In this document: one piece after another, positions 1-64,000 of the stretch
Layout: every line of letters starts with the position of its first letter
How positions within the stretch are numbered: position 1 is the stretch's first letter
Position numbers and translations under genes: made by a program
The notes under the pieces: model-generated
The model's database searches: none
What the model was told of the DNA's origin: nothing
The model's input: only the letters and a program-made list of their open reading frames with translations
From: Minisyncoccota bacterium
GTDB lineage: Bacteria > Patescibacteriota > Minisyncoccia > Phycocordibacterales > UBA9973
Assembly: GCA_041658325.1 (NCBI GenBank)
Contig: JBBAAI010000001.1
Span: 154,869 to 218,868 of the forward strand
Length of the DNA stretch: 64,000 nucleotides
Direction of reading: 5' to 3'

Positions 1-29
1 AAATTATATATAAAAAATATAAACAATAT

Positions 30-1127
30 ATGAAAATAGAATGTTCAATTGAAAAAATCAAAAATGCTATCTTCCAAACAGAAAGAATAACTGGTAAAAA
101 TCTTACCTTACCGATTTTAAATTCAATTTTATTAACTGCCTCTGGTAAATCATTAAAATTAAGATCCACAAATTTAAATCTTGGTGTTGAAATTGAAATT
201 TCCGCAAAAATAGAAAAAGAAGGAAGTTTAGCCATTTCAGGAACAGTATTGAACGCTGTTTTTTCTAATGTTTCTCAAAATGAAAATGTTTTTATAGAAA
301 AAAAAGATGAAAATTTATTAATTAAAACAAAAAAGAGTCAAATAAAGTTAAAAAGTCAGCCACACGATGATTTTCCAACGATTCCAATAGTTACCGGGGC
401 TAGTTTTGAGATAGAATCAAAAAAACTAATTGAAGGTATTAAATCAGTTTATTATAGTTCTTCAGTTTCAGATATTAAACCAGAAATTTCGAGCGTTTTT
501 ATCTACACGAAAGAAGATAGTTTAGTTTTTGTTTCTACGGACTCCTTTAGGTTGGCAGAAAAAAGAATAAAAGTAAAAGGAGTTGAGGAAATCTCGGGAA
601 TTTTAATACCCTTCAGAAATATTGGGGAAATAATGAAAATTTTTGGAGAAATTCAAGGAACAATAAATGTTTGTTTTAATAAAAATCAAATTTCTTTTTC
701 TTCCGATGGTGTTTATTTAACCTCACGGATAATTGATGGAATTTTTCCAGACTATCGTCAAATTATTCCAAAAGAATCATCCACCGACGTGGTGGTTTTA
801 AAACAAGACTTATTAAATGCCTTAAAACTTTCAAATGTTTTTTCCGATAAATTTAATCAGGTTAATCTTAAAATTTTACCAAAAGAAAAAGTTTTAGAAT
901 TTTCTTCTGTAAATAATGATATTGGAGAAAATAAAACATATTTAGATGCTGTTATAAACGGAGAAAATATTGAACTAGGTTTTAATTATAAGTATTTTTT
1001 AGATTGTTTCCAATCAATCACCACCGACAGTGTTTCTATAAAATTTTCCGGGAATTCTAAACCAATAGTTGTTTCTCCTGTTTCCGACCCGTCTTTTACT
1101 TACCTTATTATGCCAATGAATAAATAA
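30..1127 (+). CDS. dnaN: DNA polymerase III beta sliding clamp
   Basis: 365 aa; N-terminal MKIECSIEKIKNAI...LPILNSILL clamp signature; three-domain length; first gene of window as expected after dnaA. Confidence 0.85.
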   Translation: MKIECSIEKIKNAIFQTERITGKNLTLPILNSILLTASGKSLKLRSTNLNLGVEIEISAKIEKEGSLAISGTVLNAVFSNVSQNENVFIEKKDENLLIKTKKSQIKLKSQPHDDFPTIPIVTGASFEIESKKLIEGIKSVYYSSSVSDIKPEISSVFIYTKEDSLVFVSTDSFRLAEKRIKVKGVEEISGILIPFRNIGEIMKIFGEIQGTINVCFNKNQISFSSDGVYLTSRIIDGIFPDYRQIIPKESSTDVVVLKQDLLNALKLSNVFSDKFNQVNLKILPKEKVLEFSSVNNDIGENKTYLDAVINGENIELGFNYKYFLDCFQSITTDSVSIKFSGNSKPIVVSPVSDPSFTYLIMPMNK

Positions 1128-1128
1128 A

Positions 1129-1386
1129 ATGATTGAAATTAAAGATTTATTAATTGGGTTTAATAATCTTCTTTTTTCTGAAAAAATTAAAATAGAGGCT
1201 ATTAGAAATGTTATTTTTGAGGTTGTTGGTATTGAAATAAAAAATCAAGATATTAAAATAAAAAATAATATAATTTATTTAAACATTAAACCTATTTATA
1301 AAAATGAAGTTTTTATAAAACAAAACCAAATTCATTTAAAACTCAAAGAAGTTTTAAATAAAAAATCTCCCCCAGAAATAAGATAA
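1129..1386 (+). CDS. small hypothetical protein following dnaN
   Basis: 85-aa ORF tightly coupled to the dnaN stop; Lys/Ile-rich; no recognisable motif. Confidence 0.35.
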   Translation: MIEIKDLLIGFNNLLFSEKIKIEAIRNVIFEVVGIEIKNQDIKIKNNIIYLNIKPIYKNEVFIKQNQIHLKLKEVLNKKSPPEIR

Positions 1387-1389
1387 TTG

Positions 1390-3936
1390 TTATTGTACCC
1401 TAAAATTTAGGGTTGATTCACTGCGGTTGTATACTGTGTCGTAAGATATTATTTTTAGTGTATTTTCTGCTTGAATGTTTCCTATTTCCCTTGGGGTAAA
1501 GGAAAAAATAAAAGGTGATTTTATCGTTTCTATATAAATATCATTTATAAAAACATCTATTTTTAATAAAGGAAAAACACCAAAACTTGAAGTTTTTAAA
1601 TAAATTTTTTGGTCTTGTGGGTAGTTTATTGTGTTGTTTGGTTCAAGAATTAAAACTGTTGGTTTTGATAAATCTGTGTGTATGTCATCTGTCATGGTTG
1701 GTTTTTCTTCCCATGTTGTTGTTGAATATCCATTTTTATTTTGGGCCCACCAGTTTTGTACAGGTATTTCCCAATGATTAAACTGAGGGTCACTCTCTGG
1801 GTTTATTGGGGCTAAACCAAGAATATCGTTTTTGTTTATCCAAAACAAAATTGAATGTACATTTGTTATTACTTTTTCTTGCAGGGTTTCTTTGGGGGTG
1901 AGGGGGGTGGCCAGTTTTCCTGAAAGTTTGTCTATGAAGAAATTTTCATTTCCTTGCCAAAAACCACGTAGGGCTGGTTTTATTTTTTTGGGATCAATTT
2001 CTGTATCTGGTTTTTCAAAACTTTCATTTGGTAAGTTTTTTAATGCTTCAATTATAAATTTATTCCAAATTGGTCCTGCCATTGTTGAACCTCCTTTTTT
2101 CATCGGAGCGTTTTCATTATTACCAGCCCAAACTCCCACTACAATAGATGGTGTATATCCAACAGTCCAGGCATCTTTATTACTATTAGTTGTTCCTGTC
2201 TTTACCGCCACTTTTTTCCCAGCTATTTGAAGAACTGAATTTGTTCCAAAGGTTGGAATCCGAGCTTCATTGTCAGATAAAATATCAGAAATAGTTAAAG
2301 CAGTGTTTTTAGGTAAGACCTCTTGTGTTTTTGGACTAAATTCTTCTAAAATTTTTCCATTTAAATCTTCAACTTTTAAAATTCCAGTATATGGATTTTT
2401 AAGGCCGCTATTTGCAAAAACTCCATAAGCGGAAGTCATATCAAGAAGAGATACTTCACCACCTCCAATAACAAGAGTGAGTCCGTATTGTCCGACATCT
2501 TTTAAAGTACTAATTCCCATACTTTCTGCTGTTTTTAGTGAATCAGAAAGTCCTGCTAAATAAAAAAGTTTTACTGCTGGTATGTTGATTGATTGAGCTA
2601 AGGCATCTCGTAGTGCCATTGGCCCACGATATTTTCCATCATAATTGTCTGGCATATAACAGTCCTTTTGACTGTATCCAGGGAGGGCTTTACCATAAGC
2701 GTTACAGGTGGTTTGAAATTCTGTAGGTAGATCAAAGAGTACTGTTTCTGGAGTAAAACCCTTATTGAAGGCTGTGGCGTAAATAAAAGGCTTAAAAGAG
2801 GAGCCTGGTTGTCTGTTAGCTGTGGCTATATTAAAATTACCATCAATTGTTTTATCAAAATAGTCTCTTGACCCAACCATTGTTAAAATCTGTCCAGTTT
2901 TTGGGTCTATTGCTACTAATCCCGCATTTTTTCCACTCCAATCTTTTTCGTTTTTAAGGGCACCCTCTTTTACAATTTGTTCCGCTTTTGTTTGTAAATC
3001 AATATCAATAGTCGTAGTGATTTTAAGTCCTCCATTTTCCATCATACTAGATCCATATTTTTGTTCTAAATAATCTTTAATAAAAAAAACAAAATGTGGC
3101 GCCTTAATTCCTGTAGTTGCTTGTGGAACAAAAGCAACTACTTCATTTTTTGCTTTATTGTATTCTTCTTTTGTAATAAACCTAAGTTCCAACATCCTAG
3201 AAAGTACTAAATTTTTTCTCTCCTCTAATTTATTTTTATTTTTTCCATAAGGAGAAAAAAAAGTTGGAGACTGGGGGATAGATGCTAAATAAGATGCTTC
3301 CGCTAAGGTTAAATCCTGAGCATTTTTATTAAAATAGGTTTTACTGGCTGCTTCTATTCCATAAACATTTCCGCCATAAGGAATTTCATTTAAATAGGCT
3401 TCTAAAATTTTTTCTTTTGGCATAGATTTATCAATTTTTATTGCCAAAACCCATTCCTTTATTTTTCTAATATAACTCTTCTTTTGGGTAAGAAGAGTGT
3501 TTTTTACTAACTGTTGGGTGATGGTTGATCCACCTCCCCCGATTCCAAAACCAAATAAATTTGAAAGAAATGCTCGAACGATAGAGGTTATTCTTATTCC
3601 TCCATGAGTATAAAACTCAGAGTCTTCAATGGCGACGGTTGCATTTTTAATGTTCAAGCCCATTTGGTCAAAAGAGATATCTGTTCTTTTTGTATCTTGA
3701 TGTATGTCATAAAGGAGAATTTCGCCTGTACGATCATAAATTTGAGTCGAATTTACAACCTTTCTATTTTTAAAAGAATTAAAATCAGGAATACTCATAG
3801 AAAAGATCCAAATAATCACAACACTAGAGATTAAAACAAAAAGACCCGCCAAAAAGAATACTATATTTTTTAATAATCTTTTGTTTTTATATATATTTTT
3901 TAATATTTTAGATATTTCTTTCATCCCTTTAATCAT
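1390..3936 (-). CDS. class A penicillin-binding protein (transglycosylase + transpeptidase) with long C-terminal extension
   Basis: GT51 motif GGGGSTITQQLVKN; transpeptidase SSFKPF and KTGT motifs; N-terminal TM. ORF track extends to 4113 but likely start is MIKGMKEIS near 3936, which avoids overlap with tyrS. Confidence 0.8.
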   Translation of the reverse strand: MIKGMKEISKILKNIYKNKRLLKNIVFFLAGLFVLISSVVIIWIFSMSIPDFNSFKNRKVVNSTQIYDRTGEILLYDIHQDTKRTDISFDQMGLNIKNATVAIEDSEFYTHGGIRITSIVRAFLSNLFGFGIGGGGSTITQQLVKNTLLTQKKSYIRKIKEWVLAIKIDKSMPKEKILEAYLNEIPYGGNVYGIEAASKTYFNKNAQDLTLAEASYLASIPQSPTFFSPYGKNKNKLEERKNLVLSRMLELRFITKEEYNKAKNEVVAFVPQATTGIKAPHFVFFIKDYLEQKYGSSMMENGGLKITTTIDIDLQTKAEQIVKEGALKNEKDWSGKNAGLVAIDPKTGQILTMVGSRDYFDKTIDGNFNIATANRQPGSSFKPFIYATAFNKGFTPETVLFDLPTEFQTTCNAYGKALPGYSQKDCYMPDNYDGKYRGPMALRDALAQSINIPAVKLFYLAGLSDSLKTAESMGISTLKDVGQYGLTLVIGGGEVSLLDMTSAYGVFANSGLKNPYTGILKVEDLNGKILEEFSPKTQEVLPKNTALTISDILSDNEARIPTFGTNSVLQIAGKKVAVKTGTTNSNKDAWTVGYTPSIVVGVWAGNNENAPMKKGGSTMAGPIWNKFIIEALKNLPNESFEKPDTEIDPKKIKPALRGFWQGNENFFIDKLSGKLATPLTPKETLQEKVITNVHSILFWINKNDILGLAPINPESDPQFNHWEIPVQNWWAQNKNGYSTTTWEEKPTMTDDIHTDLSKPTVLILEPNNTINYPQDQKIYLKTSSFGVFPLLKIDVFINDIYIETIKSPFIFSFTPREIGNIQAENTLKIISYDTVYNRSESTLNFRVQ

Positions 3937-3964
3937 AGCAGAAAATATGTTATTATCCAGAAAT

Positions 3965-5146
3965 ATGAAGATTATTACAGATGAGAAAAAAATAGAGGAG
4001 GTTTTAACTCGGGGAGTGGAGGAAATTATCGTCCGTAAAGATTTAGAAGAAAAATTAAAATCAGGCAAAATATTACGAATAAAATTAGGAATTGACCCAA
4101 CGAGCCCAGACATTCATATAGGAAGAGCAATTCCTCTTTTGAAGTTGCGAGATTTTCAAGAACTAGGACACAAGATTATTTTTATTGTTGGTGATTTTAC
4201 TGGAGTTATTGGAGATACTTCAGACAAAGACAGTGAAAGGCCAATGCTTTCGGATGAAGTAATAAAGAAAAACATGAAAGATTATGTTGAACAAGCCGGC
4301 AAAATTATTGATTTATCAAAATGTGAGATTTTTTACAACAGTAAATGGTTGAGTAAGTTAACTTATGGTGAGATAGGAGTACAGGCCGACTGTTTTTCTT
4401 TGTCTGATTTTAGTTCCCGTGAAAACATAAAAAGAAGATTAGATGCGGGAAACAGGGTATCTTTGCGCGAAGTTTTATATCCATTAATGCAAGGATATGA
4501 TTCTGTTGCTGTAAAAGCTGATGTGGAGATTGGGGGAACTGACCAAAGGTTTAATTTATTAGCAGGAAGAAAACTGCAAGAAAAATATGGACAAACTTCT
4601 CAAAATATAATAATGAATCCATTACTTATTGGAATTGATGGCAGAAAAATGAGCTCAAGCTGGGGTAACACCATTAATCTTAAAGCAGAACCAAGTGATA
4701 TGTATGGCAAAGTTATGTCTTTGAGTGATAGTCTTATTGTGCAATATTTTGAGCTTACTACTCGCGTACCTATGTCTGAGGTGAAAAAAATAAAAGAAAT
4801 GAATCCACGAGACGCTAAGATGCGTCTTGCTTTTGAAATTGTAAAAATTTATCACGAAGAAAAGAAGGCAAAAAAGGCTGAAGAAAATTTTATTAAAACT
4901 TTTCAAAAAAAAGAAATTCCGGAAGAAATAGAAGAAACAAAATGCAAAAAAGGAGAATTATTAAGTGAAGTTTTAGTAAAAAATAAGATTTTATCTTCAA
5001 AAGGTGAGTGGCGCAGGCTTGTTTTAGAAAATGCTGTTCATAATTTGTTAAAAAATGAAAATATTAAAGATATAAATTTAAAAATTTTAGAAAATTTAAC
5101 TTTAAAAATAGGAAAGAAAAGATTTGTAAAAATTATACAAAAATAA
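3965..5146 (+). CDS. tyrS: tyrosyl-tRNA synthetase
   Basis: HIGH-region motif GIDPTSPDIHIGRAIPL; KMSSS motif; C-terminal S4-like domain. Start taken at MKIITDEKK (3965) rather than ORF-track 3881. Confidence 0.8.
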   Translation: MKIITDEKKIEEVLTRGVEEIIVRKDLEEKLKSGKILRIKLGIDPTSPDIHIGRAIPLLKLRDFQELGHKIIFIVGDFTGVIGDTSDKDSERPMLSDEVIKKNMKDYVEQAGKIIDLSKCEIFYNSKWLSKLTYGEIGVQADCFSLSDFSSRENIKRRLDAGNRVSLREVLYPLMQGYDSVAVKADVEIGGTDQRFNLLAGRKLQEKYGQTSQNIIMNPLLIGIDGRKMSSSWGNTINLKAEPSDMYGKVMSLSDSLIVQYFELTTRVPMSEVKKIKEMNPRDAKMRLAFEIVKIYHEEKKAKKAEENFIKTFQKKEIPEEIEETKCKKGELLSEVLVKNKILSSKGEWRRLVLENAVHNLLKNENIKDINLKILENLTLKIGKKRFVKIIQK

Positions 5147-5178
5147 AAACACCCTTCAGGGTGTTTTTATTTTTTTTG
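5146..5178 (+). terminator. intrinsic terminator after tyrS
   Basis: aaaaacaccc ttcagg gtgttttt hairpin followed by T-run. Confidence 0.7.
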
Positions 5179-5437
5179 TTATCTATCTTTATCTGGATCT
5201 TCTTCGTCTAAACCAAAATCAGTCATTCCCTCAGGAATATCTAAATCATCATCACCGTCCATTTTAAATTCTTCTTCCTCTACTTCGTCTTCGTCACGCA
5301 TATAAAATTTTATTTTAAATTTTATTTAAATCCGCTTTTGGCGGAAAACGACCTACTAATAATTTCCTACTTTGTAACAAAATCTAAAAGAGTTAGCAAC
5401 AGAATATGTGGATAACCTTTGACAAAAGAAAGACAAC

Positions 5438-5917
5438 CTAAAATCTCATATAAGCAAAGGCCGTTAACGCGATAGCAATAGCGTCTAACTCATCGTCAGA
5501 GGTTTTAGATTTATCTATTTTTACAAGAATTTTTACCATTTTCATAATCTGCGCTTTGTCAGAAGCACCATAACCAGTCGTTGCTATTTTTATTTGGGGA
5601 GGAGAAGCCTCAAAAATTTTAAGTCCTGCGCGAGAAGCTTCATAAATTACCACTCCGCGCGCTTCGGCGACGCACATAACTGTTTTATGATTAGTGGTTA
5701 AAAACAGAGTTTCAATTGAAAGAACCTCTGGTTTATATTTTTTTATTATTTTTTTAATTTCCCCTCCTATTAAATTTAATCGATCTCCAAATTCTAATTT
5801 AGTAGAGGTTTTAAAACATTCTGAAAAAAGAACGTGCTCATTTTTATCGTTTTTATTTTTTTCCAATACAGAGATACCTAATCTCTCATACCCTGGATCT
5901 ACTCCTAAAATTCTCAT
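5438..5917 (-). CDS. ruvC: Holliday junction resolvase RuvC
   Basis: MRILGVDPGYERLGISV N-terminus typical of RuvC; 159 aa. Confidence 0.85.
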   Translation of the reverse strand: MRILGVDPGYERLGISVLEKNKNDKNEHVLFSECFKTSTKLEFGDRLNLIGGEIKKIIKKYKPEVLSIETLFLTTNHKTVMCVAEARGVVIYEASRAGLKIFEASPPQIKIATTGYGASDKAQIMKMVKILVKIDKSKTSDDELDAIAIALTAFAYMRF

Positions 5918-5935
5918 AATATTAAAAGTTTAACA

Positions 5936-6472
5936 CTATTCTGCATTAGTATACACATCTTGGACATCATCATTTTCTTCTAAATCTTCCACTAATTTGT
6001 CTAATAATTCTAAATCAGTGTCAGAAAGGGAAACAGTGGTTGTTGGTACCCACAGAAGTCCTTCGGAACTTTTTTCTTTTTTAAATGCCCAAGCAACCGA
6101 ACCAATTCCACCTAAGGCAAAACCATTTTTAGAAAGGACGTGTTTTATGTCTTGGGCTGTTCTATTTTTACTATCTGTTAAAGTTTCAATAATTATTCCT
6201 ACTCCTCCTGGGCCATATGCCTCATAAACAATTGCATCCATATGAGCTCCCGGCTCACTTGCTTTTTTGATAGCTCTCTCAATGTTTTCTGCCGGCATGT
6301 TTACTTTTTTTGCTTTTTCAATTGCTGAGCGTAATCCAGGGGATTCTTTACCCCCCGACAATTTTGCTTCTACTGAAATAAAACGCACTAGTTTAGAAAA
6401 GATTTTACTTTTTTTTGAATCAGTAATTGCCTTCTTGTGTTTTATTTGTGCCCACTTATTGTGTCCTGACAT
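5936..6472 (-). CDS. YebC/PmpR family DNA-binding protein (short form)
   Basis: MSGHNKWAQIKHKK N-terminus characteristic of the YebC/TACO1 family; classic position between ruvC and ruvB. Confidence 0.7.
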   Translation of the reverse strand: MSGHNKWAQIKHKKAITDSKKSKIFSKLVRFISVEAKLSGGKESPGLRSAIEKAKKVNMPAENIERAIKKASEPGAHMDAIVYEAYGPGGVGIIIETLTDSKNRTAQDIKHVLSKNGFALGGIGSVAWAFKKEKSSEGLLWVPTTTVSLSDTDLELLDKLVEDLEENDDVQDVYTNAE

Positions 6473-6480
6473 AAAAATAT

Positions 6481-7524
6481 TTAAAGTAATTTTTTTTGTA
6501 AATCTTCTGGAAGATCAAAACCTAAATGTTCATATGCTTTTTTAGTAGCAATGCGTCCGCGAGGGGAGCGTTCTAAGAGGCCGAGTTGAAGTAAGTATGG
6601 TTCTATCACTTCTTCCACTGTGGCCTCTTCTTCTGACATTGCAGCACCAATTGTTTTTAGCCCCACTGGTCCGCCGTTAAATTTTTCAATCAATATTTCT
6701 AAAAATTTTCTATCAGAGGAGTTTAATCCAATATCATCAATTGCAAGCATATTAAGGGCTTCTTTAACTGTTTTTTTATTTAAATCTTTTTTATGTACTT
6801 GGGCAAAGTCTCGACAACGTTTCAAAAAATAATTTGCGGTACGTGGAGTAAATCGACTTCGCTCGGCAATTTCTTTTATGGCTTCATTTTCTAGTATCGT
6901 TTTTAAAAGCTTACTGGATCTTTCTATTATTTTTGCAATTTCTTCATTGGAATAAAATTCCAATCTGAAAACTCCACCCGAAAAACGAGAACGAAGGGGA
7001 GAGGAGACCATGGCGACTCTAGTGGTTGCCGCAATTAAAGTAAAAGGAGGAAGATCTAGTTGAATGGTGCGAGCGGACGGGCCTTTGCCGATAATAATAT
7101 CTAAAACACCAGACTCCATTGCTGGATAGAGTATTTCTTCTACCATTTTATTAAGTCGATGAATTTCATCTATAAATAAAATATCTCCAGAAGAAAGATT
7201 TGTAAGGATAGAGGCTAAATCACCTACTTTTTCAATTGCCGGACCAGAAGTGATCTTCATTTGTCTACCTGTTTCCTTGGCTATAAGGTGCGCAAGGGTG
7301 GTTTTTCCTAATCCAGGAGGTCCATAAAATAAAATGTGTTCAGGAATATGGCCACGCTCTTCTGCCGCTCGCAGTAAGATTTTTACGTTGTCTTTTATGT
7401 GTTTTTGGCCGATATATTCATCCCAACTAGTAGGGCGAAGAGTTTGGTCTAAAAAAGAGTCATCAATAGTTGTGTTTTTTTCTGGGGTTATTTTATTTGG
7501 TGTTTTCGTGTTTTTGCTTGACAT
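6481..7524 (-). CDS. ruvB: Holliday junction branch migration ATPase RuvB
   Basis: Walker A GPPGLGKTTLAHLIA; RuvB-type AAA+ domain plus winged-helix C-terminus; 347 aa. Confidence 0.9.
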   Translation of the reverse strand: MSSKNTKTPNKITPEKNTTIDDSFLDQTLRPTSWDEYIGQKHIKDNVKILLRAAEERGHIPEHILFYGPPGLGKTTLAHLIAKETGRQMKITSGPAIEKVGDLASILTNLSSGDILFIDEIHRLNKMVEEILYPAMESGVLDIIIGKGPSARTIQLDLPPFTLIAATTRVAMVSSPLRSRFSGGVFRLEFYSNEEIAKIIERSSKLLKTILENEAIKEIAERSRFTPRTANYFLKRCRDFAQVHKKDLNKKTVKEALNMLAIDDIGLNSSDRKFLEILIEKFNGGPVGLKTIGAAMSEEEATVEEVIEPYLLQLGLLERSPRGRIATKKAYEHLGFDLPEDLQKKLL

Positions 7525-7619
7525 TAGTTTAATATTATGCTATATTTGAAATGTTGTTGTTTTATTAACACAATATACACATAACTATGCACATTATAGC
7601 ATTTGTTGTTCTTTCTATA

Positions 7620-7825
7620 TAGTATAATTATTTTTGTGAGATTATTTAAATTACCGCCAGGGCGGAGCAAGAAGGCATTAATCTCTAAGCAATCAGCCAT
7701 CGGTTATACGATTTTGCATAGGACGTTCTGGTACTTTTATTAGTTCACTGGGCCTATCCTATAATAATTTGTTACTCTTGGGGCCCAGCCCCGAAAGGAT
7801 TGTTTAGAGATTAATGCTTTTTTTT
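7620..7825 (+). ncRNA. candidate structured RNA with a possible SRP-RNA domain IV-like motif; unassigned
   Basis: GC-rich islands in an AT-rich 300-bp intergenic region; CCGCCAGGGCGGAGCAAGAAGGCA resembles the 4.5S motif GGUCCGGAAGGAAGCAGCCAAGGCA; long-range inverted repeat gcattaatctctaa (7672) / ttagagattaatgc (7805) followed by T8. Confidence 0.3.
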
Positions 7826-7829
7826 ATTT

Positions 7830-9527
7830 CTATTCTTCGCGTAGGTCAACAACGCTTTGTACTTCTTCAAACGAAGTAATGCCATTTATTATTTTTACCA
7901 TTCCATCTTGGCGCATAGAAAGTATTCCTTGAGCTCTCGCAACTTTTTTTATTTCTCGTTCACTTGGATTTTCTGTCATAATTTTTTCTATGGCCTCGTC
8001 TGTTCTAATGGCTTCAAAAATACCCATTCTTCCTTTAAATCCTGTCATGTTGCATTTTTCACAGCCAACAGAAGAAAAAAGCTTAAAAGGAACATCTGGA
8101 TTTATTTTATAATTTGAAAGACTTTTCCCTTCTTCTTTTATGCTATTTAGAACAGATTTCATTATTTCTTCCTCTTCTTTGTTTGGGGTTTTTCCTTTTT
8201 TACAAAAAGCGCACAATTTGCGTACTAATCGTTGGGCGATAGAAAGAGACAAAGCTGAAACTAAAATTTTTGGGTTTACTCCAAGGTCGATAAGTCGGGG
8301 AATAACACCAGCGGCATTGTTTGTGTGAAGAGTAGAAAAAACTATATGACCAGTAAGGGCTGATTGAACTGCTATTTCGGCGGTTTCTTTGTCGCGAATT
8401 TCTCCGACCATTACCACATCTGGATCTTGACGGAGAGCTGAACGTAGTCCTTCTGCAAAAGTATAACCTCTTTGGTCATTTGTTTGAGTTTGAGTTATAC
8501 CGGTTAAGTGATATTCAATCGGATCTTCAATGGTTATTATTTTTATTTCTGGAGAATAAATTTTCCTTAAAAAGGCATAAAGAGTAGTGGTTTTTCCAGA
8601 GCCGGTCGGACCAGTAACTAAAATTAGGCCATTTGGTTTTACAATTTCTTGTTCTATCACAGAAAATAAAAATGGTTCTATTCCTATCTCTTCAAGTTCT
8701 ATTTGAATAGACTTTGGATCCAAAATACGCATGACGATTGATTCACCATATGCTCCGGGGATAAGAGAAGCACGAATGCTTATTTCTTCTTTTTCTTCCA
8801 TAATACTAAAACGTCCATCCTGAGCTATATTGGAAGTTAATTTCATTCCAGACAATAATTTAATACGCGAATTTAATAATTTATAAACATCCGTTCCAAA
8901 AAAACTTACATCTTGTAAAACACCATCAAGACGCAGGCGCAATCTACCCCTTTCTTGTTCTGGTTCTATGTGTATATCAGAAGCTTTAATGGCTATTGCT
9001 CCAGCTAAAATTACTTCTAAAAGACGAGAAATTTTATGAATTTTATTTCCCTCTAAGGCCTCCGTTATCATTTTTTGAATATCCTGTATTTTTTGTATTT
9101 TATTTGCTGTCTCTCTTAAAACTTCTCCAGAAATATCCAATCCTCCAATCTTTGAAGTTTCTGCCATTGAAATTTCTTTATATCTTTCCCAAACTTTATT
9201 TATACTGGCCGTGGATACCATGTAAAAAGTTGGAATCAGATTTTTTCTCTCCATATCCTCTTTTAACCTTTTTATAAGATCGTCTTTTGGAGAGTGCAAG
9301 GCTATAAAAATATTTTTTCCAAAAAGTTTAAAAGGCGCTACGTTCATTTCCCTAGAATCTTTTTCAGATATTGCTCGAAGTGCTTCATTGTCTATACCTA
9401 GTCGATAGAGGTCAATATAAGGAAGACCATATTTGGATTCCGCCAGGGTTGCCACCAACTGCTCCTCTTCTTGTTTGTGTAAATCTTCTAGTTGTTTATT
9501 TTGTTTTTCTTCATCAAATAAAGCCAT
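7830..9527 (-). CDS. pilB: type IV pilus assembly ATPase, PilB/GspE family
   Basis: N-terminal GSPII_E_N-like domain; Walker A LVTGPTGSGKTTTLYA; Asp/His boxes; tetracysteine CAFC...CEKC zinc motif. Confidence 0.8.
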   Translation of the reverse strand: MALFDEEKQNKQLEDLHKQEEEQLVATLAESKYGLPYIDLYRLGIDNEALRAISEKDSREMNVAPFKLFGKNIFIALHSPKDDLIKRLKEDMERKNLIPTFYMVSTASINKVWERYKEISMAETSKIGGLDISGEVLRETANKIQKIQDIQKMITEALEGNKIHKISRLLEVILAGAIAIKASDIHIEPEQERGRLRLRLDGVLQDVSFFGTDVYKLLNSRIKLLSGMKLTSNIAQDGRFSIMEEKEEISIRASLIPGAYGESIVMRILDPKSIQIELEEIGIEPFLFSVIEQEIVKPNGLILVTGPTGSGKTTTLYAFLRKIYSPEIKIITIEDPIEYHLTGITQTQTNDQRGYTFAEGLRSALRQDPDVVMVGEIRDKETAEIAVQSALTGHIVFSTLHTNNAAGVIPRLIDLGVNPKILVSALSLSIAQRLVRKLCAFCKKGKTPNKEEEEIMKSVLNSIKEEGKSLSNYKINPDVPFKLFSSVGCEKCNMTGFKGRMGIFEAIRTDEAIEKIMTENPSEREIKKVARAQGILSMRQDGMVKIINGITSFEEVQSVVDLREE

Positions 9528-9565
9528 TTACAATAAAGTATATCTTAAATGGTATAATTTACACA

Positions 9566-11986
9566 ATGCCTGAAAATAATAAAAAATTAGTACTACTAGA
9601 TGCTCACGCTATAATACATCGCGCATATCATGCGTTGCCAGAATTTTTGTCCTCAAAAGGGGAGCCCACTGGAGCTCTTTACGGTCTTTCTAGTATGTTA
9701 ATGAAAATAATTACTGAATTAAAACCAGACTACATTGTTGCTTGTTATGATTTACCACAGAAAACTTTTAGGCACGAAGCTTACGATGGGTATAAGGCGG
9801 GTAGAGCAAAAACAGACGAAGCTCTCATCTCTCAACTAAAGAACTCGCGTCAAATTTTTGAGGGATTTAATATACCAATTTATGATGCTCCTGGATTTGA
9901 AGCCGATGATATTTTAGGAACAATAGTAGAAAAATATAAAAAAGATAAAAAACTAGAAATAATTATTGCCTCGGGAGACATGGATACTATGCAATTAGTG
10001 GAGGATAAAAAGGTACAAGTTTATACTCTAAAAAAGGGAATCAATGACACCATTTTATATGACGAAGACGCAGTAATAAAAAGATTTAACTTTAAGCCGA
10101 AATTTTTACCAGACTATAAAGGTCTACGAGGTGACCCTTCAGATAATATTATTGGCATTAAAGGGATAGGTGAAAAAACTGCTGAAATTTTGATTACAAA
10201 TTTTGGAACGATAGAAGAAATATATAAGAAAATTAAAAAAGACGACGAAGTCTTCAAAAAAGCAGGGATTTCTCCGAGAATAATTGAATTACTAAAAAAC
10301 AATGAGGAGGAAGCTTTCTTTTCAAAAACATTAGCAACAATACGCACAGATGCACCAATAGATTTTGTTTTACCTACAAAAACTTTTTGGAAAAATGTGG
10401 ACCCTAAAAAAATAGAAGAAGTTTTTATTATTTTTGAATTTAGAAGTTTATTTGCACGATTAAAAAATTTTTTAAATTCTTCGGTAAATCCAGCAGAATT
10501 TTCTCAGGTCCTCGGTTCTCCGGGGCCCCGCACCCCGGCCAGACCGTTCGAAAATTCTCTGGATTCACCAATCAACATTAATACTCAAAAATTACAAGAA
10601 GCTAGTATCGCGCTCTGGCTTATTAATTCTGATATTTCAAACCCAGGATTGGAAGATATTTTGCTTTTTGCTAAGACAAAATCTTTTGAGGAGGCATATG
10701 AATTTATTTTTGATAAATTAAAAGAACAAAAATTAGATAAAGTATATGAAGAAATAGAAAAACCGATTATTCCCATAGTGAAAGAAATGGAAGATTTTGG
10801 AATTTTAATAGATAAAAAATATTTTGAAAAATTATCTAATGAATACCATAAAGAATTAGATATTCTAACTAAAAAAATATATAAAGAAGCTGGCGCAGAG
10901 TTTAATATTAATTCTCCAAAGCAAATGGGTGAAGTGCTTTTTGGAAAAATGGGGATGAAGTCTAGTAAAAAGAAAAATGCCAGCGGATCGTTTTCCACGA
11001 AGGTTTCAGTCTTAGAGGAGTTGGAAGAAAACAACCCTATCATAAAAGAAATTTTGGCTTATAGAGAGTTACAAAAATTACTTTCTACTTATATTGATGT
11101 AATTCCAAAAATGGTTTCTGAAGATGGTCGATTACACGCTAAGTTCTTGCAAAATGGAACTACAACTGGTCGATTTTCTTCTCAAGATCCAAATTTACAA
11201 AACTTACCAATAAAAACAGAACTGGGCAGAAAAATTAGAGGTGGTTTTATTGCTGAAAAAGGATGTAAACTCGCGGCCTTTGATTATAGCCAGATTGAAT
11301 TACGTGTAATAGCGATGCTCTCAGGGGATAAAAAGATGATCCAAATTTTTAAGGACAAAAAAGATATTCATGCTGGAGTGGCTTCTTTTGTTTTTGGGGT
11401 GCCTATTGAAAAAGTAGATGGAGAAATGCGTCGCAAGGCAAAGGTAATAAATTTTGGTATTATTTACGGAATGGGGGTTTCCGCCTTAAGAAAAAATCTT
11501 GGAGGTACCCGGGAAGAAGCTCAAAAATTTTATGATAATTATTTTAATCAATTTTCTGGTGTGCGAGATTATTTAGAAAAAGTAAAAATAGATGCTCTTA
11601 AAAAATTTTATACAGAAACTTTATTTGGTCGACGTAGATATTTTCCAAACATAAATTCTAGAATTCCATTTTTAAAAAATATGGCTGAGAGAACAGCAAT
11701 GAATGCTCCTGTTCAGGGCACGGCAACAGCAGACATTATTAAGCTTGCCATAAGATACGCAGAAGAAGATCTGGAAAAAGAGGGTTTATTAAAAAAGACT
11801 CATCTTGTGCTTCAAATACATGATGAATTAGTCTATGAAATAGACGAAAAAGCACTACCACAAGCCTTAAAAATAATAGAAAGTGCAATGAAGGATGTGC
11901 TCAACAGGTCATATTTACACTATAAAACTGATATTCCACTTGAAGTACATTCTGGTTCGGGAAATAATTTTATGGAAGTTAAATAA
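9566..11986 (+). CDS. polA: DNA polymerase I (5'-3' exonuclease + polymerase domains)
   Basis: 5'-3' exo N-terminus LVLLDAHAIIHRAYHA; polymerase motifs DYSQIELR, KVINFGIIYGM, QIHDELVYE. Start taken at MPENNKK (9566). Contains an in-frame GC-rich insert at 10510-10545. Confidence 0.85.
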   Translation: MPENNKKLVLLDAHAIIHRAYHALPEFLSSKGEPTGALYGLSSMLMKIITELKPDYIVACYDLPQKTFRHEAYDGYKAGRAKTDEALISQLKNSRQIFEGFNIPIYDAPGFEADDILGTIVEKYKKDKKLEIIIASGDMDTMQLVEDKKVQVYTLKKGINDTILYDEDAVIKRFNFKPKFLPDYKGLRGDPSDNIIGIKGIGEKTAEILITNFGTIEEIYKKIKKDDEVFKKAGISPRIIELLKNNEEEAFFSKTLATIRTDAPIDFVLPTKTFWKNVDPKKIEEVFIIFEFRSLFARLKNFLNSSVNPAEFSQVLGSPGPRTPARPFENSLDSPININTQKLQEASIALWLINSDISNPGLEDILLFAKTKSFEEAYEFIFDKLKEQKLDKVYEEIEKPIIPIVKEMEDFGILIDKKYFEKLSNEYHKELDILTKKIYKEAGAEFNINSPKQMGEVLFGKMGMKSSKKKNASGSFSTKVSVLEELEENNPIIKEILAYRELQKLLSTYIDVIPKMVSEDGRLHAKFLQNGTTTGRFSSQDPNLQNLPIKTELGRKIRGGFIAEKGCKLAAFDYSQIELRVIAMLSGDKKMIQIFKDKKDIHAGVASFVFGVPIEKVDGEMRRKAKVINFGIIYGMGVSALRKNLGGTREEAQKFYDNYFNQFSGVRDYLEKVKIDALKKFYTETLFGRRRYFPNINSRIPFLKNMAERTAMNAPVQGTATADIIKLAIRYAEEDLEKEGLLKKTHLVLQIHDELVYEIDEKALPQALKIIESAMKDVLNRSYLHYKTDIPLEVHSGSGNNFMEVK

Positions 11987-12010
11987 TATATTGTGTGATA
12001 CAATAAATAA

Positions 12011-12481
12011 ATGGAAAATCACAGCAAAACGGATATTCAAAAACAAAGTGTGCACAAGGTTTTAGCGCACTCATATTCCGTTTATTTAATTTTATTTTTA
12101 ACTGGCGTTTTTCTTGATTTAATTTTTAATTTTAAAATTTTTAATATTTTTTTTATTGTTCCCATGGGTATTTTTTTCTTAGCGTTTGGTACAGGTTTGA
12201 TTATTTGGGCACAGTATACCTCTCTTAATTTAAAAGTAGAAAGTGTGACCAAAGAAACTTTTTGCAAAGGGCCATATTGTTATACTAGAACTCCTACTAA
12301 TTTTGGACTGTTTTTTTTAATGTTGGGATTTGGAATGATAATAAATGCTTTTTTTATAATTTTATTTGCCTTTATTTCTCTTGTTATTACAAAATTCATT
12401 TTTTTAAATAAACAGGAAAAAATTCTTGAAGAAAAATACGGAACTCCCTATCAGGAATATAAAAAATCAGTTAAATTCTAA
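12011..12481 (+). CDS. membrane methyltransferase-like protein (ICMT/PEMT family)
   Basis: 4 predicted TM helices; KGPYCYTRTPTNFG resembles the GPYxxxRHPxYxG motif of the isoprenylcysteine carboxyl methyltransferase family. Confidence 0.45.
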   Translation: MENHSKTDIQKQSVHKVLAHSYSVYLILFLTGVFLDLIFNFKIFNIFFIVPMGIFFLAFGTGLIIWAQYTSLNLKVESVTKETFCKGPYCYTRTPTNFGLFFLMLGFGMIINAFFIILFAFISLVITKFIFLNKQEKILEEKYGTPYQEYKKSVKF

Positions 12482-12496
12482 TTTTCTTAAAATTTT

Positions 12497-13144
12497 ATGT
12501 TGTATCTTTTTTCTGGAGATGACGCTAAAAGTAAAATTTTAAATCATGAAAAATTTATAAAATCTATACCAAAGAGTACGGAAATTTTTTCTGTGAGCCG
12601 AAACAGTTTTGATCCAATTCAAATTGAAAGTTTTTATTCTGGGGCGAGCCTTTTTTCTCCTAAGTCTGCAGTAATTTTTCAAGGGATTTTAGAACACGAA
12701 GAGACCCGTGATTTTGTTTTAGAAAAATTAAATTTAATGGGAGAGTCAGTCAATTCCTTCGTTTTTTTAGAAGGTAAATTAAATAAACCAATATTGGATG
12801 CTTTTAAAAAAGCCCGAGCTGAATTAAATGTTTTTGAATTACCGAAAGAAAAAAAGGAAAAATATGATAATTTTTTAGTAGCAAACGCTTTTGCGAACAA
12901 GGATAAACTTAATACTTGGATTTATTTTAGACAAGCGGTGGATGTCGGGGTCTCCTTAGAGGAAATCGTCGGTGTCCTTTTTTGGAAAATTAAAGATATG
13001 ATTTCGAAAAGGAATTTTAGTAAATTTAAAGAAGAACAACTCAAAGATTTTGCTGTTCGTCTTTCTTATCTTTTACCCGAAGCACGCAAAGAAGGTAAGG
13101 ATGCCGAAGTGGTCCTTGAACAATTTTTACTTGAAGCGTTTTAA
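12497..13144 (+). CDS. holA: DNA polymerase III delta subunit-like
   Basis: N-terminal LYLFSGDD...SLFSPKSAVIF pattern typical of short HolA; position after polA. Weak. Confidence 0.4.
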   Translation: MLYLFSGDDAKSKILNHEKFIKSIPKSTEIFSVSRNSFDPIQIESFYSGASLFSPKSAVIFQGILEHEETRDFVLEKLNLMGESVNSFVFLEGKLNKPILDAFKKARAELNVFELPKEKKEKYDNFLVANAFANKDKLNTWIYFRQAVDVGVSLEEIVGVLFWKIKDMISKRNFSKFKEEQLKDFAVRLSYLLPEARKEGKDAEVVLEQFLLEAF

Positions 13145-13167
13145 AAGTGTGGTATTATCAAAACTAC

Positions 13168-13240
13168 GCGCCCGTAGCTCAGCTGGTAGAGCAGATCCCT
13201 TTTAAGGATAAGGTCCTCGGTTCGATCCCGAGCGGGCGCA
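13168..13240 (+). tRNA. tRNA-Lys (anticodon TTT)
   Basis: gcgcccg/cgggcgc acceptor; D-arm gctcagctggtagagc; anticodon loop cTTTTaa; T-arm ggttcgatcc; CCA not encoded. Confidence 0.8.
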
Positions 13241-13261
13241 CAAAAGGAATTTTAACTACTC

Positions 13262-15457
13262 ATGTCAAAAAGTATTTTTAAACTACATAGTCCTTTTAAT
13301 CCCGCGGGAGATCAGCCGGAGGCCATTTTGAAGCTTCTAGGGGGTCTTGAAAAGGGCATGAAAAAACAAACCTTGCTCGGTGCTACTGGCACAGGCAAGA
13401 CTTTTACGATGGCCAATGTGATAGCCAAGTATAATAAACCGACTCTTGTAATCGCGCATAACAAAACACTTGCAGCCCAACTCGCGCAAGAGTTTCGTGA
13501 ATTTTTCCCCGATGCCGCTGTTCATTATTTTGTTTCCTATTACGACTATTATCAGCCGGAAGCATATATGCCTGTTTCTGATACTTATATTGAAAAGGAT
13601 GCGCAAATAAATAAGGAGATTGATCGCTTGCGTCATGCGACGACTCAAGCATTGCTTACGAGGCGTGATGTGATAATCGTCGCTTCTGTTTCTTGTATTT
13701 ACGGACTCGGTTCTCCTGAAGAATATGAGAAAGTAAATTTAAAACTTGAGGTTGGGATGAAGATGGACAGAATGATTTTAATGAAGAAGTTGATTGAAAT
13801 TCATTTTGAGCGGACTAATGCAGACTTAAATCCCGGAACTTTCCGTTCTGTCAGCGCACGAATAGAATTTATGCCAGTTTCAGAAACTTTTATGTATCAA
13901 ATGGAATTTCAAGATGGAAAAATTTTAAAAATAACAAAAATTGATCCAGTTTCTTCCAGTATTTTAGCAGAAGAAAAAAATGTTTTTATTTTTCCAGCGA
14001 AACATTTCATTACCGAGGAAGGCAAATTAAAAAAAGCGCTAGCTAATATTAAAAAAGAGTTGACCGAACAGTTAAAGAAATTTGGAAAAGGAGGAAAGTT
14101 ACTAGAAGCTGAACGGATAAAAAGAAGAACGAATTATGACCTCGCGATGATAAAAGAAGTCGGTTACTGTAGCGGTATAGAAAATTATTCTAGACATTTG
14201 TCTGGGAAAAAAGAAGGTGAACCGCCGGAAACTCTGCTTTCGTACTTTCCGAAAGAAGGTTTTTTAACTATTATTGATGAATCGCATGTTACCTTGCCGC
14301 AACTGCAGGGTATGTATGCCGGAGATGCTTCTCGCAAGAATACATTGGTGGAATATGGTTTTCGCTTGCCTTCAGCGAAGGATAATCGACCGCTTAAGTA
14401 TGAAGAATTCCAAAAACGGATTGGTCCGGTAATTTATACTAGCGCGACACCCTCCGAACAAGAACGCAGTCAAAGCGAACAAATCGTGGAACAAATCATT
14501 CGCCCGACAGGGCTTGTAGATCCAGAGACAATTGTTAAACCAGTCTCAGCGAGGAGGAGTGCTCTCCAGAATTCGCGCTCTATCTTGGAAGGGCAAGTTC
14601 TTTCTGATAGTAGCGAAGATTCCTTCGAGCACAACTCCTCGCCTTACCCCGGCCAAATTCAAGATTTCATTATTGAAACAGAAAAGACAATTAAAAAAGG
14701 TTTCAGGGTTTTAGCTACCACGTTGACAAAAAAAATGGCAGAAGACCTTTCTGTTTATTTAAAAGATAAAAAAATCAAAGCAGACTATTTGCATAGCGAC
14801 ATAAAAACGATGGACAGAATAAAAATCCTCACCCAATTTAGAAAAGGAGTATTTGATGTTTTAGTGGGCGTGAATCTTTTGCGCGAAGGGCTTGATTTGC
14901 CGGAAGTGGCGCTGATCGGGATTTTAGATGCGGATAAAGAAGGGTTTTTGCGCTCAGAAACATCTTTAATTCAAACAATTGGCCGTGCTGCGCGCAATAG
15001 CGAAGGAAGAGTGATTCTTTATGCTGACTCAGTAACCGGCTCGATGGAATATGCCCTTAAAGAAACTGCTCGCCGTCGAAACATCCAGCTTGCTTATAAT
15101 AAAAAACATGGCATCACCCCGAAAACGATTTCTAAAAAAATAAAAGATATTACCGAAGAACTGGAAAGCGAGCACGGCAAAGCGGTGAATGCTGAACTTA
15201 ATCTTGATTTAGAAGTATTCAAAAAAGCGTATTCAAGAGAACTGAGCAAAGAAGAAAAAGCAGGAAGACAAAAAGTTAATTCAGAATTTTGGAATAAAAT
15301 TTTATCCAACGAAGAACGTGGTAATCTTATTTACGAGAAAATAATCAAAATAAAAGAGAAGGAAATGAATAAAGCAGTCAAAGAACTCGACTTCGAGTCC
15401 GCCGCAATTTTAAGAGATGAAATTATTGTACTTAAAGAAAAATTAACAAAAAGTTAA
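13262..15457 (+). CDS. uvrB: excinuclease ABC subunit B
   Basis: Walker A GATGTGKTF; helicase motifs; C-terminal UvrB/UvrC interaction helix. Carries a ~94-bp GC-rich in-frame insert at about 14549-14642. Confidence 0.9.
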   Translation: MSKSIFKLHSPFNPAGDQPEAILKLLGGLEKGMKKQTLLGATGTGKTFTMANVIAKYNKPTLVIAHNKTLAAQLAQEFREFFPDAAVHYFVSYYDYYQPEAYMPVSDTYIEKDAQINKEIDRLRHATTQALLTRRDVIIVASVSCIYGLGSPEEYEKVNLKLEVGMKMDRMILMKKLIEIHFERTNADLNPGTFRSVSARIEFMPVSETFMYQMEFQDGKILKITKIDPVSSSILAEEKNVFIFPAKHFITEEGKLKKALANIKKELTEQLKKFGKGGKLLEAERIKRRTNYDLAMIKEVGYCSGIENYSRHLSGKKEGEPPETLLSYFPKEGFLTIIDESHVTLPQLQGMYAGDASRKNTLVEYGFRLPSAKDNRPLKYEEFQKRIGPVIYTSATPSEQERSQSEQIVEQIIRPTGLVDPETIVKPVSARRSALQNSRSILEGQVLSDSSEDSFEHNSSPYPGQIQDFIIETEKTIKKGFRVLATTLTKKMAEDLSVYLKDKKIKADYLHSDIKTMDRIKILTQFRKGVFDVLVGVNLLREGLDLPEVALIGILDADKEGFLRSETSLIQTIGRAARNSEGRVILYADSVTGSMEYALKETARRRNIQLAYNKKHGITPKTISKKIKDITEELESEHGKAVNAELNLDLEVFKKAYSRELSKEEKAGRQKVNSEFWNKILSNEERGNLIYEKIIKIKEKEMNKAVKELDFESAAILRDEIIVLKEKLTKS

Positions 15458-15538
15458 TTCTGTGATATAAATTATTTAGTTTAATATTGCAAGAAAAATT
15501 GCTGTCACCCCCTAAGAACAAGGTCGGGTGTCATTGCG

Positions 15539-18139
15539 TTGTATATGAACAAATTAGATAAGAACATAGATAAAATAACAATAAAGGGGGCGAGGACTCA
15601 CAATTTGAAGAATATAAATGTGGAAATGCCTCGCAATAAAATGATAGCCATTACTGGTGTTTCTGGTAGTGGTAAATCATCCTTGGCTTTTGATACCATT
15701 TTTGCCGAAGGGCAGAGGAGATATGTGGAATCTCTCTCTTCTTATGCGCGTCAATTTTTGAATCAAATGCCGAAGCCAGATGTAGACGAGATCACGGGAC
15801 TTTCCCCGGCGATTTCTATTGACCAAAAGTCCCGTTCCAACAATCCACGTTCTACTGTAGCGACGATTACAGAAATTTATGATTACCTGCGCGTGATGTA
15901 TGCGCGTATCGGGCATCCGCATTGTCCGGTATGTGGGGAAGAAATAAAAAAACTTTCCAACGAAGAAATATTAAATTTTGTTTTGGAAAAAATAAATACT
16001 TTAAGCAAAGAAAAAAAGAACAGCAAAAAAGTAATGGGGGTTGAATGGGACGAAACAGAAATCAATATTTTTTCTCCAGTCGTTCGCGGACGTAAAGGGG
16101 AATATTATCAATTGCTTTACGATTTACTCGGAAAAGGTTTTGCTGAGATTCGCCTAGACGGCAAAATGAAAAAGCTTCGCGAGCAAATAGTTCTTTCTAA
16201 AAACAAAGCGCACAACATTGATATTTTAGTTGATCATTTTGCGGTACATGAATTTTCCGACAATAAAGACGCGAGTAGAATGCGTCTCGCGGAGGCGATA
16301 GAACGGGCGCTCATTGAATCCGATAGTTTAGTGACAATAAAAATAGGCGATGAAGAATTTATCATGTCCTCAAAGTTTGCTTGTAAAAATGATGGTTTTT
16401 CTTTTCCAGAAGTTGAGCCGAGATTATTTTCCTTTAATTCCCCGCACGGCGCTTGCTCAGAATGTCATGGTCTTGGCTCAAAATATTTTATGGGAGACGA
16501 ACCCTGTGATGTCTGTCATGGAGCACGCTTACGTCCGGAAGCGTTGAATGTGTTTTTAACTGCAGGGCATAAGAAAATAAATATTTTAGAATTGTCTTCT
16601 CTTCCTATAAAAGACGCGCATGATTTTTTCAAAAATCTAAAATTGTCGGAACAAGAAAAAGAAATTTCTGTTCCAGTGACGAAAGAAATAGAGGCACGAT
16701 TGCAGTTTATGCTCGATGTGGGTTTAGATTATTTGCAACTCTCCCGCAAAGCGAACACTCTCTCTGGCGGGGAAGCGCAACGTATTCGTCTGGCTTCACA
16801 ACTTGGCTCTAGACTCGTCGGAGCGCTTTATGTGCTTGATGAACCAACCATTGGACTACACCAAAGAGACAACGACAGATTGATAAAAACCTTGCAAAAT
16901 CTTCGCGATTTGGGAAATACGATTTTAATTGTTGAGCACGACGAAGATACTATTTATGCCTCAGATTATATTGTTGATATTGGACCAAAGGCAGGGATAC
17001 ATGGTGGAGAAGTGATCGTTTCTGATTATTTAGAAGATTTATTAACTGCTAAAAAAAATACAAATAATTCTAGAACCCTTGCCTATTTGCGAGAAGAAAT
17101 AAAAATAGAAATTCCTAAAAAACGTCGCCAGGCGAAAGGGATGCTACGGGTTGCCGGTGGAAAGATTTTTAATATTAACAATATGAATGTGGAAGTGCCT
17201 TTGGGAGTGATGACTTCTATTACCGGAGTGTCTGGTTCCGGTAAAAGTTCTTTTATGTATGAAATTCTTTATAAAAATCTGCAAGCTCGTTATGAGCGTA
17301 AATATCGCACAGCTAAAATTTTTAACTGTTCTTCTTTTTCCGGCACAGAGTATCTTTCCCGCGCTATTTTGATTGATCAGTCGCCGATTGGTCGCACTCC
17401 ACGTTCAAATATTGCGACATATACAGGCACCTTCACTCATGTTCGTGATCTTTTCGCCTTGACGGAGGATGCTCGACTTCGTGGATGGAAAGCGAACCGT
17501 TTTTCTTTCAATGTGAAAGGTGGACGCTGTGAGGCCTGCGAGGGGAATGGAGAAATTGCGGTAGAAATGCATTTCTTGCCGACCGTTTATGTGACGTGCG
17601 ATGTTTGTAATGGCAAACGTTTTGACAAAGAAACACTCACAGTGAAATACAAGAAAAAAAATATTTATGAGGTACTTAAAATGACCGTGGAAGAAGGACT
17701 AAAATTTTTTAAAGATATTCCGGCTGTTTCGGATAGATTGCAAACCCTTATGGATGTGGGCCTGGGTTATGTTGAACTCGGCCAATCCGCCACGACACTC
17801 TCTGGTGGGGAGGCACAACGTGTAAAAATATCTAGCGAGTTATATCGTCCGCATTTAGAAAAGACGATTTATCTTTTAGATGAGCCGACGGTGGGGCTAC
17901 ATTATGATGATGTGCAGAAGCTTCTAGAAGTGCTTAATAAATTAGTTTCAAAAGGGAATACCGTTGTACTTATCGAACACAATTTAGATATTATCAAAAG
18001 CTCTGATTATATTATTGATATCGGCCCGGAAGGGGGAATAAATGGTGGTAATATTGTGGCTAAGGGCACCCCCGAAGAAGTGGCAGGTAATAGCAAATCA
18101 TATACTGGTAAATATTTAAGGAAAGTATTGCGTAAATAA
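15539..18139 (+). CDS. uvrA: excinuclease ABC subunit A
   Basis: Two ABC ATPase modules (GVSGSGKSS twice, LSGGEAQR twice) with zinc-finger CxxC pairs. Confidence 0.9.
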   Translation: MYMNKLDKNIDKITIKGARTHNLKNINVEMPRNKMIAITGVSGSGKSSLAFDTIFAEGQRRYVESLSSYARQFLNQMPKPDVDEITGLSPAISIDQKSRSNNPRSTVATITEIYDYLRVMYARIGHPHCPVCGEEIKKLSNEEILNFVLEKINTLSKEKKNSKKVMGVEWDETEINIFSPVVRGRKGEYYQLLYDLLGKGFAEIRLDGKMKKLREQIVLSKNKAHNIDILVDHFAVHEFSDNKDASRMRLAEAIERALIESDSLVTIKIGDEEFIMSSKFACKNDGFSFPEVEPRLFSFNSPHGACSECHGLGSKYFMGDEPCDVCHGARLRPEALNVFLTAGHKKINILELSSLPIKDAHDFFKNLKLSEQEKEISVPVTKEIEARLQFMLDVGLDYLQLSRKANTLSGGEAQRIRLASQLGSRLVGALYVLDEPTIGLHQRDNDRLIKTLQNLRDLGNTILIVEHDEDTIYASDYIVDIGPKAGIHGGEVIVSDYLEDLLTAKKNTNNSRTLAYLREEIKIEIPKKRRQAKGMLRVAGGKIFNINNMNVEVPLGVMTSITGVSGSGKSSFMYEILYKNLQARYERKYRTAKIFNCSSFSGTEYLSRAILIDQSPIGRTPRSNIATYTGTFTHVRDLFALTEDARLRGWKANRFSFNVKGGRCEACEGNGEIAVEMHFLPTVYVTCDVCNGKRFDKETLTVKYKKKNIYEVLKMTVEEGLKFFKDIPAVSDRLQTLMDVGLGYVELGQSATTLSGGEAQRVKISSELYRPHLEKTIYLLDEPTVGLHYDDVQKLLEVLNKLVSKGNTVVLIEHNLDIIKSSDYIIDIGPEGGINGGNIVAKGTPEEVAGNSKSYTGKYLRKVLRK

Positions 18140-18143
18140 AACC

Positions 18144-19481
18144 ATGCAAAAAGAGTATCTAAAAAAAGTAAAATTGCCTGATAGGACCGGAGTTTATTTT
18201 TTTCGAAAAGGAAAGGAAATAATTTATATCGGCAAAGCAACTTCTCTTCGAGATAGGGTAAAAAGTTATTTCAGCAAAGATCTCATAGAAACACGCGGGC
18301 AATTCCTTGTGGATATGGTTTTCAAGGCAGATAAAATTGATTGGCAAACTACTGATAGTGTGCTCGAAGCACTAATCCTCGAAGCAAATTTAATTAAAAA
18401 ATATCAGCCGAAATATAATTCCAGAGAAAAAGATGATAAAAGTTTCAATTATGTTTGCATCACGCGTGAAGAAATTCCGAAAGTTGTGCTCGTGAGGGGA
18501 AAAGAATTGGAGGGCTCTGTCGAGCAAAGCTTTTCTCGGGCCCTCGGTTCTCCGGGGCCCCGTGCCCCGGCCAGACCAGCTCGAAAAGCCCCGCTCGGCT
18601 TCGCGAAGGTTTTTGGACCCTATCCGAATGGCGGGCAATTGAAAGAAGCTATAAAAATAATTCGCCGGATATTCCCATTTCTAGACGAGAAGAGTAAAAA
18701 TTATCTTGAATTTTATAAGCAAATAAATTTAGTGCCGGATTTGAAAGACAGGAAACTATATTTGCAGAATATTAGAAATATTATTTTATTTTTTGAAGGG
18801 AAAAAGAAAAAGATTTTGAAAAATTTGGAGAAGGAAATGAAAGAATATGCAAAAAGGAGAGAGTTTGAAAAAGCGGGAGAAATAAAAAGACAAATTTTTG
18901 CGTTGAAACATATAAATGACGTAGCCCTAATCAAAAATGGTAGCTCTGCTTCTTCCAATTTTCTGCCCCTGCGCCCTTCTTCGGGCGCTACGGACTCAAA
19001 GCGGGACCCTCGGGGACAGAAAACTGAAAGAAGCTACGCTAGAATAGAGGCGTATGATATTGCGCATATGGGAGGCAAAAATATGGTTGGGGTTATGGTC
19101 GTTGTAGAGAATGGTGAAGTAAACAAAAACGAATACAGAAAATTCAAAATTAAAACTCAAAAAAATACAAACGACACAGGAGCGTTAAAAGAAGTCATAG
19201 AGAGGCGTTTAGCGCACGCAGAATGGACATTTCCTTCGTTGGTAGTTGTGGATGGAGGAAAAGCGCAAATTAATACAGCAAAAAAAGTTATACTTAAGGC
19301 GGGGTTAAATATTCCGGTGGTCTCAGTTTTAAAAGACGAAAAACATAAACCGAAAGATATTTTAGGCGACAAAATTTTCGCTCGGAAATACGAAAGGGAA
19401 ATTTTGCTTGCCAACAGTGAAGCGCACAGATTTGCGATTAATTATCATAAAAAAATGCGCAATAAGAACTTTTTAAAATAA
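18144..19481 (+). CDS. uvrC: excinuclease ABC subunit C (short form lacking a C-terminal HhH region)
   Basis: GIY-YIG N-terminus GVYFFRKGKEIIYIGKA; UvrC RNase H-like endonuclease region EAYDIAHMGGKNMVG. Two GC-rich in-frame inserts (18542-18577 and about 18955-19025). Confidence 0.8.
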   Translation: MQKEYLKKVKLPDRTGVYFFRKGKEIIYIGKATSLRDRVKSYFSKDLIETRGQFLVDMVFKADKIDWQTTDSVLEALILEANLIKKYQPKYNSREKDDKSFNYVCITREEIPKVVLVRGKELEGSVEQSFSRALGSPGPRAPARPARKAPLGFAKVFGPYPNGGQLKEAIKIIRRIFPFLDEKSKNYLEFYKQINLVPDLKDRKLYLQNIRNIILFFEGKKKKILKNLEKEMKEYAKRREFEKAGEIKRQIFALKHINDVALIKNGSSASSNFLPLRPSSGATDSKRDPRGQKTERSYARIEAYDIAHMGGKNMVGVMVVVENGEVNKNEYRKFKIKTQKNTNDTGALKEVIERRLAHAEWTFPSLVVVDGGKAQINTAKKVILKAGLNIPVVSVLKDEKHKPKDILGDKIFARKYEREILLANSEAHRFAINYHKKMRNKNFLK

Positions 19482-19957
19482 TGAAAAAACAAACGAATAT
19501 TTTAATATTGCATGATATCCGAAGTGTGGAGAACGTCGGGGCGATATTTCGTACAGCCGACGCGGCGGGGATAGATAAGATTTATTTGACTGGTTACACT
19601 CCAGCGCCGCTTGATAGATTTGGTAGAAAAAGAAAAGATTTAGCAAAGTCTGCGCTCGGGGCAGAGGAGTTTGTCCCATGGGAACAAAAGAAAAATATAT
19701 TAACCCTGCTCTCAAAATTAAAACGAGAAAAATATAAAATTATTGCGATAGAGCAAGATAAAAATTCAGTTGATTACAAGAAAGTAAAAACAGGGGAGAG
19801 AAATGCTTTCATTGTTGGTACTGAAGTTTCTGGCATTCCTAAAAATATTCTCAAAAAGTGCGATATAATCGCCGAAATCCCAATGCGAGGTAAAAAAGAA
19901 TCCTTAAATGTCTCTGTCGCCACTGGAATAGTTTTATTTAGAGTGCTTGGTGTGTAG
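19481..19957 (+). CDS. SpoU/TrmH family RNA 2'-O-methyltransferase
   Basis: SPOUT fold motifs VENVGAIFRTADAAG and IVGTEVSGIP; start overlaps uvrC stop (taATG). Confidence 0.7.
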   Translation: MKKQTNILILHDIRSVENVGAIFRTADAAGIDKIYLTGYTPAPLDRFGRKRKDLAKSALGAEEFVPWEQKKNILTLLSKLKREKYKIIAIEQDKNSVDYKKVKTGERNAFIVGTEVSGIPKNILKKCDIIAEIPMRGKKESLNVSVATGIVLFRVLGV

Positions 19958-20792
19958 AACAAAAATGCGCGCTGCGAGAATTGAGAATGATTCTTTTTAT
20001 TATTCCTTTGCAGCCTTTCTTTCTACATTTTTCTCCTGTGCGGCGGTAAGCTTCGTGGTGTAGTTGGAATTTTCCGGGTAAACCATAAATATTTTTGTAA
20101 TCCGACATTGAGTCCCCACCGAAATCTATGCCTTTCTTTAGTGTTTCTTTTATTGCTTTATATATTAATTTTAATTCCTCATTTTTAATTCGAGAGACTT
20201 TCCTCTCCGGATGCACACCAGCGCGCCAAAGAACTTCATCGGAATAAATATTGCCTATGCCGGCAATAATACCTTGATCCATTAAAACGGTTTTAATTTT
20301 GCCGTTTGGTTTTTTATTTAAGCATTCTTTTAGTTTTTCTAAAGTGAATTTCTTATCTAGCGGTTCGGGGCCAACAGTATTTAAATGTTTGCTGTCATGA
20401 GCAATTTTGGTGTCTAGTAAGATAACTTTTCCAAATTTTCTTATATCTGAAAGCACTAAGTAATTTTTATTTGATAGAGAAAAGACAACATGAGCATATT
20501 TAATTTTTGGGTCTTTGCCGTAAAAGAGGTAGCCAGTCATTTTTAGGTGTACTAGGATTGTCTTATCCTCAGAAAGGTTTATTAAAATATTTTTTGCTCG
20601 CCTTTCTGCTGAAATTATTTTTCTATTTAAAACTTGTTTTTTAAATATAGGAAAATATTTTGGGTCAGCGATGGTGCCCTTTTTTCGCTTATCCTTGGTG
20701 GATAAATCGGTCCAAACGTCTTTTATAGTAAGGTTCACCACGGTTTTCCGCAGGCCACGTACAGTTGTCTCTACCTCAGGTAACTCTGGCAT
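19938..20792 (-). CDS. fpg: formamidopyrimidine-DNA glycosylase
   Basis: MPELPEVETT catalytic N-terminus; C-terminal zinc finger CRKKGCKG...C. Confidence 0.85.
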   Translation of the reverse strand: MPELPEVETTVRGLRKTVVNLTIKDVWTDLSTKDKRKKGTIADPKYFPIFKKQVLNRKIISAERRAKNILINLSEDKTILVHLKMTGYLFYGKDPKIKYAHVVFSLSNKNYLVLSDIRKFGKVILLDTKIAHDSKHLNTVGPEPLDKKFTLEKLKECLNKKPNGKIKTVLMDQGIIAGIGNIYSDEVLWRAGVHPERKVSRIKNEELKLIYKAIKETLKKGIDFGGDSMSDYKNIYGLPGKFQLHHEAYRRTGEKCRKKGCKGIIKRIILNSRSAHFCSTHQAL

Positions 20793-20806
20793 GCTATTAT
20801 CATACT

Positions 20807-21640
20807 ATGAGAAGAATATTATTAACATTTTTAATTTTTGGTCTTTTTTTAACGCCAGTGTTTTTTGTACGCGCGGCAGAGCCGATCAAAATTCTCTTAG
20901 TTCCAGGGCACGATAATGAGATTTGGGGCGCGCAATATGGAAATATTAAAGAGGCGAACATGAACCTTGCTTTAGCTACTAGAATTTATAATCTTTTGAA
21001 GAAAGATAAACGGTTTGTAATATATATTACTCGAGATGAAAATGGATACACGAAAGAGTTTGCAGATTATTTTGCTAATCATCGGGAAGCTATTTTAGCT
21101 TTTAAAGAAAATGCTAAAAAGGAAATGCAAAGTAAAATTACTAATAGTATTTTTGTTCAAAAAGAAAATGTTTTTCACAATACTGTTTCAGAAAATACTG
21201 CGATAATTTTATACGGAATCAATAAATGGGCAAATGAGAATAAAATGGATGCAGTTATTCATATTCATTTTAATGATTATCCTAGGGCGCAAAAATGGAC
21301 GGTGGGGAAATATAAAGGTTTTGCTATTTATATGCCAGACGGACAGCTGGCAAATTGGAAAGAGAGTGGACAGCTTGCCGCAGATATTTTTACTCAGTTA
21401 AGAAAAAAATATATTGCTAGTACTTATGAAAAAGAATTAGGTGGATTAGTTTCAGACCAAAAACTAATAGCCTTAGGTTCTAATGGGACACTTCTTTCTA
21501 GTGTTCGTTCTGTTTTAATAGAGTATAAATATGTTTATGAAAAAATATTACGAACCAAAGCTACTCGCTTAAAGGCGTATGACAATATGGCCAGTCTTAC
21601 TGTACAGGGAATAAAGAATTATTTTTCCCCTCGGCCGTAG
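20807..21640 (+). CDS. secreted N-acetylmuramoyl-L-alanine amidase-like protein (Amidase_3-like)
   Basis: Signal peptide MRRILLTFLIFGLFLTPVFFVRAAEP; LLVPGHDNE and IHIHFNDYP resemble Amidase_3 metal-binding motifs. Start taken at 20807 to avoid overlap with fpg. Confidence 0.45.
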   Translation: MRRILLTFLIFGLFLTPVFFVRAAEPIKILLVPGHDNEIWGAQYGNIKEANMNLALATRIYNLLKKDKRFVIYITRDENGYTKEFADYFANHREAILAFKENAKKEMQSKITNSIFVQKENVFHNTVSENTAIILYGINKWANENKMDAVIHIHFNDYPRAQKWTVGKYKGFAIYMPDGQLANWKESGQLAADIFTQLRKKYIASTYEKELGGLVSDQKLIALGSNGTLLSSVRSVLIEYKYVYEKILRTKATRLKAYDNMASLTVQGIKNYFSPRP

Positions 21641-21669
21641 AACGACCACGGGTGAGGCAAGAAATAATA

Positions 21670-22236
21670 TTATTTTCCTCCTAATTTTTTTAATGCTTCA
21701 CGGATTTTAGTATTGGTATTCGTTTCAGGAGAGATGTTTTTTAACGCTTCACGGGCTTCGCTTTGAGAATAACCAAGCGATTTTAAAGCTTCTAGAGCAT
21801 CTAACTCTCCCTGCAAAGAATCGTCTTCTTTTTCTTTACCTATTTTGTCGCGTAATTCAATTATAATTTTTTCTGCAGTTTTCTTTCCAATACCAGATAT
21901 TTTTGTAAGATAACTTATGTCACCTGTTCCGACAGCTTTCTTTAATGTTTTGATCGAAGCAACTCCTAAAATTGACAGAGCTCCTTTTGGTCCAATGCCA
22001 GATACATTAATAAGCATCTCAAAAAATTCTAGTTCCGAGTGGTCTAAAAATCCATATAAATCAAAAGCGTCTTCGCGAACGTGTGTATAAATCCAAAGCG
22101 ATATTTTATCATCTGCTTTTTGGGTTTTGGACAACACATCAGGGGAGACATTTATTTTATATCCCACTCCACCAGTTTCAACAATCAGAAACTTTTCTGT
22201 TTTTAACGTTATTATTCCTTTTATACTACCAATCAT
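21670..22236 (-). CDS. ruvA: Holliday junction DNA helicase RuvA
   Basis: MIGSIKGIITLK...VETGGVGYKINVS OB-fold N-terminus; HhH motifs GIGPKGALSIL / GIGKKTAEKI. Confidence 0.85.
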   Translation of the reverse strand: MIGSIKGIITLKTEKFLIVETGGVGYKINVSPDVLSKTQKADDKISLWIYTHVREDAFDLYGFLDHSELEFFEMLINVSGIGPKGALSILGVASIKTLKKAVGTGDISYLTKISGIGKKTAEKIIIELRDKIGKEKEDDSLQGELDALEALKSLGYSQSEAREALKNISPETNTNTKIREALKKLGGK

Positions 22237-22311
22237 AAATTAATCATAGCATATTTGTCTTATCACGACAGGGATTGCGTTTTTCTGTTTTTTCTGTTAA
22301 ATTGAACATAT

Positions 22312-22563
22312 ATGCCAATAACACAATCAGCTAAAAAAGCAATCCGAGGATCACTTCGCAAGAAGGCTTTTAATGATCAACGCAAGAAGATTATGAAAGA
22401 GATAATAAAAAAGATTGAAAAAATTGCCAAGACGGACAAGGCAGAAGCAATCAAAATGCTCTCAACTGCTTTTCAGGCGATAGATAAAAGCGCTCAAAAA
22501 GGGGTAATCAAGAAAAACAACGCTGCTCGTAAGAAAGCTAGACTTTCAAGGTTGGTTAAATAA
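22312..22563 (+). CDS. rpsT: 30S ribosomal protein S20
   Basis: 83 aa basic; MPITQSAKKAIRGSLRKKAFN typical S20 start. Confidence 0.8.
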   Translation: MPITQSAKKAIRGSLRKKAFNDQRKKIMKEIIKKIEKIAKTDKAEAIKMLSTAFQAIDKSAQKGVIKKNNAARKKARLSRLVK

Positions 22564-22579
22564 TTTTAATTAAATTTTC

Positions 22580-22843
22580 ATGAATAATCTTTTAGAATTT
22601 TATGGAACAGAATGTCCTCATTGTGTGAGTATGCACGAGCTGGTGGAGCGTTTAGAAAAAGAAGAAGGAATAAAAATTGAAAGTTTGGAAGTTTGGCACA
22701 ATAAAGAGAATGAAAAGCGTTTACTTGAATTAGACAAAGATTTTTGTGGAGGAGTGCCTTTTTTCTATAATTTGAAAACTAACAAATGGATTTGCGGAGA
22801 AGAAAGCTATGAGAATTTAAAAAACTGGGCGCAAAATAAATAA
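22580..22843 (+). CDS. small glutaredoxin/thioredoxin-like protein
   Basis: 87 aa with CPHC redox motif near the N-terminus. Confidence 0.55.
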   Translation: MNNLLEFYGTECPHCVSMHELVERLEKEEGIKIESLEVWHNKENEKRLLELDKDFCGGVPFFYNLKTNKWICGEESYENLKNWAQNK

Positions 22844-22847
22844 AACA

Positions 22848-22877
22848 AAAAAAGCCCCTCTCGGGGCTTTTTTTGTT
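22848..22877. terminator. bidirectional intrinsic terminator between convergent genes
   Basis: aaaaaaagcccc tctc ggggcttttttt. Confidence 0.75.
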
Positions 22878-22886
22878 TAGAGAATA

Positions 22887-23084
22887 TTACGCACGTTGTA
22901 CGTTTGTAGCATTCAATCCTTTTGGTGATTCCTCTGTTTCAAAAGAAACAGTATCACCTTCTTTGAGCTCATCAAAGGTTACTCCAACAAGAGAATTACT
23001 ATGAAAGAATAAATCTTTCTGTAGTCCTTCTGCTGTGATGAAGCCGAAACCTTTATCAGTGAGTCTTTTTATTGTACCAGTCAT
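22887..23084 (-). CDS. cold-shock protein (CspA family)
   Basis: 65 aa; GTIKRLTDKGFGFI RNP1-like motif. Confidence 0.85.
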   Translation of the reverse strand: MTGTIKRLTDKGFGFITAEGLQKDLFFHSNSLVGVTFDELKEGDTVSFETEESPKGLNATNVQRA

Positions 23085-23239
23085 TGATTTTTTTGTTTAA
23101 GTTATTAAATTACAAATAAGATTACTTTAGAAATCGACTCTTTTCGCACCTACTTTGTATATCAAGTATAGTATATTGTGGTCGATTTGTCAAGCAAGCA
23201 CACAACGACCTTTCTATTTTAACGCAAATAGGCTAATCT

Positions 23240-24751
23240 GTGTTGATGTCTAAGGAAGCAAAAGGAATAAGAAAAAACCCAAAAACAAAAGAAACAATAG
23301 TTAGATTTGATAAAGTCTCATTTGAATGGGGCGTAAATAAACCTATTTTAGACGAGGTAAGTTTTACTATTAGACGAGGAATGAAATTCACTTTAATGGG
23401 ACAAAACGGTGCTGGAAAAAGTACTATTTTTGGCTTGATTTCTAATACATGTTTTCCTGAATCTGGAATTATTAATATTGTTAATGGGGTTAGCATCGCT
23501 TCGGCATTACAAGTAATTCCACGTGACCAGCTAAACTTAACTGTGCGAGAATTTTTTGCAAAATGTTTTAAACATAAGGTTTATGATATTGATCCTAAAA
23601 TTGATGATGTTTTAGAAGTAGTGAATTTAAAGGGGCATACAAAAGTCCACGATAAAGTAATTAAAACTTTTTCTGGAGGACAACAAGCTCGACTGCTCCT
23701 CGCTTCAGCTTTAATTCAAGATCCAGATTTATTATTATTAGACGAGCCAACAAACAATCTGGATAGGGCAGGGATAGAGCACTTAACAAAATTTTTAATT
23801 AATTATAAAAAAACAGTTTTGGTTATTTCTCATGATGCAGAATTTTTGAACGCTTTTACTGAAGGAGTGCTTTATTTAGATGTTTATACAAAAAAGATTG
23901 AACAATATGTTGGAAATTATTTTGATGTAGTAAAAGATATTACTGCTCGGGTGGAAAAGGAAAATATGAAAAATGCTCAGTTACAAAAAGAAATTCAAGC
24001 CAAAAAAGATCAAGCCAATGTATTCGCCTATAAGGGTGGAAGGTTGCGACTAGTCGCAAAACGAATGCGAGAAAAAGCAGAAGAACTAGAAGAAGAAATT
24101 GTGGATGTGCGGAAAGAAGATAAATCTATTGGGCCTTTTATTATTCCCAGTCAGCCTGATTTAATTGGAGAAATTTTAAATATTTCTTCTTTTACAACGA
24201 TGAAGAATGGAAAAATTATAAAACATAAAGCTAAAATATCTTTAAATAAAAATAAACATTTACTTTTACGAGGGCCAAATGGCGTCGGTAAAACCACTTT
24301 ATTGGAGAGATTAGCTAGTGGCCATGCAGATGGAGAAAAAGTGTCCGAGGGAATACGTATTGGATATTATCGGCAAGATTTTTCTACTCTTAATTTTGAA
24401 GATACGGTTTACCAATCTTTAGCACAATCGATGAAAGATGGCGGAGAAAGATTAGATGAAGAAAAAATGCGTTCTATTGCTGCTGGATTTTTAATTACAG
24501 GAGAATTTATTCGTACAAAAATAGGAGATCTTTCAGAAGGGCAAAAAGGCCTAGTTGCCTTTGCGAGATTGGTTTTACAAAAACCAGGACTTTTAATATT
24601 AGACGAACCGACTAATCATATAAATTTTCGTCATTTGCCAATTGTCGCGCAAGCGCTAGATAAATATGTTGGGGCGATGATTCTTGTTTCTCACGTGCCA
24701 GAATTTGTAAAACAAATTAGGATTGATGAAGTATTGGATCTAGAAAAGTAA
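23240..24751 (+). CDS. ABC-F family ATPase (tandem ABC domains, no TMD)
   Basis: Two Walker A motifs (GQNGAGKST, GPNGVGKTT), two LSGGQ-like signatures, linker between. Confidence 0.8.
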   Translation: MLMSKEAKGIRKNPKTKETIVRFDKVSFEWGVNKPILDEVSFTIRRGMKFTLMGQNGAGKSTIFGLISNTCFPESGIINIVNGVSIASALQVIPRDQLNLTVREFFAKCFKHKVYDIDPKIDDVLEVVNLKGHTKVHDKVIKTFSGGQQARLLLASALIQDPDLLLLDEPTNNLDRAGIEHLTKFLINYKKTVLVISHDAEFLNAFTEGVLYLDVYTKKIEQYVGNYFDVVKDITARVEKENMKNAQLQKEIQAKKDQANVFAYKGGRLRLVAKRMREKAEELEEEIVDVRKEDKSIGPFIIPSQPDLIGEILNISSFTTMKNGKIIKHKAKISLNKNKHLLLRGPNGVGKTTLLERLASGHADGEKVSEGIRIGYYRQDFSTLNFEDTVYQSLAQSMKDGGERLDEEKMRSIAAGFLITGEFIRTKIGDLSEGQKGLVAFARLVLQKPGLLILDEPTNHINFRHLPIVAQALDKYVGAMILVSHVPEFVKQIRIDEVLDLEK

Positions 24752-25397
24752 CCAACTCTTCACCTTTTATTTCTCTTAAGCCACCTGGTTTCAAAGTACC
24801 GAGTTTTATATTCATTATTCTTTCTCGTTTTAGGTCGGCGATTTTTTGGAAGAGGGCAGAGCACATTCTACGGATTTGGTGTTTTTTCCCTTCAATTAAA
24901 GTTACCTTAAAAGAATTCTCGTTTAAAATTTTTACTTTGCATGGTTTAGTTTGATATCCTTCAATGTTTACTCCGGCTTCCATTTTCTTTTTAAAACTAG
25001 AACGTAGCTTGTTAGAGGTTCTGACAATATATTCCTTTTCGTGAAAATATTTTGGGTTTAATATCTGGTCTGTAATTCGTCCATCATTAGTTAATATTAA
25101 AAGCCCATGAGAATTTTTATCTAATCGTCCCAGTGGGAAAAGGTCTTCTCGTGGAGAATTTGTTTCAATTCCGATTGGTTTATTGTAAGCAAAATATTTA
25201 TAATCTTTTTCTTTTGCTCCTTTTATTTCTACAATATCTTTTTCACTTACCTTGCTACCAAGAATTGCTAATTTCCCATTAATAAATACCTTTTTGTTTG
25301 TAATTAATTCGTCAGCTCCTCTTCTGGTAGATATTTTCTTAAAGGCAAGATATTTATTAATTCGCATTGGGAATAATGTTGTTGGGTTTTCTTTCAT
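24717..25397 (-). CDS. pseudouridine synthase, RsuA/RluB family
   Basis: S4 domain N-terminus (MRINKYLA) and catalytic GRLDKNSHGLLILTNDG motif. Confidence 0.75.
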   Translation of the reverse strand: MKENPTTLFPMRINKYLAFKKISTRRGADELITNKKVFINGKLAILGSKVSEKDIVEIKGAKEKDYKYFAYNKPIGIETNSPREDLFPLGRLDKNSHGLLILTNDGRITDQILNPKYFHEKEYIVRTSNKLRSSFKKKMEAGVNIEGYQTKPCKVKILNENSFKVTLIEGKKHQIRRMCSALFQKIADLKRERIMNIKLGTLKPGGLREIKGEELVTFLDPILHQS

Positions 25398-25469
25398 AAC
25401 ATTAATATAACATAAAAAGGACTCCAGCCTGCGCCAAAGTCCTTTTTATTATTAATTTATAATTTTATT

Positions 25470-27320
25470 TTATTTTATTGTAGTGGTAGTGGTTTTTTTG
25501 CTAAAAGGTTGGCCAGGTTGACCGAAAAGATATTTAGCAATAAGCACTAATACTAGAATGAGAATAAGCAATAGAAGCCATCCGAAAAGATTTGTCGGAA
25601 GAAAACCAGCCCAGAAGACATTCGCCCCAAGGGAGATTTTGTCATTTGCTGGATCGCTCCAAACTTGTGCGGAGACGTTGGCGTTTACTGATTGAACTTG
25701 ACCAGAAGGATCGATGTAAGAGAGAGTAGCAGGGAAGTTTAAGTTTGTTCCAGCTGGAATATTTTCTCTTACTCGTACTCTCACAGTAACTGTACCTTGG
25801 CCATTTGCTCTAAGTGTTCCTAGATTAAAGACTAAAGTATTGCCAGAAATAATTGGATTGCTTGGAGTTGAGAACATATAATCTACTTCATAAGGAAGAT
25901 TCATTCTCAAAGTAAGTCCAGTTATAGAAGCAGTTCCTATGTTTTGGTAATTTACTGTGTAATTGATTTCATCTCCTGGGCGTGGTCTGGTGTTGTCGAT
26001 TGTAGGAACAATTGGTTGATTGCGATCAATAGAAGAATTGATAAGGACAAGCGAGGTTGGAATAACGGGGTTTGTGTTACTTGCTCCTCGTACATTTATG
26101 GTTACCGAATCAGTATCAGATCCAAAAGCATTGCTACAGGTAATATTATAAGTTCTACTTCCTGTTAATGATCCAGTGTAAAAAGATCCAGGGCCAATAC
26201 TTCTAGTTCCTACCCATCCATTTGATCCACCACTAGCATAACAAGATGTTGCGTTCGTAGTAATCCATCTTATCGTAGCTGCTCCGTTATAAGGAACGCT
26301 CGCTTGATCTGCGTAGAGTACAACTGTAGGTAAATTATTTACAGTATTATATCTACAAGGTAACGTACCTCCATAGTTAATAGCATTTACATCTTGGCAA
26401 ATATTATTTATTTGATTTACATACACTGTCGCTGAAGCATTAGCGGACTGCCCAGTACTGTTCGTACAAGTGACACTATAGTTGGTTGTATATGTTGGAT
26501 AAACTGTTTGAGATCCAGAAGTTGAGTTACTTCCACCCCATGAAGTCGAACAAGATGTTGCATTAGCTGAAGACCAGTTTAAAACTGAACTTTGACCAGA
26601 GGTAATACTTGTTGGATTAGAGTAAAGGAAGACGGTGGGTTGTGCGCTTTGATATCTACAAGGTAACGTACCTCCATAGTTAATAGCATTTACATCTTGG
26701 CAAATATTATTTATTTGATTTACATACACTGTCGCTGAAGCATTAGCGGACTGCCCAGTACTGTTCGTACAAGTGACACTATAGTTGGTTGTATATGTTG
26801 GATAAACTGTTTGAGATCCAGAAGTTGAGTTACTTCCACCCCATGAAGTCGAACAAGATGTTGCATTAGCTGAAGACCAGTTTAAAACTGAACTTTGACC
26901 AGAGGTAATACTTGTTGGATTGGCAGTAAGAGAAACAGTAGGAGTAGCTTGCTGACAAGCAGGCATAGTAAGACTTCTGATATTTAAAGCTTCTGTTCCA
27001 TAGTCGTTTGTAACTATAAGTCTGTAGTAGTATGTGGTGCTTTCAGAAAGACCAGAGATGTATTGTTCAATAGGAAAAGTTCCTTCTGTAGTAAAATACT
27101 GCATCGGAGTTGGAGTTCCTCCACCGTTTGCTACAGTATTATATGACGTATCATATTTAAATTGGGCTCTCGCTGGAGGAGTACCAGTAAAAACCGTACC
27201 AGTAATGGTAACACTATTACAGGTCAACGCAGATGCCGGAGTGGCAACAGCGAAAGAACCTAAGAGGGTAAAAATACCCAACATTAACCCGACCAAAAAT
27301 TTTATATTATTATTTTTCAT
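25470..27320 (-). CDS. large surface protein with signal peptide, Thr/Ser/Asn-rich tandem Ig-like repeats and C-terminal TM anchor
   Basis: Signal peptide MKNNNIKFLVGLMLGIFTLLGSFAVATPASA; C-terminal hydrophobic LLLLILILVLVLIA; internal perfect duplication of about 96 aa. Confidence 0.6.
   Translation of the reverse strand: MKNNNIKFLVGLMLGIFTLLGSFAVATPASALTCNSVTITGTVFTGTPPARAQFKYDTSYNTVANGGGTPTPMQYFTTEGTFPIEQYISGLSESTTYYYRLIVTNDYGTEALNIRSLTMPACQQATPTVSLTANPTSITSGQSSVLNWSSANATSCSTSWGGSNSTSGSQTVYPTYTTNYSVTCTNSTGQSANASATVYVNQINNICQDVNAINYGGTLPCRYQSAQPTVFLYSNPTSITSGQSSVLNWSSANATSCSTSWGGSNSTSGSQTVYPTYTTNYSVTCTNSTGQSANASATVYVNQINNICQDVNAINYGGTLPCRYNTVNNLPTVVLYADQASVPYNGAATIRWITTNATSCYASGGSNGWVGTRSIGPGSFYTGSLTGSRTYNITCSNAFGSDTDSVTINVRGASNTNPVIPTSLVLINSSIDRNQPIVPTIDNTRPRPGDEINYTVNYQNIGTASITGLTLRMNLPYEVDYMFSTPSNPIISGNTLVFNLGTLRANGQGTVTVRVRVRENIPAGTNLNFPATLSYIDPSGQVQSVNANVSAQVWSDPANDKISLGANVFWAGFLPTNLFGWLLLLILILVLVLIAKYLFGQPGQPFSKKTTTTTIK
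26351..26931. repeat. 303-bp direct tandem duplication (2 copies, 278 bp identical per unit) inside surface protein gene
   Basis: Read directly: atctacaaggtaacgtacctcc...gttggatt occurs at 26351-26628 and 26654-26931 without mismatch. Confidence 0.9.
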
Positions 27321-27384
27321 ATTATTTTATTAATTAACCCACGCTTTTGGCGGGGCAAGTTATTAAAAGTGAAACTAATTTTTC

Positions 27385-27470
27385 ACTCTCTAAAGATATG
27401 ACGTAGAAACAATGTTTTTATTTCATAGCTTTAGAGAGTGGAGGAGGGGAGCAATGCTCTCCCTCCTCAC
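27385..27470. promoter_or_regulatory. two adjacent inverted repeats in the intergenic region between surface-protein genes (terminator/regulatory)
   Basis: cactctctaaag...ctttagagagtg (12-bp arms) and gaggaggggag caatg ctccctcctc (11-bp arms). Confidence 0.4.
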
Positions 27471-27480
27471 AACAGATGTC

Positions 27481-28296
27481 TCAGTAGTAATAACCGGTAT
27501 TTCCGCCGTATCCTCCGTTAGGAGGAACGTAGCCATTGGTGTACCCACCAGGGTTGTATCCAGTGGTGTATCCACCGGGGTTGTAACTGCCAGTGTATCC
27601 GCCTACAGTGTAACCGCCAGTGTATCCGCCCGGAGGTACCCCAGGACGAACATAAGGAGGCTGGACGTAATTGTTGTAGCTGTACCCTCCGCCTCCGCAT
27701 CCTCCGCCCAAAGAAATGGAGAGCGAAAAGGATTTTGTGGCTACTGGCGGAGGTGCATAAGCAACCTCGTTTCCATTGTGTCCGTTGTACCCATTGTACC
27801 CATTGTACCCATTGTACCCCGGGGGTCCTGGGTCGCCCTTTTCTCCTTTGTCGCCCTTTGGTCCTTGAGTAAGCTGTGTTTGGTTTACTGTTGGAACAGG
27901 GGCTTGAACCGATGCATGAGGATAGTGAACCTCATATACCGGGTTGCCGCATGCGTCGAGTGCATAGGGCTTCAAGGTTTTATCTCCGAGCACATCCCAC
28001 CGCAGAACTGCTCCGGTGAGCAGGATGACCCACTGCTTTCCGGCGGTGGTCAACATGTGGACCACCGCGTTGCTCTCCAGCGGGGCCGTGATCTTGTTGG
28101 TCCCGTTCACTGGATTGTTCTCCTTAAACCCAAAGTACTTGGGCTCATAGGGGGTAAAGTTTCCCGAGAGTAGGGCAGCGTCTGCCGCCTCGCTGGTCGG
28201 AAACAGGTTGGGTTTGCTTTGAGCGCTGGCTGGCGCGCTCATCAGGGTGGCGACAACCGCCACGAAAACCAACGACGCTACCAGTGCTTTTCTCAT
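27481..28296 (-). CDS. secreted collagen-like, Gly/Tyr-rich protein; GC-rich (compositionally foreign)
   Basis: Signal peptide MRKALVASLVFVAVVATLMSAPASA; GPKGDKGEKGDPGPPG collagen triplets; (YNG)4; GGYTGGYT-type C-terminus; much higher GC than flanks. Confidence 0.6.
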   Translation of the reverse strand: MRKALVASLVFVAVVATLMSAPASAQSKPNLFPTSEAADAALLSGNFTPYEPKYFGFKENNPVNGTNKITAPLESNAVVHMLTTAGKQWVILLTGAVLRWDVLGDKTLKPYALDACGNPVYEVHYPHASVQAPVPTVNQTQLTQGPKGDKGEKGDPGPPGYNGYNGYNGYNGHNGNEVAYAPPPVATKSFSLSISLGGGCGGGGYSYNNYVQPPYVRPGVPPGGYTGGYTVGGYTGSYNPGGYTTGYNPGGYTNGYVPPNGGYGGNTGYYY

Positions 28297-28446
28297 CTTA
28301 AGCCCTCCTCAGGCTATTATTACTACTTTTTTGGTGTGCGATGCGGAGAGAGTCTCCACATCTCTTTCGTCTAAGATTGTATCATACACCCATAATAATG
28401 TCAAGTGCTATGTAGACAAATAGTTTATGTGTGTTTTTATGAATTG

Positions 28447-28518
28447 TGCCTCCGGCAGGAATCGAACCTGCATCATAACTTCCGCAAAGTTACGTCCTAT
28501 CCATTGAACGACGAAGGC
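28447..28518 (-). tRNA. tRNA-Arg (anticodon read as GCG)
   Basis: Reverse complement folds as gccttcg acceptor, D-stem gttc/ggac, anticodon stem taact/agtta with loop ttGCGga, T-arm gcaggttcgattcctgc; no CCA. Anticodon assignment by hand. Confidence 0.6.
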
Positions 28519-28585
28519 AAAACAACTTATAATTGAAGATTATCAGTTTTTTAAAAAAAGTCTAATAAATTTTAAGTTAAACAAT

Positions 28586-29080
28586 CTAGAATCCTAAAAC
28601 TTCCATGATTTTTTCTGAAGGATGTTCTTTCATTTCAATCTCTGCAATATTTTTTGAAATCATTATTGAATGAATTTCCGTTGCGATAGTTTCGTCTATT
28701 GGGATTGAAAGTATTGGCATAAAGACTCTCTCTAAATTTATAAAAAGAGTTGGTTTTAGCTTAGTTTCTCCTGATGTGTCTAATTGAACCCAAAAAGATT
28801 TTATATTTTCATAAGGACAAAGACGATTTCTGATTTTTAGTCCCTTGGTGTTTAACTCATAGTTAACAATGTCTGGTTTTTTAATTGCAAAAAAGCCTAG
28901 CAAGACTCCCGAGAGTAAAAGAAGCGCTGCAAAAAAATAATTGGCAAAAATAATGGAAGCGATTGAGCTCGTAGCAACAATAATTCCAAGAGCCCAAAAC
29001 CAATCTTGGCTTCTTTCCTTTTCTTCGTATTCTAAAGCGGACCAAGACAATCGATTATTTGAGTTTTCGTTTACATTCAT
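28586..29080 (-). CDS. hypothetical membrane protein (2 TM)
   Basis: 164 aa; two hydrophobic helices near the N-terminus; no motif recognised. Confidence 0.4.
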   Translation of the reverse strand: MNVNENSNNRLSWSALEYEEKERSQDWFWALGIIVATSSIASIIFANYFFAALLLLSGVLLGFFAIKKPDIVNYELNTKGLKIRNRLCPYENIKSFWVQLDTSGETKLKPTLFINLERVFMPILSIPIDETIATEIHSIMISKNIAEIEMKEHPSEKIMEVLGF

Positions 29081-29156
29081 AAATTAATTATACCAAACTA
29101 TGCACAAAGATGTCTATGTAAAACAATATAATAAAACTTATAGTTTCGAAAATTTG

Positions 29157-29243
29157 CGGAGGCGGTGAGATTCGAACTCACGGACCCCGTAAAGAGTCTC
29201 TTGTTTTCAAGACAAGTGCCTTCAACCACTCAGCCACGCCTCC
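29157..29243 (-). tRNA. tRNA-Ser (anticodon TGA)
   Basis: Reverse complement: ggaggcg acceptor, gctgagtggttgaaggc D-arm, anticodon loop ctTGAaa, long variable arm, T-arm gtgagttcgaatctcac. Confidence 0.8.
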
Positions 29244-29249
29244 GTAAGA

Positions 29250-29498
29250 TTATTTAATTGACGAGAATGCGTTACGGAAATCTCCCTTTACTTCAACCCA
29301 ACTTTTTTTGGCAATCTTGAAAATATAAAATATTTCTAAAATTCCCACTGTGTTTAATAAAAGCAATGCCACAAACCATTTCTTTTGGTCGTGTTTTACC
29401 GCTGTCCAAATAGCATAAACCTTCCAAGGGATAGTCCAAAAGAATAATATTAAAACGCCTATAATAAAAAAATTATTTGAATATAATGGGTCGTACAT
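29250..29498 (-). CDS. small hypothetical membrane protein
   Basis: 82 aa with two hydrophobic segments. Confidence 0.35.
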   Translation of the reverse strand: MYDPLYSNNFFIIGVLILFFWTIPWKVYAIWTAVKHDQKKWFVALLLLNTVGILEIFYIFKIAKKSWVEVKGDFRNAFSSIK

Positions 29499-29543
29499 AT
29501 AAACATAATATCAGAAAAACGTTTTTTATGCTAGTATTTTACT

Positions 29544-29996
29544 ATGGCATTTTCTGGAAGATTTTTGGGTATTGATTATGGGACGAAGAGAATTGGGGTG
29601 GCAGTTTCAGATGAAAACTGCATCCTAGCGTTTCCAAAAGAGATTGTCCAAAATGATAAAAATACTTTTGATAAACTAGGTGAGATAATAAAAAGAGAAA
29701 AAATAGTAGAAATTGTGATCGGAGAGTCAGTAGATTTTTCTGGCAAGCTCAATGCGTTGTCAGGAAGGATTGAAGTTTTTATTTTGGAATTAAAGGAAAA
29801 ATTTAATTTACCCGTACAAAAACAAAAAGAATTTTTAACTTCAGTAGAAGCGAGAAAATCTAAAGAAGGCAAAAAAGATTTGAACAAAACACAAGCACAT
29901 AGCAAAGTAAAACAAATAAAATCTGGCCGAGTAGATGCTGGGGCCGCGGCATTAATTTTACAAAGATATTTAGACAAAAAGAATAAAGGGAATTAA
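29544..29996 (+). CDS. ruvX: putative pre-16S rRNA nuclease / Holliday junction resolvase-like YqgF
   Basis: FLGIDYGTKRIGVAVSD N-terminus typical of YqgF/RuvX. Confidence 0.75.
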   Translation: MAFSGRFLGIDYGTKRIGVAVSDENCILAFPKEIVQNDKNTFDKLGEIIKREKIVEIVIGESVDFSGKLNALSGRIEVFILELKEKFNLPVQKQKEFLTSVEARKSKEGKKDLNKTQAHSKVKQIKSGRVDAGAAALILQRYLDKKNKGN

Positions 29997-30000
29997 AAAT

Positions 30001-30330
30001 ATGATAAACATAGAAGATTTTAAAAAAGTTGAGATTGTTGTTGGAAAAATTTTATCTGCAGAAAAAGTTCCTGAAACAGATAAATTATTAAAGCTATCTG
30101 TTGATTTGGGTGAAATTTCTCCACGGCAAATAGTTTCAGGGATTTCCTTATATTTCCCAGATTGTTCTGTTTTGGTTGGTAAAAAATGTATGTTTGTGGC
30201 TAATCTAGAAACTAGAGTAATTCGTGGCTTGGAAAGTCATGGAATGATCTTGGCAGTTTCTACTGAAGATGGTAAATTTTCTCTCTTAGAGCCAAATGGC
30301 GAAATCCCTATCGGTGCGCATGCAAAATAA
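30001..30330 (+). CDS. tRNA-binding protein (Trbp111/CsaA-like OB-fold)
   Basis: FKKVEIVVGKILSAEKVPETDKLLKLSVDLGE matches EMAP/Trbp tRNA-binding domain. Confidence 0.7.
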   Translation: MINIEDFKKVEIVVGKILSAEKVPETDKLLKLSVDLGEISPRQIVSGISLYFPDCSVLVGKKCMFVANLETRVIRGLESHGMILAVSTEDGKFSLLEPNGEIPIGAHAK

Positions 30331-30365
30331 TGGCGATAAAAAGATAGATATCGTATAATATTAGT

Positions 30366-31460
30366 ATGTTTAGGAATTCATTTAATAAATTTTTTCTCAG
30401 ATTTTTTCCTGCACCCAATTTTCTAATGGCTCCTTCTTTTGGTTTAGATATTTCAGATGAGTCATTAAAGTTTGTGGAGCTCGTGACGACAAAAAACGGC
30501 ATTAGAACGGGAAGATATGGAGAACGTAAAATTCCGGTTGGTATTATTGAATCAGGTAAAATAAAAAACCCAGCAAAACTAAAAGAAGTTTTACTTTCAT
30601 TGCGAAAAGAAGAAGGGATGAAGTTTGTGCGAGTTTCTTTGCCAGAAGAACAGGTGTATCTATTTGCTCTTCGGTTGGAAAAAGCAGGCTTAAAAAATCT
30701 TAGAGAGGGAATTGAGCTTGCCCTTGAAGAACATATTCCGATATCAGCTCAAGATGCCATTTTTGATTATGATTTGATTAATGAGGATGCACAAAGTTTA
30801 GAAGTTCAGGTTGCTGCTATCCCTAAAAATGTAATTGAAAACTACCTTTCTGTTTTTAGAGATTCTTTGATGTCAGTTCAATCTCTCGAACTTGAAGCTC
30901 AAGCCATTTCTCGGGCTGTTATCAAAAAAAATGACTTAGAAACTTATATGATTGTAGATTTTGGTCAAACTCGCACGGGTATTTTTATTATTTCTCGAGG
31001 TGTTGTAGTTTTTACGTCTACTCTTGATGTTGGTGGAGCTTTGCTGAATAATATGATTCAAAAAAATTTCAATATAAGTTTTGAAGAGGCGGAAAAAATG
31101 AAGCGACAATATGGTCTTCAGCGCAATGTGGAGAATAAAGAAATATTCGCAGTGCTTTTAAATAGTGTCTCTATTTTACGTGACGAAATAGATAAACATT
31201 ATTTATATTGGCATACACATAAGAACGAAGAAGGGAAAAATTATCCACCCATTAAAAAAATAATTCTTTGTGGGGGAGACTCCAATCTTATAGGTCTTTC
31301 TGAGTACTTGTCTGTTAGTATGAAAAGTAAAGTAGAAATGGCGAATGTTTGGATCAACATAACAGAAACAGAAAAATCTGTTCCAGAAATAAGTTTTGAC
31401 CAGTCACTTGCTTTTGCGTCTGCTTTAGGGCTTGCGTTAGGGGATTTTGATTATGATTAA
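30366..31460 (+). CDS. pilM: type IV pilus assembly protein PilM (actin-like ATPase fold)
   Basis: FGLDISDESLKFVEL N-terminus and length; followed by PilN/PilO-like genes. Confidence 0.7.
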   Translation: MFRNSFNKFFLRFFPAPNFLMAPSFGLDISDESLKFVELVTTKNGIRTGRYGERKIPVGIIESGKIKNPAKLKEVLLSLRKEEGMKFVRVSLPEEQVYLFALRLEKAGLKNLREGIELALEEHIPISAQDAIFDYDLINEDAQSLEVQVAAIPKNVIENYLSVFRDSLMSVQSLELEAQAISRAVIKKNDLETYMIVDFGQTRTGIFIISRGVVVFTSTLDVGGALLNNMIQKNFNISFEEAEKMKRQYGLQRNVENKEIFAVLLNSVSILRDEIDKHYLYWHTHKNEEGKNYPPIKKIILCGGDSNLIGLSEYLSVSMKSKVEMANVWINITETEKSVPEISFDQSLAFASALGLALGDFDYD

Positions 31461-31995
31461 TTTAATTCCAAATCAAGAAAAGAAAAAGAGAGTAAAAGAT
31501 TTTTATCTTAGGCTTGTTGTCGTGTGTTTTGTTTTGTTAAGTTTTTGTGTTCTCATTGGTTCTGTTTCTATTTTACCATCTTATTTTCTTTCTTCTGTTA
31601 ATAAAAACCTAGCTAATAAAAGACTAGAGGCACAAAAAAAAGAGCCCGTTCCTTTGATTGACCAGAGTTCTCTTCTTATGATAGAAGATTTAAATAAAAA
31701 ATTAAGTCTGATTGAAAATGCTGAAAAAAATAAATATCCTATATCCCAGAAAGTGATAAATGAAATAATTCTAAAAAAAATGGCTGATATTAAAATCAAT
31801 CAAATTACTTATAAAAACAGTACTTTAGATGGTAAAAAAATAACTATCCGTGGAATGGCTCCAAGTCGTGAACGATTATTGTTGTTTCGTCGTGCTCTCG
31901 AAGATAATTCCGTTTTTAAAAAAGTTGATTTACCAATTTCAAGTTTTGTAAAGGGTTTTAATATAGAATTTAGTTTGACCCTAATTCCTTCTTAA
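31447..31995 (+). CDS. pilN: type IV pilus assembly protein PilN-like
   Basis: INLIP motif at N-terminus followed by a single TM and periplasmic domain. Confidence 0.6.
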   Translation: MIMINLIPNQEKKKRVKDFYLRLVVVCFVLLSFCVLIGSVSILPSYFLSSVNKNLANKRLEAQKKEPVPLIDQSSLLMIEDLNKKLSLIENAEKNKYPISQKVINEIILKKMADIKINQITYKNSTLDGKKITIRGMAPSRERLLLFRRALEDNSVFKKVDLPISSFVKGFNIEFSLTLIPS

Positions 31996-32000
31996 ATAAT

Positions 32001-32558
32001 ATGAAAAGTAATCCTTACAATTCTCCAAATTTTAAAAAAAAGCCGTTGATTATTTCAATAGTTTTTCTTTTGTTTTCTTGTCTTGCTTTCTTTTTTTTAT
32101 ATAAAGAAATTAATAATAATAAAAAGATTGAAGAATTAGCCCAAACAGAGTGGCAGAACGAAGCAAACAGGCGCGAGGGAATAAAATTACTGGATCGTTC
32201 AATTAAAACCATAAGCGAAGAGAGAGCTTCACTGGAATCCCACTTTGCGCAAAGTTCCGATGTTGTCCCTTTTTTGGATACTCTGGAAAAATTAGCATTT
32301 TCTGTTGGAGCTAAGCATGAAGTTGTTTCAGTTGATATTTCGGAAGACAAAACTGGACTTTCTGTTGGGCTGAAAGCCTCAGGTAGTTTTGAAGTAATTT
32401 ATAAATTTTTAACACTTTTAGAAAATTCCCCATATGAATTAGAATTTACTTCAGTTGATATTCAAAAACTAGAAACACAAACTATTTCTGCAAAAAAAGT
32501 TGTTGTTCCACAATGGGGGGCTGTTTTTAAAATAAAACTTTTAAGCTTTGTTCTGTAA
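32001..32558 (+). CDS. pilO: type IV pilus assembly protein PilO-like
   Basis: N-terminal TM then coiled coil; position after pilMN. Confidence 0.5.
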   Translation: MKSNPYNSPNFKKKPLIISIVFLLFSCLAFFFLYKEINNNKKIEELAQTEWQNEANRREGIKLLDRSIKTISEERASLESHFAQSSDVVPFLDTLEKLAFSVGAKHEVVSVDISEDKTGLSVGLKASGSFEVIYKFLTLLENSPYELEFTSVDIQKLETQTISAKKVVVPQWGAVFKIKLLSFVL

Positions 32559-32589
32559 GTTGGTTGCGTAAATTTTTTAGTAAAAATAC

Positions 32590-32898
32590 ATGAAAATAAA
32601 AATATTTAAAAATAAAAAAAGTTTTAAAAAAGGAGGAGTTCATACTAGTCCGAACACTATTTGGGGATTTGTTCTTTGCGCGGCCTTTGGTTTAACGCTT
32701 ATGTTTTTTATTTTTGGAGCTTATCTTTTTATCCAAACAAAACAAGAATTCGTTTTGCCAGCCACGAATGAAAATGGGCAAGCTCCAAAAGTGAACAAGG
32801 AACGTATTTTAAAAGTATTAAATTATTTTTTTGAAAGAGAAAAAAAATCGGTTGAAATTTTAAACTCTCCATCACCCATCGTTGACCCGTCACTATAA
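32590..32898 (+). CDS. small membrane protein, possibly a pilus-assembly accessory
   Basis: 102 aa, one TM; last gene of the pilMNO cluster. Confidence 0.3.
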   Translation: MKIKIFKNKKSFKKGGVHTSPNTIWGFVLCAAFGLTLMFFIFGAYLFIQTKQEFVLPATNENGQAPKVNKERILKVLNYFFEREKKSVEILNSPSPIVDPSL

Positions 32899-32903
32899 AA
32901 TTT

Positions 32904-32978
32904 TGGTGCCCTTGGTAGGAATCGAACCTACATCAAGGCCTTAGAAGAGCCTCGTTCTATCCATTGAACTACAAGGGC
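32904..32978 (-). tRNA. tRNA-Arg (anticodon TCT) with encoded CCA
   Basis: Reverse complement: gcccttg acceptor, gttcaatggatagaac D-arm, anticodon loop ctTCTaa, T-arm gtaggttcgattcctac, caagggc-a-cca. Confidence 0.8.
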
Positions 32979-32982
32979 AGGG

Positions 32983-33055
32983 TGCGCGGTAAGGGACTCG
33001 AACCCCTGACCTTCCCGGTGTAAACGGGTTGCTCTACCAACTGAGCTAACCGCGC
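32983..33055 (-). tRNA. tRNA-Val (anticodon TAC)
   Basis: Reverse complement: gcgcggt acceptor, gctcagttggtagagc D-arm, anticodon loop ttTACac, T-arm aggggttcgagtccctt; 4 nt upstream of tRNA-Arg. Confidence 0.8.
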
Positions 33056-33103
33056 AGAAAACGAACGCTTGTAATTGTAGAACATTTTTACTAAGATTTC
33101 AAT

Positions 33104-33805
33104 ATGAAAATAAAAATCTTATACGAAGACCCTAATATTTTAGCGATAGACAAACCATCTGGTATTTCGGTGCATGGAGATGGACGAAGCAAGAAAAAAA
33201 CGATTGCTGATTGGATTTTAAAAAATTACCCAAAAATGAAAAACGTGGGGGAACCCATGGAAGGAATTCCACGTCCTGGTATTGTTCATAGATTAGACAA
33301 TGAAACTTCTGGAGTTTTACTTTTAGCAAAAAATGAAAAAGCATATCAGTTTTTGAAAAGTCAATTCAAAAACAGAGAAATTAAGAAAACTTATTTGGCT
33401 ATTATTTCTGGCCATGTAAAAAATGATAGAGGGATAATTAATAAGCTGATTGGCCGAAGTCCTAAAGATTTTCGTCGACATTTGGCTGGTCGTGGAGCGA
33501 GAGGTGAGATGCGTGAAGCCATTACAGAATATAAAGTTTTAAAAAGACTTGAGATTTTGCATAGTAAATTTACTTATTTAGAAATAAAACCTAAAACTGG
33601 TCGAACACATCAGATTCGTGTGCATATGAAGTATTTAAATCATCCTGTGGTTTGCGATTCTCTTTATAATCCTAGTGCGCCTTGTCCAAAAGAAATAAAA
33701 CGATTAGCACTTCACGCGAAATCCATAGAATTTAAAAATTTGAAAGGGGAGACAGTAAAAGTAGAATCACCAGTGCCAAAAGAATTCATAAAATTGCAAA
33801 AATAA
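33104..33805 (+). CDS. RluA family pseudouridine synthase
   Basis: HRLDNETSGVLLLAKNEKAY catalytic motif. Confidence 0.8.
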   Translation: MKIKILYEDPNILAIDKPSGISVHGDGRSKKKTIADWILKNYPKMKNVGEPMEGIPRPGIVHRLDNETSGVLLLAKNEKAYQFLKSQFKNREIKKTYLAIISGHVKNDRGIINKLIGRSPKDFRRHLAGRGARGEMREAITEYKVLKRLEILHSKFTYLEIKPKTGRTHQIRVHMKYLNHPVVCDSLYNPSAPCPKEIKRLALHAKSIEFKNLKGETVKVESPVPKEFIKLQK

Positions 33806-33831
33806 AGCGTTTGTGTTAAATTAAACCCACT

Positions 33832-34239
33832 ATGGCAGGAAATAAAATCACAAAAATAAAATTTAGCCCGGTAGATATTGAAGAGCGAAAGAAGCTTGAT
33901 TTCAAAGCGGGGGACACTGTTAATGTTTCTTCTAAAATTCTTGATGAAAAAGGTAAATATCGTTTGCAGTCTTTCGAAGGAATTGTGTTAGCAAGAAAAC
34001 ACGGCAAAGAGGCAGGAGCTACTTTTACTGTTCGCAAGGTTGCTTCTGGAGTAGGAATAGAAAGAATTTTTCCGCTTTATTCTCCGATGATAGAAAAGGT
34101 TGAAATAACCAAAAGATCTCGTGCTCGTAGGTCAAAATTGTATTATATTCGTACTAAAGCTGTAAAAGACGTTCGCCGAAAAATGCGTTCTGTTGTAAAT
34201 AAAGTAGAAACAATAGAACCAGAAGTGGTGGAAAAATAA
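33832..34239 (+). CDS. rplS: 50S ribosomal protein L19
   Basis: FKAGDTVNVSSKILDEKGKYRLQSFEGIVLA typical L19. Confidence 0.85.
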   Translation: MAGNKITKIKFSPVDIEERKKLDFKAGDTVNVSSKILDEKGKYRLQSFEGIVLARKHGKEAGATFTVRKVASGVGIERIFPLYSPMIEKVEITKRSRARRSKLYYIRTKAVKDVRRKMRSVVNKVETIEPEVVEK

Positions 34240-34251
34240 AGCAATTTTTTT

Positions 34252-34335
34252 GCCCAGGTGGCGAAACTGGTAGACGTACTACCTTGAGGTGGTAGCGCCC
34301 GCAAGGGCATGGGAGTTCAAATCTCCCCCTGGGCA
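34252..34335 (+). tRNA. tRNA-Leu (anticodon GAG)
   Basis: gcccagg acceptor, anticodon stem ctacc/ggtag with loop ttGAGgt, long variable arm, T-arm gggagttcaaatctccc. Confidence 0.8.
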
Positions 34336-34339
34336 CAAA

Positions 34340-34410
34340 AGCGAAGCTTTTGTGGGTCCGCAGCGCGACGGCGCGAGGAGCGGGCTGCGAAATTTTTCAG
34401 CAGAAAAATA
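34340..34410. other. GC-rich hairpin-rich spacer between tRNA-Leu and tRNA-His
   Basis: cacaaaagc gaa gcttttgtg hairpin then gcagcgcgacggcgcgaggagcgggctgc in otherwise AT-rich DNA. Confidence 0.3.
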
Positions 34411-34463
34411 TTTGTGGTCAAAAATAATTTGAGTAGCATTTCTCTATATTTTTTGTTATAAAT

Positions 34464-34538
34464 AACCACACATGGTGCCTATAGTGTAATGGTTAGCACT
34501 AGAGCTTGTGGAGCTCTCGGTCAGGGTTCGAATCCCTG
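34464..34538 (+). tRNA. tRNA-His (anticodon GTG) with encoded G-1
   Basis: Extra 5' G pairing with C73; anticodon stem agagc/gctct with loop ttGTGga; T-arm cagggttcgaatccctg. Confidence 0.75.
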
Positions 34539-34579
34539 TAGGCACCCATTTTTCTTTTTATTTTGTATAATATAAATAT

Positions 34580-35968
34580 ATGAAAGAAATAAAATTATTT
34601 CCGGAACCAATTTCTTTTAGAAAACTTATCGGTCCGAGTTTCATTATTCTTGCTCTCGGACTCGGATCTGGGGAAGTTATTTTGTGGCCATATCTTGCGG
34701 CCAATTATGGTTTAGGTATTGCTTGGGGAGCGATTTTGGGAATTACTTTTCAGTATTTTATGAATATGGAAATAGAACGCTATGCTCTCGTAAAAGGCGA
34801 GAGTGTTTTTGTCGGCATTTATAAATTATGGAAGCCCGCGGTCTATTGGTTTATTGTTTCTACTTTTATTGGCTTTGGTTTGCCGGGGATCGTCGCTGCT
34901 TCAGCGAAAGTTATGTCTAGTGTTCTCGGAATTGCTGATTTTAAATGGGTAGCAATTTTATTTTTGATAATTGCTGGACTTATTTTAAGTATGGGCAAGA
35001 CGGTTTATGGAATGATGGAGCGATTGACCAAAATTATTATTATGATCGGCGTCCCTTTTATATTTTTACTAGCTGTTTTTTTGGCCACAAAAACTGATTG
35101 GTCTGCGCTATTTGGCGGGTTAATCGGCAAAGGAGAAGGGTTTTGGTTTTTACCTGAAGGGATAAGTATTGCGACATTTCTTGCCGCCTTTGCGTACTCG
35201 GGTGCCGGTGGAAATTTAAATTTAACTCAATCGATTTACATAAAAGAAAAAGGTTACGGTATGGGAATTTACTCACAAAAAATTGCTAGCTTGTTTTCTA
35301 AAGAAAAAGATCAAGAAATTGTTTTAGACGGTACGGACTGCGCGGGGACAGAAGAAGACGTCAGTCGTTTCAAAAAATGGTGGAAACTGATTAGCATCGA
35401 ACATGCTTTTGTTTTTTGGTTTTTAGGTGCTATTTCTATGATTTTTTTAATGCTTTTGTCTTATGCCACTACTCACGGTTTGGCTGGAAATGTCGAGGGA
35501 ATAAATTTTGTTATAAACGAAGGAAGAGTTATCGGCGAAATTATTTTACCATCTGTCGGAGTGTTGTTTTTGGTGGTAGTTTCTATAATGTTATTTCAAA
35601 CACATTTGGGTGTCACAGATTCCACTTCTCGTATCATGGCGGAGAATTTAGCAATTAGAAAAGTGCACGGGAAAGAAGGAGTAAAAATTAATCTTTCTAG
35701 GATATATTATATTTTTGTTTGGGCACAGATTATTTTTGGAATAATTTTGTTTCTATTTAATTTTTATGAACCGAAAACACTAATAGTTTTAGGCGCAGTG
35801 ATTAACGCTTTTGCTATGTTTGTGCACTTGGCTTTAGTCTTTTGGCTCAATCACAAGAGCTTGCCGAAAGTTTTCCGCCCAACTGTGTTACGAAAGATAA
35901 TAATCGGAATTATCTTTATTTTCTTTGGAGTTTTTAGTTTTATTGTGCTGAAAGATAAGTTGTTTTAA
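34580..35968 (+). CDS. NRAMP-family divalent metal transporter-like membrane protein
   Basis: 462 aa, about 11-12 TM; N-terminal GPSFIILALGLGSGEVILWP resembles the Nramp consensus region. Confidence 0.45.
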   Translation: MKEIKLFPEPISFRKLIGPSFIILALGLGSGEVILWPYLAANYGLGIAWGAILGITFQYFMNMEIERYALVKGESVFVGIYKLWKPAVYWFIVSTFIGFGLPGIVAASAKVMSSVLGIADFKWVAILFLIIAGLILSMGKTVYGMMERLTKIIIMIGVPFIFLLAVFLATKTDWSALFGGLIGKGEGFWFLPEGISIATFLAAFAYSGAGGNLNLTQSIYIKEKGYGMGIYSQKIASLFSKEKDQEIVLDGTDCAGTEEDVSRFKKWWKLISIEHAFVFWFLGAISMIFLMLLSYATTHGLAGNVEGINFVINEGRVIGEIILPSVGVLFLVVVSIMLFQTHLGVTDSTSRIMAENLAIRKVHGKEGVKINLSRIYYIFVWAQIIFGIILFLFNFYEPKTLIVLGAVINAFAMFVHLALVFWLNHKSLPKVFRPTVLRKIIIGIIFIFFGVFSFIVLKDKLF

Positions 35969-35979
35969 AAACTTTTAAG

Positions 35980-36393
35980 TTATTTTTTCTCTTCCACCTC
36001 TTTATCTATATGTTCTAGTTTTTCTTCCACTCTTTTTAGAGTTTTTTGTAGATTTTTGAGTTGCATTTCTTCTGTTTCAAGTTCAGCTTCTTCTTTTTCT
36101 TCTATTTTTCTTTCCCCAACTAAGCCAGAAATAATGAGTTTACTTCCCACAAAAGCAGAAACGAATATTCCTGTCATAAGAAGCATGATACTCCCTATTA
36201 CCAATGAGGTAATTGAGCTGATGCTTATGTCGTCTGCAATATGCCAAACACCGCGCCAGAACAACACTACTCCGATGCCTCCAATAAACGCATAAAGAAT
36301 AGGATAATGGCTTAATTTTCCCCTTATTTTATTTTCCAACTTATCAAAAAATTTAATAATATTTTTTATTAGCATATAGTCTATATAATACAC
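35980..36393 (-). CDS. hypothetical membrane protein with C-terminal Glu/Lys-rich coiled coil
   Basis: 137 aa; two TM helices then EEKEEAELETEEMQLKNLQ. Confidence 0.35.
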   Translation of the reverse strand: MYYIDYMLIKNIIKFFDKLENKIRGKLSHYPILYAFIGGIGVVLFWRGVWHIADDISISSITSLVIGSIMLLMTGIFVSAFVGSKLIISGLVGERKIEEKEEAELETEEMQLKNLQKTLKRVEEKLEHIDKEVEEKK

Positions 36394-36488
36394 TAAATTA
36401 TGCTAGTATAAAAGGACGTGTCCCGTACTAAATTTTTGATTACGGGGCGTAAAAGTAAAAGATTATTAATTAAAATTTTAGTACCGGG

Positions 36489-36935
36489 ATGAAAAAAGTT
36501 TCAAAAAATGTGAAAGAAACAATGGAAATAGCTAAGATTTTTCTTGAAAAAATTCTGAAAGAAAAAAAAATCACAAAAGACGCAACGGTAGTTTGCCTTT
36601 CTGGTAATTTAGGCGCGGGTAAAACAGCCTTTACTCAAGGGATAGCAAAATGTTTAGGAGTAAAAAATAAAGTTGTTAGCCCTACTTTTGTTATATTCAA
36701 AAAATACCCAATAAAAACGAAAAAACATAAATTTTTGTACCACATGGATGCCTATCGTTTAAAAAACAAAAAAGAGCTGCTACCCCTAGGGTGGAAAGAA
36801 ATTATTGGCAACGATGAGCACTTAGTTTTTATTGAATGGCCAGAAAATATCAACAAGGCAATTCCCAAAAATGCTAAATATATTTATATTTCCAATAATA
36901 AAAATGAAGAAAGAATTTTAGAATTAAAAGCATGA
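36489..36935 (+). CDS. tsaE: tRNA t6A37 biosynthesis ATPase TsaE
   Basis: P-loop LSGNLGAGKTAFTQG; about 150 aa. Confidence 0.7.
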   Translation: MKKVSKNVKETMEIAKIFLEKILKEKKITKDATVVCLSGNLGAGKTAFTQGIAKCLGVKNKVVSPTFVIFKKYPIKTKKHKFLYHMDAYRLKNKKELLPLGWKEIIGNDEHLVFIEWPENINKAIPKNAKYIYISNNKNEERILELKA

Positions 36936-37435
36936 ATCTTTTTGAGGATGAAAAATTAATTGAAACGCTTTCTCGTGGTGGGGTAGTGGTTATGCCGACT
37001 GACACTATTTATGGAATTGTGGGACAAGCGCTCGATCAAGAAACCGTTAAGCGGATTTATGAGATTAAAAAAAGAGCGCCGGAAAAAAAATGCATCATTT
37101 TGATCGGTGATTGGAGCGAGACAAATAAATTCGGGATTGATGTCTCTCAGTTTAAAATTCCTGAATATGAGGAACCGACCAGTTTTATTATCGAAAACAT
37201 TGCCTTTCGTGTGCCTGTGCAGGCAGGTTTGCGGGATTTATTAAAAAAAACAGGCCCACTTATCGTTCCATCGGCCAACCCTGAAGGACTACCTCCGGCA
37301 GAGAATATTGCAGAAGCCAAAAATTATTTTGGCGACGAGGTGGACTTATATATAGATGGAGGCACGATAACAGGAAAAGCGTCTAAGCTTATTAAATTGC
37401 ATAAAGATGGGTCTGTTAGTATACTTAGGGAGTAA
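36932..37435 (+). CDS. tsaC: L-threonylcarbamoyladenylate synthase TsaC/YrdC
   Basis: VVVMPTDTIYGI motif; YrdC-length; translationally coupled to tsaE. Confidence 0.75.
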   Translation: MNLFEDEKLIETLSRGGVVVMPTDTIYGIVGQALDQETVKRIYEIKKRAPEKKCIILIGDWSETNKFGIDVSQFKIPEYEEPTSFIIENIAFRVPVQAGLRDLLKKTGPLIVPSANPEGLPPAENIAEAKNYFGDEVDLYIDGGTITGKASKLIKLHKDGSVSILRE

Positions 37436-37460
37436 CAGCATAATATCTAATATAAAAAAT

Positions 37461-37991
37461 ATGTCACAAAATAATGATTTTTTTTCTTCTTTAGTCCCAA
37501 ACGAAAAAAGAGAACAGAGGAAAGAAATTTTTAAGAGTATAAAAGCAAAGACCGATGCAGAAAGAACAATGCCAGAAAAAATTGCCGACTGGATGACTTC
37601 AAATTTTGGCAGTATGACCTTTTTACTTATAAATGTCTGCATATTTATTGCCTGGATAGTGATTAACATAATTGAAATAGAAACAGTTCCTTCTTTTGAT
37701 CCCTTTCCCTTTAATCTTCTAACTACTTTTGTCTCGCTGGAGGCCATCATCCTAGCTATTTTCGTGCTCATTTCGCAGAATCGCAGCGCTAAAATAGCAG
37801 ATCTAAGAGAAGAAACTCAATTACAATTAGATCTTGTTTCGGAAAGAGAAATTACCGAGCTTATTAAAATGCTAATTGTTCTATTAGAAAAACAAGGGAT
37901 AGATTTATCAAAGAACCTCGAAATTAAAAAAATGATTCTCCCGCTCAACGAGGAAGAAATAGAAAAAAAATTGGAAAAAGAAATTTTGTAA
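37461..37991 (+). CDS. DUF1003-like membrane protein
   Basis: Two TM helices; FDPFPFNLLTTFVSLEAIILAIFVLISQNR resembles the DUF1003 core. Start taken at MSQNND (37461). Confidence 0.45.
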   Translation: MSQNNDFFSSLVPNEKREQRKEIFKSIKAKTDAERTMPEKIADWMTSNFGSMTFLLINVCIFIAWIVINIIEIETVPSFDPFPFNLLTTFVSLEAIILAIFVLISQNRSAKIADLREETQLQLDLVSEREITELIKMLIVLLEKQGIDLSKNLEIKKMILPLNEEEIEKKLEKEIL

Positions 37992-39025
37992 TGGAAATTT
38001 TACGAGATTATAACTTATCTGAATTAAACACTTTCGGCATAAAAGTTAATGCAAAATTTTTTATAGAAATAGCTTCTGAAAAAGATTTAACAGAACTTTT
38101 TAACTCGCCAGAATTTAGGCAAAACGAAAAACTATTTTTAGGAGGAGGAAGCAATGTTCTATTTACCAAAGATTTTGAGGGAATAGTTGTTTTAAATAAA
38201 ATAAAAGGAATAGAAATTCTTAAAGAAGATTCTGAAAATGTTCTTGTCCGGGCGATGGGTGGAGAAATTTGGCACGACCTTGTAATGTTTGCGGTAAATC
38301 GTGGATATTGGGGTATTGAAAATTTATCGCTTATTCCTGGCACTGTCGGGGCTGCACCGGTACAAAATATCGGGGCCTATGGTGTTGAAATTAAAGATGT
38401 TTTAGAAAACGTTGAAGCTTTTGAAGTTGAGACAGGCATAAAAAAATTTTTTAGTAAAGAAGAATGTGGATTAGATTATCGAGACAGTATTTTTAAAAAT
38501 AAAGCTAAAGGAAAATATTTTATTTCAGCAATAACTGTAAAATTAGGAAAAATAAATAAAAAAAATGTCGAATATAAATCACTCAAAGAATATTTAGAAA
38601 AAAATAGAATTGAAATTCACAACCCAAAGGATGTAAGCGATGTGGTAGTGGCTATCCGTCAAGATAAATTGCCAGATCCAAAGATCTTAGGCAATGCCGG
38701 CAGTTTTTTCAAAAATGTTTATGTGGACGAAATTAAATTAAAAACGCTGCAAGAAAAATTCTCAGATATTCCATTTTTTAGAGAAGGAGCGGGAATAAAA
38801 ATTCCGGCTGGTTGGCTCGTAGAACAATGCGGCCCACACCACGGCGGGGCAAGCTGGAAGGAAAAGAGAATAGGTAATGTTGGCGTTTACGAAAAACAGG
38901 CTTTAGTGTTGGTAAATTACGGCGGAGCAAGTGGGGAAGAACTTGTAGAATTAGCTAAGAATATTATTGTGTCCGTTGAAGAAAAATTTAGCCTTGAATT
39001 GGTGCCAGAAGTCAATATTGTGTAA
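37991..39025 (+). CDS. murB: UDP-N-acetylenolpyruvoylglucosamine reductase
   Basis: FAD-binding LGGGSNVLF motif; 344 aa long-type MurB. Confidence 0.75.
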   Translation: MEILRDYNLSELNTFGIKVNAKFFIEIASEKDLTELFNSPEFRQNEKLFLGGGSNVLFTKDFEGIVVLNKIKGIEILKEDSENVLVRAMGGEIWHDLVMFAVNRGYWGIENLSLIPGTVGAAPVQNIGAYGVEIKDVLENVEAFEVETGIKKFFSKEECGLDYRDSIFKNKAKGKYFISAITVKLGKINKKNVEYKSLKEYLEKNRIEIHNPKDVSDVVVAIRQDKLPDPKILGNAGSFFKNVYVDEIKLKTLQEKFSDIPFFREGAGIKIPAGWLVEQCGPHHGGASWKEKRIGNVGVYEKQALVLVNYGGASGEELVELAKNIIVSVEEKFSLELVPEVNIV

Positions 39026-39079
39026 ATAAGAAATGAGGTATAATAGGGTTATTAATAATCTAATTAAATTTTTTAAGTT

Positions 39080-39532
39080 ATGGAAAAGAAAAATATGAAT
39101 ATAGTTTTAGCTGTTGCAATTTGTTTAGTTTTGGTCGGAGTTTTAATTTTTATCAGTATAAACAATAAAGAAAAGATGCCTTCAAATAATAATGACACAA
39201 CTAGTGCGATTGATAATACAAATTCAGCCGGAGAAGTAGCAAAAGCGGGGGATGTGGTTACTATGAATTATACTGGCCGATTAGAAAATGGTACAGTTTT
39301 TGACTCAAACATAGATCCAAAATTTAATCACGTACAACCTTTCACTTTTACTCTGGGAGCGGGGCAGGTGATTGCTGGTTGGGATAAAGGAATAGTTGGA
39401 ATGAAGGTTGGAGAAAAGAAAATTCTTACTATTGTGCCAGTGGATGCTTATGGAGCGAATGGCGTGGGTGGAGTTATCCCTCCAAATGCTACGTTAATTT
39501 TTGACGTTGAGCTTGTTAGTATTAAAAGATAA
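39080..39532 (+). CDS. FKBP-type peptidyl-prolyl isomerase with N-terminal signal/anchor
   Basis: [14 protein letters not shown]...[30 protein letters not shown]...[11 protein letters not shown]. Confidence 0.85.
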   Translation: [150 protein letters not shown]

Positions 39533-39560
39533 TTTGCCTCGCTAAAAGCGTGGAATTTTT

Positions 39561-40358
39561 ATGGAAATATCAAATAATGAAAAATCATATTTAGTAAAAG
39601 CAATTCTTGTTTTGGTAATTGTCGTATCTTTGTATTTTGCAGTGAAGACCATTGCAGAAATTAAAAGTTACAATTTTATTGGTGGAGGAGCTACTGCTTC
39701 AAATACCATTAGTTTTAGTGGGAAAGGAGAGATTTCAGCTAGCCCTGACTTAGCAACGATTAGTTTTACTATCCGAGAAAATGCTGTGACAATGAAAGAC
39801 GCTCAGTCTAAAGTAACTACCAAAGAAAAGGCCGCGCTTAATTTTTTAGATAAAAGTGGTATTGCAAAGAAAGACATAAAAACAGAGAGTTACAATTCTT
39901 ATCCAAAATATGATTATGGAACTCCATGTTATGGGTACGGAATGCCTTGCAGACAAGAATCACCAAAGATAATTGGTTATGAAGTTTCTGAATATGTTTC
40001 AGTAAAAGTTCGTGATATTGCTAAAGCAGGAGAGATTGTGCAAGAGATTGGAGCTGTTGGAATTTCTGAAATGAATGGTCCAGATTTTTCAATTGATAAA
40101 GAGGATCAATTAAAAGAACAAGCTCGCAAAATGGCTATAGATGAAGCTAAGGCTAAAGCAGAAATTCTCTCTCGTGATCTTGGTGTGCGTCTTGTCCGTA
40201 TTGTAAATTTTTCCGAAAATGGGAATTATCCTATGATGTATGCTGAAGCTGCAATGATGAAAGATAGTGTTGTAAGCGCTTCGAGTCCTGCGCCAGCGCT
40301 TCCAATTGGAGAAAATAAGATTATTTCAAACGTAACAATTACTTACGAAATTAGATAA
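39561..40358 (+). CDS. SIMPL/DUF541 periplasmic protein
   Basis: N-terminal TM; SIMPL-like repeat architecture (ISFSGKGEISASPDLATISFTI...). Confidence 0.6.
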   Translation: MEISNNEKSYLVKAILVLVIVVSLYFAVKTIAEIKSYNFIGGGATASNTISFSGKGEISASPDLATISFTIRENAVTMKDAQSKVTTKEKAALNFLDKSGIAKKDIKTESYNSYPKYDYGTPCYGYGMPCRQESPKIIGYEVSEYVSVKVRDIAKAGEIVQEIGAVGISEMNGPDFSIDKEDQLKEQARKMAIDEAKAKAEILSRDLGVRLVRIVNFSENGNYPMMYAEAAMMKDSVVSASSPAPALPIGENKIISNVTITYEIR

Positions 40359-40411
40359 AGTTCGTTTGCTCTTTTAGGTTGACTATTTTAGAAAAAAGAG
40401 TATTGTTAAAA

Positions 40412-40436
40412 AAGCCCTTGAAAGGGGGCTTTTTTA
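40412..40436 (+). terminator. intrinsic terminator
   Basis: aagcccttgaaagggggcttttttaaaag. Confidence 0.65.
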
Positions 40437-40458
40437 AAAGTTTAGGAGAATAACATAT

Positions 40459-40644
40459 ATGTCAAAAATTATTGAATATTTAAAAGAAACGAAGACAGAA
40501 TTAAAACATGTGGTTTGGCCACCAAGAAGTCAGACTTTATACTATACTTTGATAGTTGTTGTTTTGTCTGTTGTAATTTCATACTATTTAGGCATTTTTG
40601 ATTTTATTTTTTCACAAATCTTACAGAAAATAATCGTTATTTAA
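40459..40644 (+). CDS. secE: preprotein translocase subunit SecE
   Basis: 61 aa single TM; position immediately upstream of nusG. Confidence 0.8.
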   Translation: MSKIIEYLKETKTELKHVVWPPRSQTLYYTLIVVVLSVVISYYLGIFDFIFSQILQKIIVI

Positions 40645-40651
40645 ATTTACA

Positions 40652-41194
40652 ATGAAACAAGAAACATTAGGAGTTAGAAATTGGTATGCTATCCATACTT
40701 ATGCCGGATACGAGAACGTCGTTCTTCGTAATTTGCGTCAGCGCATTGATTCTCTCGGTATGAACGATAAAATTTTCAATGTTATTGTGCCAGTAGAAAA
40801 GAAAATAAAAATTAAAGCTGGTAAAAGAGTGGAAGTAGAAGAAAAAATTTATCCAGGATATGTGTTGGTGGATATGATTGTAACAGACGATTCTTGGTAT
40901 GTTGTTCGCAATACCCCACGCGTGACTGGTTTCGTCGGGGCGGGAGTGAACCCTGTTCCTCTTAAAAAAGAAGAAGTGGATTATTTGTTTAAAAAGATGG
41001 ATGCTGGTACGACTAAACACAATATTGATTTAGCGATTGGTGAAACTGTACGCATTGCGGATGGACCGTTTAAGGATCTCGAGGGTAAAGTTAACTCAAT
41101 AGATCAGGATCGAGGTAAGGTAAAAGTTCTTGTTTCAATGTTCGGTCGGGAAACTCCAGTAGAACTTGATTTCTTGCAAGTTAAGAAAATTTAA
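40652..41194 (+). CDS. nusG: transcription termination/antitermination factor NusG
   Basis: NGN domain WYAIHTYAGYENVV; C-terminal KOW. Confidence 0.9.
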   Translation: MKQETLGVRNWYAIHTYAGYENVVLRNLRQRIDSLGMNDKIFNVIVPVEKKIKIKAGKRVEVEEKIYPGYVLVDMIVTDDSWYVVRNTPRVTGFVGAGVNPVPLKKEEVDYLFKKMDAGTTKHNIDLAIGETVRIADGPFKDLEGKVNSIDQDRGKVKVLVSMFGRETPVELDFLQVKKI

Positions 41195-41211
41195 GCTAAT
41201 CTAAAAAATAT

Positions 41212-41637
41212 ATGGCAAAAAAGATAACTAAAAAAATAAAACTACAAATTCAGGCTGCGAAAGCAACTCCAGCGCCACCTTTAGGGCCCGCTCTCGGTCA
41301 GGCTGGTATTAATATTGGAGATTTCGTTACCAAGTTTAATGCTGTCACGGCTAAAATGGCCGGAGACAAAGTCGGTGTTTCTATCACTGTTTACGAAGAT
41401 CGCAGTTATGACTTCGTTGTTAAAACCCCTCCCGTAACTGGTTTAATTCTAAAAGCAGCTGGAGTAGAAAAAGGTTCAGGCAAAAACGCCTCAACTAAAG
41501 TTGGAAAAATAACTAAAGCTCAAGCGCTTGAAATCGCCAATAAGAAACGCGTAGATTTGAATGCTAAAGATGACGAAGGAGCTATCAACATTATTGCTGG
41601 TTCCGCTCGAAGTATGGGCATTGAAATTAAAGACTAA
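41212..41637 (+). CDS. rplK: 50S ribosomal protein L11
   Basis: [27 protein letters not shown] typical L11. Confidence 0.9.
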
Positions 41638-41645
41638 AAGAAAAG

Positions 41646-41675
41646 CCAACGGGAACGTTGGCTTTTTGCTTGATG
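41646..41675 (+). terminator. intrinsic terminator after rplK
   Basis: aaagccaacg ggaa cgttggcttttt. Confidence 0.7.
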
Positions 41676-41691
41676 GGGGTATAATTGTGTT

Positions 41692-42195
41692 ATGAAAAAA
41701 GAAACTAAAAAAGTAGCCAAGCACAAAAGGCCATCTTGGGATGAATATTTCTTACAATTAGCAGAAATAGTCGGGTCTCGTGGAACTTGTGATAGGGGTA
41801 GGGCTGGAGCAGTTATCGTTAAAGATAAAAGAATTTTAGCTACTGGTTATGTTGGGGCGCCCGTGGGGCTTCCAAGTTGTGACGACATAGGACATGAAAT
41901 GCATACAGTTAAAAATGAAGACGGTTCTGAGTCTAGACACTGCATCAGAACTTCACATGCAGAACAAAATGCGATAAACAACGCAGCTAGAGTAGGAGTC
42001 GCAGTAGAAGAAAGCACGATGTATTGCAAAATGGCTCCATGCTATAAATGCGCGCAAAGTATTATTAATTCAGGGATTGTTCGTATTGTGGCCATGAAAG
42101 ATTATCATGGGGCGAACAGAACAAAGGAAATTTTTAAACAAGCCAAAATCAAACTAAGTATTTTGGGAGAAATGCAAATTTATAAAGATATGTAA
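41692..42195 (+). CDS. dCMP deaminase (cytidine/deoxycytidylate deaminase family)
   Basis: Zinc-binding HAEQNAI and PCYKC motifs. Confidence 0.8.
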   Translation: MKKETKKVAKHKRPSWDEYFLQLAEIVGSRGTCDRGRAGAVIVKDKRILATGYVGAPVGLPSCDDIGHEMHTVKNEDGSESRHCIRTSHAEQNAINNAARVGVAVEESTMYCKMAPCYKCAQSIINSGIVRIVAMKDYHGANRTKEIFKQAKIKLSILGEMQIYKDM

Positions 42196-42199
42196 TTTT

Positions 42200-42748
42200 A
42201 TGAAAATTATTCTAGGTTTAGTCGGATCACTAGCCAGCGGGAAAGATACCACAAAAAAATATTTGGCAGAAAAATATGGAGCCAAAGATTGCAAATTTTC
42301 TAGTATTTTACGTGATGTTTTAAATAGAATTACTGTTCCAGTCAGTCGAGAAAATATGCAGAACCTCTCAACTGTTTTAAGGGCGAATTTTGGAGAAAAT
42401 TTATTGGCAAGAGTAATTGCGAATGATGCTTCCAAGCTTTATGCTGAGATTGTGGTTATTGATGGCGTCCGAAGACCTACTGATATTGAACATTTAATTA
42501 AACTACCAAACTTTTTTTTAATAAAAATTGATGCTGACCCGCATTTGAGATATGAGAGAATGATAAAAAGAAATGAAAACGAGGGAGATGATAAAAAATC
42601 TTACGAGCAATTTCTAAAAGATCATGAAGCTGAAGCAGACAGCCTGATTCCAGTCGTGATGGAATCCGCAAAATATTCTATTGAAAATAGTGGTAGTTTG
42701 GAAGATTTATATAAACAAATAGATGAAATAATTAAGAAACTTTCCTAA
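42200..42748 (+). CDS. deoxynucleoside monophosphate kinase-like P-loop kinase (phage T4 gp1-like)
   Basis: MKIILGLVGSLASGKDTT closely parallels the T4 dNMP kinase N-terminus MKLIFLSGVKRSGKDTT. Confidence 0.5.
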   Translation: MKIILGLVGSLASGKDTTKKYLAEKYGAKDCKFSSILRDVLNRITVPVSRENMQNLSTVLRANFGENLLARVIANDASKLYAEIVVIDGVRRPTDIEHLIKLPNFFLIKIDADPHLRYERMIKRNENEGDDKKSYEQFLKDHEAEADSLIPVVMESAKYSIENSGSLEDLYKQIDEIIKKLS

Positions 42749-42755
42749 TTATTTT

Positions 42756-44111
42756 CTATTTTAGAACAATATCGTGTTCTCCTCTTTTGATATCAAATCG
42801 GTCTATTTCTTTATCTAAATGTATTACTAACCCAAATTTTCCAAAAAGGTTGAGCAAAGAATCAGCCATCATTTTGGCTTTTTTCCTTAAGGTAGGATGT
42901 ACGAATCTTGTAGCTCGTAATTCCGTTAAATACACCAAAGCGGGGATTCCGCCAGTTAATCTATTTGAAATATTATATCCCATAGCCAGATAGTATTGTC
43001 TTTCCTCTTTAGAAACATTTATTTTTTTGATTTTATCTTCTTGTTTTTCTAAAAATAATTTTGCTTTAGTTCTTAATTCTTCGGGTAGTTCCTCCAGATA
43101 CCATTTTTCGAAACCGATTTCTGGGGTTAAAAGAGGCATTCTTTGAATAACGGCGCGATGTCTTTGGATGTCGCGAAACGATCCGAAATCAAGAAGAAAT
43201 TCAAATTGCAAAGTTCCAGCTTCGCTCAAGTATTTCGGTAATTCTGTTTTTGCAGGTCTATTTTCTAGAATTTTTTTCAGCAATAAACTGGTGTTTATAG
43301 AATTATTCACCATTTTAAAATCTGGACAATTTTTATCGTGATAATAGTAATCTTTTTCCATCCATTCTTTGTTATAATTTTCCGTATTCTCGTAGTGTTC
43401 ATGTCCAAACGAGTTTGGAAAAGCTAAACGCAAAGCCTCTTCTATCGCTTCAGCAACATTTTTAACTTCCTCAAGTGGATGATGACGGAGTAGCATTACT
43501 TTATCCGCTGCTTGTCTTAAATTTGTATGCCAAGCCAAATTTGTTGTTGACCCAGCCGGTAAAAATCCTCTTAATATATCAAAAGCTCTGGCGCTGATAG
43601 CTTTGTCATAAATGATTTCTTTTTCTCCTTCGCCTAGGGGAAATTGTGCCTTTAAATATTTCTTAGTTGGTTCTAATGCTTCAATATAAAACTTTCTGTA
43701 AGCTTCCAATATTTCTTCTCCTTCTTTTGTGCCTAGTGGATTTTTAAATGGTTGAGTTTGAAAATCAATATATCTTGTTGAGGATTCTTGTCCGGAATAT
43801 AAAGGCCAGTCTTGTATGGCTTTCGCTACTAACATTGAAACCCCTTCAATAAATATTGAAGTAGTACCGCAGTCGCCGATAGATTTGTGCCCATAGCCGA
43901 CATAAAAGTTTTTCATAAAATTCTCCGGTCCTTTTTCTGAAAGAATTTTCAAATGATTTTTGAGTCCTCCAGTAGAACGAGAGTGAAGAGCCTGGAGCAT
44001 CGCAGCTGATTCTGGTCCGATGACCGAGCCGGTATCTAAAACGATAACTACGCCGCCTCCTTTTATTTGTGTTTCTGAATGTTTAAGTTCTTCGAGATTT
44101 TTATTTGCCAT
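42756..44111 (-). CDS. ThyX-like flavin-dependent thymidylate synthase, unusually long (451 aa, possibly duplicated domain)
   Basis: RHR motif (FRDIQRHRAVIQR) and S-x-RY (ESSTRYIDF) reminiscent of ThyX; context with dCMP deaminase and dNMP kinase. Motif order is atypical, so the call is tentative. Confidence 0.4.
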   Translation of the reverse strand: MANKNLEELKHSETQIKGGGVVIVLDTGSVIGPESAAMLQALHSRSTGGLKNHLKILSEKGPENFMKNFYVGYGHKSIGDCGTTSIFIEGVSMLVAKAIQDWPLYSGQESSTRYIDFQTQPFKNPLGTKEGEEILEAYRKFYIEALEPTKKYLKAQFPLGEGEKEIIYDKAISARAFDILRGFLPAGSTTNLAWHTNLRQAADKVMLLRHHPLEEVKNVAEAIEEALRLAFPNSFGHEHYENTENYNKEWMEKDYYYHDKNCPDFKMVNNSINTSLLLKKILENRPAKTELPKYLSEAGTLQFEFLLDFGSFRDIQRHRAVIQRMPLLTPEIGFEKWYLEELPEELRTKAKLFLEKQEDKIKKINVSKEERQYYLAMGYNISNRLTGGIPALVYLTELRATRFVHPTLRKKAKMMADSLLNLFGKFGLVIHLDKEIDRFDIKRGEHDIVLK

Positions 44112-44223
44112 GTTTTCAGTATAACTTTTTTGCTTGATTTAATAAAACATTGACAAATAAAGGCAGAAATGCTACTCTTTTAATATCATTCTCATCTCTA
44201 ATACATTTTGGGAGTGACCCATT

Positions 44224-45495
44224 ATGTATACACACAAAACGGCTCATCCGAAGAAATTTGGAGGCCACACTACTTTTAAAGTGAAACCGCGTTTTGGCGC
44301 GAGTAAATCCGTCCGTCGCCCACACGGTGTTTTTAACGGTTCCCGTTTTAAAAAGGGTGGAAGTAAAAAATCTCGCGGTGAACATATAGATTTTTCACGT
44401 TTCATAAAAAAAGGAACGCACGTAGAAGAAAAGCCATATGTGGCGAAACATACTTTTGCTGATTTTCCTTTTGCTCCGCAACTGCATAAAAATATTGAAA
44501 GGGCAGGATTTAAAGATCCTCGTCCGATACAAGATCAAGCCATTCCGTCAGTCATGAAAGGGCATGATGTTTTCGGCATGGCGAATACTGGTACAGGCAA
44601 GACCGCAGCATTCTTACTTCCGCTTATAGAGAAAATTTATAAAACAAAAGGGCAGAGTAAAAGAGAAACCGTGCTTATCATGGCACCGACGCGCGAGCTC
44701 GCGCTACAAATAGAAAGTGATTTTAAAAATCTCGCTTTTGGTTTCGGTATGTTTTCTGTCGCCTGTGTGGGAGGACTTCCGATCATGAAACAAATTCGCG
44801 AAATAAAAATGGGAGTTTCGTTTATTATCGGTACGCCGGGGCGTTTGCGGGATTTAATAGATAAAAAAGTTTTAGATCTAACTACTTGTCATTCTGTGGT
44901 GCTCGATGAGGCAGATCGAATGCTCGATATGGGTTTTCGTGATGATATGGTTTATATAATTGGTAAGACAGCGAAAGAAAGACAAACCCTTTTCTTCTCT
45001 GCGACCCTTTCTCCAGAAATTAAAAAATTAACCGAACATTATTTAAAAGAACCAATTTTTATTTCGGTTATTTCTGGCGAGACGGCAAAAAATATTGATC
45101 AAGATGTTATTCGGGTGAAAAGTACTGCCGAAAAAATAGAAAAGCTACACGAAGTTTTGAAAAAAGACGGTTCGGACAAAGTTCTCATTTTTCGAGAGAT
45201 GAAACACAGTGTGGATACACTAGCGAAAGAGCTTGCGCATATGGGTTTCAAAGTCGGGGCGATTCATGGCGACAAAAGAAGTCGTGAGCGTATCCGTATT
45301 CTTGATTCATTCAAAAAAGATAAAATTAATATTTTGATTGCGACTGACGTCGCTGCACGCGGACTGGATATCCCAGACGTGACGCATGTTATCAATTACG
45401 ACGTGCCACAAACTTACGATACTTATGTGCACCGCATCGGCCGAACTGGCCGCTCTGGTAAAAAGGGAAATGCCTTAACCTTTGTTCCTGCGTAA
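44224..45495 (+). CDS. DEAD-box ATP-dependent RNA helicase with basic N-terminal extension
   Basis: Q-motif, GTGKTAAF, DEAD (VLDEADRM), SAT, HRIGRTGR motifs. Confidence 0.85.
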   Translation: MYTHKTAHPKKFGGHTTFKVKPRFGASKSVRRPHGVFNGSRFKKGGSKKSRGEHIDFSRFIKKGTHVEEKPYVAKHTFADFPFAPQLHKNIERAGFKDPRPIQDQAIPSVMKGHDVFGMANTGTGKTAAFLLPLIEKIYKTKGQSKRETVLIMAPTRELALQIESDFKNLAFGFGMFSVACVGGLPIMKQIREIKMGVSFIIGTPGRLRDLIDKKVLDLTTCHSVVLDEADRMLDMGFRDDMVYIIGKTAKERQTLFFSATLSPEIKKLTEHYLKEPIFISVISGETAKNIDQDVIRVKSTAEKIEKLHEVLKKDGSDKVLIFREMKHSVDTLAKELAHMGFKVGAIHGDKRSRERIRILDSFKKDKINILIATDVAARGLDIPDVTHVINYDVPQTYDTYVHRIGRTGRSGKKGNALTFVPA

Positions 45496-45544
45496 AAACA
45501 AATTTTTTAGTGGTATTGCAAAAAAAATAATATATGCTAAATTA

Positions 45545-45850
45545 ATTTCCAGATGCACAACAGGTTAGCCATCGTCTTATTCGTCGTCCTTCGACCTCTA
45601 GGGGCCAGGACAAAACCAGTCATCAGGCTGCAACCCAAGAGGTAGTAGCCAACACAAAGAAAGAGAGGTGTAACCTCGGCGGGCGCAAGTGGATTGGGAC
45701 TCCACAATCACGTGATCGGGTTCGACTCCCGCATCCATGGCAACATGGAAGGGCTGTGGTTAAGTCCGCTACGAACAAGAAAATCCGAAATCCCCGGAAC
45801 CAAGAACCAAGGGGGTGCTGGCAAGCCGGCACCCCCTAATTTTTTTTAAT
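45545..45850 (+). ncRNA. unassigned ~300-nt structured RNA with own promoter and terminator; contains tRNA-like T-arm (candidate tmRNA-like or other)
   Basis: Sigma70-like ttgcaa-N17-tatgct at about 45513-45536; GC-rich body; GGGUUCGACUCCCG T-arm-like hairpin (45717-45731); ccatg GCAA catgg GNRA hairpin; terminal gggggtgctggcaagccggcaccccc + T8 terminator; no long ORF. Confidence 0.4.
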
Positions 45851-45856
45851 TAACTA

Positions 45857-45884
45857 AAAAATCCACCACTGGTGGATTTTTGTT
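45857..45884 (-). terminator. intrinsic terminator after rpmB
   Basis: aaaaatccacca(g/c)tggtggattttt palindromic hairpin flanked by A/T runs. Confidence 0.7.
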
Positions 45885-45885
45885 T

Positions 45886-46137
45886 TTATTTTGCTTGTAT
45901 TAGTTCGGCCTTGAGGAGGGTGGCGTAGACGCCGTTTTTGTTCATGGTGCGTATGCCACGAGCGGAGATTTCAATATTTACAGTTTTATTTAATTCAGGC
46001 ACAAAAAAGCGCTTCTTTTGAAGATTTGGATATTTTCTCTTTTTGCCGGTCGGGTTAAATTTCGTGGCACGAGTCCTGTTTGAGTATCCGCCTCCGACGA
46101 TTGAACCCTTTTTTGTTATTGCACATACTTTCTTCAT
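45886..46137 (-). CDS. rpmB: 50S ribosomal protein L28
   Basis: 83 aa; MKKVCAITKKGSIVGGGYSNRTRATKF typical L28. Confidence 0.8.
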   Translation of the reverse strand: MKKVCAITKKGSIVGGGYSNRTRATKFNPTGKKRKYPNLQKKRFFVPELNKTVNIEISARGIRTMNKNGVYATLLKAELIQAK

Positions 46138-46169
46138 AGTTTTTTTATGTTATCATTAGAAACATCATT

Positions 46170-46790
46170 ATGCAAGGAACTGATGCAATTTTTTATATAG
46201 TCATACTTATCATGTCTGTGGTGATTCACGAAGTTTCGCACGGTTTTATGGCGGAATATTTTGGTGACGATACTGCCAGAAACGCAGGACGCCTTACCCT
46301 AAACCCCATCAAGCACCTAGATTTATTTGGTTCGATTCTTTTGCCAGCAGTTTTAATATTATCGAAAGCCGGTTTTGTTTTTGGTTGGGCAAAACCTGTA
46401 CCTTACAATCCAAATAATTTAAGTAACAGAAAATGGGGGACCTTGGCTGTCGCTTCGGCTGGTGTTCTGGCTAACTTTTTTATTGCTATTATTTTCGGAA
46501 TAATTATTCGTATTTCTTCTAACTTTGTTTTACCTTCTGGTTTTTATTTTATAACTTCTGCCATTGTAATCGTTAATTTAGCTTTAGGTATTTTTAATTT
46601 AGTACCGATTCCACCTCTTGATGGTTCTAAGATACTTTTTTCTTTTTTGCCAGAGAGAGCTTTTTCTTTTATTCTCGTTTATGAACAATATTCATTAATA
46701 TTATTGCTTGTTTTTATCGTTTTCTTTTCGGATTCCTTGTATCCTATATTAGCTTTTCTTTTTAATCTCATTACCGGTCTTGCTTTTTAG
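46170..46790 (+). CDS. site-2 protease family (M50) zinc metalloprotease, membrane
   Basis: HExxH (VIHEVSHGF) in TM1 and [10 protein letters not shown] motif; about 6 TM. Confidence 0.75.
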
Positions 46791-46843
46791 TTTATTTAAT
46801 AGTATATTCTTTTTATAGTCCTATGGGGCTATTTTGTTTACTT

Positions 46844-47269
46844 ATGCCAACAATCAACCAATTAATTAAGAAAAATAGAACAAAGATGCATGCCAAACAC
46901 AAGACGGTGGCTCTGGCTCGTGGCTTTAACGTTCTTAAAAACAGGCCAGTATTTTTTCCTTCACCTTTCAAGCGTGGTGTTTGCACGAAAGTTTCAACGA
47001 CTACTCCTAAAAAACCAAACTCCGCTCTACGAAAGATAGCGAGAGTGCGATTGACTAACGGTATGGAAGTAACTGCTTATATTCCGGGCGAAGGACACAA
47101 TTTACAAGAACACTCTGTGGTCATGCTTCGTGGAGGACGTGTGAAAGACTTGATCGGAGTACGATATCACATCGTGCGTGGAGTCCTTGATACTCAAGGG
47201 GTTGAAAAGCGTCGACAAGGTAGATCACTTTATGGAAATAAGAAGCCTAGAAAAGAAGCTAAAAAATAA
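46844..47269 (+). CDS. rpsL: 30S ribosomal protein S12
   Basis: [10 protein letters not shown] start; conserved [10 protein letters not shown]. Confidence 0.95.
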
Positions 47270-47279
47270 ATAATATTTT

Positions 47280-47750
47280 ATGCGAAGAAAAGTAAAAAAT
47301 AGAAATACAGTAGGACCAGATTTTGTATACAATTCTCAAAAACTAGAGAAGTTCATTAACTATGTCATGTGGTCTGGCAAAAAAGAAACTGCTCGCAAAG
47401 TAATGTATCAGGCCTTTGATGTCATCAAAGAAAAGACAGGTAATCCAAATCCATTAGAAATTTTTGATTTAGCCCTAAGAAATGCTGGCCCTTTGACAGA
47501 AGTACGATCAAAAAGAATCGGAGGAGCAAACTATCAGGTTCCTGTTGAAGTAAGAGCAGAGAGACGCGTGGCTTTAGCTATGCGCTGGATCCGGGATGCT
47601 GCGCGCGGAGGCAAAGGGCGCCCAATGCACTTGAAACTTGCTGATGAACTTATCGCTGTATCAAAGAACGAAGGCGCAGCCATTAAAAAGAAAGAAGATA
47701 CGCACAAAATGGCAGAAGCCAACAAAGCTTTTGCCCATTTCGCTTGGTAA
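47280..47750 (+). CDS. rpsG: 30S ribosomal protein S7
   Basis: 156 aa; S7 consensus RIGGANYQVPVEV. Confidence 0.95.
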   Translation: MRRKVKNRNTVGPDFVYNSQKLEKFINYVMWSGKKETARKVMYQAFDVIKEKTGNPNPLEIFDLALRNAGPLTEVRSKRIGGANYQVPVEVRAERRVALAMRWIRDAARGGKGRPMHLKLADELIAVSKNEGAAIKKKEDTHKMAEANKAFAHFAW

Positions 47751-47756
47751 AAATAT

Positions 47757-49907
47757 ATGGAACGAGATTATCCCCTAGAAAAAGTTAGGAATATTGGAAT
47801 TATTGCGCATATTGATGCAGGAAAGACGACCACGACGGAGCGTGTGCTTTTTTATACTGGAGTTTCACACAAAATAGGTGAAGTGCATGAGGGAGAAACA
47901 GTTACCGACTGGATGGAACAAGAACGAGAACGCGGGATTACCATTACTTCTGCGGCGGTTACTTGTTTTTGGACTCCGACTTATGCTGATCCGAAAGATA
48001 AAGCTAAAAAACACCGTTTTAATATTATCGATACACCTGGACACATTGATTTCACCGTAGAGGTGAAAAGATCTCTTCGTGTGCTAGACGGTGCCGTGGT
48101 TGTTTTCGACGGAGTCGCCGGAGTGGAACCACAATCCGAAACAAATTGGCGCTATGCTGACGAAGCGAAAGTGCCTCGTGTTTGTTTTATAAATAAATTA
48201 GATCGTACTGGTGCTTCTTTTGAGCATTCTTTTGCAACTATTTTAGACAGACTGACGAAAAAAGCGGTGCGTATGCAAATCCCTATTGGCCTTGAAGAAA
48301 AACATGAAGGAGTCGTGGATCTTCTTCGCATGAAAGCTTATTACTTTGAAGGAGAAATGGGCAATAAGGTTATTGAAAAAGAAATTCCAGAAAACATGAA
48401 AGCGGACGCAGAAAAATTTCATAGTGAACTTATTGAAAAAATTGTGGAGACGGATGATGCGATGATGGAGGAATATTTAGAAGGAGTTATTCCAAATATG
48501 GATGTATTAAAAAAGACTCTCCGCAAAGCTGTTATCAACAATGAAATCTTTCCAGTGTTTGCCGGTTCTGCTTTAAAAAATAAAGGTGTACAGCTCGTGC
48601 TTGACGCCGTCGTTGATTATTTACCAGCTCCGACAGACATTCCGCCTATCCCAGGCGTTAACCCAGATACTGAAGAACCGATGGTGAGACATGCGGATGA
48701 TAAAGAACCATTTGCCGCGTTGGCTTTCAAGGTGGCGACGGATCCGTTTGTCGGACAAATTATTTTCTTCCGCGTTTATTCCGGTAGTTTGCAGGCTGGT
48801 AGTTATGTTTATAATCCTCGTACTAGGAACAAAGAACGCATCGGCCGAATTCTCCGAATGCATGCGAATGATAGAGAAGAAGTGAAACAAGTTTTCGCTG
48901 GAGAAATAGCCGCCGCTGTCGGACTCAAAGATACTATTACTTCTGATACTATTTGTGATGAAAATAATCCTATTGAATTAAATCGCATTGTTTTCCCTGA
49001 ACCAGTTATTCAGCTTCGTATTGAACCGAAAACCAAAGCAGACCAAGAGAAAATGGGTATGGCCTTGAACCGTCTCGCGCAAGAAGATCCTACTTTTAAA
49101 GTTACTACTGATCAGGAAACAGGGGAGACGATCATCGCCGGCATGGGAGAACTTCATTTGGAAATTATTGTGGATCGTATGAAACGCGAATTTACTGTGG
49201 AGGCGAATGTCGGCAAGCCACAAGTAGCTTATCGAGAGACCATTACTGGTACTTCTGATGCAGAAGGAAAATACATCAAGCAGTCTGGCGGACGCGGTAA
49301 CTACGGACACGTGAAGATAAAAGTGAAACCAATGGAAATGCTTACTAAAGAAGAGTTGGAAGATTTGCCGAAAAACACTAAGCGTTCTGAAGGTTTTGAA
49401 TTTGTGAATAGTATTAAGGGGGGTGTCATTCCACAAGAATACATCGCGCCTTGTGAAAAAGGATTTAAAGAAGGACTCGATCGCGGAATCTTAGCCGGAT
49501 TTAAAATTGTAAATGTTTCTGTGGATCTTTGGGATGGAAGTTATCACGAAGTGGACTCCAACGAAATGGCTTTCAAAATTGCTGCTTCTATGGCTATTCA
49601 AGATGCTTGTCGTCGCGCAAACCCTGTCATTCTAGAACCGATGATGAAGGTGGAAGTTATTACCCCAGATAAATTTATGGGAGATGTTACCGGAAATCTT
49701 TCTTCTAAGCGAGGTCTTATCGAAGGAATGGAAGATCGCGGGATGAATAAAGTGATAAAAGCAATCGTGCCTCTTTCCGAAATGTTTGGTTACATGACCG
49801 GGCTCCGCTCCATGACCGAAGGCCGCGCTGGTTTCACAATGGAATTCTTCCGTTATGACATTGTGCCTCAAAACGTGGCTGAAACTATCATCGCTGCGAG
49901 AAAGTAA
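47757..49907 (+). CDS. fusA: elongation factor G
   Basis: G-domain [17 protein letters not shown]; 716 aa. Confidence 0.95.
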
Positions 49908-49927
49908 AAATATGTTATTATGTTTTT

Positions 49928-50341
49928 ATGGGTGAATTTTCTCCAAAAACAAGCAATCCTGAAAGAAATGAAAAACTTTCAAAAAGAATATTATTTGCTG
50001 ATGATGAAAAAAGTATTTTATTTGGGTTGGGTATGCTTTTAGAGGGCGAGGGCTATACTGTTGATACGGCAGAAAATGGACAATTACTTTTAGATAAATT
50101 GGAAAAAGAAAATTATGATCTTGTTGTTACTGATAATAACATGCCTATACTTGATGGCATTGAAGCACTTAAACGGATTCGTGGTGACGCACGTTTTAAA
50201 AACTTACCGGTAATTGTTAATTCAGGAGATGATGTTGGAGAAACTGTCAAAAGCCTAGGAGGAGTCTTTTCTTCGAAAGGTAATTCTTTTAACATTCTAC
50301 TTAAAAAGATTAAAGATCTTCTTTCAGATTCTGGGGAATAA
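49928..50341 (+). CDS. stand-alone response-regulator receiver (CheY-like) domain protein
   Basis: ILFADDEKSI...LVVTDNNMPILDGIEALKRIR with conserved Asp pocket and Lys; no output domain. Confidence 0.7.
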   Translation: MGEFSPKTSNPERNEKLSKRILFADDEKSILFGLGMLLEGEGYTVDTAENGQLLLDKLEKENYDLVVTDNNMPILDGIEALKRIRGDARFKNLPVIVNSGDDVGETVKSLGGVFSSKGNSFNILLKKIKDLLSDSGE

Positions 50342-50498
50342 GATTGTTTGACAACGTTTTATAATCTGCTATTATCTAAACAACTGCACTTTCTGCAGTT
50401 TTTATATTGTTTTTTTATTATTAATAGCTAATTTATTAGTAATTAAGCCTTAGCAACTGGTTCTCGTATGCTGAGTTTTGATTATTAAAAACAAAAAT

Positions 50499-51692
50499 AT
50501 GGCAGAAGAATTTAAGAGAGACAAGCCGCACATCAATGTCGGCACTATCGGTCACGTTGACCATGGAAAGACCACTTTAACCGCTGCAATCTTGCACGTG
50601 TTAAACATGGCAGGAAAGACTGTTCGTCTACGCGGAGTTGATCAAATCGATAACGCTCCAGAAGAAAAAGCTCGTGGAATCACCATTAACATTTCTCACA
50701 ACGAGTATGCTACCGATGCACGTCACTATGCGCACATCGATGCTCCAGGACACGCTGACTACATCAAAAACATGATTACCGGTGCCGCTCAAATGGACGG
50801 TGCTATTTTGGTGGTTGCGGCTACTGACGGTGCTATGCCTCAAACTCGTGAGCACGTTTTGCTTGCAAAACAAGTTGGTGTGCCAAAAATGATTGTTTTC
50901 TTAAACAAGTGCGACATGGTTGATGACAAAGACATGATCGATATGGTGGAAGAAGAAATCCGTGAACTTCTAACCAAGCAAGGTTTTGATGGCGCAAATG
51001 CTCCAGTTATTCGTGGTTCTGCTCTCAAGGCTCTTGAAGCAAAATCTCTTGATGATGAATGGGCAAAGAAAATCCTTGAATTGACCAATGCTCTTGATAC
51101 TTATATCCCTGTTCCTGAACGTGATGTTACCAAGCCTTTCCTTATGCCAGTAGAAGACATTTTCTCTATTGAAGGACGAGGTACAGTAGTTACCGGTAAA
51201 ATCGAAAGAGGAGTAGTAAAAGTTGGAGAAGAAGTGGAAATTATTGGAATCAAGCCTACTCAAAAAACAACTGTTACCGGTATTGAAATGTTCAACAAAA
51301 ATCTTCAAGAAGGTATGGCTGGCGACAACGCTGGTATTCTTCTCCGAGGTTTAAAGAAAGAAGACATTACTCGCGGACAAGTTCTTGCTAAACCAGGAAC
51401 AGTTACTCCGCACGATAACTTTACTTGTGAAATTTACGTTTTGAAAAAAGAAGAAGGTGGACGTCACACTCCATTCTTCAAGGGTTACAAACCTCAGTTC
51501 TACATTCGTACCACGGACGTAACTGGAGATGTGACACTTGCAGAAGGCACAGAAATGGTTATGCCTGGTGATACAGTTAAAATTACAGTTAAATTAGTTA
51601 CTCCAGTTGCACTGGAAGAATCACAAAGATTTGCAGTTCGAGAAGGAGGAAAGACAGTCGGCGCAGGGGTGGTTACTAAAATTCTTGGTTAA
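50499..51692 (+). CDS. tuf: elongation factor Tu
   Basis: [22 protein letters not shown] motifs. Start taken at [11 protein letters not shown]. Confidence 0.95.
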
Positions 51693-51723
51693 AAGTTTGT
51701 GGAAAAAAGTTCCTTAAAAAATC

Positions 51724-52134
51724 ATGACAACAACAGAAACAAAAATAAAAAAACCTAAAGCTCCAGTAAAACCTAAAGCTGGGGTATCAAAAGCCAAAAC
51801 TTCTTCTAAAACAGAAAAAGTTGACGGTAAGGTGATACTTCGTATTCGAGTTCGCGCTTACGAGAGCAAAATCTTAGATGCGTCTATTAAACAAATTATG
51901 GATACTGCTGTGCGTTATGATGCTGTGATTGTAGGACCTGTTCCACTGCCAATCGAAATAAAGAAATATACAGTTAATCGTTCTCCTTTTATTTACAAAA
52001 ACACACGAGAACAATTTGAAATAAGAGTGCATAAACGATTGATTGATATTATAAATCCAAACGCAAAGACCGTTGAGGCTCTGACGAATCTTTCGCTTCC
52101 CTCGGGAGTCGACATTGATGTCAAAATGATGTAA
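51724..52134 (+). CDS. rpsJ: 30S ribosomal protein S10 with Lys/Pro-rich N-terminal extension
   Basis: Core ILRIRVRAYESKILD...; about 35-aa basic extension. Confidence 0.9.
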   Translation: MTTTETKIKKPKAPVKPKAGVSKAKTSSKTEKVDGKVILRIRVRAYESKILDASIKQIMDTAVRYDAVIVGPVPLPIEIKKYTVNRSPFIYKNTREQFEIRVHKRLIDIINPNAKTVEALTNLSLPSGVDIDVKMM

Positions 52135-52158
52135 TTACGAGCTTAACGTCACAAAATT

Positions 52159-52773
52159 ATGAAATTTATTCTGGGAACAAAAGAAAATATGGCGGAGTAC
52201 TTTTCCGAAGACGGAACTGTTTTTCCAGTTACGATAGTTTCTGCGCCATCATCAATTGTGACAAGAATTTTTGAAAAATCCAAAGATGGCTATGATTCTG
52301 TTCAAGTTGGTTTCGGCACACAAAAAAAAGAAAGAGTCACAAAGGGAAGAGCCGGAGCGATGAAGGGTGCTTTTTACAAAACCCTCAAAGAATTCAGGCT
52401 AAAACCCACCGATAAAACTGAAGTGAAAGAAGGAGACGTTATTGATGTTGGCACTTTTTCTGCTGGCGATAAGATAATAGTATCTAGTATTTCTAAAGGT
52501 AAAGGCTTTCAAGGAGTTGTAAAACGTCATGGTTTTCATGGTGGTCCACGTACACACGGTCAAAAACACTCAGAACGAGAACCTGGGAGTATCGGAGGTG
52601 GACTTCGAACACATGTTCCAAAAGGGATGAGAATGGCAGGTCGCATGGGCTCTGAACGTATTACTCAGAAAAATTTACAAATTGTTTTCGTAGATAAAGA
52701 AAATAGTTTGTTGCTTGTGAAGGGTGCCATCGCTGGACGAAAAGGAAGTTTAGTCGAAATAGTACAGAGATAA
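52159..52773 (+). CDS. rplC: 50S ribosomal protein L3
   Basis: S10-operon order; FQGVVKRHGFHGGPRTHG motif. Confidence 0.9.
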   Translation: MKFILGTKENMAEYFSEDGTVFPVTIVSAPSSIVTRIFEKSKDGYDSVQVGFGTQKKERVTKGRAGAMKGAFYKTLKEFRLKPTDKTEVKEGDVIDVGTFSAGDKIIVSSISKGKGFQGVVKRHGFHGGPRTHGQKHSEREPGSIGGGLRTHVPKGMRMAGRMGSERITQKNLQIVFVDKENSLLLVKGAIAGRKGSLVEIVQR

Positions 52774-52778
52774 TTTAT

Positions 52779-53438
52779 ATGGAAGCAAAAATATACAACC
52801 AAAAAGGAGTCGAAGCAGGGAAAATAAATCTTCCAGCAAAAGTTTTCGCCGCTAAGTGGCGAGCAGATTTGGTGCACCAAGTAGTAGAAGGAATGCGTAG
52901 CAATAAACGCGCTGGCACGGCTGATACTAAAGACCGTGGAGAGGTGAGTGGTGGAGGCAGGAAGCCGTGGAAACAAAAAGGAACGGGGCGTGCGCGACAC
53001 GGTTCTACACGATCACCTATTTGGGTTGGCGGAGGAGTTACTCATGGTCCTTTAGCAGAGAAAAATTACAAAAGAAAGGTATCAAAGAAGATGCGTGCTC
53101 AAGCTCTCTTTTCTGTACTTTCTAGAAAAATGAAAGACGGCGAAATTATTTTTATTGATACTCTCGCTTTGTCTGAGATGAAAACAAAGAAAGCTCTCGA
53201 TGTTATGAAGAATATTGCTAAAGCTTCCGGATTGAAACCATTTGCTGGATCAAAGAAAGCTAGAGTTTTGACAGCTTTATTTGGACGCAATGAAAAAGCA
53301 GAAAAGAGTTTTAGAAATTTACCTCAATTAGAAATTATTTTTCTTAAAAATCTTAATCCGATGGACGCCCTTAATCATCAATATATTTTAATAGAAAATC
53401 CCGAGGAGGCAGTTAAATTTTTAGAGGCTAGGGGTTAA
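52779..53438 (+). CDS. rplD: 50S ribosomal protein L4
   Basis: Order and KPWKQKGTGRARHGS motif. Confidence 0.9.
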   Translation: MEAKIYNQKGVEAGKINLPAKVFAAKWRADLVHQVVEGMRSNKRAGTADTKDRGEVSGGGRKPWKQKGTGRARHGSTRSPIWVGGGVTHGPLAEKNYKRKVSKKMRAQALFSVLSRKMKDGEIIFIDTLALSEMKTKKALDVMKNIAKASGLKPFAGSKKARVLTALFGRNEKAEKSFRNLPQLEIIFLKNLNPMDALNHQYILIENPEEAVKFLEARG

Positions 53439-53452
53439 TTTGAGTTAAATTT

Positions 53453-53722
53453 ATGACAACAATTATTAAAAATCCAAGAATTACTGAAAAAGCATCTTTT
53501 GGCGCAGAACAGAATGTTTATACTTTTGACATTACTTCTTCTGCCAACAAAACAGAAATAAAGAAGGCCATTTTTTCCCTTTATAAAGTAAAACCCCTCA
53601 AGGTAAATGTTCTGAATATTCCAAGAAAAAAGATTATGTCTAAAGGCAAGGCTGGAGTAAGAGGAGGTGGAAGAAAAGCGTTTGTTTATTTGAAAAAGGG
53701 AGATAAGATAGAGTTTGTGTAA
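53453..53722 (+). CDS. rplW: 50S ribosomal protein L23
   Basis: 89 aa; order. Confidence 0.85.
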   Translation: MTTIIKNPRITEKASFGAEQNVYTFDITSSANKTEIKKAIFSLYKVKPLKVNVLNIPRKKIMSKGKAGVRGGGRKAFVYLKKGDKIEFV

Positions 53723-53730
53723 TTTTTAAT

Positions 53731-54570
53731 ATGAAAACATATAAACCAACAAGTAAATCAAGAAGACAAATGACTAACGTAAGTTATCGGGGAGTTCTAA
53801 CGACCTCTACTCCTTTGAAGTCTCTTACTTACGGATTTAGGCGTGCAGTCGGAAGAAATAGTGCTGGACGCATTACGATGAGACACAAGGGTAGCGGGCA
53901 CAAACGTCTCTATCGTCTAGTTGATTTTTTATATGACAAAAAAGAGATTCCAGCCAAAATAAAATCTGTTGAATACGACCCAAATCGTTCAGCATTTATT
54001 GGGCTTGCTGTTTATAAAGATGGAGAAAAAAGATATGTAGTGTTGCCAAAGTCTGTAAAACCCGGAGATTCTTTTATCGTATCTGCGAAAGCCCCACTTG
54101 CTCCCCTCAATAGATTGCCTCTCAAAAATATCCCAGTTGGAACTTTTGTTTATAATATTGAAATCAAGCCGGCTGGTGGAGCAAAGATTGGCCGTTCGGC
54201 TGGAATTTTCGCCCAAGTAGTCGCTAATGCTGATGGATATACTAATTTGAAAATGCCTTCAACGGAAGTCAGAAAAATAAATGAGAATTGTTGGGCTTGT
54301 GTTGGAACTGTTTCCAATGAAGAACATCACTTAGAAAATTATGGTAAAGCTGGACGCAGTCGCTGGAAAGGAATACGTCCAACTGTTCGTGGTACGGCGA
54401 TGAATCCTGTTGACCATCCGTACGGAGGAGGAGAAGGCAGACAAGGGCGCGGAACCAAACGTCCAAAAACTATGTGGGGTAAAGTTACTGGTGGACGCAA
54501 GACTCGTGGTCCAAAGAAATACTCCAACGTCTTTATTGTTTCTCGACGAAAGACAGGAAAGAATAAATAA
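53731..54570 (+). CDS. rplB: 50S ribosomal protein L2
   Basis: GTAMNPVDHPYGGGEG signature. Confidence 0.95.
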   Translation: MKTYKPTSKSRRQMTNVSYRGVLTTSTPLKSLTYGFRRAVGRNSAGRITMRHKGSGHKRLYRLVDFLYDKKEIPAKIKSVEYDPNRSAFIGLAVYKDGEKRYVVLPKSVKPGDSFIVSAKAPLAPLNRLPLKNIPVGTFVYNIEIKPAGGAKIGRSAGIFAQVVANADGYTNLKMPSTEVRKINENCWACVGTVSNEEHHLENYGKAGRSRWKGIRPTVRGTAMNPVDHPYGGGEGRQGRGTKRPKTMWGKVTGGRKTRGPKKYSNVFIVSRRKTGKNK

Positions 54571-54582
54571 AAATTAACTAAA

Positions 54583-54620
54583 AGAATCCCCGATAAGGGG
54601 ATTTTTAGTTGCTTTTTATT
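54583..54620 (+). terminator. intrinsic terminator after rplB (unusual mid-operon)
   Basis: aatcccc gata aggggatt hairpin + tttagttgctttttatt. Confidence 0.6.
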
Positions 54621-54663
54621 TTGAAAGTGTTATAATACTCTCTATCTATCTGAGGAGGTGTCA

Positions 54664-54837
54664 ATGTCGAAGAAGGTTCCGGCAAAGAGGAGAAGGTACA
54701 AGAGAAACCTGGAAAAGAAACAGCGCGAGGAGAAACTTGCGCGACAACAGGCTAAGGGGAGAGGGGTGCCGGCCGGTACTTTCCAAGATATTCAACCCGC
54801 TCTGAACAAGAGATTTAATGGGCGGGCACAAAGTTAG
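54664..54837 (+). CDS. small highly basic protein (57 aa), GC-rich, strong Shine-Dalgarno; inserted between rplB and rpsS
   Basis: gaggaggtg 5 nt upstream of ATG; MSKKVPAKRRRYKRNLEKKQREEKLARQQAKGRG...; below the 60-aa ORF-track cutoff so read directly from sequence. Confidence 0.5.
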   Translation: MSKKVPAKRRRYKRNLEKKQREEKLARQQAKGRGVPAGTFQDIQPALNKRFNGRAQS

Positions 54838-54852
54838 CTCTGTTTGGATCAC

Positions 54853-54899
54853 GGGCGTGTTGCGGGTTTGATTCCCCGGCACGCCCTTTGTTTTTATTT
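54853..54899 (+). terminator. intrinsic terminator after small basic ORF
   Basis: gggcgtg...cacgccc stem enclosing a nested cggg/cccg hairpin, then tttgtttttattt. Confidence 0.6.
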
Positions 54900-54971
54900 A
54901 AAAATTGACATTTTATTTGAATTTGCTATTATGAAACCAAGCTCGTTAGGAGCTTTTTGTTTGCTTAAATT

Positions 54972-55319
54972 ATGACTAGATCAATCAAAAAAGGATTAAA
55001 TGTTGACGAGAGGCTCTTAAAAAAGATTGCTGGCAAAAACCCGCTTCAGACTCCGATGATTAAGACCTGGAAAAGAGCCTGTGTTATTTCTCCAGAAATG
55101 CTGGGTTTTACTTTTGGTGTTTATAACGGCAAAACGCATTTAGAAGTTCTAGTTACGGAAGACATGGTGGGGCACAGATTAGGAGAATTTTCTCCAACCA
55201 AAAAATTCATGAAACACGGAGGAAAAATGCAGAAAGAACTTGAACAAAAGAAAAAAGAGGCCGAGATAACTCAAGCTAAATCAGCTACTGCTGCTGCAGT
55301 GGATGCTAAAAAGAAATAA
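54972..55319 (+). CDS. rpsS: 30S ribosomal protein S19 with C-terminal Lys/Ala-rich extension
   Basis: MTRSIKKG...GHRLGEFSPTKKF core. Confidence 0.9.
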   Translation: MTRSIKKGLNVDERLLKKIAGKNPLQTPMIKTWKRACVISPEMLGFTFGVYNGKTHLEVLVTEDMVGHRLGEFSPTKKFMKHGGKMQKELEQKKKEAEITQAKSATAAAVDAKKK

Positions 55320-55347
55320 TTATTCAGCAAACTTATAATAAATTAAC

Positions 55348-55728
55348 ATGAAAGCTTTTTTAAAAAATTACAGACAATCCCCGAGGAAAGTTCGTTTAGT
55401 TGCTGGATTGATTAAGGGTAAAAACGTATCAGAGGCAATCGCTGAGTTAAATTTTTTAGCAAAACGTGCTGGGCTTCCGATCAAAAAACTTTTACTTTCT
55501 GCTGTTGCAAATGCAAAACAAATGGGTATTGAAGTAGATAATTTATTTATAAAAGAATTGCGAGTTGATAAAGGTATCGTAATGAAAAGAATGATGCCCG
55601 CAGCGATGGGTACAGGACACAGGATAAACAAGCGTACAAGTCACTTAAATCTTCTTTTAGCAGAAAAAGTTATAAAAAAACCAGCAAAAACGAAAGAAAT
55701 AAAAGCTAAGAAAGCAGTAAAAAAATAA
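55348..55728 (+). CDS. rplV: 50S ribosomal protein L22
   Basis: order; 126 aa. Confidence 0.9.
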   Translation: MKAFLKNYRQSPRKVRLVAGLIKGKNVSEAIAELNFLAKRAGLPIKKLLLSAVANAKQMGIEVDNLFIKELRVDKGIVMKRMMPAAMGTGHRINKRTSHLNLLLAEKVIKKPAKTKEIKAKKAVKK

Positions 55729-55729
55729 T

Positions 55730-56452
55730 ATGTCAAAAATAGTTCACCCATATGCACATAGATTGATTATATTAAGAGACTGGAAGTCTCGTTGGTTTGC
55801 TGATCCAAAAAAATATTTAATTTATCTAAAAGGAGATGTCTTACTTCGCCAGTTCTTGGAAAAGAAATTGCGTGGAATGTATATTTCTAGTATTGAAATT
55901 GAAAGAAGCAGGAAAGCTACTCGTTTTATAATTAAAACTTCTCGTCCTGGTCTTATTATTGGTAGAAGTGGAGAAGGAGCGACAAAACTCAAAGAAGAAA
56001 TTTTAAAGAAAATGGATAAATTAAAACTTCCAAGACCGGAAGATTTCAAACTTGAAATTATGGAAGTTTCAAATCCAGAAGCGGATGCGGCTATCGTGGC
56101 TTATATGATTGCTGAAGGATTAGAAAAGAGAATGCCTTATCGTAGAGTAATCAAACAAATTATTGAAAAAGTTATGCAAGCTCACGGAGTAGAGGGAGCG
56201 AGAGTGGTATTGTCAGGTCGTTTAGGAGGAGCTGAAATTGCTCGTACGGAAGAGCTTAAGCGTGGAAGTATTCCGCTTCAGACTTTCCGCGCGGACATAG
56301 ATTTCAAGCGAGAGCGAGCGACATTGTCTTATGGTGTTGTTGGTATTAAAGTTTGGATTTATCGGGGTAAAATTTTCTCTGAAAAGAAAGCTCGCACCGC
56401 TTTTTCTACAGCGCCAGTTAATGAAAAAGATAATAAATTAAAAACTGATTAA
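55730..56452 (+). CDS. rpsC: 30S ribosomal protein S3
   Basis: KH domain and GRLGGAEIAR motif. Confidence 0.95.
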   Translation: MSKIVHPYAHRLIILRDWKSRWFADPKKYLIYLKGDVLLRQFLEKKLRGMYISSIEIERSRKATRFIIKTSRPGLIIGRSGEGATKLKEEILKKMDKLKLPRPEDFKLEIMEVSNPEADAAIVAYMIAEGLEKRMPYRRVIKQIIEKVMQAHGVEGARVVLSGRLGGAEIARTEELKRGSIPLQTFRADIDFKRERATLSYGVVGIKVWIYRGKIFSEKKARTAFSTAPVNEKDNKLKTD

Positions 56453-56457
56453 ATATT

Positions 56458-56883
56458 ATGTTAGTACCCAAAAAAGTAAAATTTAGAAAATGGCAGACAG
56501 GACGTTCTAATCCAAAATCACGATCAGCTGATACTCGTGGTGTTAAACTTGCTTTTGGTTCTTATGGTTTAAAGTCTGAAACTCAAGCGAGAGTGAAATC
56601 AAACCAAATCGAATCTGCTCGAAAAGTTATTTCTCGTACCCTAACTAAAACTGGTAAATATTGGGTTCGTATTTTCCCAGATCGTCCGTATACAGCTAAA
56701 GCTGCGGAAGTGGGCATGGGAAAAGGAAAAGGAGACCCACAGGGATATTGTTTTGATGTTCTTCCTGGACGTATTATTTTTGAAGTAGATGGCGCAGATA
56801 AAAAAACTTCTCATGAAGCGCTTCGAAAAGCTGGGTCTAAGTTACCGATTAAAACCAGAATTGTCGGCAGAGTAAATGAATAA
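56458..56883 (+). CDS. rplP: 50S ribosomal protein L16
   Basis: MLVPKKVKFRK start. Confidence 0.95.
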   Translation: MLVPKKVKFRKWQTGRSNPKSRSADTRGVKLAFGSYGLKSETQARVKSNQIESARKVISRTLTKTGKYWVRIFPDRPYTAKAAEVGMGKGKGDPQGYCFDVLPGRIIFEVDGADKKTSHEALRKAGSKLPIKTRIVGRVNE

Positions 56884-56892
56884 TATTATTTT

Positions 56893-57105
56893 ATGGCAAA
56901 GACAAAGAAAAACTCAAGAGGAAATTTTAAAGAAATGACAGAAGCAGAGCTAAAAAAAGAGCTTGTTACTTTGCGAGATGGTTTACGAGTTATTCATTTT
57001 AAGTCTGAGGGCTCAAGATCAAAAAACGTCAAAGAATCTGCGACTTTAAAGAGACAAATAGCTAGAATGTTGACAGAAATGAATAAAAATAATAAAAAGC
57101 AATAA
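56893..57105 (+). CDS. rpmC: 50S ribosomal protein L29
   Basis: 70 aa helical; order. Confidence 0.85.
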   Translation: MAKTKKNSRGNFKEMTEAELKKELVTLRDGLRVIHFKSEGSRSKNVKESATLKRQIARMLTEMNKNNKKQ

Positions 57106-57108
57106 TAT

Positions 57109-57369
57109 ATGACAAAAAAGATACAAGAAAAGAATACTGAAAACAAAGGAAAATTCTTAAAAGGAGTGGTTGTTTCCGACAAAATGGACAAGACCGTTGT
57201 TGTGTCAGTTTCTCGATTTGTGAAGCATCCTTTGTATGGAAAGTTTTACAAAATTAGCAAGAAATACAAAGCTCACGATGAAGCTAATAAATATAAGATA
57301 GGAGATAAGGTAGAAATAGTGGAAACCAGACCGATTTCCAAAGATAAAAAGTTTAAAGTCGTGCAGTAA
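57109..57369 (+). CDS. rpsQ: 30S ribosomal protein S17
   Basis: [14 protein letters not shown] motif. Confidence 0.9.
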
Positions 57370-57384
57370 TTTTAATTAAATTTT

Positions 57385-57756
57385 ATGATTCAAAACGAAA
57401 CCTTAGTAAATATAACAGACAATGCCGGAGGCACCGTAGGAAAGGTGTTCAAGATTTTAGGCTCTTCCAAAAAGAGATATGCTACTTTGGGAGAATTGGT
57501 TATTATTTCAGTTAAAATAGCTTCTCCCCGCAAGGCCGTAAAGAAGAAAGATGTGCATCAGGCTGTCGTTGTACGCACTCGTGGTGCTTATAGAAGAAAA
57601 GACGGTTCATATATTCGTTTTGATGATAACGCGGTAGTTATTTTAGAAAAAGGGAAAAAAGATCCAAAAGCAGGCCGTATTTTTGGACCTATTCCAAGAG
57701 AATTGGCAGAGAAAGGATTTCAGAAAATAATTTCCTTGGCGCAAGAAGTTATATAG
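57385..57756 (+). CDS. rplN: 50S ribosomal protein L14
   Basis: MIQNETLVNITDNAGG typical. Confidence 0.95.
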   Translation: MIQNETLVNITDNAGGTVGKVFKILGSSKKRYATLGELVIISVKIASPRKAVKKKDVHQAVVVRTRGAYRRKDGSYIRFDDNAVVILEKGKKDPKAGRIFGPIPRELAEKGFQKIISLAQEVI

Positions 57757-57773
57757 TATTTTAAATAAAACAT

Positions 57774-57992
57774 ATGAAATTAAAAAAAGGAGACAATGTA
57801 AAAATAATCACCGGTAAAGACAAAGGAAAGTCTGGTAAAATTGTGCGAGCTTTGCCTAAAGAAAACAAAGTGATTGTTGAAGGTTTGAATATGATGAAAA
57901 AACATCAACGTCCTAGAAAGTCTGGGGAAAAAGGCACAATGGTAAATATTGCTATGCCTATCCACATTTCTAATGTTAAAAAAGCAGATTAA
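57774..57992 (+). CDS. rplX: 50S ribosomal protein L24 (short KOW form)
   Basis: MKLKKGDNVKIITGKDKGKSGKI KOW motif. Confidence 0.85.
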   Translation: MKLKKGDNVKIITGKDKGKSGKIVRALPKENKVIVEGLNMMKKHQRPRKSGEKGTMVNIAMPIHISNVKKAD

Positions 57993-58002
57993 ATAAAAAA
58001 TT

Positions 58003-58551
58003 ATGAAACACTTAAACGTAAAAGAAAAAGAAATAGAGGCATTTGGAAAAATGAAAGACGCTTTTCATTTTAAAAATGTGATGGCTTCTCCAAAAATGAA
58101 GAAAGTCGTAATCAATGTCGGCACAGGAACGATGGTCAAGAAAGACAAAAATAAAAATGAAGCCGTAGCAGACAGGTTAGCAAAAATTACCGGGCAAAAA
58201 ACTGCCTTGCGAGGAGCGAAGCAATCCATTTCTTCTTTTAAAATTCGCCAAGGAGATCCTGTCGGAGTTGTCGTCACTCTTCGTGGTAAAAGAATGTTCG
58301 CCTTTTTGGAAAAATTAATTAATGTGGCGCTTCCTCGTACGAAGGACTTCCGTGGTATTAATCGTAAAGCAGTAGATAATATCGGGAACTTAACTATCGG
58401 CATCAAAGAACATACCATTTTCCCAGAAACAGCTGATGAAGATATCCGCGACGTTTTCGGTTTGTCTATCACCCTTGTTTCAACTGCAAAAAACAAAAAA
58501 GAAGGCACCGCCTTCTTCGAACTCCTAGGTGTTCCTTTTAAAAAGGAATAA
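58003..58551 (+). CDS. rplE: 50S ribosomal protein L5
   Basis: 182 aa; order; conserved L5 core. Confidence 0.95.
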   Translation: MKHLNVKEKEIEAFGKMKDAFHFKNVMASPKMKKVVINVGTGTMVKKDKNKNEAVADRLAKITGQKTALRGAKQSISSFKIRQGDPVGVVVTLRGKRMFAFLEKLINVALPRTKDFRGINRKAVDNIGNLTIGIKEHTIFPETADEDIRDVFGLSITLVSTAKNKKEGTAFFELLGVPFKKE

Positions 58552-58561
58552 AACTTTCTAT

Positions 58562-58590
58562 TGACTTTTTCTTAAAATATGCTATCCTAT
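58562..58590 (+). promoter_or_regulatory. sigma70-like promoter for DGR target gene
   Basis: ttgact-N17-tatcct; followed by a 46-nt leader hairpin gtcatagcca...tggctatgac (58626-58671). Confidence 0.45.
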
Positions 58591-58750
58591 AAAGATAGTT
58601 CTTTAAAATTACTTGCGAAGGTGGTCATAGCCAAAAGGTGCTTAATATTAGGCATTTCCTGGCTATGACTACCGTTGTGGTTGTCCTCTAGCAAAAACCT
58701 AACCGATGCGTCCTATGGGATGTGTCAAAGAAAAAGGAAGGATGTGCCAA

Positions 58751-59377
58751 ATGGCAAATGCGTCCGAAATCTCTGTCGGTTTAGTTCACGAGCTCGCCAT
58801 CACGGGCACCAAGGTCGGATTCGAGCCCAAAGACTTCGCTACTCTCGCCCACAGCGAGGAAAGGATGTCTTCCATCCTCGGCGTGCTTCATGGTACGCAC
58901 GAGATCCGTCCGATCGATTATGTGATCGATTTCAACTCTCCGGCTCGGTTGCCGTTCAACGGTGCCGTGCTCGAGGTGCACCGCGGAACGGGCATCGTCA
59001 AGCTCGAGAAGAAGGCCGACGGCCTGTATCTCGACGGAAAGAAGCTCACGCTCTTTCTCTCCAAGAAGCAGAAAAAGGGAGGCGTCATCGAGGGCAACAA
59101 GCTTCGCATCGAGCTCGAAAAGAGGGGTAAAAATGTAGGAGCGAAACTCCTTGACCACTTCGTCGAGCATCCAGAGATGTGGCCCGAGGAGTGGAAGAAG
59201 GACGACCAGGGTAATACGCTCTACGTGTTTTTCTGGGATGACATCTTCCGCAACCCGGCGTGTGGCGATCTGTATGTCCGGTGTGGGTGCTGGCGCGGAG
59301 GCGAGGTCATCTCGGGCTACGACTGGCTCGGCGATGACTGGCGCGGCCGCAGCCCGGCTGTCTCTTCCGTAAGTTAG
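58751..59377 (+). CDS. DGR target (variable) protein; C-terminal VR; GC-rich
   Basis: About 208 aa. The 3' 124 bp is homologous to the TR with mismatches only at TR adenines. Start chosen at MANASEISVG (aggaagg SD 9 nt upstream); ORF track alternative start is 58706. Confidence 0.75.
   Translation: MANASEISVGLVHELAITGTKVGFEPKDFATLAHSEERMSSILGVLHGTHEIRPIDYVIDFNSPARLPFNGAVLEVHRGTGIVKLEKKADGLYLDGKKLTLFLSKKQKKGGVIEGNKLRIELEKRGKNVGAKLLDHFVEHPEMWPEEWKKDDQGNTLYVFFWDDIFRNPACGDLYVRCGCWRGGEVISGYDWLGDDWRGRSPAVSSVS
59246..59369 (+). repeat. DGR variable repeat (VR)
   Basis: ttccgcaacccggcg...gctgtctcttccg; 104/124 identical to TR; all 20 mismatches lie opposite TR adenines. Confidence 0.85.
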
Positions 59378-59426
59378 TAATCAGAACTTTGCCTCTTGGA
59401 TCTTCTTGATCCTTGAGACTTAGTCC

Positions 59427-59473
59427 TTGGGCCCTGTGTGTTTGCTTCGGCATTCGCGCAGGGCCTTTTGTTT
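59427..59473 (+). terminator. hairpin + T-run after target gene
   Basis: gggccctg tgtgtttgcttcggcattcgcg cagggcc ttttgtttt. Confidence 0.55.
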
Positions 59474-59706
59474 TGGTAAAATAAATATGGTAGTAGGTGA
59501 ATACGCGAGCGACCACGGTTTCTCGCTACCGAATCCAGTATCCGTATGTCGAGAATATTTGCGACTAAGGTTTCAAATAGGGTGATATACGAAGACACTT
59601 CAAAAATGAAGTTACTTGGTGTAAGGTGCTATGGCATTACGATGCCGAATACGATACAACCTTGAGAGTATTCAAAAGGTGGTGGCACAGAAGGCAGCTT
59701 ACACAT

Positions 59707-59830
59707 TTCCGCAACCCGGCGAATGGCAATCTGTATGTCCGGTATGGGTACTGGAACGAAGGCAAGGTCATCTCGAACTACAACTGGCTCGACAATGACT
59801 GGAACGGCAACAACCCGGCTATCTCTTCCG
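59707..59830 (+). repeat. DGR template repeat (TR)
   Basis: Intergenic copy of VR, rich in AAC/AAT codons (nine Asn codons in VR frame). The open frame in the ORF track (59626..59859) is a consequence of VR homology. Confidence 0.85.
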
Positions 59831-59839
59831 CAACTTACT

Positions 59840-60205
59840 TCATTTCTCTCTCGTCTTAACGGCGGGAGAGTTTTGTTTTAGGAGTTGTCCGTTCCAACCC
59901 CCGAGCATTTTTCCAATTTCTTCTATTTTTTGAGAAAGAACAATATATTTTTTATCGTCAATTGATTTTGCTTCCCATAAAACCATCAAAAGTATTTTTA
60001 GAGTATCTGATTTTCGTATCGCTAACCGAACCCAAGGATGTTTTTCTTCTCGAGATAAAAAAGTAGCGATAGAAACAGCTTCAATAATTTCAATAAACAT
60101 CGTATCAATCTTTAATCCCAAAGAGTGCTTGTGTATTTTGGGCAGAATTTGATAAAAGGTAATCCAGAGAAGATAACAGCTCTTAACTTTTGCCAATAAT
60201 GGCAA
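59840..60205 (-). CDS. avd: Avd-like four-helix-bundle accessory protein (TIGR02436 / 23S rRNA-IVS protein family-like)
   Basis: About 120 aa; EAVSIATFLSRE and EEIGKMLGGW match the AVSIPSNIAEG and eeIgkML signatures of the family; lies between TR and RT on the opposite strand; apparent TTG start. Confidence 0.5.
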   Translation of the reverse strand: MPLLAKVKSCYLLWITFYQILPKIHKHSLGLKIDTMFIEIIEAVSIATFLSREEKHPWVRLAIRKSDTLKILLMVLWEAKSIDDKKYIVLSQKIEEIGKMLGGWNGQLLKQNSPAVKTREK

Positions 60206-60210
60206 AAGTT

Positions 60211-60220
60211 GGGGGGGGGG
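60211..60220. repeat. G10 homopolymeric tract in the divergent avd/RT intergenic region
   Basis: gtt gggggggggg tac, 17 nt upstream of the RT ATG. Confidence 0.9.
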
Positions 60221-60236
60221 TACTATTATAAATACT

Positions 60237-61253
60237 ATGTCCCGAATCCAATTTAGTCATACTTACGACTATATCATTTCTCTAGAAAATCTGCTTTTGG
60301 CGTGGAAAGAATTTGTTGTCGGCAAGAAAAATCGCAAAGACGTAGAAGAATTTCAAAGAAATTTGATGACTAATATAATTTCGTTACATACGGATTTAGT
60401 AAATAAAGCATACAAGCATTCCCAATATGAAGCATTTAATATTTCTGACCCAAAACCGCGCAATATTCACAAAGCGAAAGTACGGGACAGATTATTACAT
60501 CATGCGATTTATCGAGTTTTGTATCCTTTTTTTGACAGGACATTTATTACTGACTCCTATTCTTGCAGAAAAAACAAAGGAACACATAAAGCCATAAACA
60601 GATTCAGAAAATTTGCCTATCAAGCGTCAAAAAATCATACCAGAACAGTTTGGGTTTTGAAAGGGGATATTAAAAAATTCTTTGCTAATATTGATCACGA
60701 AATATTAAAAGGAATTTTGAGAAAACATATTCAAGATAAAAATGTTCTTTGGCTCTTGGGGCAGGTGATAGATAGCTTTTCTTCCCAAAAACATATTTAC
60801 GCTATCGCTGATATATGCAGTAAGGGTTTACCACTCGGCAATCTAACTTCCCAACTTTTAGTAAATATTTATATGAATGAATTTGATCAATTTGTGAAAC
60901 ATAAAATCAAAGCGAAACACTATGTTCGTTATGCGGATGATTTTGTAATTTTGTCGCAAAATAGAAAATGGTTAGAAAATACAATTGTTAGAATAAAAGA
61001 TTTTCTTGAAAATGAACTTATGCTTTCTTTACATCCTGCAAAATTATCCATAAGTACCGTTGCCTCTGGCGTGGATTTTTTGGGTTGGGTTTTATTTCCA
61101 GACCATAGGGTAGTCAGGACTATCACGAAACGGAGGATGTTTCATGGTGTAAAAAAGAAGCACGGGAGTTTTGAAACAGTGCAATCATATCTAGGCTTGT
61201 TAAGCCATGGAAATGCAAGAAAGTTAGAAAGTGAGATAAAAAATTATATTTGA
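60237..61253 (+). CDS. DGR-type reverse transcriptase
   Basis: RT motifs 1-2 (ISDPKPRNIHKAKVRDRLLHHAIY), motif 4 LGNLTSQLLVNIYM with DGR-specific SQ, motif 5 YVRYADDFVIL (YADD); 338 aa. Confidence 0.85.
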   Translation: MSRIQFSHTYDYIISLENLLLAWKEFVVGKKNRKDVEEFQRNLMTNIISLHTDLVNKAYKHSQYEAFNISDPKPRNIHKAKVRDRLLHHAIYRVLYPFFDRTFITDSYSCRKNKGTHKAINRFRKFAYQASKNHTRTVWVLKGDIKKFFANIDHEILKGILRKHIQDKNVLWLLGQVIDSFSSQKHIYAIADICSKGLPLGNLTSQLLVNIYMNEFDQFVKHKIKAKHYVRYADDFVILSQNRKWLENTIVRIKDFLENELMLSLHPAKLSISTVASGVDFLGWVLFPDHRVVRTITKRRMFHGVKKKHGSFETVQSYLGLLSHGNARKLESEIKNYI

Positions 61254-61391
61254 CTCTTTTGGGATTATTTGCTAATATCAAAACAAGGGAATAGGGCTTT
61301 GATTAATCCACTTTTCTCCTTTAATTCTTTAGTTTTAAAGGGTTAAAGAAAAAAAGTGAGATATTAACGGAGCAATCCTGATAAATTATTT

Positions 61392-61577
61392 ATGGCAAAA
61401 ACATCAGTAAAAGCTAGAGCAGCAAAAAAACCAAAATTTTCTACTCGACAGAAAAATCGATGTTTTCGCTGTGGCCGAGGAAATGGTTTTATGCGTGATT
61501 TCGGTATTTGCCGAATTTGTTTTAGAGAATTAGCAAACGAAGGAATGCTTCCGGGTGTTCGTAAATCAAGTTGGTAA
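61392..61577 (+). CDS. rpsZ: 30S ribosomal protein S14 type Z (zinc-binding)
   Basis: 61 aa; [23 protein letters not shown]. Confidence 0.95.
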
Positions 61578-61583
61578 AATTTT

Positions 61584-61970
61584 ATGGATCCAATTTCAAA
61601 CATGATAATAATAATGAAGAACGGAAGCCTTGCAAACAAGGAGTCTGTTTCAATTCCTTTTTCTAAGATGAAAAATGCGATCGGCGAATGTTTGAAAAAA
61701 GCTGGATATGTTTCTGAAGTTTCAAAAAAAGTTAAAAAAGGTCAGCCAGTTTTAGAAGTGGGGCTGATCTATGTAGATAAAAAACCAAAAATCGCAGAAG
61801 TAGAAAGAATTTCTAAACAATCTCGCCGAGTTTATTTTGGTATGAAAGATATTCATTCTGTCCGAAATGGCTCAGGCTTGCTTGTGCTTTCAACACCGAA
61901 AGGAATTTTGTCAGGCAAAGATGCTCGCAAAGAACAAGTTGGAGGCGAAGCATTATTTAGAATTTGGTAG
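61584..61970 (+). CDS. rpsH: 30S ribosomal protein S8
   Basis: order; 128 aa. Confidence 0.9.
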   Translation: MDPISNMIIIMKNGSLANKESVSIPFSKMKNAIGECLKKAGYVSEVSKKVKKGQPVLEVGLIYVDKKPKIAEVERISKQSRRVYFGMKDIHSVRNGSGLLVLSTPKGILSGKDARKEQVGGEALFRIW

Positions 61971-62512
61971 AAAATTTTATGAGTAGAATAGGCAAACAAG
62001 AAATATTAATACCAGCCGGAATAAAGATCACCCAAAGTGGTGGAGTTGTTGCTGTAGTAGGCCCAAAAGGAACACTTACTAAAAATTTCAGAGATGATAT
62101 TACTATTACCATTACTGATAAAATGGTAACTTTAAATATAAAAAGAAACGATAAATTTTCCAAATCTCTCTGGGGTACCTATGCTTCACATATAAAAAAT
62201 ATGATTACTGGTGTCCAAGTTCCATATCAAAAGAAATTAATTTTAGAAGGAGTTGGATTTAAGTCTGAGGTTAAGGGCAAAGAACTCCATTTCGCTCTTG
62301 GTTTTTCTCATCCTGTTATTGTAAAAATTCCAGAAGGCATTACTGCTACTGCAGAGAAAAACAATATTACCATTACTGGTATTGATAAAGAATTAGTTGG
62401 TAGTTTCACCGCGGCTGTTCGTGCCCTGAAGAAACCAGAACCATATAAAGGTAAAGGAATGCGTTATGAAGGTGAAGTTATCAGACGAAAACAAGGCAAG
62501 AAGACAGTGTAA
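61964..62512 (+). CDS. rplF: 50S ribosomal protein L6
   Basis: order; two-domain L6. Confidence 0.9.
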   Translation: MVENFMSRIGKQEILIPAGIKITQSGGVVAVVGPKGTLTKNFRDDITITITDKMVTLNIKRNDKFSKSLWGTYASHIKNMITGVQVPYQKKLILEGVGFKSEVKGKELHFALGFSHPVIVKIPEGITATAEKNNITITGIDKELVGSFTAAVRALKKPEPYKGKGMRYEGEVIRRKQGKKTV

Positions 62513-62530
62513 AAATAATTTTAAAATAAA

Positions 62531-62872
62531 ATGATTAAAAAAGACGACAAAAGAATACGCTTAAAGAAAAAGATCAGAGTAAAAATCCAGGGTACTGATA
62601 TGCGTCCTCGCTTGACCGTTTTTCGATCCAACAAGTTTATTTATGCTCAAGTTATAAATGATGTGACAGGCAAGACTTTGGCGCAAGCGAGCGACGTGAA
62701 GACGACCAAAGGCACAAAGACAGAGCGAGCGAAAGAAGTCGGGAAGTCTATCGGCGCAGCTTGTCTCGCAAAAAAAATTAAGAAAGTTGTTTTTGATCGT
62801 AATGGATTTAAATATACTGGAAGAATAAAATTAGTAGCTGACGAAGCCCGCGTCAGTGGTCTTGAGTTTTAG
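62531..62872 (+). CDS. rplR: 50S ribosomal protein L18
   Basis: order; RLTVFRSNKFIYAQVI motif. Confidence 0.9.
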   Translation: MIKKDDKRIRLKKKIRVKIQGTDMRPRLTVFRSNKFIYAQVINDVTGKTLAQASDVKTTKGTKTERAKEVGKSIGAACLAKKIKKVVFDRNGFKYTGRIKLVADEARVSGLEF

Positions 62873-62891
62873 GGATTAGAATTTTAACTTT

Positions 62892-63482
62892 ATGGAAAAC
62901 ACAAAAGCAAAAGAAAATACAGGAACAAGAGAAAAAAGAAACAGTGGCCGTCGAGGTTCCTCTTTCAACAGAGTCAAGCCAGAATTTGATCAAAAGATTT
63001 TAAATATTCGCCGAGTTACTCGTGTGGTCGCTGGTGGACGCAGATTTTCTTTTTCTGTAGCGCTTGTCGCGGGGGACAAAAAGGGAGCTGTTGGTTTAGG
63101 ATTGGGAAAAGCTGGAGATACCGCTTTGGCGATCAATAAAGCTTTAAGAAATGCCAAGAAAAATATGATTAGATTGAATCTTACCAAAACAATGTCTATT
63201 CCGCATGAGCTATCTGCTAAGTTTTCAAGTTCATCTGTGATGTTAAGGCCTAACAAAGGTCGTGGGCTTGTGGCTGGTTCGGTTATTCGAGACATTATAA
63301 AACTTTCCGGAGTTAAAGATATTACTGGAAAAATTTTATCCAACAGTAAAAATAAATTAAATAATGCAAAGGCAGTAATGTCGGCGTTATCCGTGATTTC
63401 TTCAAAATACGCAAAAATCGCCCCAGAAAGTGTAGTTGTCGCGGGGAAGGAAGTAACTGTACCAGTAGAAGAATCCCAGTAG
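62892..63482 (+). CDS. rpsE: 30S ribosomal protein S5
   Basis: dsRBD + S5 C-domain; RVTRVVAGGRRFSF. Confidence 0.95.
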   Translation: MENTKAKENTGTREKRNSGRRGSSFNRVKPEFDQKILNIRRVTRVVAGGRRFSFSVALVAGDKKGAVGLGLGKAGDTALAINKALRNAKKNMIRLNLTKTMSIPHELSAKFSSSSVMLRPNKGRGLVAGSVIRDIIKLSGVKDITGKILSNSKNKLNNAKAVMSALSVISSKYAKIAPESVVVAGKEVTVPVEESQ

Positions 63483-63515
63483 TAGAGTAAAGCTCACTAC
63501 GGGATAAATAATTTT

Positions 63516-63818
63516 ATGCAAATACATAATTTAAAAAGAGAACATAAGAATAAAAAAGACAGACTTGTTGGTCGTGGAGGAAAACATGCGAAGACTTCTG
63601 GCCGTGGAGGAAAAGGACAAACAGCCCGCGCGGGTAACAAGCGTCGCCCAGAGCTTCGTGATATCATTAAGAAATTGCCTAAGAATCGCGGATATCAATT
63701 TAAGTCCATTCAAAAGGTTTTTATCTTAGAGAAAGACAAACTTGCTAATAAGACAGAGAAATTTTCTGAAATACGAAAACGTTTAGGAATCAAAGGAAAA
63801 AAGATCAGAATTAAATAA
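63516..63818 (+). CDS. rplO: 50S ribosomal protein L15 (short)
   Basis: GRGGKHAKTSGRGGKGQTARAG Gly/Arg-rich N-terminus; follows rpsE directly (no L30). Confidence 0.8.
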   Translation: MQIHNLKREHKNKKDRLVGRGGKHAKTSGRGGKGQTARAGNKRRPELRDIIKKLPKNRGYQFKSIQKVFILEKDKLANKTEKFSEIRKRLGIKGKKIRIK

Positions 63819-63845
63819 CTGCTAGTTTAACGTCACACAATATTA

Positions 63846-64000
63846 TGCAAAATTTTTGGAATAAAATAAAATTAATTTGGACAGACCCAATCTTGCGTAA
63901 AAAAGTTTTGTTCGTATTTTTTGCGTTAATAGTATTCAGATTACTTTCTGCTATTCCGATACCAGGTATTGATACCGTAGAGCTCAATAGATTTCTATCC
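63846..64000 (+). CDS. secY: preprotein translocase SecY (5' partial, continues past window end)
   Basis: MQNFWNKIKLIWTDPILRKKVLFVFFALIVFRLLSAIPIPGI typical SecY start; spc-operon position. Confidence 0.85.

Follow-up and report, generated by a model that had tools for sequence, protein, structure and literature searches.

A complete diversity-generating retroelement (DGR), composed of a target gene with its VR, a TR, an avd gene and a reverse transcriptase (RT) gene, is located between the ribosomal protein genes rplE and rpsZ in the analysed window, a 64-kb stretch of DNA (64,000 nucleotides) from a Minisyncoccota bacterium. The insert between the rplE stop codon (58551) and the rpsZ start codon (61392) is 2.84 kb long, and all parts of the 2.8-kb cassette described in an earlier note on this DNA were found in their places, which confirms the initial observation. 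The identity of the element as a DGR is fully supported by the adenine-specific VR/TR differences, the Avd protein, the DGR-type RT and the putative C-type-lectin-like target. With function judged from sequence features, it can with good confidence be described as a complete, probably functional, Patescibacteria-specific DGR of the B3 layout, residing in a lineage-specific accessory-gene slot.

Components of the element and their classification

The protein-coding and repeat components are as follows.

58751..59377, plus strand: DGR target gene, 208 aa (the longest ORF starts at 58706), no Pfam family
59246..59369, plus strand: VR, with 20 differences from TR, all at TR adenines
59370..59384, plus strand: IMH-like 3' flank of VR, resembling the TR 3' flank and differing from it at non-A positions
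59707..59830, plus strand: TR, 124 nt, 32 of them A
59840..60205, minus strand: avd, 121 aa, TTG start, convergent with TR
60237..61253, plus strand: DGR RT, 338 aa, with LGNLTSQ and YADD motifs

VR and TR form a direct repeat of 131 nt with a core of 124 nt and a start-to-start spacing of 461 nt (given as 460 bp in the earlier note). The adenine specificity of the mismatches withstood re-alignment: all 20 core mismatches fall at TR adenines, the 12 other adenines are kept, and no non-A mismatch is present. With A at 32 of 124 positions, the chance of such a distribution is ∼2e-12 by our arithmetic. Non-A differences start directly past the core, at TR positions 59831, 59834 and 59838 (C to T, C to G and C to G, respectively, versus the VR flank), and across loci they also cluster in the 3' extension of the repeat. 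Adenines account for 540 of the 659 TR/VR mismatches in 32 related loci, 25 of which have the TR 5' boundary within 0-1 nt of one alignment column (6 nt off at most). At the C-terminal end of the target ORF, the VR keeps the reading frame (offset 0), and 8 nt separate it from the stop codon. The TR contains 10 AAY codons and only one codon able to mutate to a stop. A search of the 64-kb window using the TR made degenerate at A identified no second VR.

The target probably starts at 58751; the NCBI gene call gives 208 aa, in agreement with the family alignment. Its C-terminal domain, putatively C-type-lectin-like, carries the VR, and the hypervariable columns of the target-family alignment correspond to this region. 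Sequence searches against solved structures with the target and with Avd returned nothing useful. The target was correctly described as a GC-rich gene ending in the VR: its GC content is 54% outside the VR, compared to 36% for the window, with a jump at the cassette borders. GC-richness as a mark of recent transfer into this genome was considered and rejected, because it is general to the target family, 58 of 77 members of which have a GC content more than 5 points above that of their flanks, regardless of the GC content of the host.

The Avd-like gene reported previously is present, and its product gave full-length matches to NCBIfam DivGenRetAVD (1.9e-14, 53.8 bits, residues 1-104; below the curated cut-off of 80) and Pfam bAvd (3.9e-9, 37.4 bits; below the curated cut-off of 40), which place it among Avd proteins. 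An 88% identical orthologue in a related locus from another metagenome, L084 (described below), is listed with an unmarked bAvd match. The gene lies on the minus strand (59840-60205), a correction of the earlier reading.

The RT matched RVT_1 (1.5e-25), with the RT domain at residues 73-285. Its best solved relative was 8ub7, a 328-aa chain named "Reverse transcriptase" (1.9e-42 over the full length). We take this chain to be the Bordetella phage bRT. Motif 4 of the window protein, LGNLTSQ, aligns with IGSLTSQ of this chain, and YADD is present, so that the assignment as a DGR-type RT stands. The protein has more than 8,000 relatives, the named ones being from Patescibacteria, and the NCBI source name for it is Candidatus Paceibacterota. 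Derivation of the RT from a group II intron or a retron might be suggested by the best NCBIfam match, to a group II intron RT/maturase, by further matches to retron and Drt models, and by the NCBI annotation "reverse transcriptase/maturase family". However, the TIGR04416 score is 157 bits versus a cut-off of 300, with the match ending at profile position 273 of 353, and the retron model scores 67 bits versus 235, and hence the protein belongs to neither family. Moreover, Rfam searches (E<=1, 58400-61500) detected no group II intron or retron RNA, a protein of 338 aa with this domain position has no room for a maturase or endonuclease region, and group II intron RTs (∼1e-19) are more than 20 orders of magnitude behind 8ub7. 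The VR/TR pattern, accompanied by Avd, had already refuted such an origin, and its probability is minimal.

The order target/VR, TR, avd (minus strand), RT is the core order of B3, and the host belongs to CPR. B3 is defined by TR, reverse-strand avd and RT, and comprises 90% of CPR DGRs (Wu et al. 2018, PMC5758913). Target, reverse avd and RT occurred in this order in 31 of the 80 target-family loci fetched. The element therefore belongs with the CPR/Patescibacteria DGRs (B3, or DGR clade 2 of Roux et al. 2021, PMC8144416), from which it differs in nothing essential: it shares with them the gene order, the chromosomal location, an RT from a very large Patescibacteria clade, and a small target without transmembrane or known domains. 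What sets this copy apart is its insertion point, with rplE on one side and the promoter of rpsZ on the other, together with signs that a target-plus-TR-RNA module was exchanged on a conserved chassis of RT and Avd. It resides in a cellular genome and not in a phage; a phage origin was rejected, as phage RTs among the matches listed were at most 38% identical, and all were below 60%.

RNA elements and a proposed mechanism

Several elements with predicted RNA structure or promoter function were recognized within the cassette.

58561..58588, plus strand: P1, promoter-like site of the target module, TTGACT-16-TATCCT with TG before the -10 box (consensus scan)
58590..58700, plus strand: structured 5' leader of the target gene, conserved, with a long hairpin at 58620-58673 (inverted repeat)
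59393..59475, plus strand: hairpins downstream of the target, namely a small hairpin (59393-59417) and a GC-rich terminator-like hairpin (59430-59465), with a T-run
59474..59482, plus strand: extended -10 box, TGgTAAAAT, putative TR RNA promoter, read from the sequence
59489..59704, plus strand: structured RNA domain 5' of TR, ∼220 nt, 10 helices
59604..59618, plus strand: 5' arm of a long-range helix, pairing with 59831-59845 and thereby enclosing TR (inverted repeat)
59831..59845, plus strand: 3' arm of this helix, IMH*-like TR flank, overlapping the avd stop codon on the other strand
59846..59879, plus strand: post-TR hairpin with T-run, terminator-like, antisense to the avd 3' end

The promoters and terminators described here are consensus matches whose support comes from conservation alone. 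In unrelated genomic surroundings, too, the target-gene leader has an equivalent of P1 ahead of it (TTGACA/T...TATAAT-like). The notion that P1 is a duplicate of the rpsZ promoter (P2, see below) was rejected, as P1 and the leader accompany target genes in such contexts. Nhmmer matches to the leader were found directly upstream of target genes in ∼18 loci, stand-alone targets included; its fold has a z-score of -5.9, 10 of its 21 pairs show compensatory changes, and no Rfam family matched it. The DNA of the hairpins downstream of the target has a fold z-score of -4.6, and hairpins of different sequence occupy the equivalent place in L084 and in L009, a locus of a neighbouring lineage. The extended -10 box has counterparts at the same alignment position in both (TGtTATACT and TGtTAAACT, respectively).

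The domain directly upstream of the TR is shared by about 50 CPR loci. Single-sequence nhmmer searches matched it in 48 loci, and a profile in 50 sources, with one match in the window. RNAalifold predicted 55 pairs, 44 of which are compensatory; 97.2% of the cells are paired, compared to 37-49% when the structure is slid, and none of 500 shuffles reached the observed pairing values. Against the family profile the window copy scored 219 bits, as high as any member. A coding function of this region (a 52-aa ORF, 59427-59585) was rejected, given the single-nucleotide indels and pervasive compensatory pair changes. Rfam searches were negative for 58400-61500 (E<=1) and, at the gathering score, for four related loci, and the RT-1 to RT-19 motifs, including the Bordetella DGR motif RT-10, were not matched beside RT or TR. 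The domain may already be described in the primary CPR-DGR paper (Paul et al. 2017). Published RNA analysis was confined to 40 nt on the upstream side of the TR and 100 nt on its downstream side.

Helix 8 of this domain (59619-59630 with 59693-59704) ends 2 nt before the TR and directly adjoins the long-range helix at its 5' arm, so that the two share one continuous strand, 59604-59630. In the full-length alignment, from which the statistics of the long-range helix and the post-TR hairpin were obtained, 80% of the cells of the long-range helix are paired, compared to 37-55% when slid, with compensatory changes in 4 of 15 pairs and two positions consistently unpaired. Covariation is sparse because both arms are highly conserved and the helix overlaps the avd stop codon. 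A helix enclosing the TR has moderate support from these alignments. A naive search for a partner of the A-rich 5' arm was misled by the terminator T-run. For the post-TR hairpin, 93% of the cells are paired and 5 of 8 pairs are compensatory. It is possibly the counterpart of the Avd-binding stem-loops, which sit just downstream of TR in Bordetella (Handa et al., bioRxiv 10.1101/2023.10.23.563531).

Based on these features, the following mechanism is proposed. The target would be transcribed from P1, perhaps also by read-through from rplE, and its transcript would pass through the conserved leader and end at the terminator. A separate TR RNA of ∼390 nt (about 59489-59880) would start at the extended -10 promoter and end at the post-TR hairpin. 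By analogy with Bordetella, its 5' domain would be bound by RT and Avd, with helix 8 and the long-range helix stacked on the continuous strand 59604-59630 and the TR held as a loop. cDNA synthesis would start at the TR 3' end, beside the long-range helix, probably cis-primed from a conserved G (59618 or 59619), miscopy adenines on the way and halt at helix 8. Replacement of the VR by the cDNA could then diversify the C-terminal ligand-binding surface into as many as about 2.5e18 variants. The scaffold, priming-site and stop roles are proposed by analogy with the Bordetella RNA. The geometry would be that of the Bordetella core, with the scaffold strand supplied from 5' of the TR instead of 3'.

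The Bordetella BPP-1 DGR (mtd-avd-TR-brt; RNA as in Handa et al., bioRxiv 10.1101/2023.10.23.563531; Rfam RT-10) resembles the window element in adenine mutagenesis from TR to VR, the presence of Avd, the IGxxxSQ/YxDD motifs of the RT, and a target with a C-terminal VR and a C-type-lectin fold (putative in the window). In both, although on the window side as a prediction, the TR is bracketed by two adjacent duplexes that share one continuous strand, and a stem-loop is located just 3' of the TR. However, the 140-nt scaffold RNA of Bordetella (Sp) follows the TR on its 3' side, whereas the window has a ∼220-nt structure 5' of it and only ∼50 nt after it; avd is upstream on the same strand in Bordetella but convergent in the window; and the window RNA shows no sequence or Rfam similarity to RT-10. 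The 5' position of the domain suggests a DGR RNA permuted relative to that of Bordetella. In topology only, retron msr-msd is also comparable, in that a structured RNA outside the template precedes it on the 5' side, a 5' segment forms a duplex with sequence just 3' of the template, and the 5' arm ends in a conserved G, from which priming in the window is hypothetical. Unlike retrons, the window contains neither a retron RNA nor an RT of that family, and its product would serve VR homing and not be kept as msDNA.

We also put forward a broader proposal, to which we give somewhat less than an even chance. In the Patescibacteria B3 DGRs, which number in the thousands, an undescribed ∼220-nt RNA 5' of the template would act as an RT-Avd scaffold. 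It would be a circularly permuted, retron-like form of the Bordetella RNA, with synthesis primed at the G (59618/59619) and stopped by helix 8, and modules would be swapped onto the resident RT/Avd. Whole target-plus-TR-RNA modules could be swapped because the 5' RNA domain and the target leader are common across the clade. If this is true, target genes constitute a mobile pool, which would explain their ∼55% GC in genomes of 34% to 63% GC. A covarying RNA 5' of the TR offers a testable model of assembly and priming for the most numerous class of cellular DGRs, and modular exchange of target and template could guide the engineering of DGR-based mutagenesis systems.

The rplE-rpsZ junction as an accessory-gene slot

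The borders of the slot and the native elements preceding rpsZ are listed below.

58003..58551, plus strand: rplE (ribosomal protein L5), left border, Pfam Ribosomal_L5 and Ribosomal_L5_C
61250..61278, plus strand: P2, native rpsZ promoter-like site, TTGACT-17-TAATAT with TG before the -10 box; the -35 box overlaps the RT stop codon
61279..61391, plus strand: native rpsZ leader, conserved, with nhmmer matches in 33 loci
61392..61577, plus strand: rpsZ (S14, zinc-binding type), right border, Ribosomal_S14

In relatives without an insert, the rplE stop codon is followed by a conserved TTGACT-N17-TAnnAT promoter, a leader of ∼110 nt and then rpsZ. The leader contains a covarying hairpin and invariant blocks, and had no Rfam match. 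The statement that bacteria normally have no spacer here is therefore wrong for this lineage, whose empty junctions measure about 110-340 nt, mostly near 180 nt. The DGR is placed exactly between the rplE stop codon and P2, which explains how downstream rpsZ expression can persist; rpsZ-rpsH-rplF would be kept expressed from P2, which would answer the earlier question raised by the local promoter and terminators, as P2 and the leader also exist in empty junctions.

The suggested comparison with syntenic operons did reveal empty sites, but it also revealed that the slot recurrently holds other cargo: 22 of 51 related loci carry 0.46-2.8 kb at this junction, including pilin-like genes, a MazF-like toxin and a deaminase. 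Profile searches detected no DGR remnants in these inserts, and slot contents are patchy among the closest relatives. A DGR was present at rplE-rpsZ in 1 of 80 species-level target-family loci and in none of 80 metagenomic rplE relatives, and the three next-closest RTs with inspected context are all encoded elsewhere in their genomes. Neither an integrase, a transposase nor a target-site duplication was found in the window's insert, and the slot has no att-like repeats. The junction is a lineage-specific accessory-gene slot in which placement of a DGR is rare but not disruptive. The DGR is tolerated there because the junction already has an internal promoter and serves as a slot.

Two loci illustrate how the contents of the slot change. 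L084, from an independent metagenome and with ribosomal proteins 91% identical to those of the window, carries a complete DGR whose position agrees to the nucleotide; its target is unrelated and comes with a matching TR (15 of 15 VR/TR mismatches at A). The RT and Avd are 84% and 88% identical between the two loci, and RT and avd have host-like GC, whereas the RNA domains are only 72% identical, L084 ranking about 17th of 36. The target-plus-TR-RNA module thus appears to have been swapped between them. In L009, a truncated copy at the same site has kept the target and part of the RNA domain and lost TR, avd and RT; behind it lies another rplE 3' end, which shares only 83% identity with the first. 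This foreign rplE end points to homology-anchored recombination. Slot cargo, including the DGR and its target-plus-TR-RNA module, is probably exchanged among relatives by recombination anchored in ribosomal genes and DGR elements, a route supported by one locus (L009) and by similarity ranks that disagree.

These observations bear on the implicit picture of the earlier note, in which a recent one-off insertion of a mobile DGR split a tight spc operon. The position between rplE and rpsZ, unusual for a DGR, was borne out, whereas the one-off break with unexplained rpsZ expression was not. The absence of a DGR from this site in the 80 metagenomic relatives and a target far richer in GC than the genome would fit such an event. 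It is nevertheless largely refuted, and we consider it very improbable: the rpsZ promoter and leader are present without any insert, L084 has the chassis at the same position with RT/avd at host-like GC, GC-richness is general to the target family, the insert lacks integrase, transposase and target-site duplication, and the site holds other cargo in 22 of 51 loci and a truncated copy in L009. An assembly chimera of a DGR contig and a ribosomal operon might be suspected from the GC jump at the borders and from the capacity of VR/TR repeats and conserved DGR elements to mislead assemblers, but both flanks come from one operon, the sequence also turns up in an NCBI MAG, in a megahit contig at ENA and, at 100% identity over 4,894 nt, in a Logan contig, and L084 shows the same arrangement in an independent metagenome. 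The probability of a chimera is next to nil.

The most probable alternative, although it too is unlikely, is that the cassette is a fossil, a DGR that was active in the past, has since had its target fixed and is kept as harmless in the slot. In its favour, the VR does not vary among the public copies of the target, and L009 has lost TR, avd and RT yet kept the target. Against it, no non-A mismatch has accumulated over 124 nt despite the 461-nt spacing, in a genome ∼20% divergent in nucleotides from its closest relative; the three ORFs are intact, with YADD and LGNLTSQ present; the RNA domain scores level with any member of its family; and the identical copies may stem from one sample or population. 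A functional DGR remains the preferred reading, in which the VR may still be diversifying. No differences separate the three target proteins in public databases, and the target's 90%-identity cluster contained no natural VR variants, its three members being one protein with different start calls.

Horizontal-transfer hotspots, in which accessory genes lie between conserved core genes, are a general concept. The slot resembles them in that one junction between highly conserved genes holds different accessory genes in close relatives; unlike them, it lies inside the S10-spc ribosomal protein cluster and lacks an integrase or att-like repeats. It may give its cargo read-through transcription from ribosomal genes. 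Wu et al. 2018 (PMC5758913) list five ribosomal cases. The documentation of a DGR embedded in this cluster is of modest weight.

The retroelement between rplE and rpsZ

The S10-spc ribosomal protein cluster lies at the end of the window, and the insert between its rplE and rpsZ genes spans 2,840 nt, comprising three ORFs and two repeats. The following features were assigned to it.

Features of the insert and its borders
58003–58551, rplE, left border of the insert
58751, likely start of the target ORF, in agreement with the family alignment and with the start called by NCBI
59246–59369, core of the variable repeat (VR), 124 nt
59707–59830, core of the template repeat (TR), 124 nt
59840–60205, minus strand, avd (accessory variability determinant), match to the full length of the Avd models at scores under the curated cut-offs
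60237–61253, reverse transcriptase (RT), match to RVT_1
61392–61577, rpsZ, right border of the insert

The two repeats form a direct repeat of 131 nt (461 nt start to start) with a core of 124 nt. The TR contains 32 adenines, 20 of which are substituted in the VR and 12 unchanged, while comparison of the 92 non-A positions revealed no differences; the chance of 20/20 mismatches all falling at A is ∼2e-12 by our own arithmetic. The VR is in frame, and 8 nt separate its end from the stop codon of the target ORF. There are 10 AAY codons in the TR and only one codon mutable to stop, and the theoretical repertoire is ∼2.5e18 proteins. Just 3′ of the core the VR and TR copies are still similar, with non-A differences, as expected of IMH and IMH*.

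The closest solved structure to the RT is 8ub7 (a 328-aa 'Reverse transcriptase' chain), which we take to be the Bordetella phage bRT. It was matched over the full length at 1.9e-42, compared to about 1e-19 for group II intron RTs. The LGNLTSQ motif of the window RT is aligned with IGSLTSQ of 8ub7, and YADD is also present. Matches to group II intron, retron and Drt models were all far under their cut-offs. The adenine-specific mismatches found on re-alignment, the RT of diversity-generating retroelement (DGR) type, the Avd and the target ORF carrying the VR therefore confirm the claim of the earlier note that a complete DGR is present here. By its sequence, the retroelement between rplE and rpsZ is an ordinary DGR of the CPR, presumably active.

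The gene order TR-(avd)-RT corresponds to architecture B3 of Wu et al. (2018), which accounts for 90% of CPR DGRs (PMC5758913), and a target, a reverse avd and an RT occur in that order in 31 of the 80 fetched target-family loci. The RT clade comprises >8,000 proteins, whose named members are Patescibacteria; a Patescibacteria-restricted DGR clade, with targets lacking recognisable domains, has been described (Roux et al., 2021, PMC8144416). Typical DGRs of Patescibacteria type were also found in MAGs labelled Gammaproteobacteria and Bdellovibrionales (loci L026, CAZAPV010000029, and L044, CAYTIK010000032, respectively), labels that probably reflect mis-binning. At another related locus (L013), a match to the Rfam LOOT RNA (77.8 bits) was located at 2726–2853, about 4 kb upstream of the DGR.

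The joins do not stem from misassembly: a 175-kb ENA megahit contig and an NCBI MAG annotated Candidatus Paceibacterota contain the same sequence, and a Logan contig is 100% identical to the window across 4,894 nt. The arrangement of the window recurs in a contig from an independent metagenome (L084).

The rplE–rpsZ junction in related lineages

To compare the insertion site among relatives, the 80 closest metagenomic rplE relatives were surveyed, 51 contigs of which carry both rplE and rpsZ. The spacing between the two genes is 110–341 nt, mostly about 180 nt, in 29/51 contigs, and 463–2,825 nt in the others. The short, empty junctions are uniform: the rplE stop codon is followed within about 1 to 50 nt by TTGACT-N17-TAnnAT, and then by a conserved leader of roughly 110 nt reaching up to the rpsZ start codon. 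In the window, both elements are found directly after the RT.

Elements upstream of rpsZ
61250–61278, P2, native rpsZ promoter-like site, whose -35 box contains the RT stop codon
61279–61391, rpsZ leader, found in 33 related loci (e.g., L095 5619–5726)

The leader consists of a covarying hairpin of variable length and invariant single-stranded blocks (AAGGGAAT, TTAATCC, CTTTTCTCC and GTGAGATATTAAC). An Rfam search with this leader gave no match; it is probably a ribosomal-protein autoregulatory leader. The promoters and terminators named here and below are consensus matches whose sole backing is their conservation. Since P2 and the leader of the empty junctions directly follow the RT, the DGR is placed between the rplE stop codon and a pre-existing internal promoter. 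This answers the question, raised previously, of how rpsZ-rpsH-rplF is expressed: the putative native promoter and leader are kept downstream of the DGR.

The longer junctions contain other cargo. The commonest are type IV pilin-like proteins with an N-terminal methylation motif, usually with a small membrane protein ahead, and a PemK/MazF-like toxin, a cytidine deaminase on the opposite strand, an AAA ATPase and assorted hypothetical proteins were also found. In one related locus (L106), the slot is occupied by a distant relative of the DGR target family (hhalign probability 98%). The slot content does not agree with relatedness, measured as concatenated ribosomal-protein identity to the window. 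At 91% identity, L084 carries a DGR and another relative, L088, the deaminase; at 88%, the slot is empty or occupied by a pilin gene. The junction from rplE to P2 is thus a variable accessory-gene slot in the Paceibacteria lineage of the window; in the window itself, it corresponds to 58552–61391.

None of the 80 metagenomic rplE relatives carries a DGR in this slot, a single DGR remnant was found there among 80 species-level target-family loci, and three of the next-closest RTs (74% identical) are located in unrelated genomic contexts. The insertion had been considered unusual, which holds for the rarity of DGRs at this position but not for the junction itself, a cargo slot in 22/51 loci. A lineage-specific cargo slot ahead of the native rpsZ promoter accounts for the rare placement, which is therefore less anomalous than the earlier note held.

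Two further observations were made in the ribosomal gene clusters. The rplB-rpsS spacer inside the S10 cluster, possibly a second variable spot, is 400 nt long (54571–54971; 656 nt in L084), has a GC content somewhat above that of the adjacent DNA and contains a 59-aa highly basic ORF (54658–54837). In the str region, a stand-alone response-regulator receiver gene (137 aa, 49928–50341) is located between fusA and tuf.

Conserved RNA elements around the template repeat

Nucleotide-level conservation and predicted pairing were found on both sides of the TR.

RNA elements around the TR
59474–59482, extended -10 box TGnTAAAAT, putative promoter ahead of the 5′ RNA domain, also in L084 and in the related locus L009
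59489–59704, 5′ RNA domain, ∼220 nt long, upstream of the TR
59604–59618 with 59831–59845, long-range helix, 15 + 15 nt, 3′ arm immediately 3′ of the TR
59619–59630 with 59693–59704, helix 8, adjoining the 5′ arm of the long-range helix and ending 2 nt before the TR
59846–59879, hairpin and T-run directly 3′ of the TR, antisense to the end of avd

The 5′ RNA domain was detected in 48 loci by single-sequence nhmmer (E down to 5e-40), and in 50 sources by a profile search. RNAalifold predicted 55 pairs in 10 helices, with 97.2% of cells paired, compared to 37–49% with slid partners, and with compensatory changes in 44 pairs; none of 500 shuffles attained any of the observed measures. There was no match to this domain in Rfam 15 at E<=1. 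Rfam covers the RT-associated motifs of Weinberg et al. (2017), including the Bordetella Sp motif RT-10. The hairpin following the TR is 93% paired, with compensatory changes in 5/8 pairs. Support for the long-range helix is moderate (80% paired versus 37–55% with slid partners, four compensatory pairs, two positions never paired), since covariation is sparse in two highly conserved arms, of which the 3′ one overlaps the stop codon of avd. In 32 loci, the TR/VR homology starts 0–1 nt from the same alignment column in 25 cases and within <=6 nt in all, and it ends within the first few nt of the 3′ arm, in which the non-A mismatches are concentrated; across these loci 540/659 mismatches are at A.

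In Bordetella, a 140-nt Sp RNA located 3′ of the TR envelops bRT and Avd, and forms one duplex with the 3′ end of the TR, with priming from Sp A56, and an adjacent second duplex with the immediate 5′ flank of the TR, which is the stop (Handa et al., bioRxiv 10.1101/2023.10.23.563531). Similarly, one continuous strand in the window (59604–59630) is predicted to pair with the 3′ flank and then the 5′ flank of the TR. However, the large domain to which this scaffold strand belongs is located 5′ of the TR, with only about 50 nt remaining on the 3′ side. Given the shared two-duplex strand and its 5′ location, we propose that the RNA of CPR DGRs corresponds to the Bordetella RNA in permuted form, with its parts in a retron-like order. 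By this analogy, from which the roles of all the RNA elements are drawn, a conserved G (59618 or 59619) would prime the cDNA, templating would start near 59830, and helix 8 would be the point of termination. The RNA analysed by Handa et al. reached no further than 40 nt to the 5′ side and 100 nt to the 3′ side of the TR (bioRxiv 10.1101/2023.10.23.563531), and the 5′ RNA domain was therefore outside the scope of that study.

Possible exchange of target modules

The target gene is preceded by a module of its own.

Elements upstream of the target gene
58561–58588, P1, promoter-like site
58590–58700, target leader, about 100 nt, structured

The leader contains a long hairpin (58620–58673; z -5.9; 21 pairs, 10 of them compensatory) and invariant flanks (GTTCTTTAAAA, ACTTGCG and GTCCTCTAGCA), and an Rfam search with it gave no match. 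P1 and the leader immediately precede target genes in about 18 loci (e.g., leaders at L086 7844–7946, L087 7849–7956 and L006 5661–5761), including stand-alone targets without a nearby RT and the unrelated target of L084.

Contig L084 carries rplE, P1, the leader, a 202-aa target, the TR, avd (minus strand), the RT, P2 and rpsZ, in this order, and its element has borders at the same nucleotides as that of the window. Its RT and Avd (84 and 88% identical, respectively) are by far the closest found, while its target is unrelated to that of the window (BLASTP E 0.8) and has its own VR/TR pair, with 15/15 mismatches at A. DNA similarity breaks off at 58677, where the leader hairpin ends, and begins again at 59472. 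The TR-proximal RNA domain of L084 is 72% identical to that of the window and ranks about 17th of 36; loci with RTs about 67% identical reach 79% in this domain. The simplest reading of these similarities is that the whole block from leader to TR was exchanged on a conserved RT/Avd chassis. The conserved 5′ RNA domain, together with the modular exchange that it may permit, is the most interesting result of this analysis.

A possible route is indicated by L009. Behind rplE and a terminator, this locus has P1, a target gene from the same family as that of the window (47% identical) and roughly 140 nt from the 5′ end of the RNA domain. There the sequence passes directly into a repeat of the final ∼45 rplE codons, after which P2 and rpsZ follow; the TR, avd and RT are absent. 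Its two rplE 3′ ends (5662–5815 and 6884–7037) are only 83% identical, like rplE of separate species, so one of them arrived with the cargo. The duplicated rplE end looks like the scar of homology-anchored cargo import from another lineage, consistent with recombination anchored by rplE homology and an illegitimate second junction. The evidence for this route is the single locus L009 and the discordant similarity ranks.

Outside the VR, the GC content of the target family is about 50–60% at any host GC (34–63%), and in 58/77 family loci (among L004–L083) the target exceeds its flanks by >5 points. The RT and avd of the window have a host-like GC content of 33–34%. Together with the target swap in L084, these values suggest a horizontally circulating pool of targets, which would move between genomes more freely than the RT/Avd chassis. 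The nearest homologues of the window target (L086 8001–8627 and L087 8001–8627; 71–74% identical) have the same leader and are stand-alone, neither an RT nor avd being present within 8 kb. They may be orphans, or may serve as remote targets for a DGR located elsewhere in the genome.

Follow-up and report, generated by a model that had tools for sequence, protein, structure and literature searches.

The DNA analysed here, referred to as the window, is a 64-kb stretch of a Candidatus Paceibacterota (Patescibacteria/CPR) genome. Near its end, a cassette is present as a 2.7-kb insert (58552-61391) in a ribosomal-protein operon, where it lies between rplE (58003-58551) and rpsN (61392-61577). In order, the cassette comprises a promoter-like site, a leader of ~150 nt, the target gene, a hairpin, a terminator, the unit for an RNA that carries the TR, avd on the minus strand, an intergenic gap with a run of ten G residues, and a reverse transcriptase (RT) gene. 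The genes and the repeat pair are as follows.

58751-59377, plus strand: DGR target gene, 208 aa; the VR forms its last 42 codons
59246-59369, plus strand: VR, in frame (target codons 166-207 of the 208-codon ORF); 20 adenine-coded positions differ from the TR
59707-59830, plus strand: TR, non-coding, between the target and RT genes; contains 32 adenines and, read in the frame of the VR, ten AAY codons
59840-60205, minus strand: avd (accessory variability determinant), 121 aa; transcribed towards the TR RNA and away from the RT gene
60237-61253, plus strand: DGR reverse transcriptase gene, 338 aa; RVT_1 match with E 1.5e-25

The best solved relative of the RT is the Bordetella phage DGR RT (8ub7), with an E value of 1.9e-42 over residues 9-323. 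The next RT classes, those of group II introns and retrons, score at about 1e-19, which is 23 orders of magnitude worse. The protein contains the motifs LGNLTSQ, aligned to IGSLTSQ, and YADD. Judged by its best solved relative and these motifs, the enzyme is an RT of the DGR lineage. Avd proteins are found in most, but not all, DGRs. The avd product matches Pfam bAvd (PF22296) at an E value of 3.9e-9, with 37.4 bits against a cut-off of 40, and NCBIfam DivGenRetAVD (NF033474) at an E value of 1.9e-14 over profile positions 1-102 of 104, with 53.8 bits against a cut-off of 80. Both matches are significant by E value and cover the length of the models, but both scores fall below their cut-offs. 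The placement of avd next to the RT gene is kept in related loci.

Scans with the target family were used to collect related loci, giving 65 genome loci at species level plus another two contigs. The layout of target, TR, reverse-strand avd and RT is found in ~25 of these 67 related genome loci, and comparisons of the repeats were carried out on the 24 loci with a VR/TR pair that could be placed in register. A metagenome scan with the conserved RNA motif described below added 119 loci, 97 of which carry the same RNA.

No flanking direct repeats, which would be a mobile-element signature, were found around the cassette, and a search of IMG/VR for relatives of the target, carried out as a test of phage origin, returned none. 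Ribosomal-protein genes have been reported inside or adjoining five CPR DGRs (Wu et al. 2018, PMC5758913). Insertion into the ribosomal operon was considered as a family trait and rejected, as it is unique to this organism among the sampled relatives; in L065 (1778-2575), the L5-S14 junction is intact. A promoter-like site (61250-61278) precedes rpsN.

Adenine-specific differences between VR and TR

Direct comparison of the VR with the TR gives a gap-free alignment of 124 positions, at an offset of 461, with 20 mismatches. The TR base is A at all 20 of them, and the VR base is G at 16, C at three and T at one. Twelve of the 32 TR adenines are unaltered in the VR, and the hypergeometric probability that all 20 mismatches would fall on A is 3.8e-15. 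The alignment that a sequence-only reading of this DNA had claimed, 124 bp with 20 adenine-only differences, was therefore reproduced. The same reading had named mismatches at non-adenine TR positions as grounds for abandoning a DGR interpretation, and the number of such positions altered is 0 of 92. Its 15 listed codon changes are all correct, although some of its residue counts are not. The TR holds ten AAY codons among its 42, nine of which are altered while Asn168 is kept, in place of the nine Asn codons counted before, and the VR encodes three Cys residues (C171, C178 and C180 of the 208-aa protein) and not four. The list of VR residues given for the Asn positions had mixed Asn and Tyr positions together, although the codon changes underlying it were right.

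An independent repeat search of the window recovered the same pair as a direct repeat of 124-131 bp with 83-84% identity. A degenerate pattern made from the first 48 nt of the repeat matched at the VR and TR sites alone, with 0.00 matches expected in shuffles, and this search identified no second VR and no third repeat copy in the 64-kb window. Beyond 59369 and 59830, weak similarity of the VR (TAAGTTAGTA) to the TR (CAACTTACTT) extends for 7-10 nt more and includes three non-adenine differences. The 3' sides of the two repeats thus diverge at non-adenine positions just past the paired segment, and different structures lie downstream, with a hairpin (59393-59417) following the VR. The relatives are alike in this respect. 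The repeats of a DGR would be expected to end differently on their 3' sides (IMH/IMH*), with an inverted repeat behind the VR.

A direct repeat of this length and identity, with its copies 461 bp apart, could be read as an ordinary segmental duplication of the 3' end of a gene that has since been decaying by normal mutation. This explanation is refuted by the one-directional, base-specific pattern, in which every difference lies on an adenine of one and the same copy. The pattern is repeated in dozens of related loci, and the pair is flanked by an RT gene, avd and a conserved RNA. We give duplication practically no chance of being correct.

Among the 24 registered pairs, the VR departs from the TR at 418 of 713 adenines, as compared with 21 of 2197 other positions. 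When the VRs of different loci are compared with one another, they differ at 64% of the columns in which both TRs have adenine, versus 1.2% of those in which both have the same other base. The TRs of L010 and L036 are 98.3% identical; the corresponding VRs differ at 18 of the 30 positions with a TR adenine and at three of 90 others. Adenine-only VR/TR pairs are also seen in many of the metagenome loci. As the pattern holds here, in the related loci and in the metagenome loci, sequence alone could not give the DGR reading stronger support.

Among the substitutions, A>G predominates, accounting for 16 of 20 changes here and for 61% family-wide; a misincorporation bias of the RT or selection on the protein may be a cause of this skew. 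An excess of A>G would also be expected if one copy had been altered by adenine deamination or editing and not by reverse transcription. However, transversions make up four of the 20 changes here and 39% of those in the family (A>T 26%, A>C 13%), and these are not a product of deamination. The cassette, moreover, carries a DGR-type RT and Avd and no deaminase gene. Deamination is therefore considered very improbable.

The TR contains 20 codons that are open to variation, namely the ten AAY codons and others of the types TAY, GAC, ATC, GAA and AAG. Each AAY codon gives access to 15 possible amino acids, and the TR as a whole to ~2.5e18 theoretical protein variants. Nineteen of the 20 variable codons are stop-proof, the exception being AAG. 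This codon (59763-59765), which specifies Lys in the TR where the VR has Glu, is mutable to TAG, a change by which a fraction of retrohoming events would cut the target 23 codons short.

A conserved structured RNA around the TR

The TR sits inside a conserved non-coding RNA of ~390 nt that has its own -10-like box and terminator. In addition to the TR, the following parts of this unit were delimited.

59474-59482, plus strand: putative extended -10-like box of the TR-RNA unit, TGgTAAAAT
59489-59704, plus strand: 5' structured domain of the DGR RNA, from RNAalifold and pair counts in 17 and 28 loci
59831-59879, plus strand: TR 3' flank, in which 59831-59845 pairs with 59604-59618 and a hairpin at 59846-59870 is followed by TTTTGTTTT

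In the alignment of the family, the sequence TGnTAnAAT is kept immediately upstream of the conserved RNA, and the 215 nt that precede the TR are conserved family-wide. The 5' domain begins with a pair of hairpins (59489-59536 and 59543-59591). The 5' arm of a long-range helix (59604-59618) comes next, and then a region of branched hairpins (59619-59704), which stops 2 nt before the TR. In the alignments of 17 and 28 loci, 95.6-96.8% of structure cells are paired, versus 40-52% in slid controls, and 45-53 pairs show compensatory changes. With 28 sequences, the latter amount to 53 of 74 pairs, versus 17-28 in slid controls. None of 500 shuffles reached the observed pairing values. The strand of the RNA is fixed as plus by its G-U pairs. 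The 5' domain was found in 36 loci from genomes and 97 from metagenomes (more than 130 in total), and neither the TR RNA nor the target leader had an Rfam match at E<=1 when both strands of 57500-62000 were searched.

The long-range helix (59604-59618/59831-59845) closes a loop around the branched domain and the TR. It is 91% paired, versus 43-58% in slid controls, with compensatory changes in three pairs alone, and it was also recovered by a separate inverted-repeat search of the window. The helix rests mainly on conserved complementarity. The TR 3' flank overlaps the last codons and the stop codon of avd on the opposite strand, such that the 3' strand of the helix encodes the end of avd. The adjoining 3' hairpin has a terminator-like score, and five of its seven pairs covary.

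The Bordetella DGR RNA is reported to require a 'cPRT stop duplex' and an 'Avd-binding stem-loop', elements that have been predicted in other taxa too (bioRxiv 10.1101/2023.10.23.563531). By analogy with that RNA, the helix joining the TR flanks and the stem-loop directly 3' of the TR may be the corresponding elements here. The survey in the same study covered just 40 nt upstream of the TR, whereas the partner strand of the helix described here is located 89-103 nt upstream of it. The two RNAs also differ in the position of their most structured part, which is 5' of the TR here and 3' of it in Bordetella.

The RNA is not tied to one kind of target. Among the 97 metagenome loci, many have it adjoining a target with no detectable relationship to the present one. 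L015 (4074-4485) and ~30 metagenome loci, among others, combine the same RNA scaffold and avd/RT core with TRs and targets for which no relationship to those of the window could be detected. In L083, the RNA motif occurs twice upstream of a single avd-RT pair, and in L050 the leader and poly-G segments are duplicated. Target and RT co-evolution was not detected in pairwise identities, which are uncorrelated (r 0.01, Mantel P 0.46) over an RT identity range that is narrow and with target N-termini that are modular.

In ~40 of the 67 related genome loci, a target homologue is present without an RT gene within 8 kb. Loci with a target and leader and without a TR, avd or RT in that distance include L007, L020, L022, L029, L030 and L031. 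In some RT-less relatives, just 60-140 nt from the beginning of the DGR RNA are retained, and these truncated remnants indicate that decay of the DGR is common. The RT-less relatives look like DGRs that have decayed and left their target frozen.

Frequent decay raises the question of whether the present element is itself a fossil, in which a past DGR made the VR and which is now silent or inactive, for instance through a promoter repeat at an OFF length, with the VR effectively fixed. Two other assemblies of the locus (SRR8449812 and ERZ27247322) are 100% DNA-identical to the window, and a scan of metagenome contigs with all TR adenines masked returned no VR variants, both of which would fit such a state. 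On the other hand, the avd and RT ORFs are intact, the latter with its catalytic motifs, as is the structure of the RNA. The VR and TR show no non-adenine difference, as opposed to five in the decayed relative L046 and four in L056. The absence of any such difference implies that the last VR replacement was recent on an evolutionary scale. A fossil is therefore judged unlikely.

We are highly confident that the pair represents the VR and TR of a complete chromosomal DGR. The DGR interpretation offered in the sequence-only reading is upheld, with RT, Avd, an in-frame VR and a non-coding TR all adjoining in the expected geometry. In such an element, the TR would be transcribed from its own promoter within the ~390-nt RNA, whose succession of 5' domain, TR and 3' hairpin-terminator is borne out by covariation. 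Homology to Bordetella bRT-Avd and the substitution pattern suggest that RT and Avd would copy the TR to cDNA and misincorporate opposite adenines. The cDNA would then replace the last 124 bp of the target coding sequence, by which up to 20 codons, including the ten AAY codons, would be rewritten in the C-terminal domain. The present VR allele would be one outcome of this process.

The target gene, its leader and its base composition

The target gene is accompanied by four further features.

58561-58588, plus strand: promoter-like site, TTGACT-16-TATCCT with TG, from a motif scan; putative target promoter
58595-58750, plus strand: structured leader of the target mRNA, with hairpins H1 (58621-58672) and H2 (58705-58726)
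59393-59417, plus strand: imperfect hairpin from fold prediction, starting 16 nt past the target stop codon
59429-59474, plus strand: target-gene terminator, a strong hairpin and T-run; related loci have a GC hairpin and T-run

The target protein has a helical plus beta N-terminal part and a C-terminal domain with weak resemblance to the C-type-lectin fold. Known DGR variable proteins with this fold are Mtd (1yu0), Treponema TvpA (2y3c) and Thermus TaqVP (PMC6328139). Foldseek searches for the fold of the target against PDB and BFVD gave no match, and searches for its function with Pfam, NCBIfam and two large homology searches led to unannotated Patescibacteria proteins alone. The ~90 members of the family all belong to Patescibacteria or to metagenome contigs without a name, and no member has a Pfam domain. 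The target contains neither a signal peptide nor a membrane segment, and the domain-less targets are probably intracellular. The same target protein occurs in a third record, and the three sequences of its 90% cluster differ in the called start codon alone.

The promoter-like site is conserved in 26 loci, and TTGACA-17-TATAAT is found at the equivalent position in aligned loci. The leader is present upstream of ~40 related target genes and is retained even in relatives without an RT gene. Its hairpin H1 shows compensatory changes in 13 of 19 pairs, with 95.9% of cells paired, and H2 is 82% paired. The 3' strand of H2, GGATGTGTC (58718-58726), recurs as GGATGTGCC (58740-58748) just before the start codon. 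An alternative pairing that would hide the start was considered and found no support; the complementarity is present, but its covariation is no better than that of shuffles.

In the DGRs of Bordetella and Legionella, an inverted repeat downstream of the VR aids retrohoming. The imperfect hairpin at 59393-59417 is a candidate equivalent of this repeat by its position, and a comparable extended hairpin is predicted at the same place in most of the 24 related loci. The segment that contains both this hairpin and the terminator (59370-59480) has a predicted fold of -46.3 kcal/mol (z = -6.4).

The region from 58650 to 59860, which covers the target, its 3' region and the TR, has a GC content of 57%. 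The GC3 of the target outside the VR is 0.73, as compared with 0.30 for both RT and avd and 0.29 for genes of the host. In a set of 63 loci, mean GC3 is 0.65 for the target versus 0.44 for the host. RT GC3 follows that of the host (r 0.88), a relation that target GC3 lacks. A high target GC content is found throughout the clade (set L001-L067 and L072-L187), including in other target families that share the RNA and RT core. Two explanations were rejected. The excess is not a by-product of adenine mutagenesis, as third positions are low in both A and T and are mainly C-enriched, and co-transfer of the whole cassette does not agree with an RT GC3 that tracks the host when target GC3 does not. 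Behind the GC excess there may be a constraint that has gone unrecognised, or target modules may have been reassorted.

The avd-RT tract and the place of the locus among DGRs

The divergent start codons of avd and RT are separated by a gap of 31 nt, which contains a further feature.

60211-60220, no strand assigned: G10 homopolymer, with TACTATTAT directly after it

G10 is the sole G/C run of at least 7 in the 64-kb window. The same site was surveyed in 67 related loci that include the starts of both genes, and the survey took in the window, 17 genome loci (L002, L005, L010-L012, L014, L016, L019, L021, L025, L026, L036, L037, L041, L050, L052 and L059) and 49 metagenome loci. A run of G7-G14 (mode 10) is present in 58 of them and G6 in two, three have (GT)8-13 instead (L011, L102 and L181), and four have nothing. 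In 800 kb of genome loci there are 40 G/C runs of at least 7, and 15 of these lie within 125 nt upstream of an RT gene (17 loci). As poly-G can be substituted by a different slippage-prone repeat, what is kept is arguably mutability and not the G residues as such, which points to a phase-variable switch. The tract is thus a candidate slipped-strand switch that may govern expression of RT and avd.

Phase-variable promoters that depend on simple sequence repeats include those with poly-G in Neisseria porA and opc, poly-C in Bordetella fim, and TA repeats between the divergent Haemophilus genes hifA and hifB. The tract described here is similar in being a slippable homopolymer between divergent genes, beside a -10-like box, with a length of G6-G14 among relatives and (GT)n in three of them. 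It differs from these promoters in that its length variation is known between relatives, from sequence data only. If the proposal is correct, slippage in the tract would toggle RT and Avd ON and OFF, and only part of a population would diversify its target. No report of a homopolymer or phase-variable switch in DGRs, or of target GC or codon usage, was found in the literature searched, which did not cover one possibly relevant 2026 preprint.

The cassette resembles the DGR of Bordetella phage BPP-1 (mtd-avd-TR-brt; 8ub7) in full-length RT homology, an Avd homologue, adenine-only mismatches, an AAY-rich TR and a VR at the 3' end of the target. DGRs of CPR bacteria form a clade that has been catalogued since 2017. 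In the CPR set of Wu et al. 2018 (PMC5758913), architecture B3 has the order TR-(avd)-RT, and the present locus is similar, with a reverse-strand avd between the TR and the RT gene. Its host range in Patescibacteria and its domain-less targets are likewise those of DGR clade 2 of Roux et al. 2021 (PMC8144416). It further shares with CPR DGRs a chromosomal, non-viral location, a small target without signal peptide or membrane segment, and a C-terminal VR. Given a B3 layout and the host and targets of clade 2, the cassette belongs to the already described Patescibacteria DGR clade, with no difference in kind. Neither the structured domain 5' of the TR, nor the leader of the target, nor the tract of poly-G or (GT)n, nor the high GC content of the targets is mentioned in the main texts of PMC5758913 and PMC8144416, and the ~390-nt RNA, leader, poly-G tract and GC excess seem to have been undescribed so far.

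Taken jointly, these features suggest a DGR in which RT and Avd would be switched stochastically by the repeat, the ~390-nt RNA would be arranged unlike that of Bordetella, and the GC content of the target would reflect an unrecognised constraint or module reassortment. We put this combined reading forward tentatively, as possible rather than probable.

As a DGR, the locus is one more example, and its value lies in the non-coding features that were exposed by a comparison of ~160 loci. For the regulation of DGR activity, the conserved, slippage-prone repeat between avd and RT provides a concrete hypothesis. The covarying RNA offers a second, differently arranged natural case for template positioning, priming and stopping. 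The GC excess of the target, together with the leader, may bear on how domain-less targets are expressed or exchanged in very small genomes.

Follow-up and report, generated by a model that had tools for sequence, protein, structure and literature searches.

The Avd of Bordetella phage BPP-1 (4dwl; 8ube/8ub7) is a small basic four-helix bundle whose gene adjoins the DGR reverse transcriptase (RT) and the TR, and in the Bordetella system the activity of the reverse transcriptase (bRT) needs Avd (Handa et al. 2018). Among CPR bacteria (Patescibacteria), which hold a large share of the known DGRs, the order TR-(avd)-RT is described as Architecture B3 and accounts for 90% of the DGRs (Wu et al. 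2018, NAR 46:11, PMC5758913). The searched passages of that paper arrange TR, avd and RT just as found here, and they mention no avd repeat tract, no head-to-head overlap of avd and RT and no hairpin after TR.

Simple-sequence-repeat (SSR) contingency loci are another described system to which the locus can be compared, such as the poly-G/C loci of Neisseria and Campylobacter and the tetranucleotide loci lic and mod of Haemophilus. In these loci the repeat lies just after the start codon, the length of the unit is indivisible by 3, in-frame and out-of-frame alleles are found among close relatives, and the tract is conspicuous against the rest of the genome; all this is also seen in the avd loci described below, provided that avd starts at the upstream ATG proposed for it. 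Unlike the known contingency genes, which encode surface structures or restriction-modification enzymes, avd encodes an accessory factor of targeted hypermutation; its hosts are CPR bacteria, unlike those of the known SSR loci, and its switching is putative.

Here we analysed an avd ORF and the DGR around it in a stretch of 64 kb (the window, by which we mean the whole stretch), together with related loci. Compared to the avd of BPP-1, the gene in the window lies between TR and RT on the strand opposite to both, it reaches into the RT start at its 5' end, where it also has a repeat tract, and into the hairpin after TR at its 3' end, and the sequence identity of the two proteins is only 14-16%. 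The Avd assignment and the B3 arrangement are already known. On the repeat tract, the head-to-head overlap and the post-TR hairpin, no description was found in the literature searched; likewise, a literature search on phase variation, homopolymers, slipped-strand events or frameshifts in DGRs or Avd returned nothing relevant, and the novelty of these features is provisional.

The DGR cassette and its architecture

The DGR around the ORF is real (Table 1). VR and TR form a 131-nt direct repeat, 83% identical, with VR placed at the 3' end of the target gene, and 20 of the 22 mismatches between the two copies are at TR adenines. The last two mismatches (59831 and 59834) are past the part with adenine mutagenesis and close to where the repeat ends on its 3' side, which is where we would place IMH/IMH*. 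Furthermore, the RT translation contains GNLTSQ and YADD, which we take to be typical motifs of DGR RTs.

Table 1. Positions of the DGR features in the window.
Feature	Position	Strand	Description	Basis or location
Target gene	58706..59377	+	223 aa, 55% G+C	VR inside, at 59246-59376
Strong hairpin + TTTTGTTTTGG	59429..59476	+	-29.2 kcal/mol, z = -5.7	Downstream of VR and target stop
TR	59707..59837	+	Adenine-specific differences span 59722-59821	VR/TR repeat comparison
Avd core ORF	59840..60205	-	121 aa from TTG	ORF list, profiles, AlphaFold2, Foldseek
Terminator-like hairpin, CTCTCTCGTC-TTAAC-GGCGGGAGAG + TTTTGTTTT	59846..59879	+	Directly 3' of TR	Scan, covariation, folding
avd 5' leader, conserved	60206..60260	-	ATG at 60260-60258	Frame statistics in relatives
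Homopolymeric tract, candidate slipped-strand switch	60211..60220	.	G10 on +, C10 on the avd strand	
DGR reverse transcriptase	60237..61253	+	338 aa	RVT_1 E=1.5e-25

The order of the window DGR is the standard one of CPR: target gene with VR, TR, avd on the reverse strand, RT. The original prediction had placed avd antisense to the target gene and RT, and this is the case, the ORF being on the minus strand and the target gene, TR and RT on the plus strand. It had also described the ORF as the only one between TR and RT. From the end of TR (59837) to the start of RT (60237), the ORFs of at least 40 aa are one on the minus strand plus TR-derived ones on the plus strand (59626..59859 and 59723..59881), which are the TR read as protein; the description holds if these are set aside. 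The ORF at 59626-59859 has 77 aa and a GTG start, spans the TR and resembles the C-terminus of the target (…NGNLYVRYGYWNEGKVISNYNWLDNDWNGNNPAISSA), with AAC codons that coincide with the variable positions; it is probably no gene, just the TR in the target frame.

The divergent arrangement of avd and RT had been considered atypical in the original prediction, with the suggestion to look for the same orientation in relatives. In species-representative genomes, RT is directly upstream of and divergent to avd in 77 of the 80 related loci, and the ORF is conserved. For this clade the arrangement is thus not atypical, as Architecture B3 in the literature also indicates, and the orientation is unusual only relative to the Bordetella phage.

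The ORF is an Avd-family four-helix bundle

The ORF encodes an Avd-family four-helix bundle and is the genuine avd gene of a chromosomal CPR DGR, as had been proposed from the sequence of its product of about 120 aa. Two Avd profiles matched it with strong E-values, far from what chance would give, yet both with scores below the curated cut-offs: NF033474 (DivGenRetAVD) with E=1.9e-14 and 53.8 bits, against an NCBIfam cut-off of 80, and Pfam bAvd (PF22296) with E=3.9e-9 and 37.4 bits, against a gathering score of 40. The NF033474 alignment pairs residues 1-104 of the ORF with positions 1-102 of the 104 of the profile. The database contains more than 1000 homologues, most of them in Nomurabacteria, Parcubacteria and other Patescibacteria; identity to the ORF is 70-99% for the best 120, and all these 120 carry a precomputed PF22296 match. 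The two signatures expected for the family are both present, EEIGKML at residues 95-101 and AVSI at residues 43-46, and residues E96, G98, M100, L101, G102, G103 and W104 are invariant among 26 homologues. The computed pI of the window copy (121 aa) is 9.68, where Avd proteins have a mean pI of 9.5 +/- 0.7 (Wu et al. 2018, PMC5758913).

The AlphaFold2 model, obtained with the alignment of the 26 homologues as input, gives the predicted four helices (residues 2-18, 23-48, 52-78 and 84-100) with a mean pLDDT of 86.2 and a pTM of 0.77, followed by a disordered tail (residues 106-121). A Foldseek search of the PDB matched the model to Bordetella Avd 4dwl (TM 0.72-0.82, rmsd ~2.1-2.5 A over ~105 columns) and to the Avd chains of the bRT-Avd RNP (8ube, 8ub7 and 8ubb), with a TM range of 0.71-0.82 over 4dwl and the chains of 8ube/8ub7. 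Sequence searches of the PDB, both with the ORF protein and with the family profile, gave no relevant match, so within the PDB the link to Bordetella Avd comes from the structure comparison only. The top structural matches were bundles of the 23S rRNA IVS type (2gsc and 2rld; TM 0.70-0.85), which share the four-helix-bundle fold; however, the corresponding Pfam family, PF05635, reached only E=0.12 on the ORF, and the context of the ORF, unlike that of the 23S rRNA IVS proteins, is a DGR.

The start of avd and the leader that overlaps RT

Originally, avd had been read from the TTG at 60205, and the stretch between this codon and the RT ATG at 60237 as a 31-bp shared promoter region. In the alignment of 81 sequences, the codon aligned with the TTG of the window is TTG in 32, TTA in 31, CTA in 9, CTG and ATA in 3 each, CTC in 2 and CTT in 1, and the few codons after this position hold no conserved canonical start. 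Because the aligned codon is TTA, CTA, CTC, CTT or ATA in many relatives, the TTG is probably a conserved leucine and not the native start. The proposed TTG start is therefore not conserved: the position is Leu or Ile in the 81 sequences, and the frame continues upstream. As regards the shared promoter, the gap is indeed 31 nt long, but it does not look like a plain promoter, as it holds the conserved G10/C10 tract and in relatives belongs to the avd reading frame.

Many Avd homologues in the database are 138-139 aa long and begin with the pattern 'M.KL...H....PPP(P)LLPLLAK', their frame passing through the C-run up to an ATG. In the window, the corresponding ATG is located 55 nt before the core and is the antisense of RT codon 8 (CAT, His), while the RT ATG has its antisense in codon 8 (CAT) of the avd leader; the head-to-head overlap of avd and RT thus measures 24 nt and takes up RT codons 1-8. 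In the 74 loci having both landmarks, the frame of the ATG is open up to the repeat in 73, out-of-frame loci included, against 8 and 5 of 74 for the other two frames, a signal that is partly non-independent since the leader shares its first 8 codons with RT coding sequence, which constrains them. Over the ~5 leader codons that are free of the RT overlap, a stop is present in 0, 7 and 54 of the 74 loci for frames 0, 1 and 2, respectively.

We also looked at what precedes the start codons. A/T-rich sequence lies directly before the start codon at all 15 gene starts examined, RT included, and a Shine-Dalgarno (SD)-like match occurs at RT alone, where it corresponds to its G-run. The upstream ATG of avd is preceded by an A/T-rich leader, the TTG by the C10. 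We infer that ATG 60260-60258 is the native start of avd, as a part of the whole explanation weighed below and with the probability given there.

A repeat tract at the avd/RT junction

The G10 is the sole G/C run of at least 7 nt in the 64 kb of the window, which has 36% G+C. The same concentration at one site is evident in relatives: 827 kb from 133 related loci contain 86 G/C runs of at least 8 nt, and 84 of these are at the avd/RT junction. The poly-C tracts of relatives range from C7 to C13, and in other loci the C-run is substituted, at the same site, by (CAAT)7, (CAGC)9-11, (CAAC)3-11, (CGAA)9, (CAGT)5-13, (CA)8 or (CAGCAAT)11, with repeats that reach 40-77 nt (tetranucleotides repeated 10-13 times and the heptanucleotide repeated 11 times). 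The repeat units are 1, 2, 4 and 7 nt long, none divisible by 3. No unit produces a stop codon on the avd strand, whereas two units, inspected by eye, would do so on the RT strand.

We then computed frame statistics on 134 unique related loci. In repeat-less loci the distance from RT to the core is 27 nt in 15 loci, 18 nt in 3 and 36 nt in 2, each of these lengths being divisible by 3, and 20 of 24 are in frame with the ATG by junction length (21 in and 3 out by a stricter criterion). Conversely, only 22 of the 96 poly-C loci are in frame, the split over the 0, +1 and +2 states being 22/47/27; for loci with repeats other than poly-C, the split is 7/3/4. When loci were clustered at 80-90% avd DNA identity, from 10/12 to 16/20 of the repeat-less clusters were in frame, compared to 16/56 to 25/89 of the repeat-bearing ones (Fisher p 7e-4 to 5e-5), and the in-frame share of the latter was indistinguishable from one third. 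In 'locked' loci the prolines are kept by mixed CCG/CCA codons (CCG CCG CCG in L034, CCG CCA CCG in L116; also L069).

Several pairs of close relatives differ in the tract. Four pairs (L105/L129, L106/L128, L055/L104 and L052/L134) have different tract lengths with 630-nt flanks that are 100% identical, and L054/L144 also differ in length, with 630-nt flanks 99.4/99.7% identical; these pairs come from different short-read assemblies, in which homopolymer lengths can be wrong. In L105/L129, C9 is in frame and C10 out of frame. The flanks of L048/L124 are identical as well, and here a single substitution interrupts the tract.

The feature extends well past the close family, as indicated by the presence of PPP within the first 75 residues in 30 of the 150 best representatives of 50%-identity clusters, which are 32-75% identical to the query. 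After residue 75, the same 150 representatives contain 2 occurrences of PPP in 6784 residues.

Among the poly-C loci, the +1 state is in excess (47, versus 22 in frame and 27 in +2), contrary to a simple random-phase model. This could reflect a mutational bias, selection for the OFF state, or a second start. Regarding the last of these, some +1 loci have an in-frame ATG within a CATG palindrome at the start of RT; the G after CAT is present in 5 of 26 +1 loci versus 1 of 19 in each of the other phases, which are small numbers.

The state of the window copy

With the C10 of the window, leader and core are in different frames (the +1 state), and the leader is only 25 codons long: from ATG 60260 it reads MTKLDSGHSIYNSTPPPTFAIIGKS and then a stop. 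With one C fewer or two more (C9 or C12), the same ATG opens an unbroken Avd of 138 or 139 aa, MTKLDSGHSIYNSTPP(P)QLLPLLAKVK... The two assemblies that carry the exact RT are identical over 2.6 kb, G10 and VR included. Gene calls for this avd are a 93-aa fragment on the source contig and 86 aa in the second assembly. Annotation pipelines thus mis-call avd genes that carry the tract, and DGR surveys that demand an intact avd may misjudge the activity of the element. Over this one avd family in the database, the lengths of gene calls vary from 93 to 195 aa with the phase of the tract and the alternative start chosen, so that the inconsistency is systematic.

A candidate slipped-strand switch on avd

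The best explanation for these patterns, to which we assign a probability of about 60%, would be a slipped-strand ON/OFF switch acting on avd through the repeat in its 5' coding leader. According to this explanation, avd would start at the upstream ATG, antisense inside the first 8 RT codons, and a hypermutable simple-sequence repeat, C10 in the window, would separate the ATG from the Avd core. Slipped-strand gain or loss of repeat units would bring the core in or out of frame, and the tract of the window, one base too long, would leave its avd in the OFF phase. An OFF phase would mean no Avd and, presumably, no diversification. The tract would then turn mutagenic retrohoming ON and OFF in a way that is stochastic, heritable and reversible, with switching expected to occur within populations.

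The Avd family is characterised by pentamers that bind the RT and without which no cDNA is made. cDNA synthesis by the Bordetella RT requires Avd, and, since Avd is needed for bRT activity there, a switch in the tract would gate diversification. If this is true, the switch would be a simple means to restrain or time DGR mutagenesis at the level of the population, with diversification confined to a subpopulation and a working variable protein retained by most cells. The wider reading, that across CPR the avd repeat just after the start is a contingency locus over a diversity generator and that the copy in the window is OFF, is in our judgement somewhat better than an even bet.

The repeat could instead be non-coding and lie in shared divergent promoters or in the 5' UTR of RT, with translation of avd beginning at the TTG or at some other codon close to the core, and with a repeat length that tunes the transcription of avd and/or RT, as in the (TA)n of Haemophilus hifA/hifB and in the poly-C switches of Bordetella fim. 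The position of the tract is compatible with this: it lies 16 nt upstream of the RT start codon and is flanked by weak hexamers that resemble -35 and -10 elements (the latter TATTAT at 60224-60229, found by eye), and a weak plus-strand promoter-like site at 60173-60200 ends just short of it. TTG is indeed the first codon of the window ORF, and the alignment to the Avd profile includes residue 1 from the outset; in addition, TTG (or ATA/ATT) could still start some translation in the window copy. On the other hand, the aligned codon is no start codon in about half of the relatives, and the promoter scan gave 4 sites versus 2.7 +/- 1.7 in shuffled sequence, which is not above expectation. Repeats of 40-77 nt are incompatible with a -35/-10 spacing, and a spacer would not explain repeat-less junctions of 18, 27 and 36 nt that are in frame, a leader frame free of stops, or the lack of any repeat unit divisible by 3. 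Overall, we consider a purely non-coding role unlikely. Still, an additional effect of the tract on RT transcription is quite possible, given its position 16 nt upstream of the RT ATG.

Programmed transcriptional slippage or ribosomal frameshifting at the tract, which would yield a fixed fraction of Avd from any DNA phase and leave the OFF state of the DNA not truly off, could account for the 74 of 96 poly-C loci that are out of frame in consensus assemblies, with the +1 state of 47/96 perhaps as the preferred configuration. We regard such recoding as quite improbable, because di-, tetra- and heptanucleotide repeats, classic substrates of slipped-strand events and not recoding signals, are found at the same site, the in-frame, +1 and +2 states are all present, and repeat-less loci are simply in frame. 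Less probable again is that the tract has no regulatory meaning, being a homopolymer assembly error, a sign of an avd pseudogene or, for example, a poly-proline linker. G/C homopolymers of at least 10 nt are error-prone in short-read data, and the leader does encode PPP in in-frame relatives. However, the G10 is present in two assemblies, and the frame is broken in about 70% of independent assemblies, more than consensus errors would explain; the Avd core is intact and 70-88% identical to relatives; pure C-runs are kept at ~36% G+C, where mixed Pro codons are expected; and the replacement repeats of some loci encode quite different residues. Compared to the slipped-strand switch, all these alternatives agree less well with repeats as long as 40-77 nt, with the diversity of repeat types and with repeat-less loci being in frame.

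Hairpins after TR and VR

The hairpin directly after TR was the sole terminator-like site found in the scan. A hairpin of at least 6 pairs ending at a T-run is present in 113 of 124 relatives, and in the 81-sequence alignment 8 of the 11 pairs show compensatory changes, with many U-G pairs that are valid on the TR strand only. The folding energy is -16 kcal/mol (z = -5) on the plus strand versus -8.3 on the minus strand. Read in antisense, the hairpin corresponds to the C-terminal tail of Avd, 'KQNSPAVKTREK', which is conserved yet disordered ('KQNSP..REK'). In Avd variants of 116 aa the avd stop falls in the loop of the hairpin; the 5' arm is then outside the ORF and is still conserved, which argues that the hairpin, and not the tail peptide, is under selection.

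From these patterns, the hairpin probably terminates or structures the TR RNA, and, being conserved, it probably marks the 3' limit of the CPR DGR RNA or a structural element within it. In that case TR, avd and RT would each be transcribed on their own, and the TR RNA would converge with the avd mRNA.

Just 5' of the post-TR stem lies TTCATTTCTC, a pyrimidine-rich segment with a single A that is nearly invariant (79 of 81 sequences). As speculation only, this A could be the counterpart of the priming adenosine in the Sp region of Bordetella.

The strong hairpin downstream of VR is followed by TTTTGTTTTGG, the same T-run motif as after the TR hairpin, and may be the terminator of the target gene, a DGR target-site hairpin, or both. 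An Rfam scan of the 64-kb window returned six tRNAs only, none of them in the DGR.

Genomic context of the cassette

In IMG/VR, one matching contig only was found for phage carriage of the avd family. The target gene has a G+C content of 55%, compared to ~33% in its flanks, a difference that suggests its acquisition from elsewhere.

The whole DGR (58552-61391) interrupts a ribosomal protein operon between rplE (58003..58551) and rpsN (61392..61577). We considered this insertion as a possible general trait and discarded the idea, since of the 134 related loci just one, that of the closest relative (L002), is inserted at this position; Wu et al. 2018 (PMC5758913) mention five DGRs of CPR in which ribosomal protein genes occur in between the DGR genes.

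In the region 55700-63600, Shine-Dalgarno-like sequences are missing upstream of the DGR target gene and of all 13 ribosomal protein genes examined, and the leaders of the ribosomal protein genes are A/T-rich. Thus, the source organism appears to initiate translation independently of SD sequences.

Lastly, an inverted repeat is present between rplE and the target gene, at 58620-58673 (27 nt, 78% complementary, with a 0-nt loop), and it sits at the left edge of the inserted DGR segment.

Follow-up and report, generated by a model that had tools for sequence, protein, structure and literature searches.

A length-variable G/C repeat between the head-to-head avd and RT genes of a Paceibacterota DGR as a probable phase-variation switch

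The DGR and its avd/RT junction

A DGR was found in the window (the whole 64-kb stretch of DNA that was analysed), inserted between the genes rplE (58003–58551) and rpsN (61392–61577). The host genome belongs to Ca. Paceibacterota, and a MAG assigned to Candidatus Paceibacterota encodes an identical RT protein. The element is a canonical and complete DGR with a DGR-type RT, a template repeat (TR) and a variable repeat (VR) that differ at adenines, and an adjacent Avd (Table 1). The RT carries the motifs LGNLTSQ and YADD, which we take to be marks of DGR RTs. Over the 130 nt aligned, TR and VR differ at 22 positions; 20 of these mismatches fall on adenines of the TR and the last two lie at the 3' (IMH-like) end. 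The VR ends 2 nt ahead of the target stop codon. The score of the window Avd against the bAvd profile was 37.4 bits, under the curated cut-off of 40; the same profile matched 26 of 26 Avd homologues (best E-value 2.3e-15). No structure was matched for Avd in a profile search against PDB sequences. The order of the genes in the window is target, TR, avd (reverse) and RT, with avd and RT head to head. The hairpin downstream of the VR could be the terminator of the target gene, a DGR cis hairpin or both; an Rfam scan of positions 58500–61500 found no known RNA family at E ≤ 1.

Table 1. Features of the DGR and of its avd/RT junction, in window coordinates
Feature	Position	Strand	Remarks
DGR target gene	58706–59377	+	223 aa, no Pfam hit, 55% G+C
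Variable repeat (VR)	59246–59375	+	3' end of the target gene
GC-rich hairpin with T-run	59430–59466	+	Downstream of the VR; z = -4.9
Template repeat (TR)	59707–59836	+	130 nt aligned to the VR
avd body	59840–60205	-	121 codons, from conserved Leu-Pro to stop; Pfam bAvd, E = 3.9e-9
Terminator-like hairpin and TTTTGTTTT	59846–59870	+	Directly after the TR, overlaps the avd stop region
Perfect palindrome	60185–60210	both	26 bp, AACTTTTGCCA ATAA TGGCAAAAGTT; adjoins the tract
Candidate -35 (ATGGCA)	60199–60204	+	16 nt upstream of TACTAT; CTGGCA or GTGGCA in relatives
Putative avd leader	60206–60260	-	ATG at 60260–60258 (antisense to RT codon 8, CAT), 13 codons, C-tract, CAA-CTT
Simple-sequence repeat	60211–60220	both	G10 in RT sense, C10 in avd sense
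-10-like hexamers (TACTAT; TATTAT)	60221–60226; 60224–60229	+	Right after the tract
Reverse transcriptase (RT)	60237–61253	+	338 aa; Pfam RVT_1, 1.5e-25; LGNLTSQ and YADD in translation

The junction of the two genes (60206–60236) reads AAGTTGGGGGGGGGGTACTATTATAAATACT and contains a run of exactly ten G. It is the sole G/C run longer than 6 within the 64-kb window, where 0.005 (independent bases) to 0.015 (first-order Markov) G runs of at least ten are expected. A sequence-only reading of this DNA had placed the tract 17 nt before the RT ATG, and this distance, from the last G to the A at 60237, was confirmed. The G+C content of 33% given there had to be corrected to 36.2% for the whole window (31–35% locally). 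The same reading had put an avd start 5 nt away on the other strand. Five bases (60206–60210) do lie between the tract and the TTG at 60203–60205, the first avd start in the ORF listing, but avd translation probably starts elsewhere (see below). The ten G were read in three assemblies of one RT allele, namely the window, the ENA contig L081 and the Logan contig L082. Both contigs are identical to the window over up to 4 kb, VR included; the three assemblies probably derive from the same reads and are uninformative on heterogeneity of tract length.

The palindrome that adjoins the tract corresponds, in the avd-sense RNA, to an 11-bp hairpin directly 3' of the C-tract. It is confined to the subclade of the window, where arms of 9–13 bp were found in 11 loci; the locus L149 has an unrelated palindrome with 10-bp arms at the same place. 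Outside this subclade, the lengths of hairpin arms next to the tract were like those in shuffled sequence, and the hairpin was rejected as a general part of the mechanism, being subclade-specific. Two further candidates were also rejected. There are no further G runs nearby that could join the tract in a G-quadruplex. An origin of the tract as a product of RT activity does not fit, as adenine mutagenesis makes no G runs and the repeat sequences differ by lineage.

Conservation and length instability of the repeat

The junction was compared with that of 80 loci from species-representative genomes and 80 metagenome loci, the latter among the matches listed, whose RTs are 61–84% identical to the window RT. 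With the window itself and two contigs that carry its allele added, 163 loci were available; no close (>74%) relatives of the window were present among the metagenome matches listed. A divergent avd lies directly upstream of RT in 149 of the 163; in most of the remaining 14, the contig stops at this point. The identity of Avd across the compared loci is 26–88%. Comparing homologous loci had been named as a check in the sequence-only reading, and it revealed a simple-sequence repeat at this position in 146 of the 149 junctions, units of 2, 4 and 7 nt included, and none in three; these loci are phylogenetically related and the counts overstate their independence.

A tract of G6 to G14 occupies the junction in 131–132 of the 149 loci, with the following distribution of lengths: G6, 2; G7, 8; G8, 24; G9, 22; G10, 47; G11, 23; G12, 2; G13, 2; G14, 1. 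The modal length is therefore that of the window (G10, 47/131). Fourteen loci contain another repeat: (GT)n in five, (CTGG)n in three, (GA)n in two, (CTGA)5 in one, a heptamer in two and an interrupted G tract in one. Unit lengths are accordingly 1, 2, 4 and 7; the sole 3-nt call is the interrupted G tract (L051), and there is no genuine 3-nt array. The (CTGG)n arrays extend over 37–45 nt and those of the 7-mers over 46–78 nt. Just ten G/C runs of at least 7 were found in 714 kb of DNA flanking the same loci. All repeat units are free of stop codons in the avd sense; in the RT sense, no frame through (CTGA)n or (GATTGCT)n is free of them.

Five IMG/VR elements with an RT 45–60% identical to that of the window served as outgroups. 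Their avd and RT are also divergent, and none of the five (0/5) has a repeat. At three of these junctions (L187, L189 and L190), the start codons overlap or abut and Avd begins with MNDFDIPIFKK or MIQDDLPIIK. More distant elements have the co-oriented order avd-TR-RT, likewise with no repeat. Because both the divergent and the co-oriented outgroups lack it, the repeat is a derived, clade-wide feature. The N-termini encoded by the repeat-free outgroups further indicate that Avd normally begins a few residues before Leu/Ile-Pro, and that the repeat is an insertion in the leader.

The length of the repeat was found to be unstable. It differs in 8 of 17 groups of near-identical contigs (flanks 99.7–100% identical), in which the flanks show 0–1 differences per 600–1000 nt and no other indel. 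A difference in repeat number between otherwise identical alleles, a mark of phase variation, is thus present among the relatives. Eleven of these groups are made up of the scanned loci, and four of them differ only in repeat length over 600–700 nt: G9/G10 (L153/L155), G10/G8 (L112/L114), G11/G8 (L027/L096) and a (GT) repeat of 19 nt vs. 17 nt (L058/L131). One more near-identical group has a substitution inside the tract. The further six are clusters of contigs that encode exactly the same RT protein; four of them are polymorphic, with 0–1 differences per 1000 nt of the RT gene. Cluster P0104 has G9 three times and G10, along with G11 in the genome locus L010; P0036 has G11 three times, G10 and G9; P0070 has G10 three times and G11; and P0010 has GTG9, G12 and G10 twice. 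In addition, three strains with flanks 82–91% identical contain 9, 10 and 11 copies of (CTGG)n. Differences of 1–3 G between low-coverage Illumina assemblies can be errors, to which the di- and tetranucleotide cases are immune. The caution that such a site invites assembly errors, raised in the sequence-only reading, was well placed: at least 10 of the 163 contigs start or end at or next to the repeat, some of them with an artefactual G26 or C52.

Coding and promoter-like signals on the two strands

On the avd strand, the first codon of the conserved body (codon 1) was compared in 88 dereplicated loci and was TTG in 45, TTA in 21, CTA in 8, CTC in 6, CTG in 4 and CTT in 2, but never ATG. Leucine is thus encoded at this position by all six synonymous codons, with TTG in 51% and other Leu codons in 47% of the loci. 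Codon -1 specifies Leu or Ile through 10 different codons, and codon -2 mostly Arg or Lys, with both Arg codon families in use. A start-type codon lies between the repeat and the avd body in only 2 of 139 loci. Because codons vary in the manner of coding sequence and the other 137 loci offer no start in between, avd translation most likely begins upstream of the repeat. The TTG at 60205–60203 is, by this codon variation, probably a conserved Leu codon and not necessarily a start.

Upstream of the repeat, a frame initiated by ATG is open into it in 145 of 146 loci, compared with 65 of 146 in a mirror-image control. In 113 of the 146, RT codon 8 read in antisense gives such an ATG; the window tract starts 37 nt past this conserved ATG and ends 5 nt ahead of the conserved Leu-Pro of avd. 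RT His8 is encoded by CAT in 53 of 53 loci, and the rest of the gene has 573 CAT vs. 299 CAC (CAC 34%). Codons that read as stops in antisense (TTA, CTA and TCA) make up 3 of 455 in RT codons 2–8 vs. 903 of 19467 in the rest of the gene; for TCA among the Ser codons, the numbers are 1 of 42 vs. 275 of 1271. This codon usage indicates that selection has kept the antisense ATG and disfavoured antisense stops within RT codons 2–8. Both the antisense ATG and the -10-like hexamer described below overlap the coding constraint of RT or avd and their conservation is partly not independent of it, which the synonymous-site tests answer for the ATG and the stops only.

An intact avd ORF of 120–156 aa that runs from an upstream ATG through the repeat was found in 34 distinct loci. 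Examples of such in-frame leaders are MSYSTPPPRL-, MRVILTPPPRL-, MAINLPPPRL- and MSEPHTHTHGT-; others contain ...HTHTHTHT..., ...ASQPASQP... and ...ASQPASQPASQPGKI-. If translated from the ATG at 60260, the window tract would encode Pro-Pro-Pro in a short Avd leader. The sequence-only reading had regarded the 31 bp as a promoter region; on the codon evidence, the region is probably not purely non-coding and the tract falls within the 5' frame of avd.

With C10, as assembled in the window, the frame of the leader (whose peptide begins MTKLDSGHSIYNSTPP...) is +1 out of register and meets a stop at 60183, which leaves a 25-aa peptide, MTKLDSGHSIYNSTPPPTFAIIGKS. With C9 or C12, it would continue into a 139-aa Avd, MTKLDSGHSIYNSTPPQLLPLLAKVK... 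By this translational model, avd in the genome as assembled would be off, or leaky at most. Among 139 dereplicated loci, an upstream ATG is in frame in 27% and an upstream GTG or TTG in 8%; only the TTG or GTG at codon 1 is available in 29% (the window included), the first start-type codon lies at codons 2–8 in 13%, and there is none in 22%. The codon-1 TTG/GTG could be a start independent of the repeat, in which case the "off" state of that 29% would be leaky or not off at all. The avd body is intact in 97 of the 99 loci that have no in-frame upstream ATG. Intact bodies together with two thirds of loci out of frame are the signature of reversible off states, that is, of phase variation; a neutral tract would likewise leave about one third of the loci in frame. 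A repeat unit that is not a multiple of three and a gene that stays intact out of frame were thus both found.

All three phases of the conserved antisense ATG relative to avd occur (17, 50 and 39 of 106), with +1 the commonest (50/106); G10 corresponds to phase 1 in 30 of 35 loci. As this ATG is in frame in 17 of 106 loci only, the view that assemblies mostly capture the "on" state was given up. In the locus L112 (G10), RT (MGSSFLRGGGDLID...) and avd (MEESIKSPPPRKKL...) are both in frame; in L114 (G8), whose flanks are 100% identical to those of L112 over 700 nt, both are out of frame. Judged by their reading frames, these two loci are a natural on/off pair.

On the RT strand, the hexamer TATTAT ends 7 nt ahead of the RT ATG, and the geometry of this putative -10 element suggests that the RT mRNA is leaderless or nearly so. 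The motif TAnnnT begins at the first base past the tract in 49 of 120 dereplicated poly-G loci (about 5 expected at any one offset), and the most frequent distance from the tract to the RT ATG is 13 nt, i.e., 7 nt past the hexamer. Between the candidate -35 and TACTAT, the tract would supply 10 of the 16 spacer bases. In relatives, the spacer from (C/G)TGG(C/T)A to TAnnnT measures 16–19 nt in 29 of the 38 loci with a tract-adjacent TAnnnT. The candidate -35 is weak, as it agrees with the consensus at 4 of 6 positions only and is also avd codons 1–2 in antisense. A simple promoter scan found no site in the 31-bp region beyond what shuffled sequences gave (9 found vs. 6.6 expected), and for this reason the case for a promoter is built on the comparison of motifs between loci.

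A promoter of this kind does not fit every locus, because loci with repeats of 37–78 nt have no -10-like hexamer after the repeat and because the RT ATG of some loci is only 4 nt past the tract. One subclade has no RT ATG after the tract; there, the RT frame comes from an upstream ATG and crosses the tract as Gly-Gly-Gly. The locus L010 contains two further G10 tracts outside the junction. One is situated within a near-consensus arrangement, TTGCCA-N18-TATAAT-N6-ATG, ahead of a gene for a secreted protein that precedes a DGR-target-like gene, and the other lies 12 nt ahead of a second avd-like gene. These arrangements make it plausible that G tracts act as promoter spacers in these organisms.

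Interpretation and comparison with known systems

The characteristics described above allow us to assume that the G10/C10 tract is probably a contingency repeat, i.e., a slipped-strand phase-variation switch, which lies at the overlapping 5' ends of avd and RT and gates DGR mutagenesis. What was observed, and forms the basis for this, is that the repeat is conserved, that its length is unstable and that the sequence to either side of it bears coding signatures. That the tract might be a slipped-strand switch toggling RT and/or avd had been suggested in the sequence-only reading, and the suggestion gained support from the conservation in 146 of 149 junctions, the 8 polymorphic groups of 17 and the outgroups free of the repeat.

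The mechanism that we infer, including the start codon used, the promoter elements, the on/off effect on the Avd protein and the effect on mutagenesis, would operate as follows. Replication slippage would change the length of the repeat. Ribosomes would start avd at the ATG at 60260, read the C-tract as three prolines and carry on into the four-helix Avd body, so that the gain or loss of a base would bring this body in or out of frame with the leader ATG. For RT, the tract would form a spacer ahead of a -10-like hexamer located 7–10 nt before the RT ATG; its length would probably tune RT transcription and, in some lineages, set the RT reading frame. Since the Bordetella DGR RT depends on Avd to synthesize cDNA (PMC7826257), the repeat would gate adenine mutagenesis of the target, which would proceed in a minority of cells and be switched off in all others.

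A broader scheme is put forward tentatively, as a serious possibility. One hypermutable repeat may co-switch both DGR proteins, Avd by frame and RT by promoter spacing or frame, making hypermutation bistable, heritable and reversible. This design may go back to a single origin within a large clade of Patescibacteria DGRs and have persisted there over long periods, its repeat sequences exchanged but never lost, and G-tract modules of the L010 type on target operons and second avd genes may make a whole regulon phase-variable.

The principal alternative is a purely transcriptional switch, in which a non-coding tract alters the spacing of the -35 and -10 elements of RT and/or of a divergent avd promoter and avd starts at the TTG at 60205. 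The TAnnnT that follows the tract in 49 of 120 loci with the ATG 7 nt on, the clustering of spacers at 16–19 nt, the L010 tracts, which lie in promoter-like modules ahead of two further genes where there is no divergent ORF, and the TTG found at codon 1 in 51% of loci all agree with it. As the sole mechanism, it nevertheless appears rather unlikely. Codon 1 is TTA, CTA, CTC, CTG or CTT in 47% of the loci and never ATG, with coding-type variation at codons -1 and -2, and full-length ORFs run through the repeat in 34 loci. Moreover, the 37–45-nt (CTGG)n and 46–78-nt 7-mer arrays are too long for a spacer and have no -10 after them, and the avoidance of units in multiples of three is relevant to frame and not to spacing. 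It is only as the sole mechanism that this alternative fails; as a second, RT-side effect, it is compatible with the contingency repeat.

Programmed recoding, by which a ribosomal +1/-1 frameshift on CCC-C or slippage of RNA polymerase on the C10/G10 template would provide constitutive low Avd with help from the hairpin in the subclade of the window, is improbable. CCC-C is a known +1-prone site, and long homopolymers permit transcriptional slippage. The prevalence of the +1 state (50/106; phase 1 in 30 of 35 G10 loci) and the perfect palindrome adjoining the tract would suit such a mechanism, and the window's subclade resembles the prfB +1 and dnaX -1 sites in having a slippery run followed by a hairpin, with leader and body frames one base apart. 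However, unlike at prfB and dnaX, neither the frame offset nor the type of repeat is conserved: all three phases occur (17, 50 and 39) and are mixed even within the hairpin-bearing subclade, so that the conserved offset, slippery site and stimulator of a programmed frameshift were not found together. Di-, tetra- and heptanucleotide repeats at this site cannot slip in this way, most loci have no hairpin, and tract length varies between otherwise identical contigs.

A static element (a fixed poly-Pro linker, a G-rich RBS for RT or a protein-binding site, with sequencing noise as the cause of the length differences) is very unlikely. It would accord with the modal G10 (47/131), with the Shine-Dalgarno-like spacing in the few loci whose RT ATG is 4 nt past the tract, and with the proneness of homopolymers to errors in assemblies. 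A fixed coding part, however, would be in frame nearly everywhere, and only about one third of loci are; lengths range from 6 to 14, unrelated repeat sequences replace the tract, and differences in (GT)n and (CTGG)n copies are not homopolymer errors. There is scarcely any chance that the tract is an assembly or sequencing artefact of this contig. Poly-G is indeed known from two-colour Illumina chemistry, and some related contigs begin with G26 or C52, but the window tract is 60 kb inside a 357-kb contig, was reproduced by independent assemblers and has counterparts at this position in some 130 loci, which stem from many studies.

Poly-G/C contingency genes, in which tracts in the 5' part of the ORF switch the frame, are known from C. 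jejuni and from hmbR and hpuA of N. meningitidis (PMC3786947, PMC8355987). The avd tract shares with those of Campylobacter jejuni and Neisseria a G/C homopolymer of about 8–13 nt near the 5' end of an ORF, a gene that is intact when off, and alleles that differ in length only. It differs in that the Campylobacter and Neisseria loci are surface or host-interaction genes of host-associated pathogens, whereas here it is an accessory gene of a retroelement in free-living or episymbiotic CPR bacteria. Unlike at those loci, the tract is common to avd and a gene that runs in the opposite direction, and its switching is predicted from sequence. In hifA/hifB of Haemophilus influenzae, (TA)n lies in overlapping divergent promoters, and porA, opc and nspA of Neisseria have tracts in the promoter spacer. 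The nspA promoter tract (PMC6389960) and intergenic repeats of H. influenzae (PMC12721329) have been described. As in hifA/hifB, one repeat between divergent units may affect both, and the tract would, as in genes of the porA type, lie between a candidate -35 and a -10-like hexamer. However, the hifA/hifB and porA-type repeats are non-coding for both genes; here, the repeat is apparently coding for avd, and for RT in one subclade, and the -35 is ill-defined.

The element itself resembles the DGR of the Bordetella phage BPP-1 (avd-TR-brt) in its DGR-type RT, bAvd-like protein and adenine-specific TR/VR differences at the 3' end of the target. In contrast to the BPP-1-type architecture and to the sampled co-oriented relatives, which lack the repeat, avd and RT are here head to head and their 5' ends overlap. 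In host phylum and broad RT family, it is like the Patescibacteria DGR clade 2 (Roux et al. 2021, PMC8144416) and the "CPR set" (Wu et al. 2018, PMC5758913), some elements of which also sit among ribosomal protein genes (PMC8144416, PMC5758913). Judged by taxonomy only, the window DGR would belong to clade 2 of Roux et al. A term search of PMC8144416 and PMC5758913 found no mention of a homopolymer, repeat or phase variation at the avd/RT junction, and no paper linking DGRs to homopolymers, repeats or phase variation was found in open-access text. DGRs are well known, and so is phase variation through repeats; a conserved contingency repeat that controls a DGR appears to be a new combination.

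Continuous adenine mutagenesis destroys useful variants as easily as it makes them, and to our knowledge, little is known about the regulation of DGR activity and about how cells restrain it. If the interpretation as a contingency repeat is true, it would provide a simple restraint for a whole clade of CPR DGRs, with the mutator off in most cells and randomly on in a few. The repeat also has a practical side. Gene callers mis-annotate avd, with truncated products of 86, 93 and 121 aa given for the same or closely related loci; such mis-annotation, together with assembly breaks at the repeat, can hide or fragment DGRs in surveys.

G tracts, tract variants and the adjoining palindrome

The repeat at the head-to-head avd/RT junction was compared between the window and related DGR loci. 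One of these loci, L010, carries two additional G10 tracts, of which one lies within a near-consensus TTGCCA-N18-TATAAT-N6-ATG module and the other is located 12 nt 5' of a second avd-like gene. The genes downstream of the module encode a secreted protein and a DGR-target-like protein with the C-terminal end ...YVRCVR. Several DGR-associated genes may be under the control of G-tract modules.

In the related loci L184 and L185, the tract is broken up. The usual ATG of RT is replaced by ATT in these loci, and the RT ORF begins at an upstream GTG and passes through the tract (VAKAGVGGKIITISRIQF...). This interrupted variant is possibly a "locked" allele.

In the window, the G tract is adjoined by a perfect palindrome, which includes avd codons −2 to 7 (codon 1 being the conserved Leu of the avd body). 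Palindromes with arms of 9–13 bp were restricted to the window's subclade (Avd at least 79% identical); at the related locus L149, a palindrome of unrelated sequence was found at the equivalent position. The element may serve as an operator, act as a hairpin in RNA or enhance slippage.

Positions of the features in the window and in related contigs
Sequence	Feature	Position	Detail
Window	Entire DGR	58552–61391	Target, TR, avd and RT
Window	Target gene	58706–59377	Plus strand
Window	Terminator-like hairpin and T-run	59846–59880	Directly 3' of TR; overlaps avd end on opposite strand
Window	Palindrome	60185–60210	26 bp; 11-bp arms, 4-nt centre
L010	Additional G10 tracts	3390–3428; 5253–5277
L184/L185	Interrupted tract	396–440	G5-T-G6
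L013	Run at contig start	1–52	C52
L079	Run at contig start	1–26	G26
L111	Run at contig start	1–38	(GT)19
L158	Run at contig start	14–29	G16
L081	avd product	1104–1385	93 aa
L082	avd product	1104–1364	86 aa
L177	avd product	301–666	121 aa

Assembly and annotation at the repeat

Assemblies break at the repeat or within about 25 nt of it in at least 10 of the 163 contigs, and four contigs start inside it with artefactually long runs. A DGR survey that relies on short contigs will miss avd or RT at this site. Gene callers gave avd products of three different lengths despite identical or near-identical DNA, because there is no in-frame canonical start. The N-termini in the Avd annotations of this DGR clade are unreliable.

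TR, target gene and genomic setting

Since a terminator-like hairpin with a T-run immediately follows TR, the TR RNA may be a short separate transcript and not part of an avd-TR-RT RNA, in contrast to the Bordetella phage, in which TR is within such an RNA.

The G+C content of the target gene is 55%, versus 36% for the window, and the excess spans the full length of the gene, beyond VR. Two possible explanations are that the gene was recently transferred and that its composition has shifted through repeated replacement of adenines. No Pfam match was found for the target gene.

The entire DGR is housed in the rplE–rpsN gap of a ribosomal protein operon; a location among ribosomal protein genes is also described for some DGRs of the CPR set of Wu et al. 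2018 (PMC5758913). The setting is identical in the closest relative, L001, as indicated by matches to S14 and L5.
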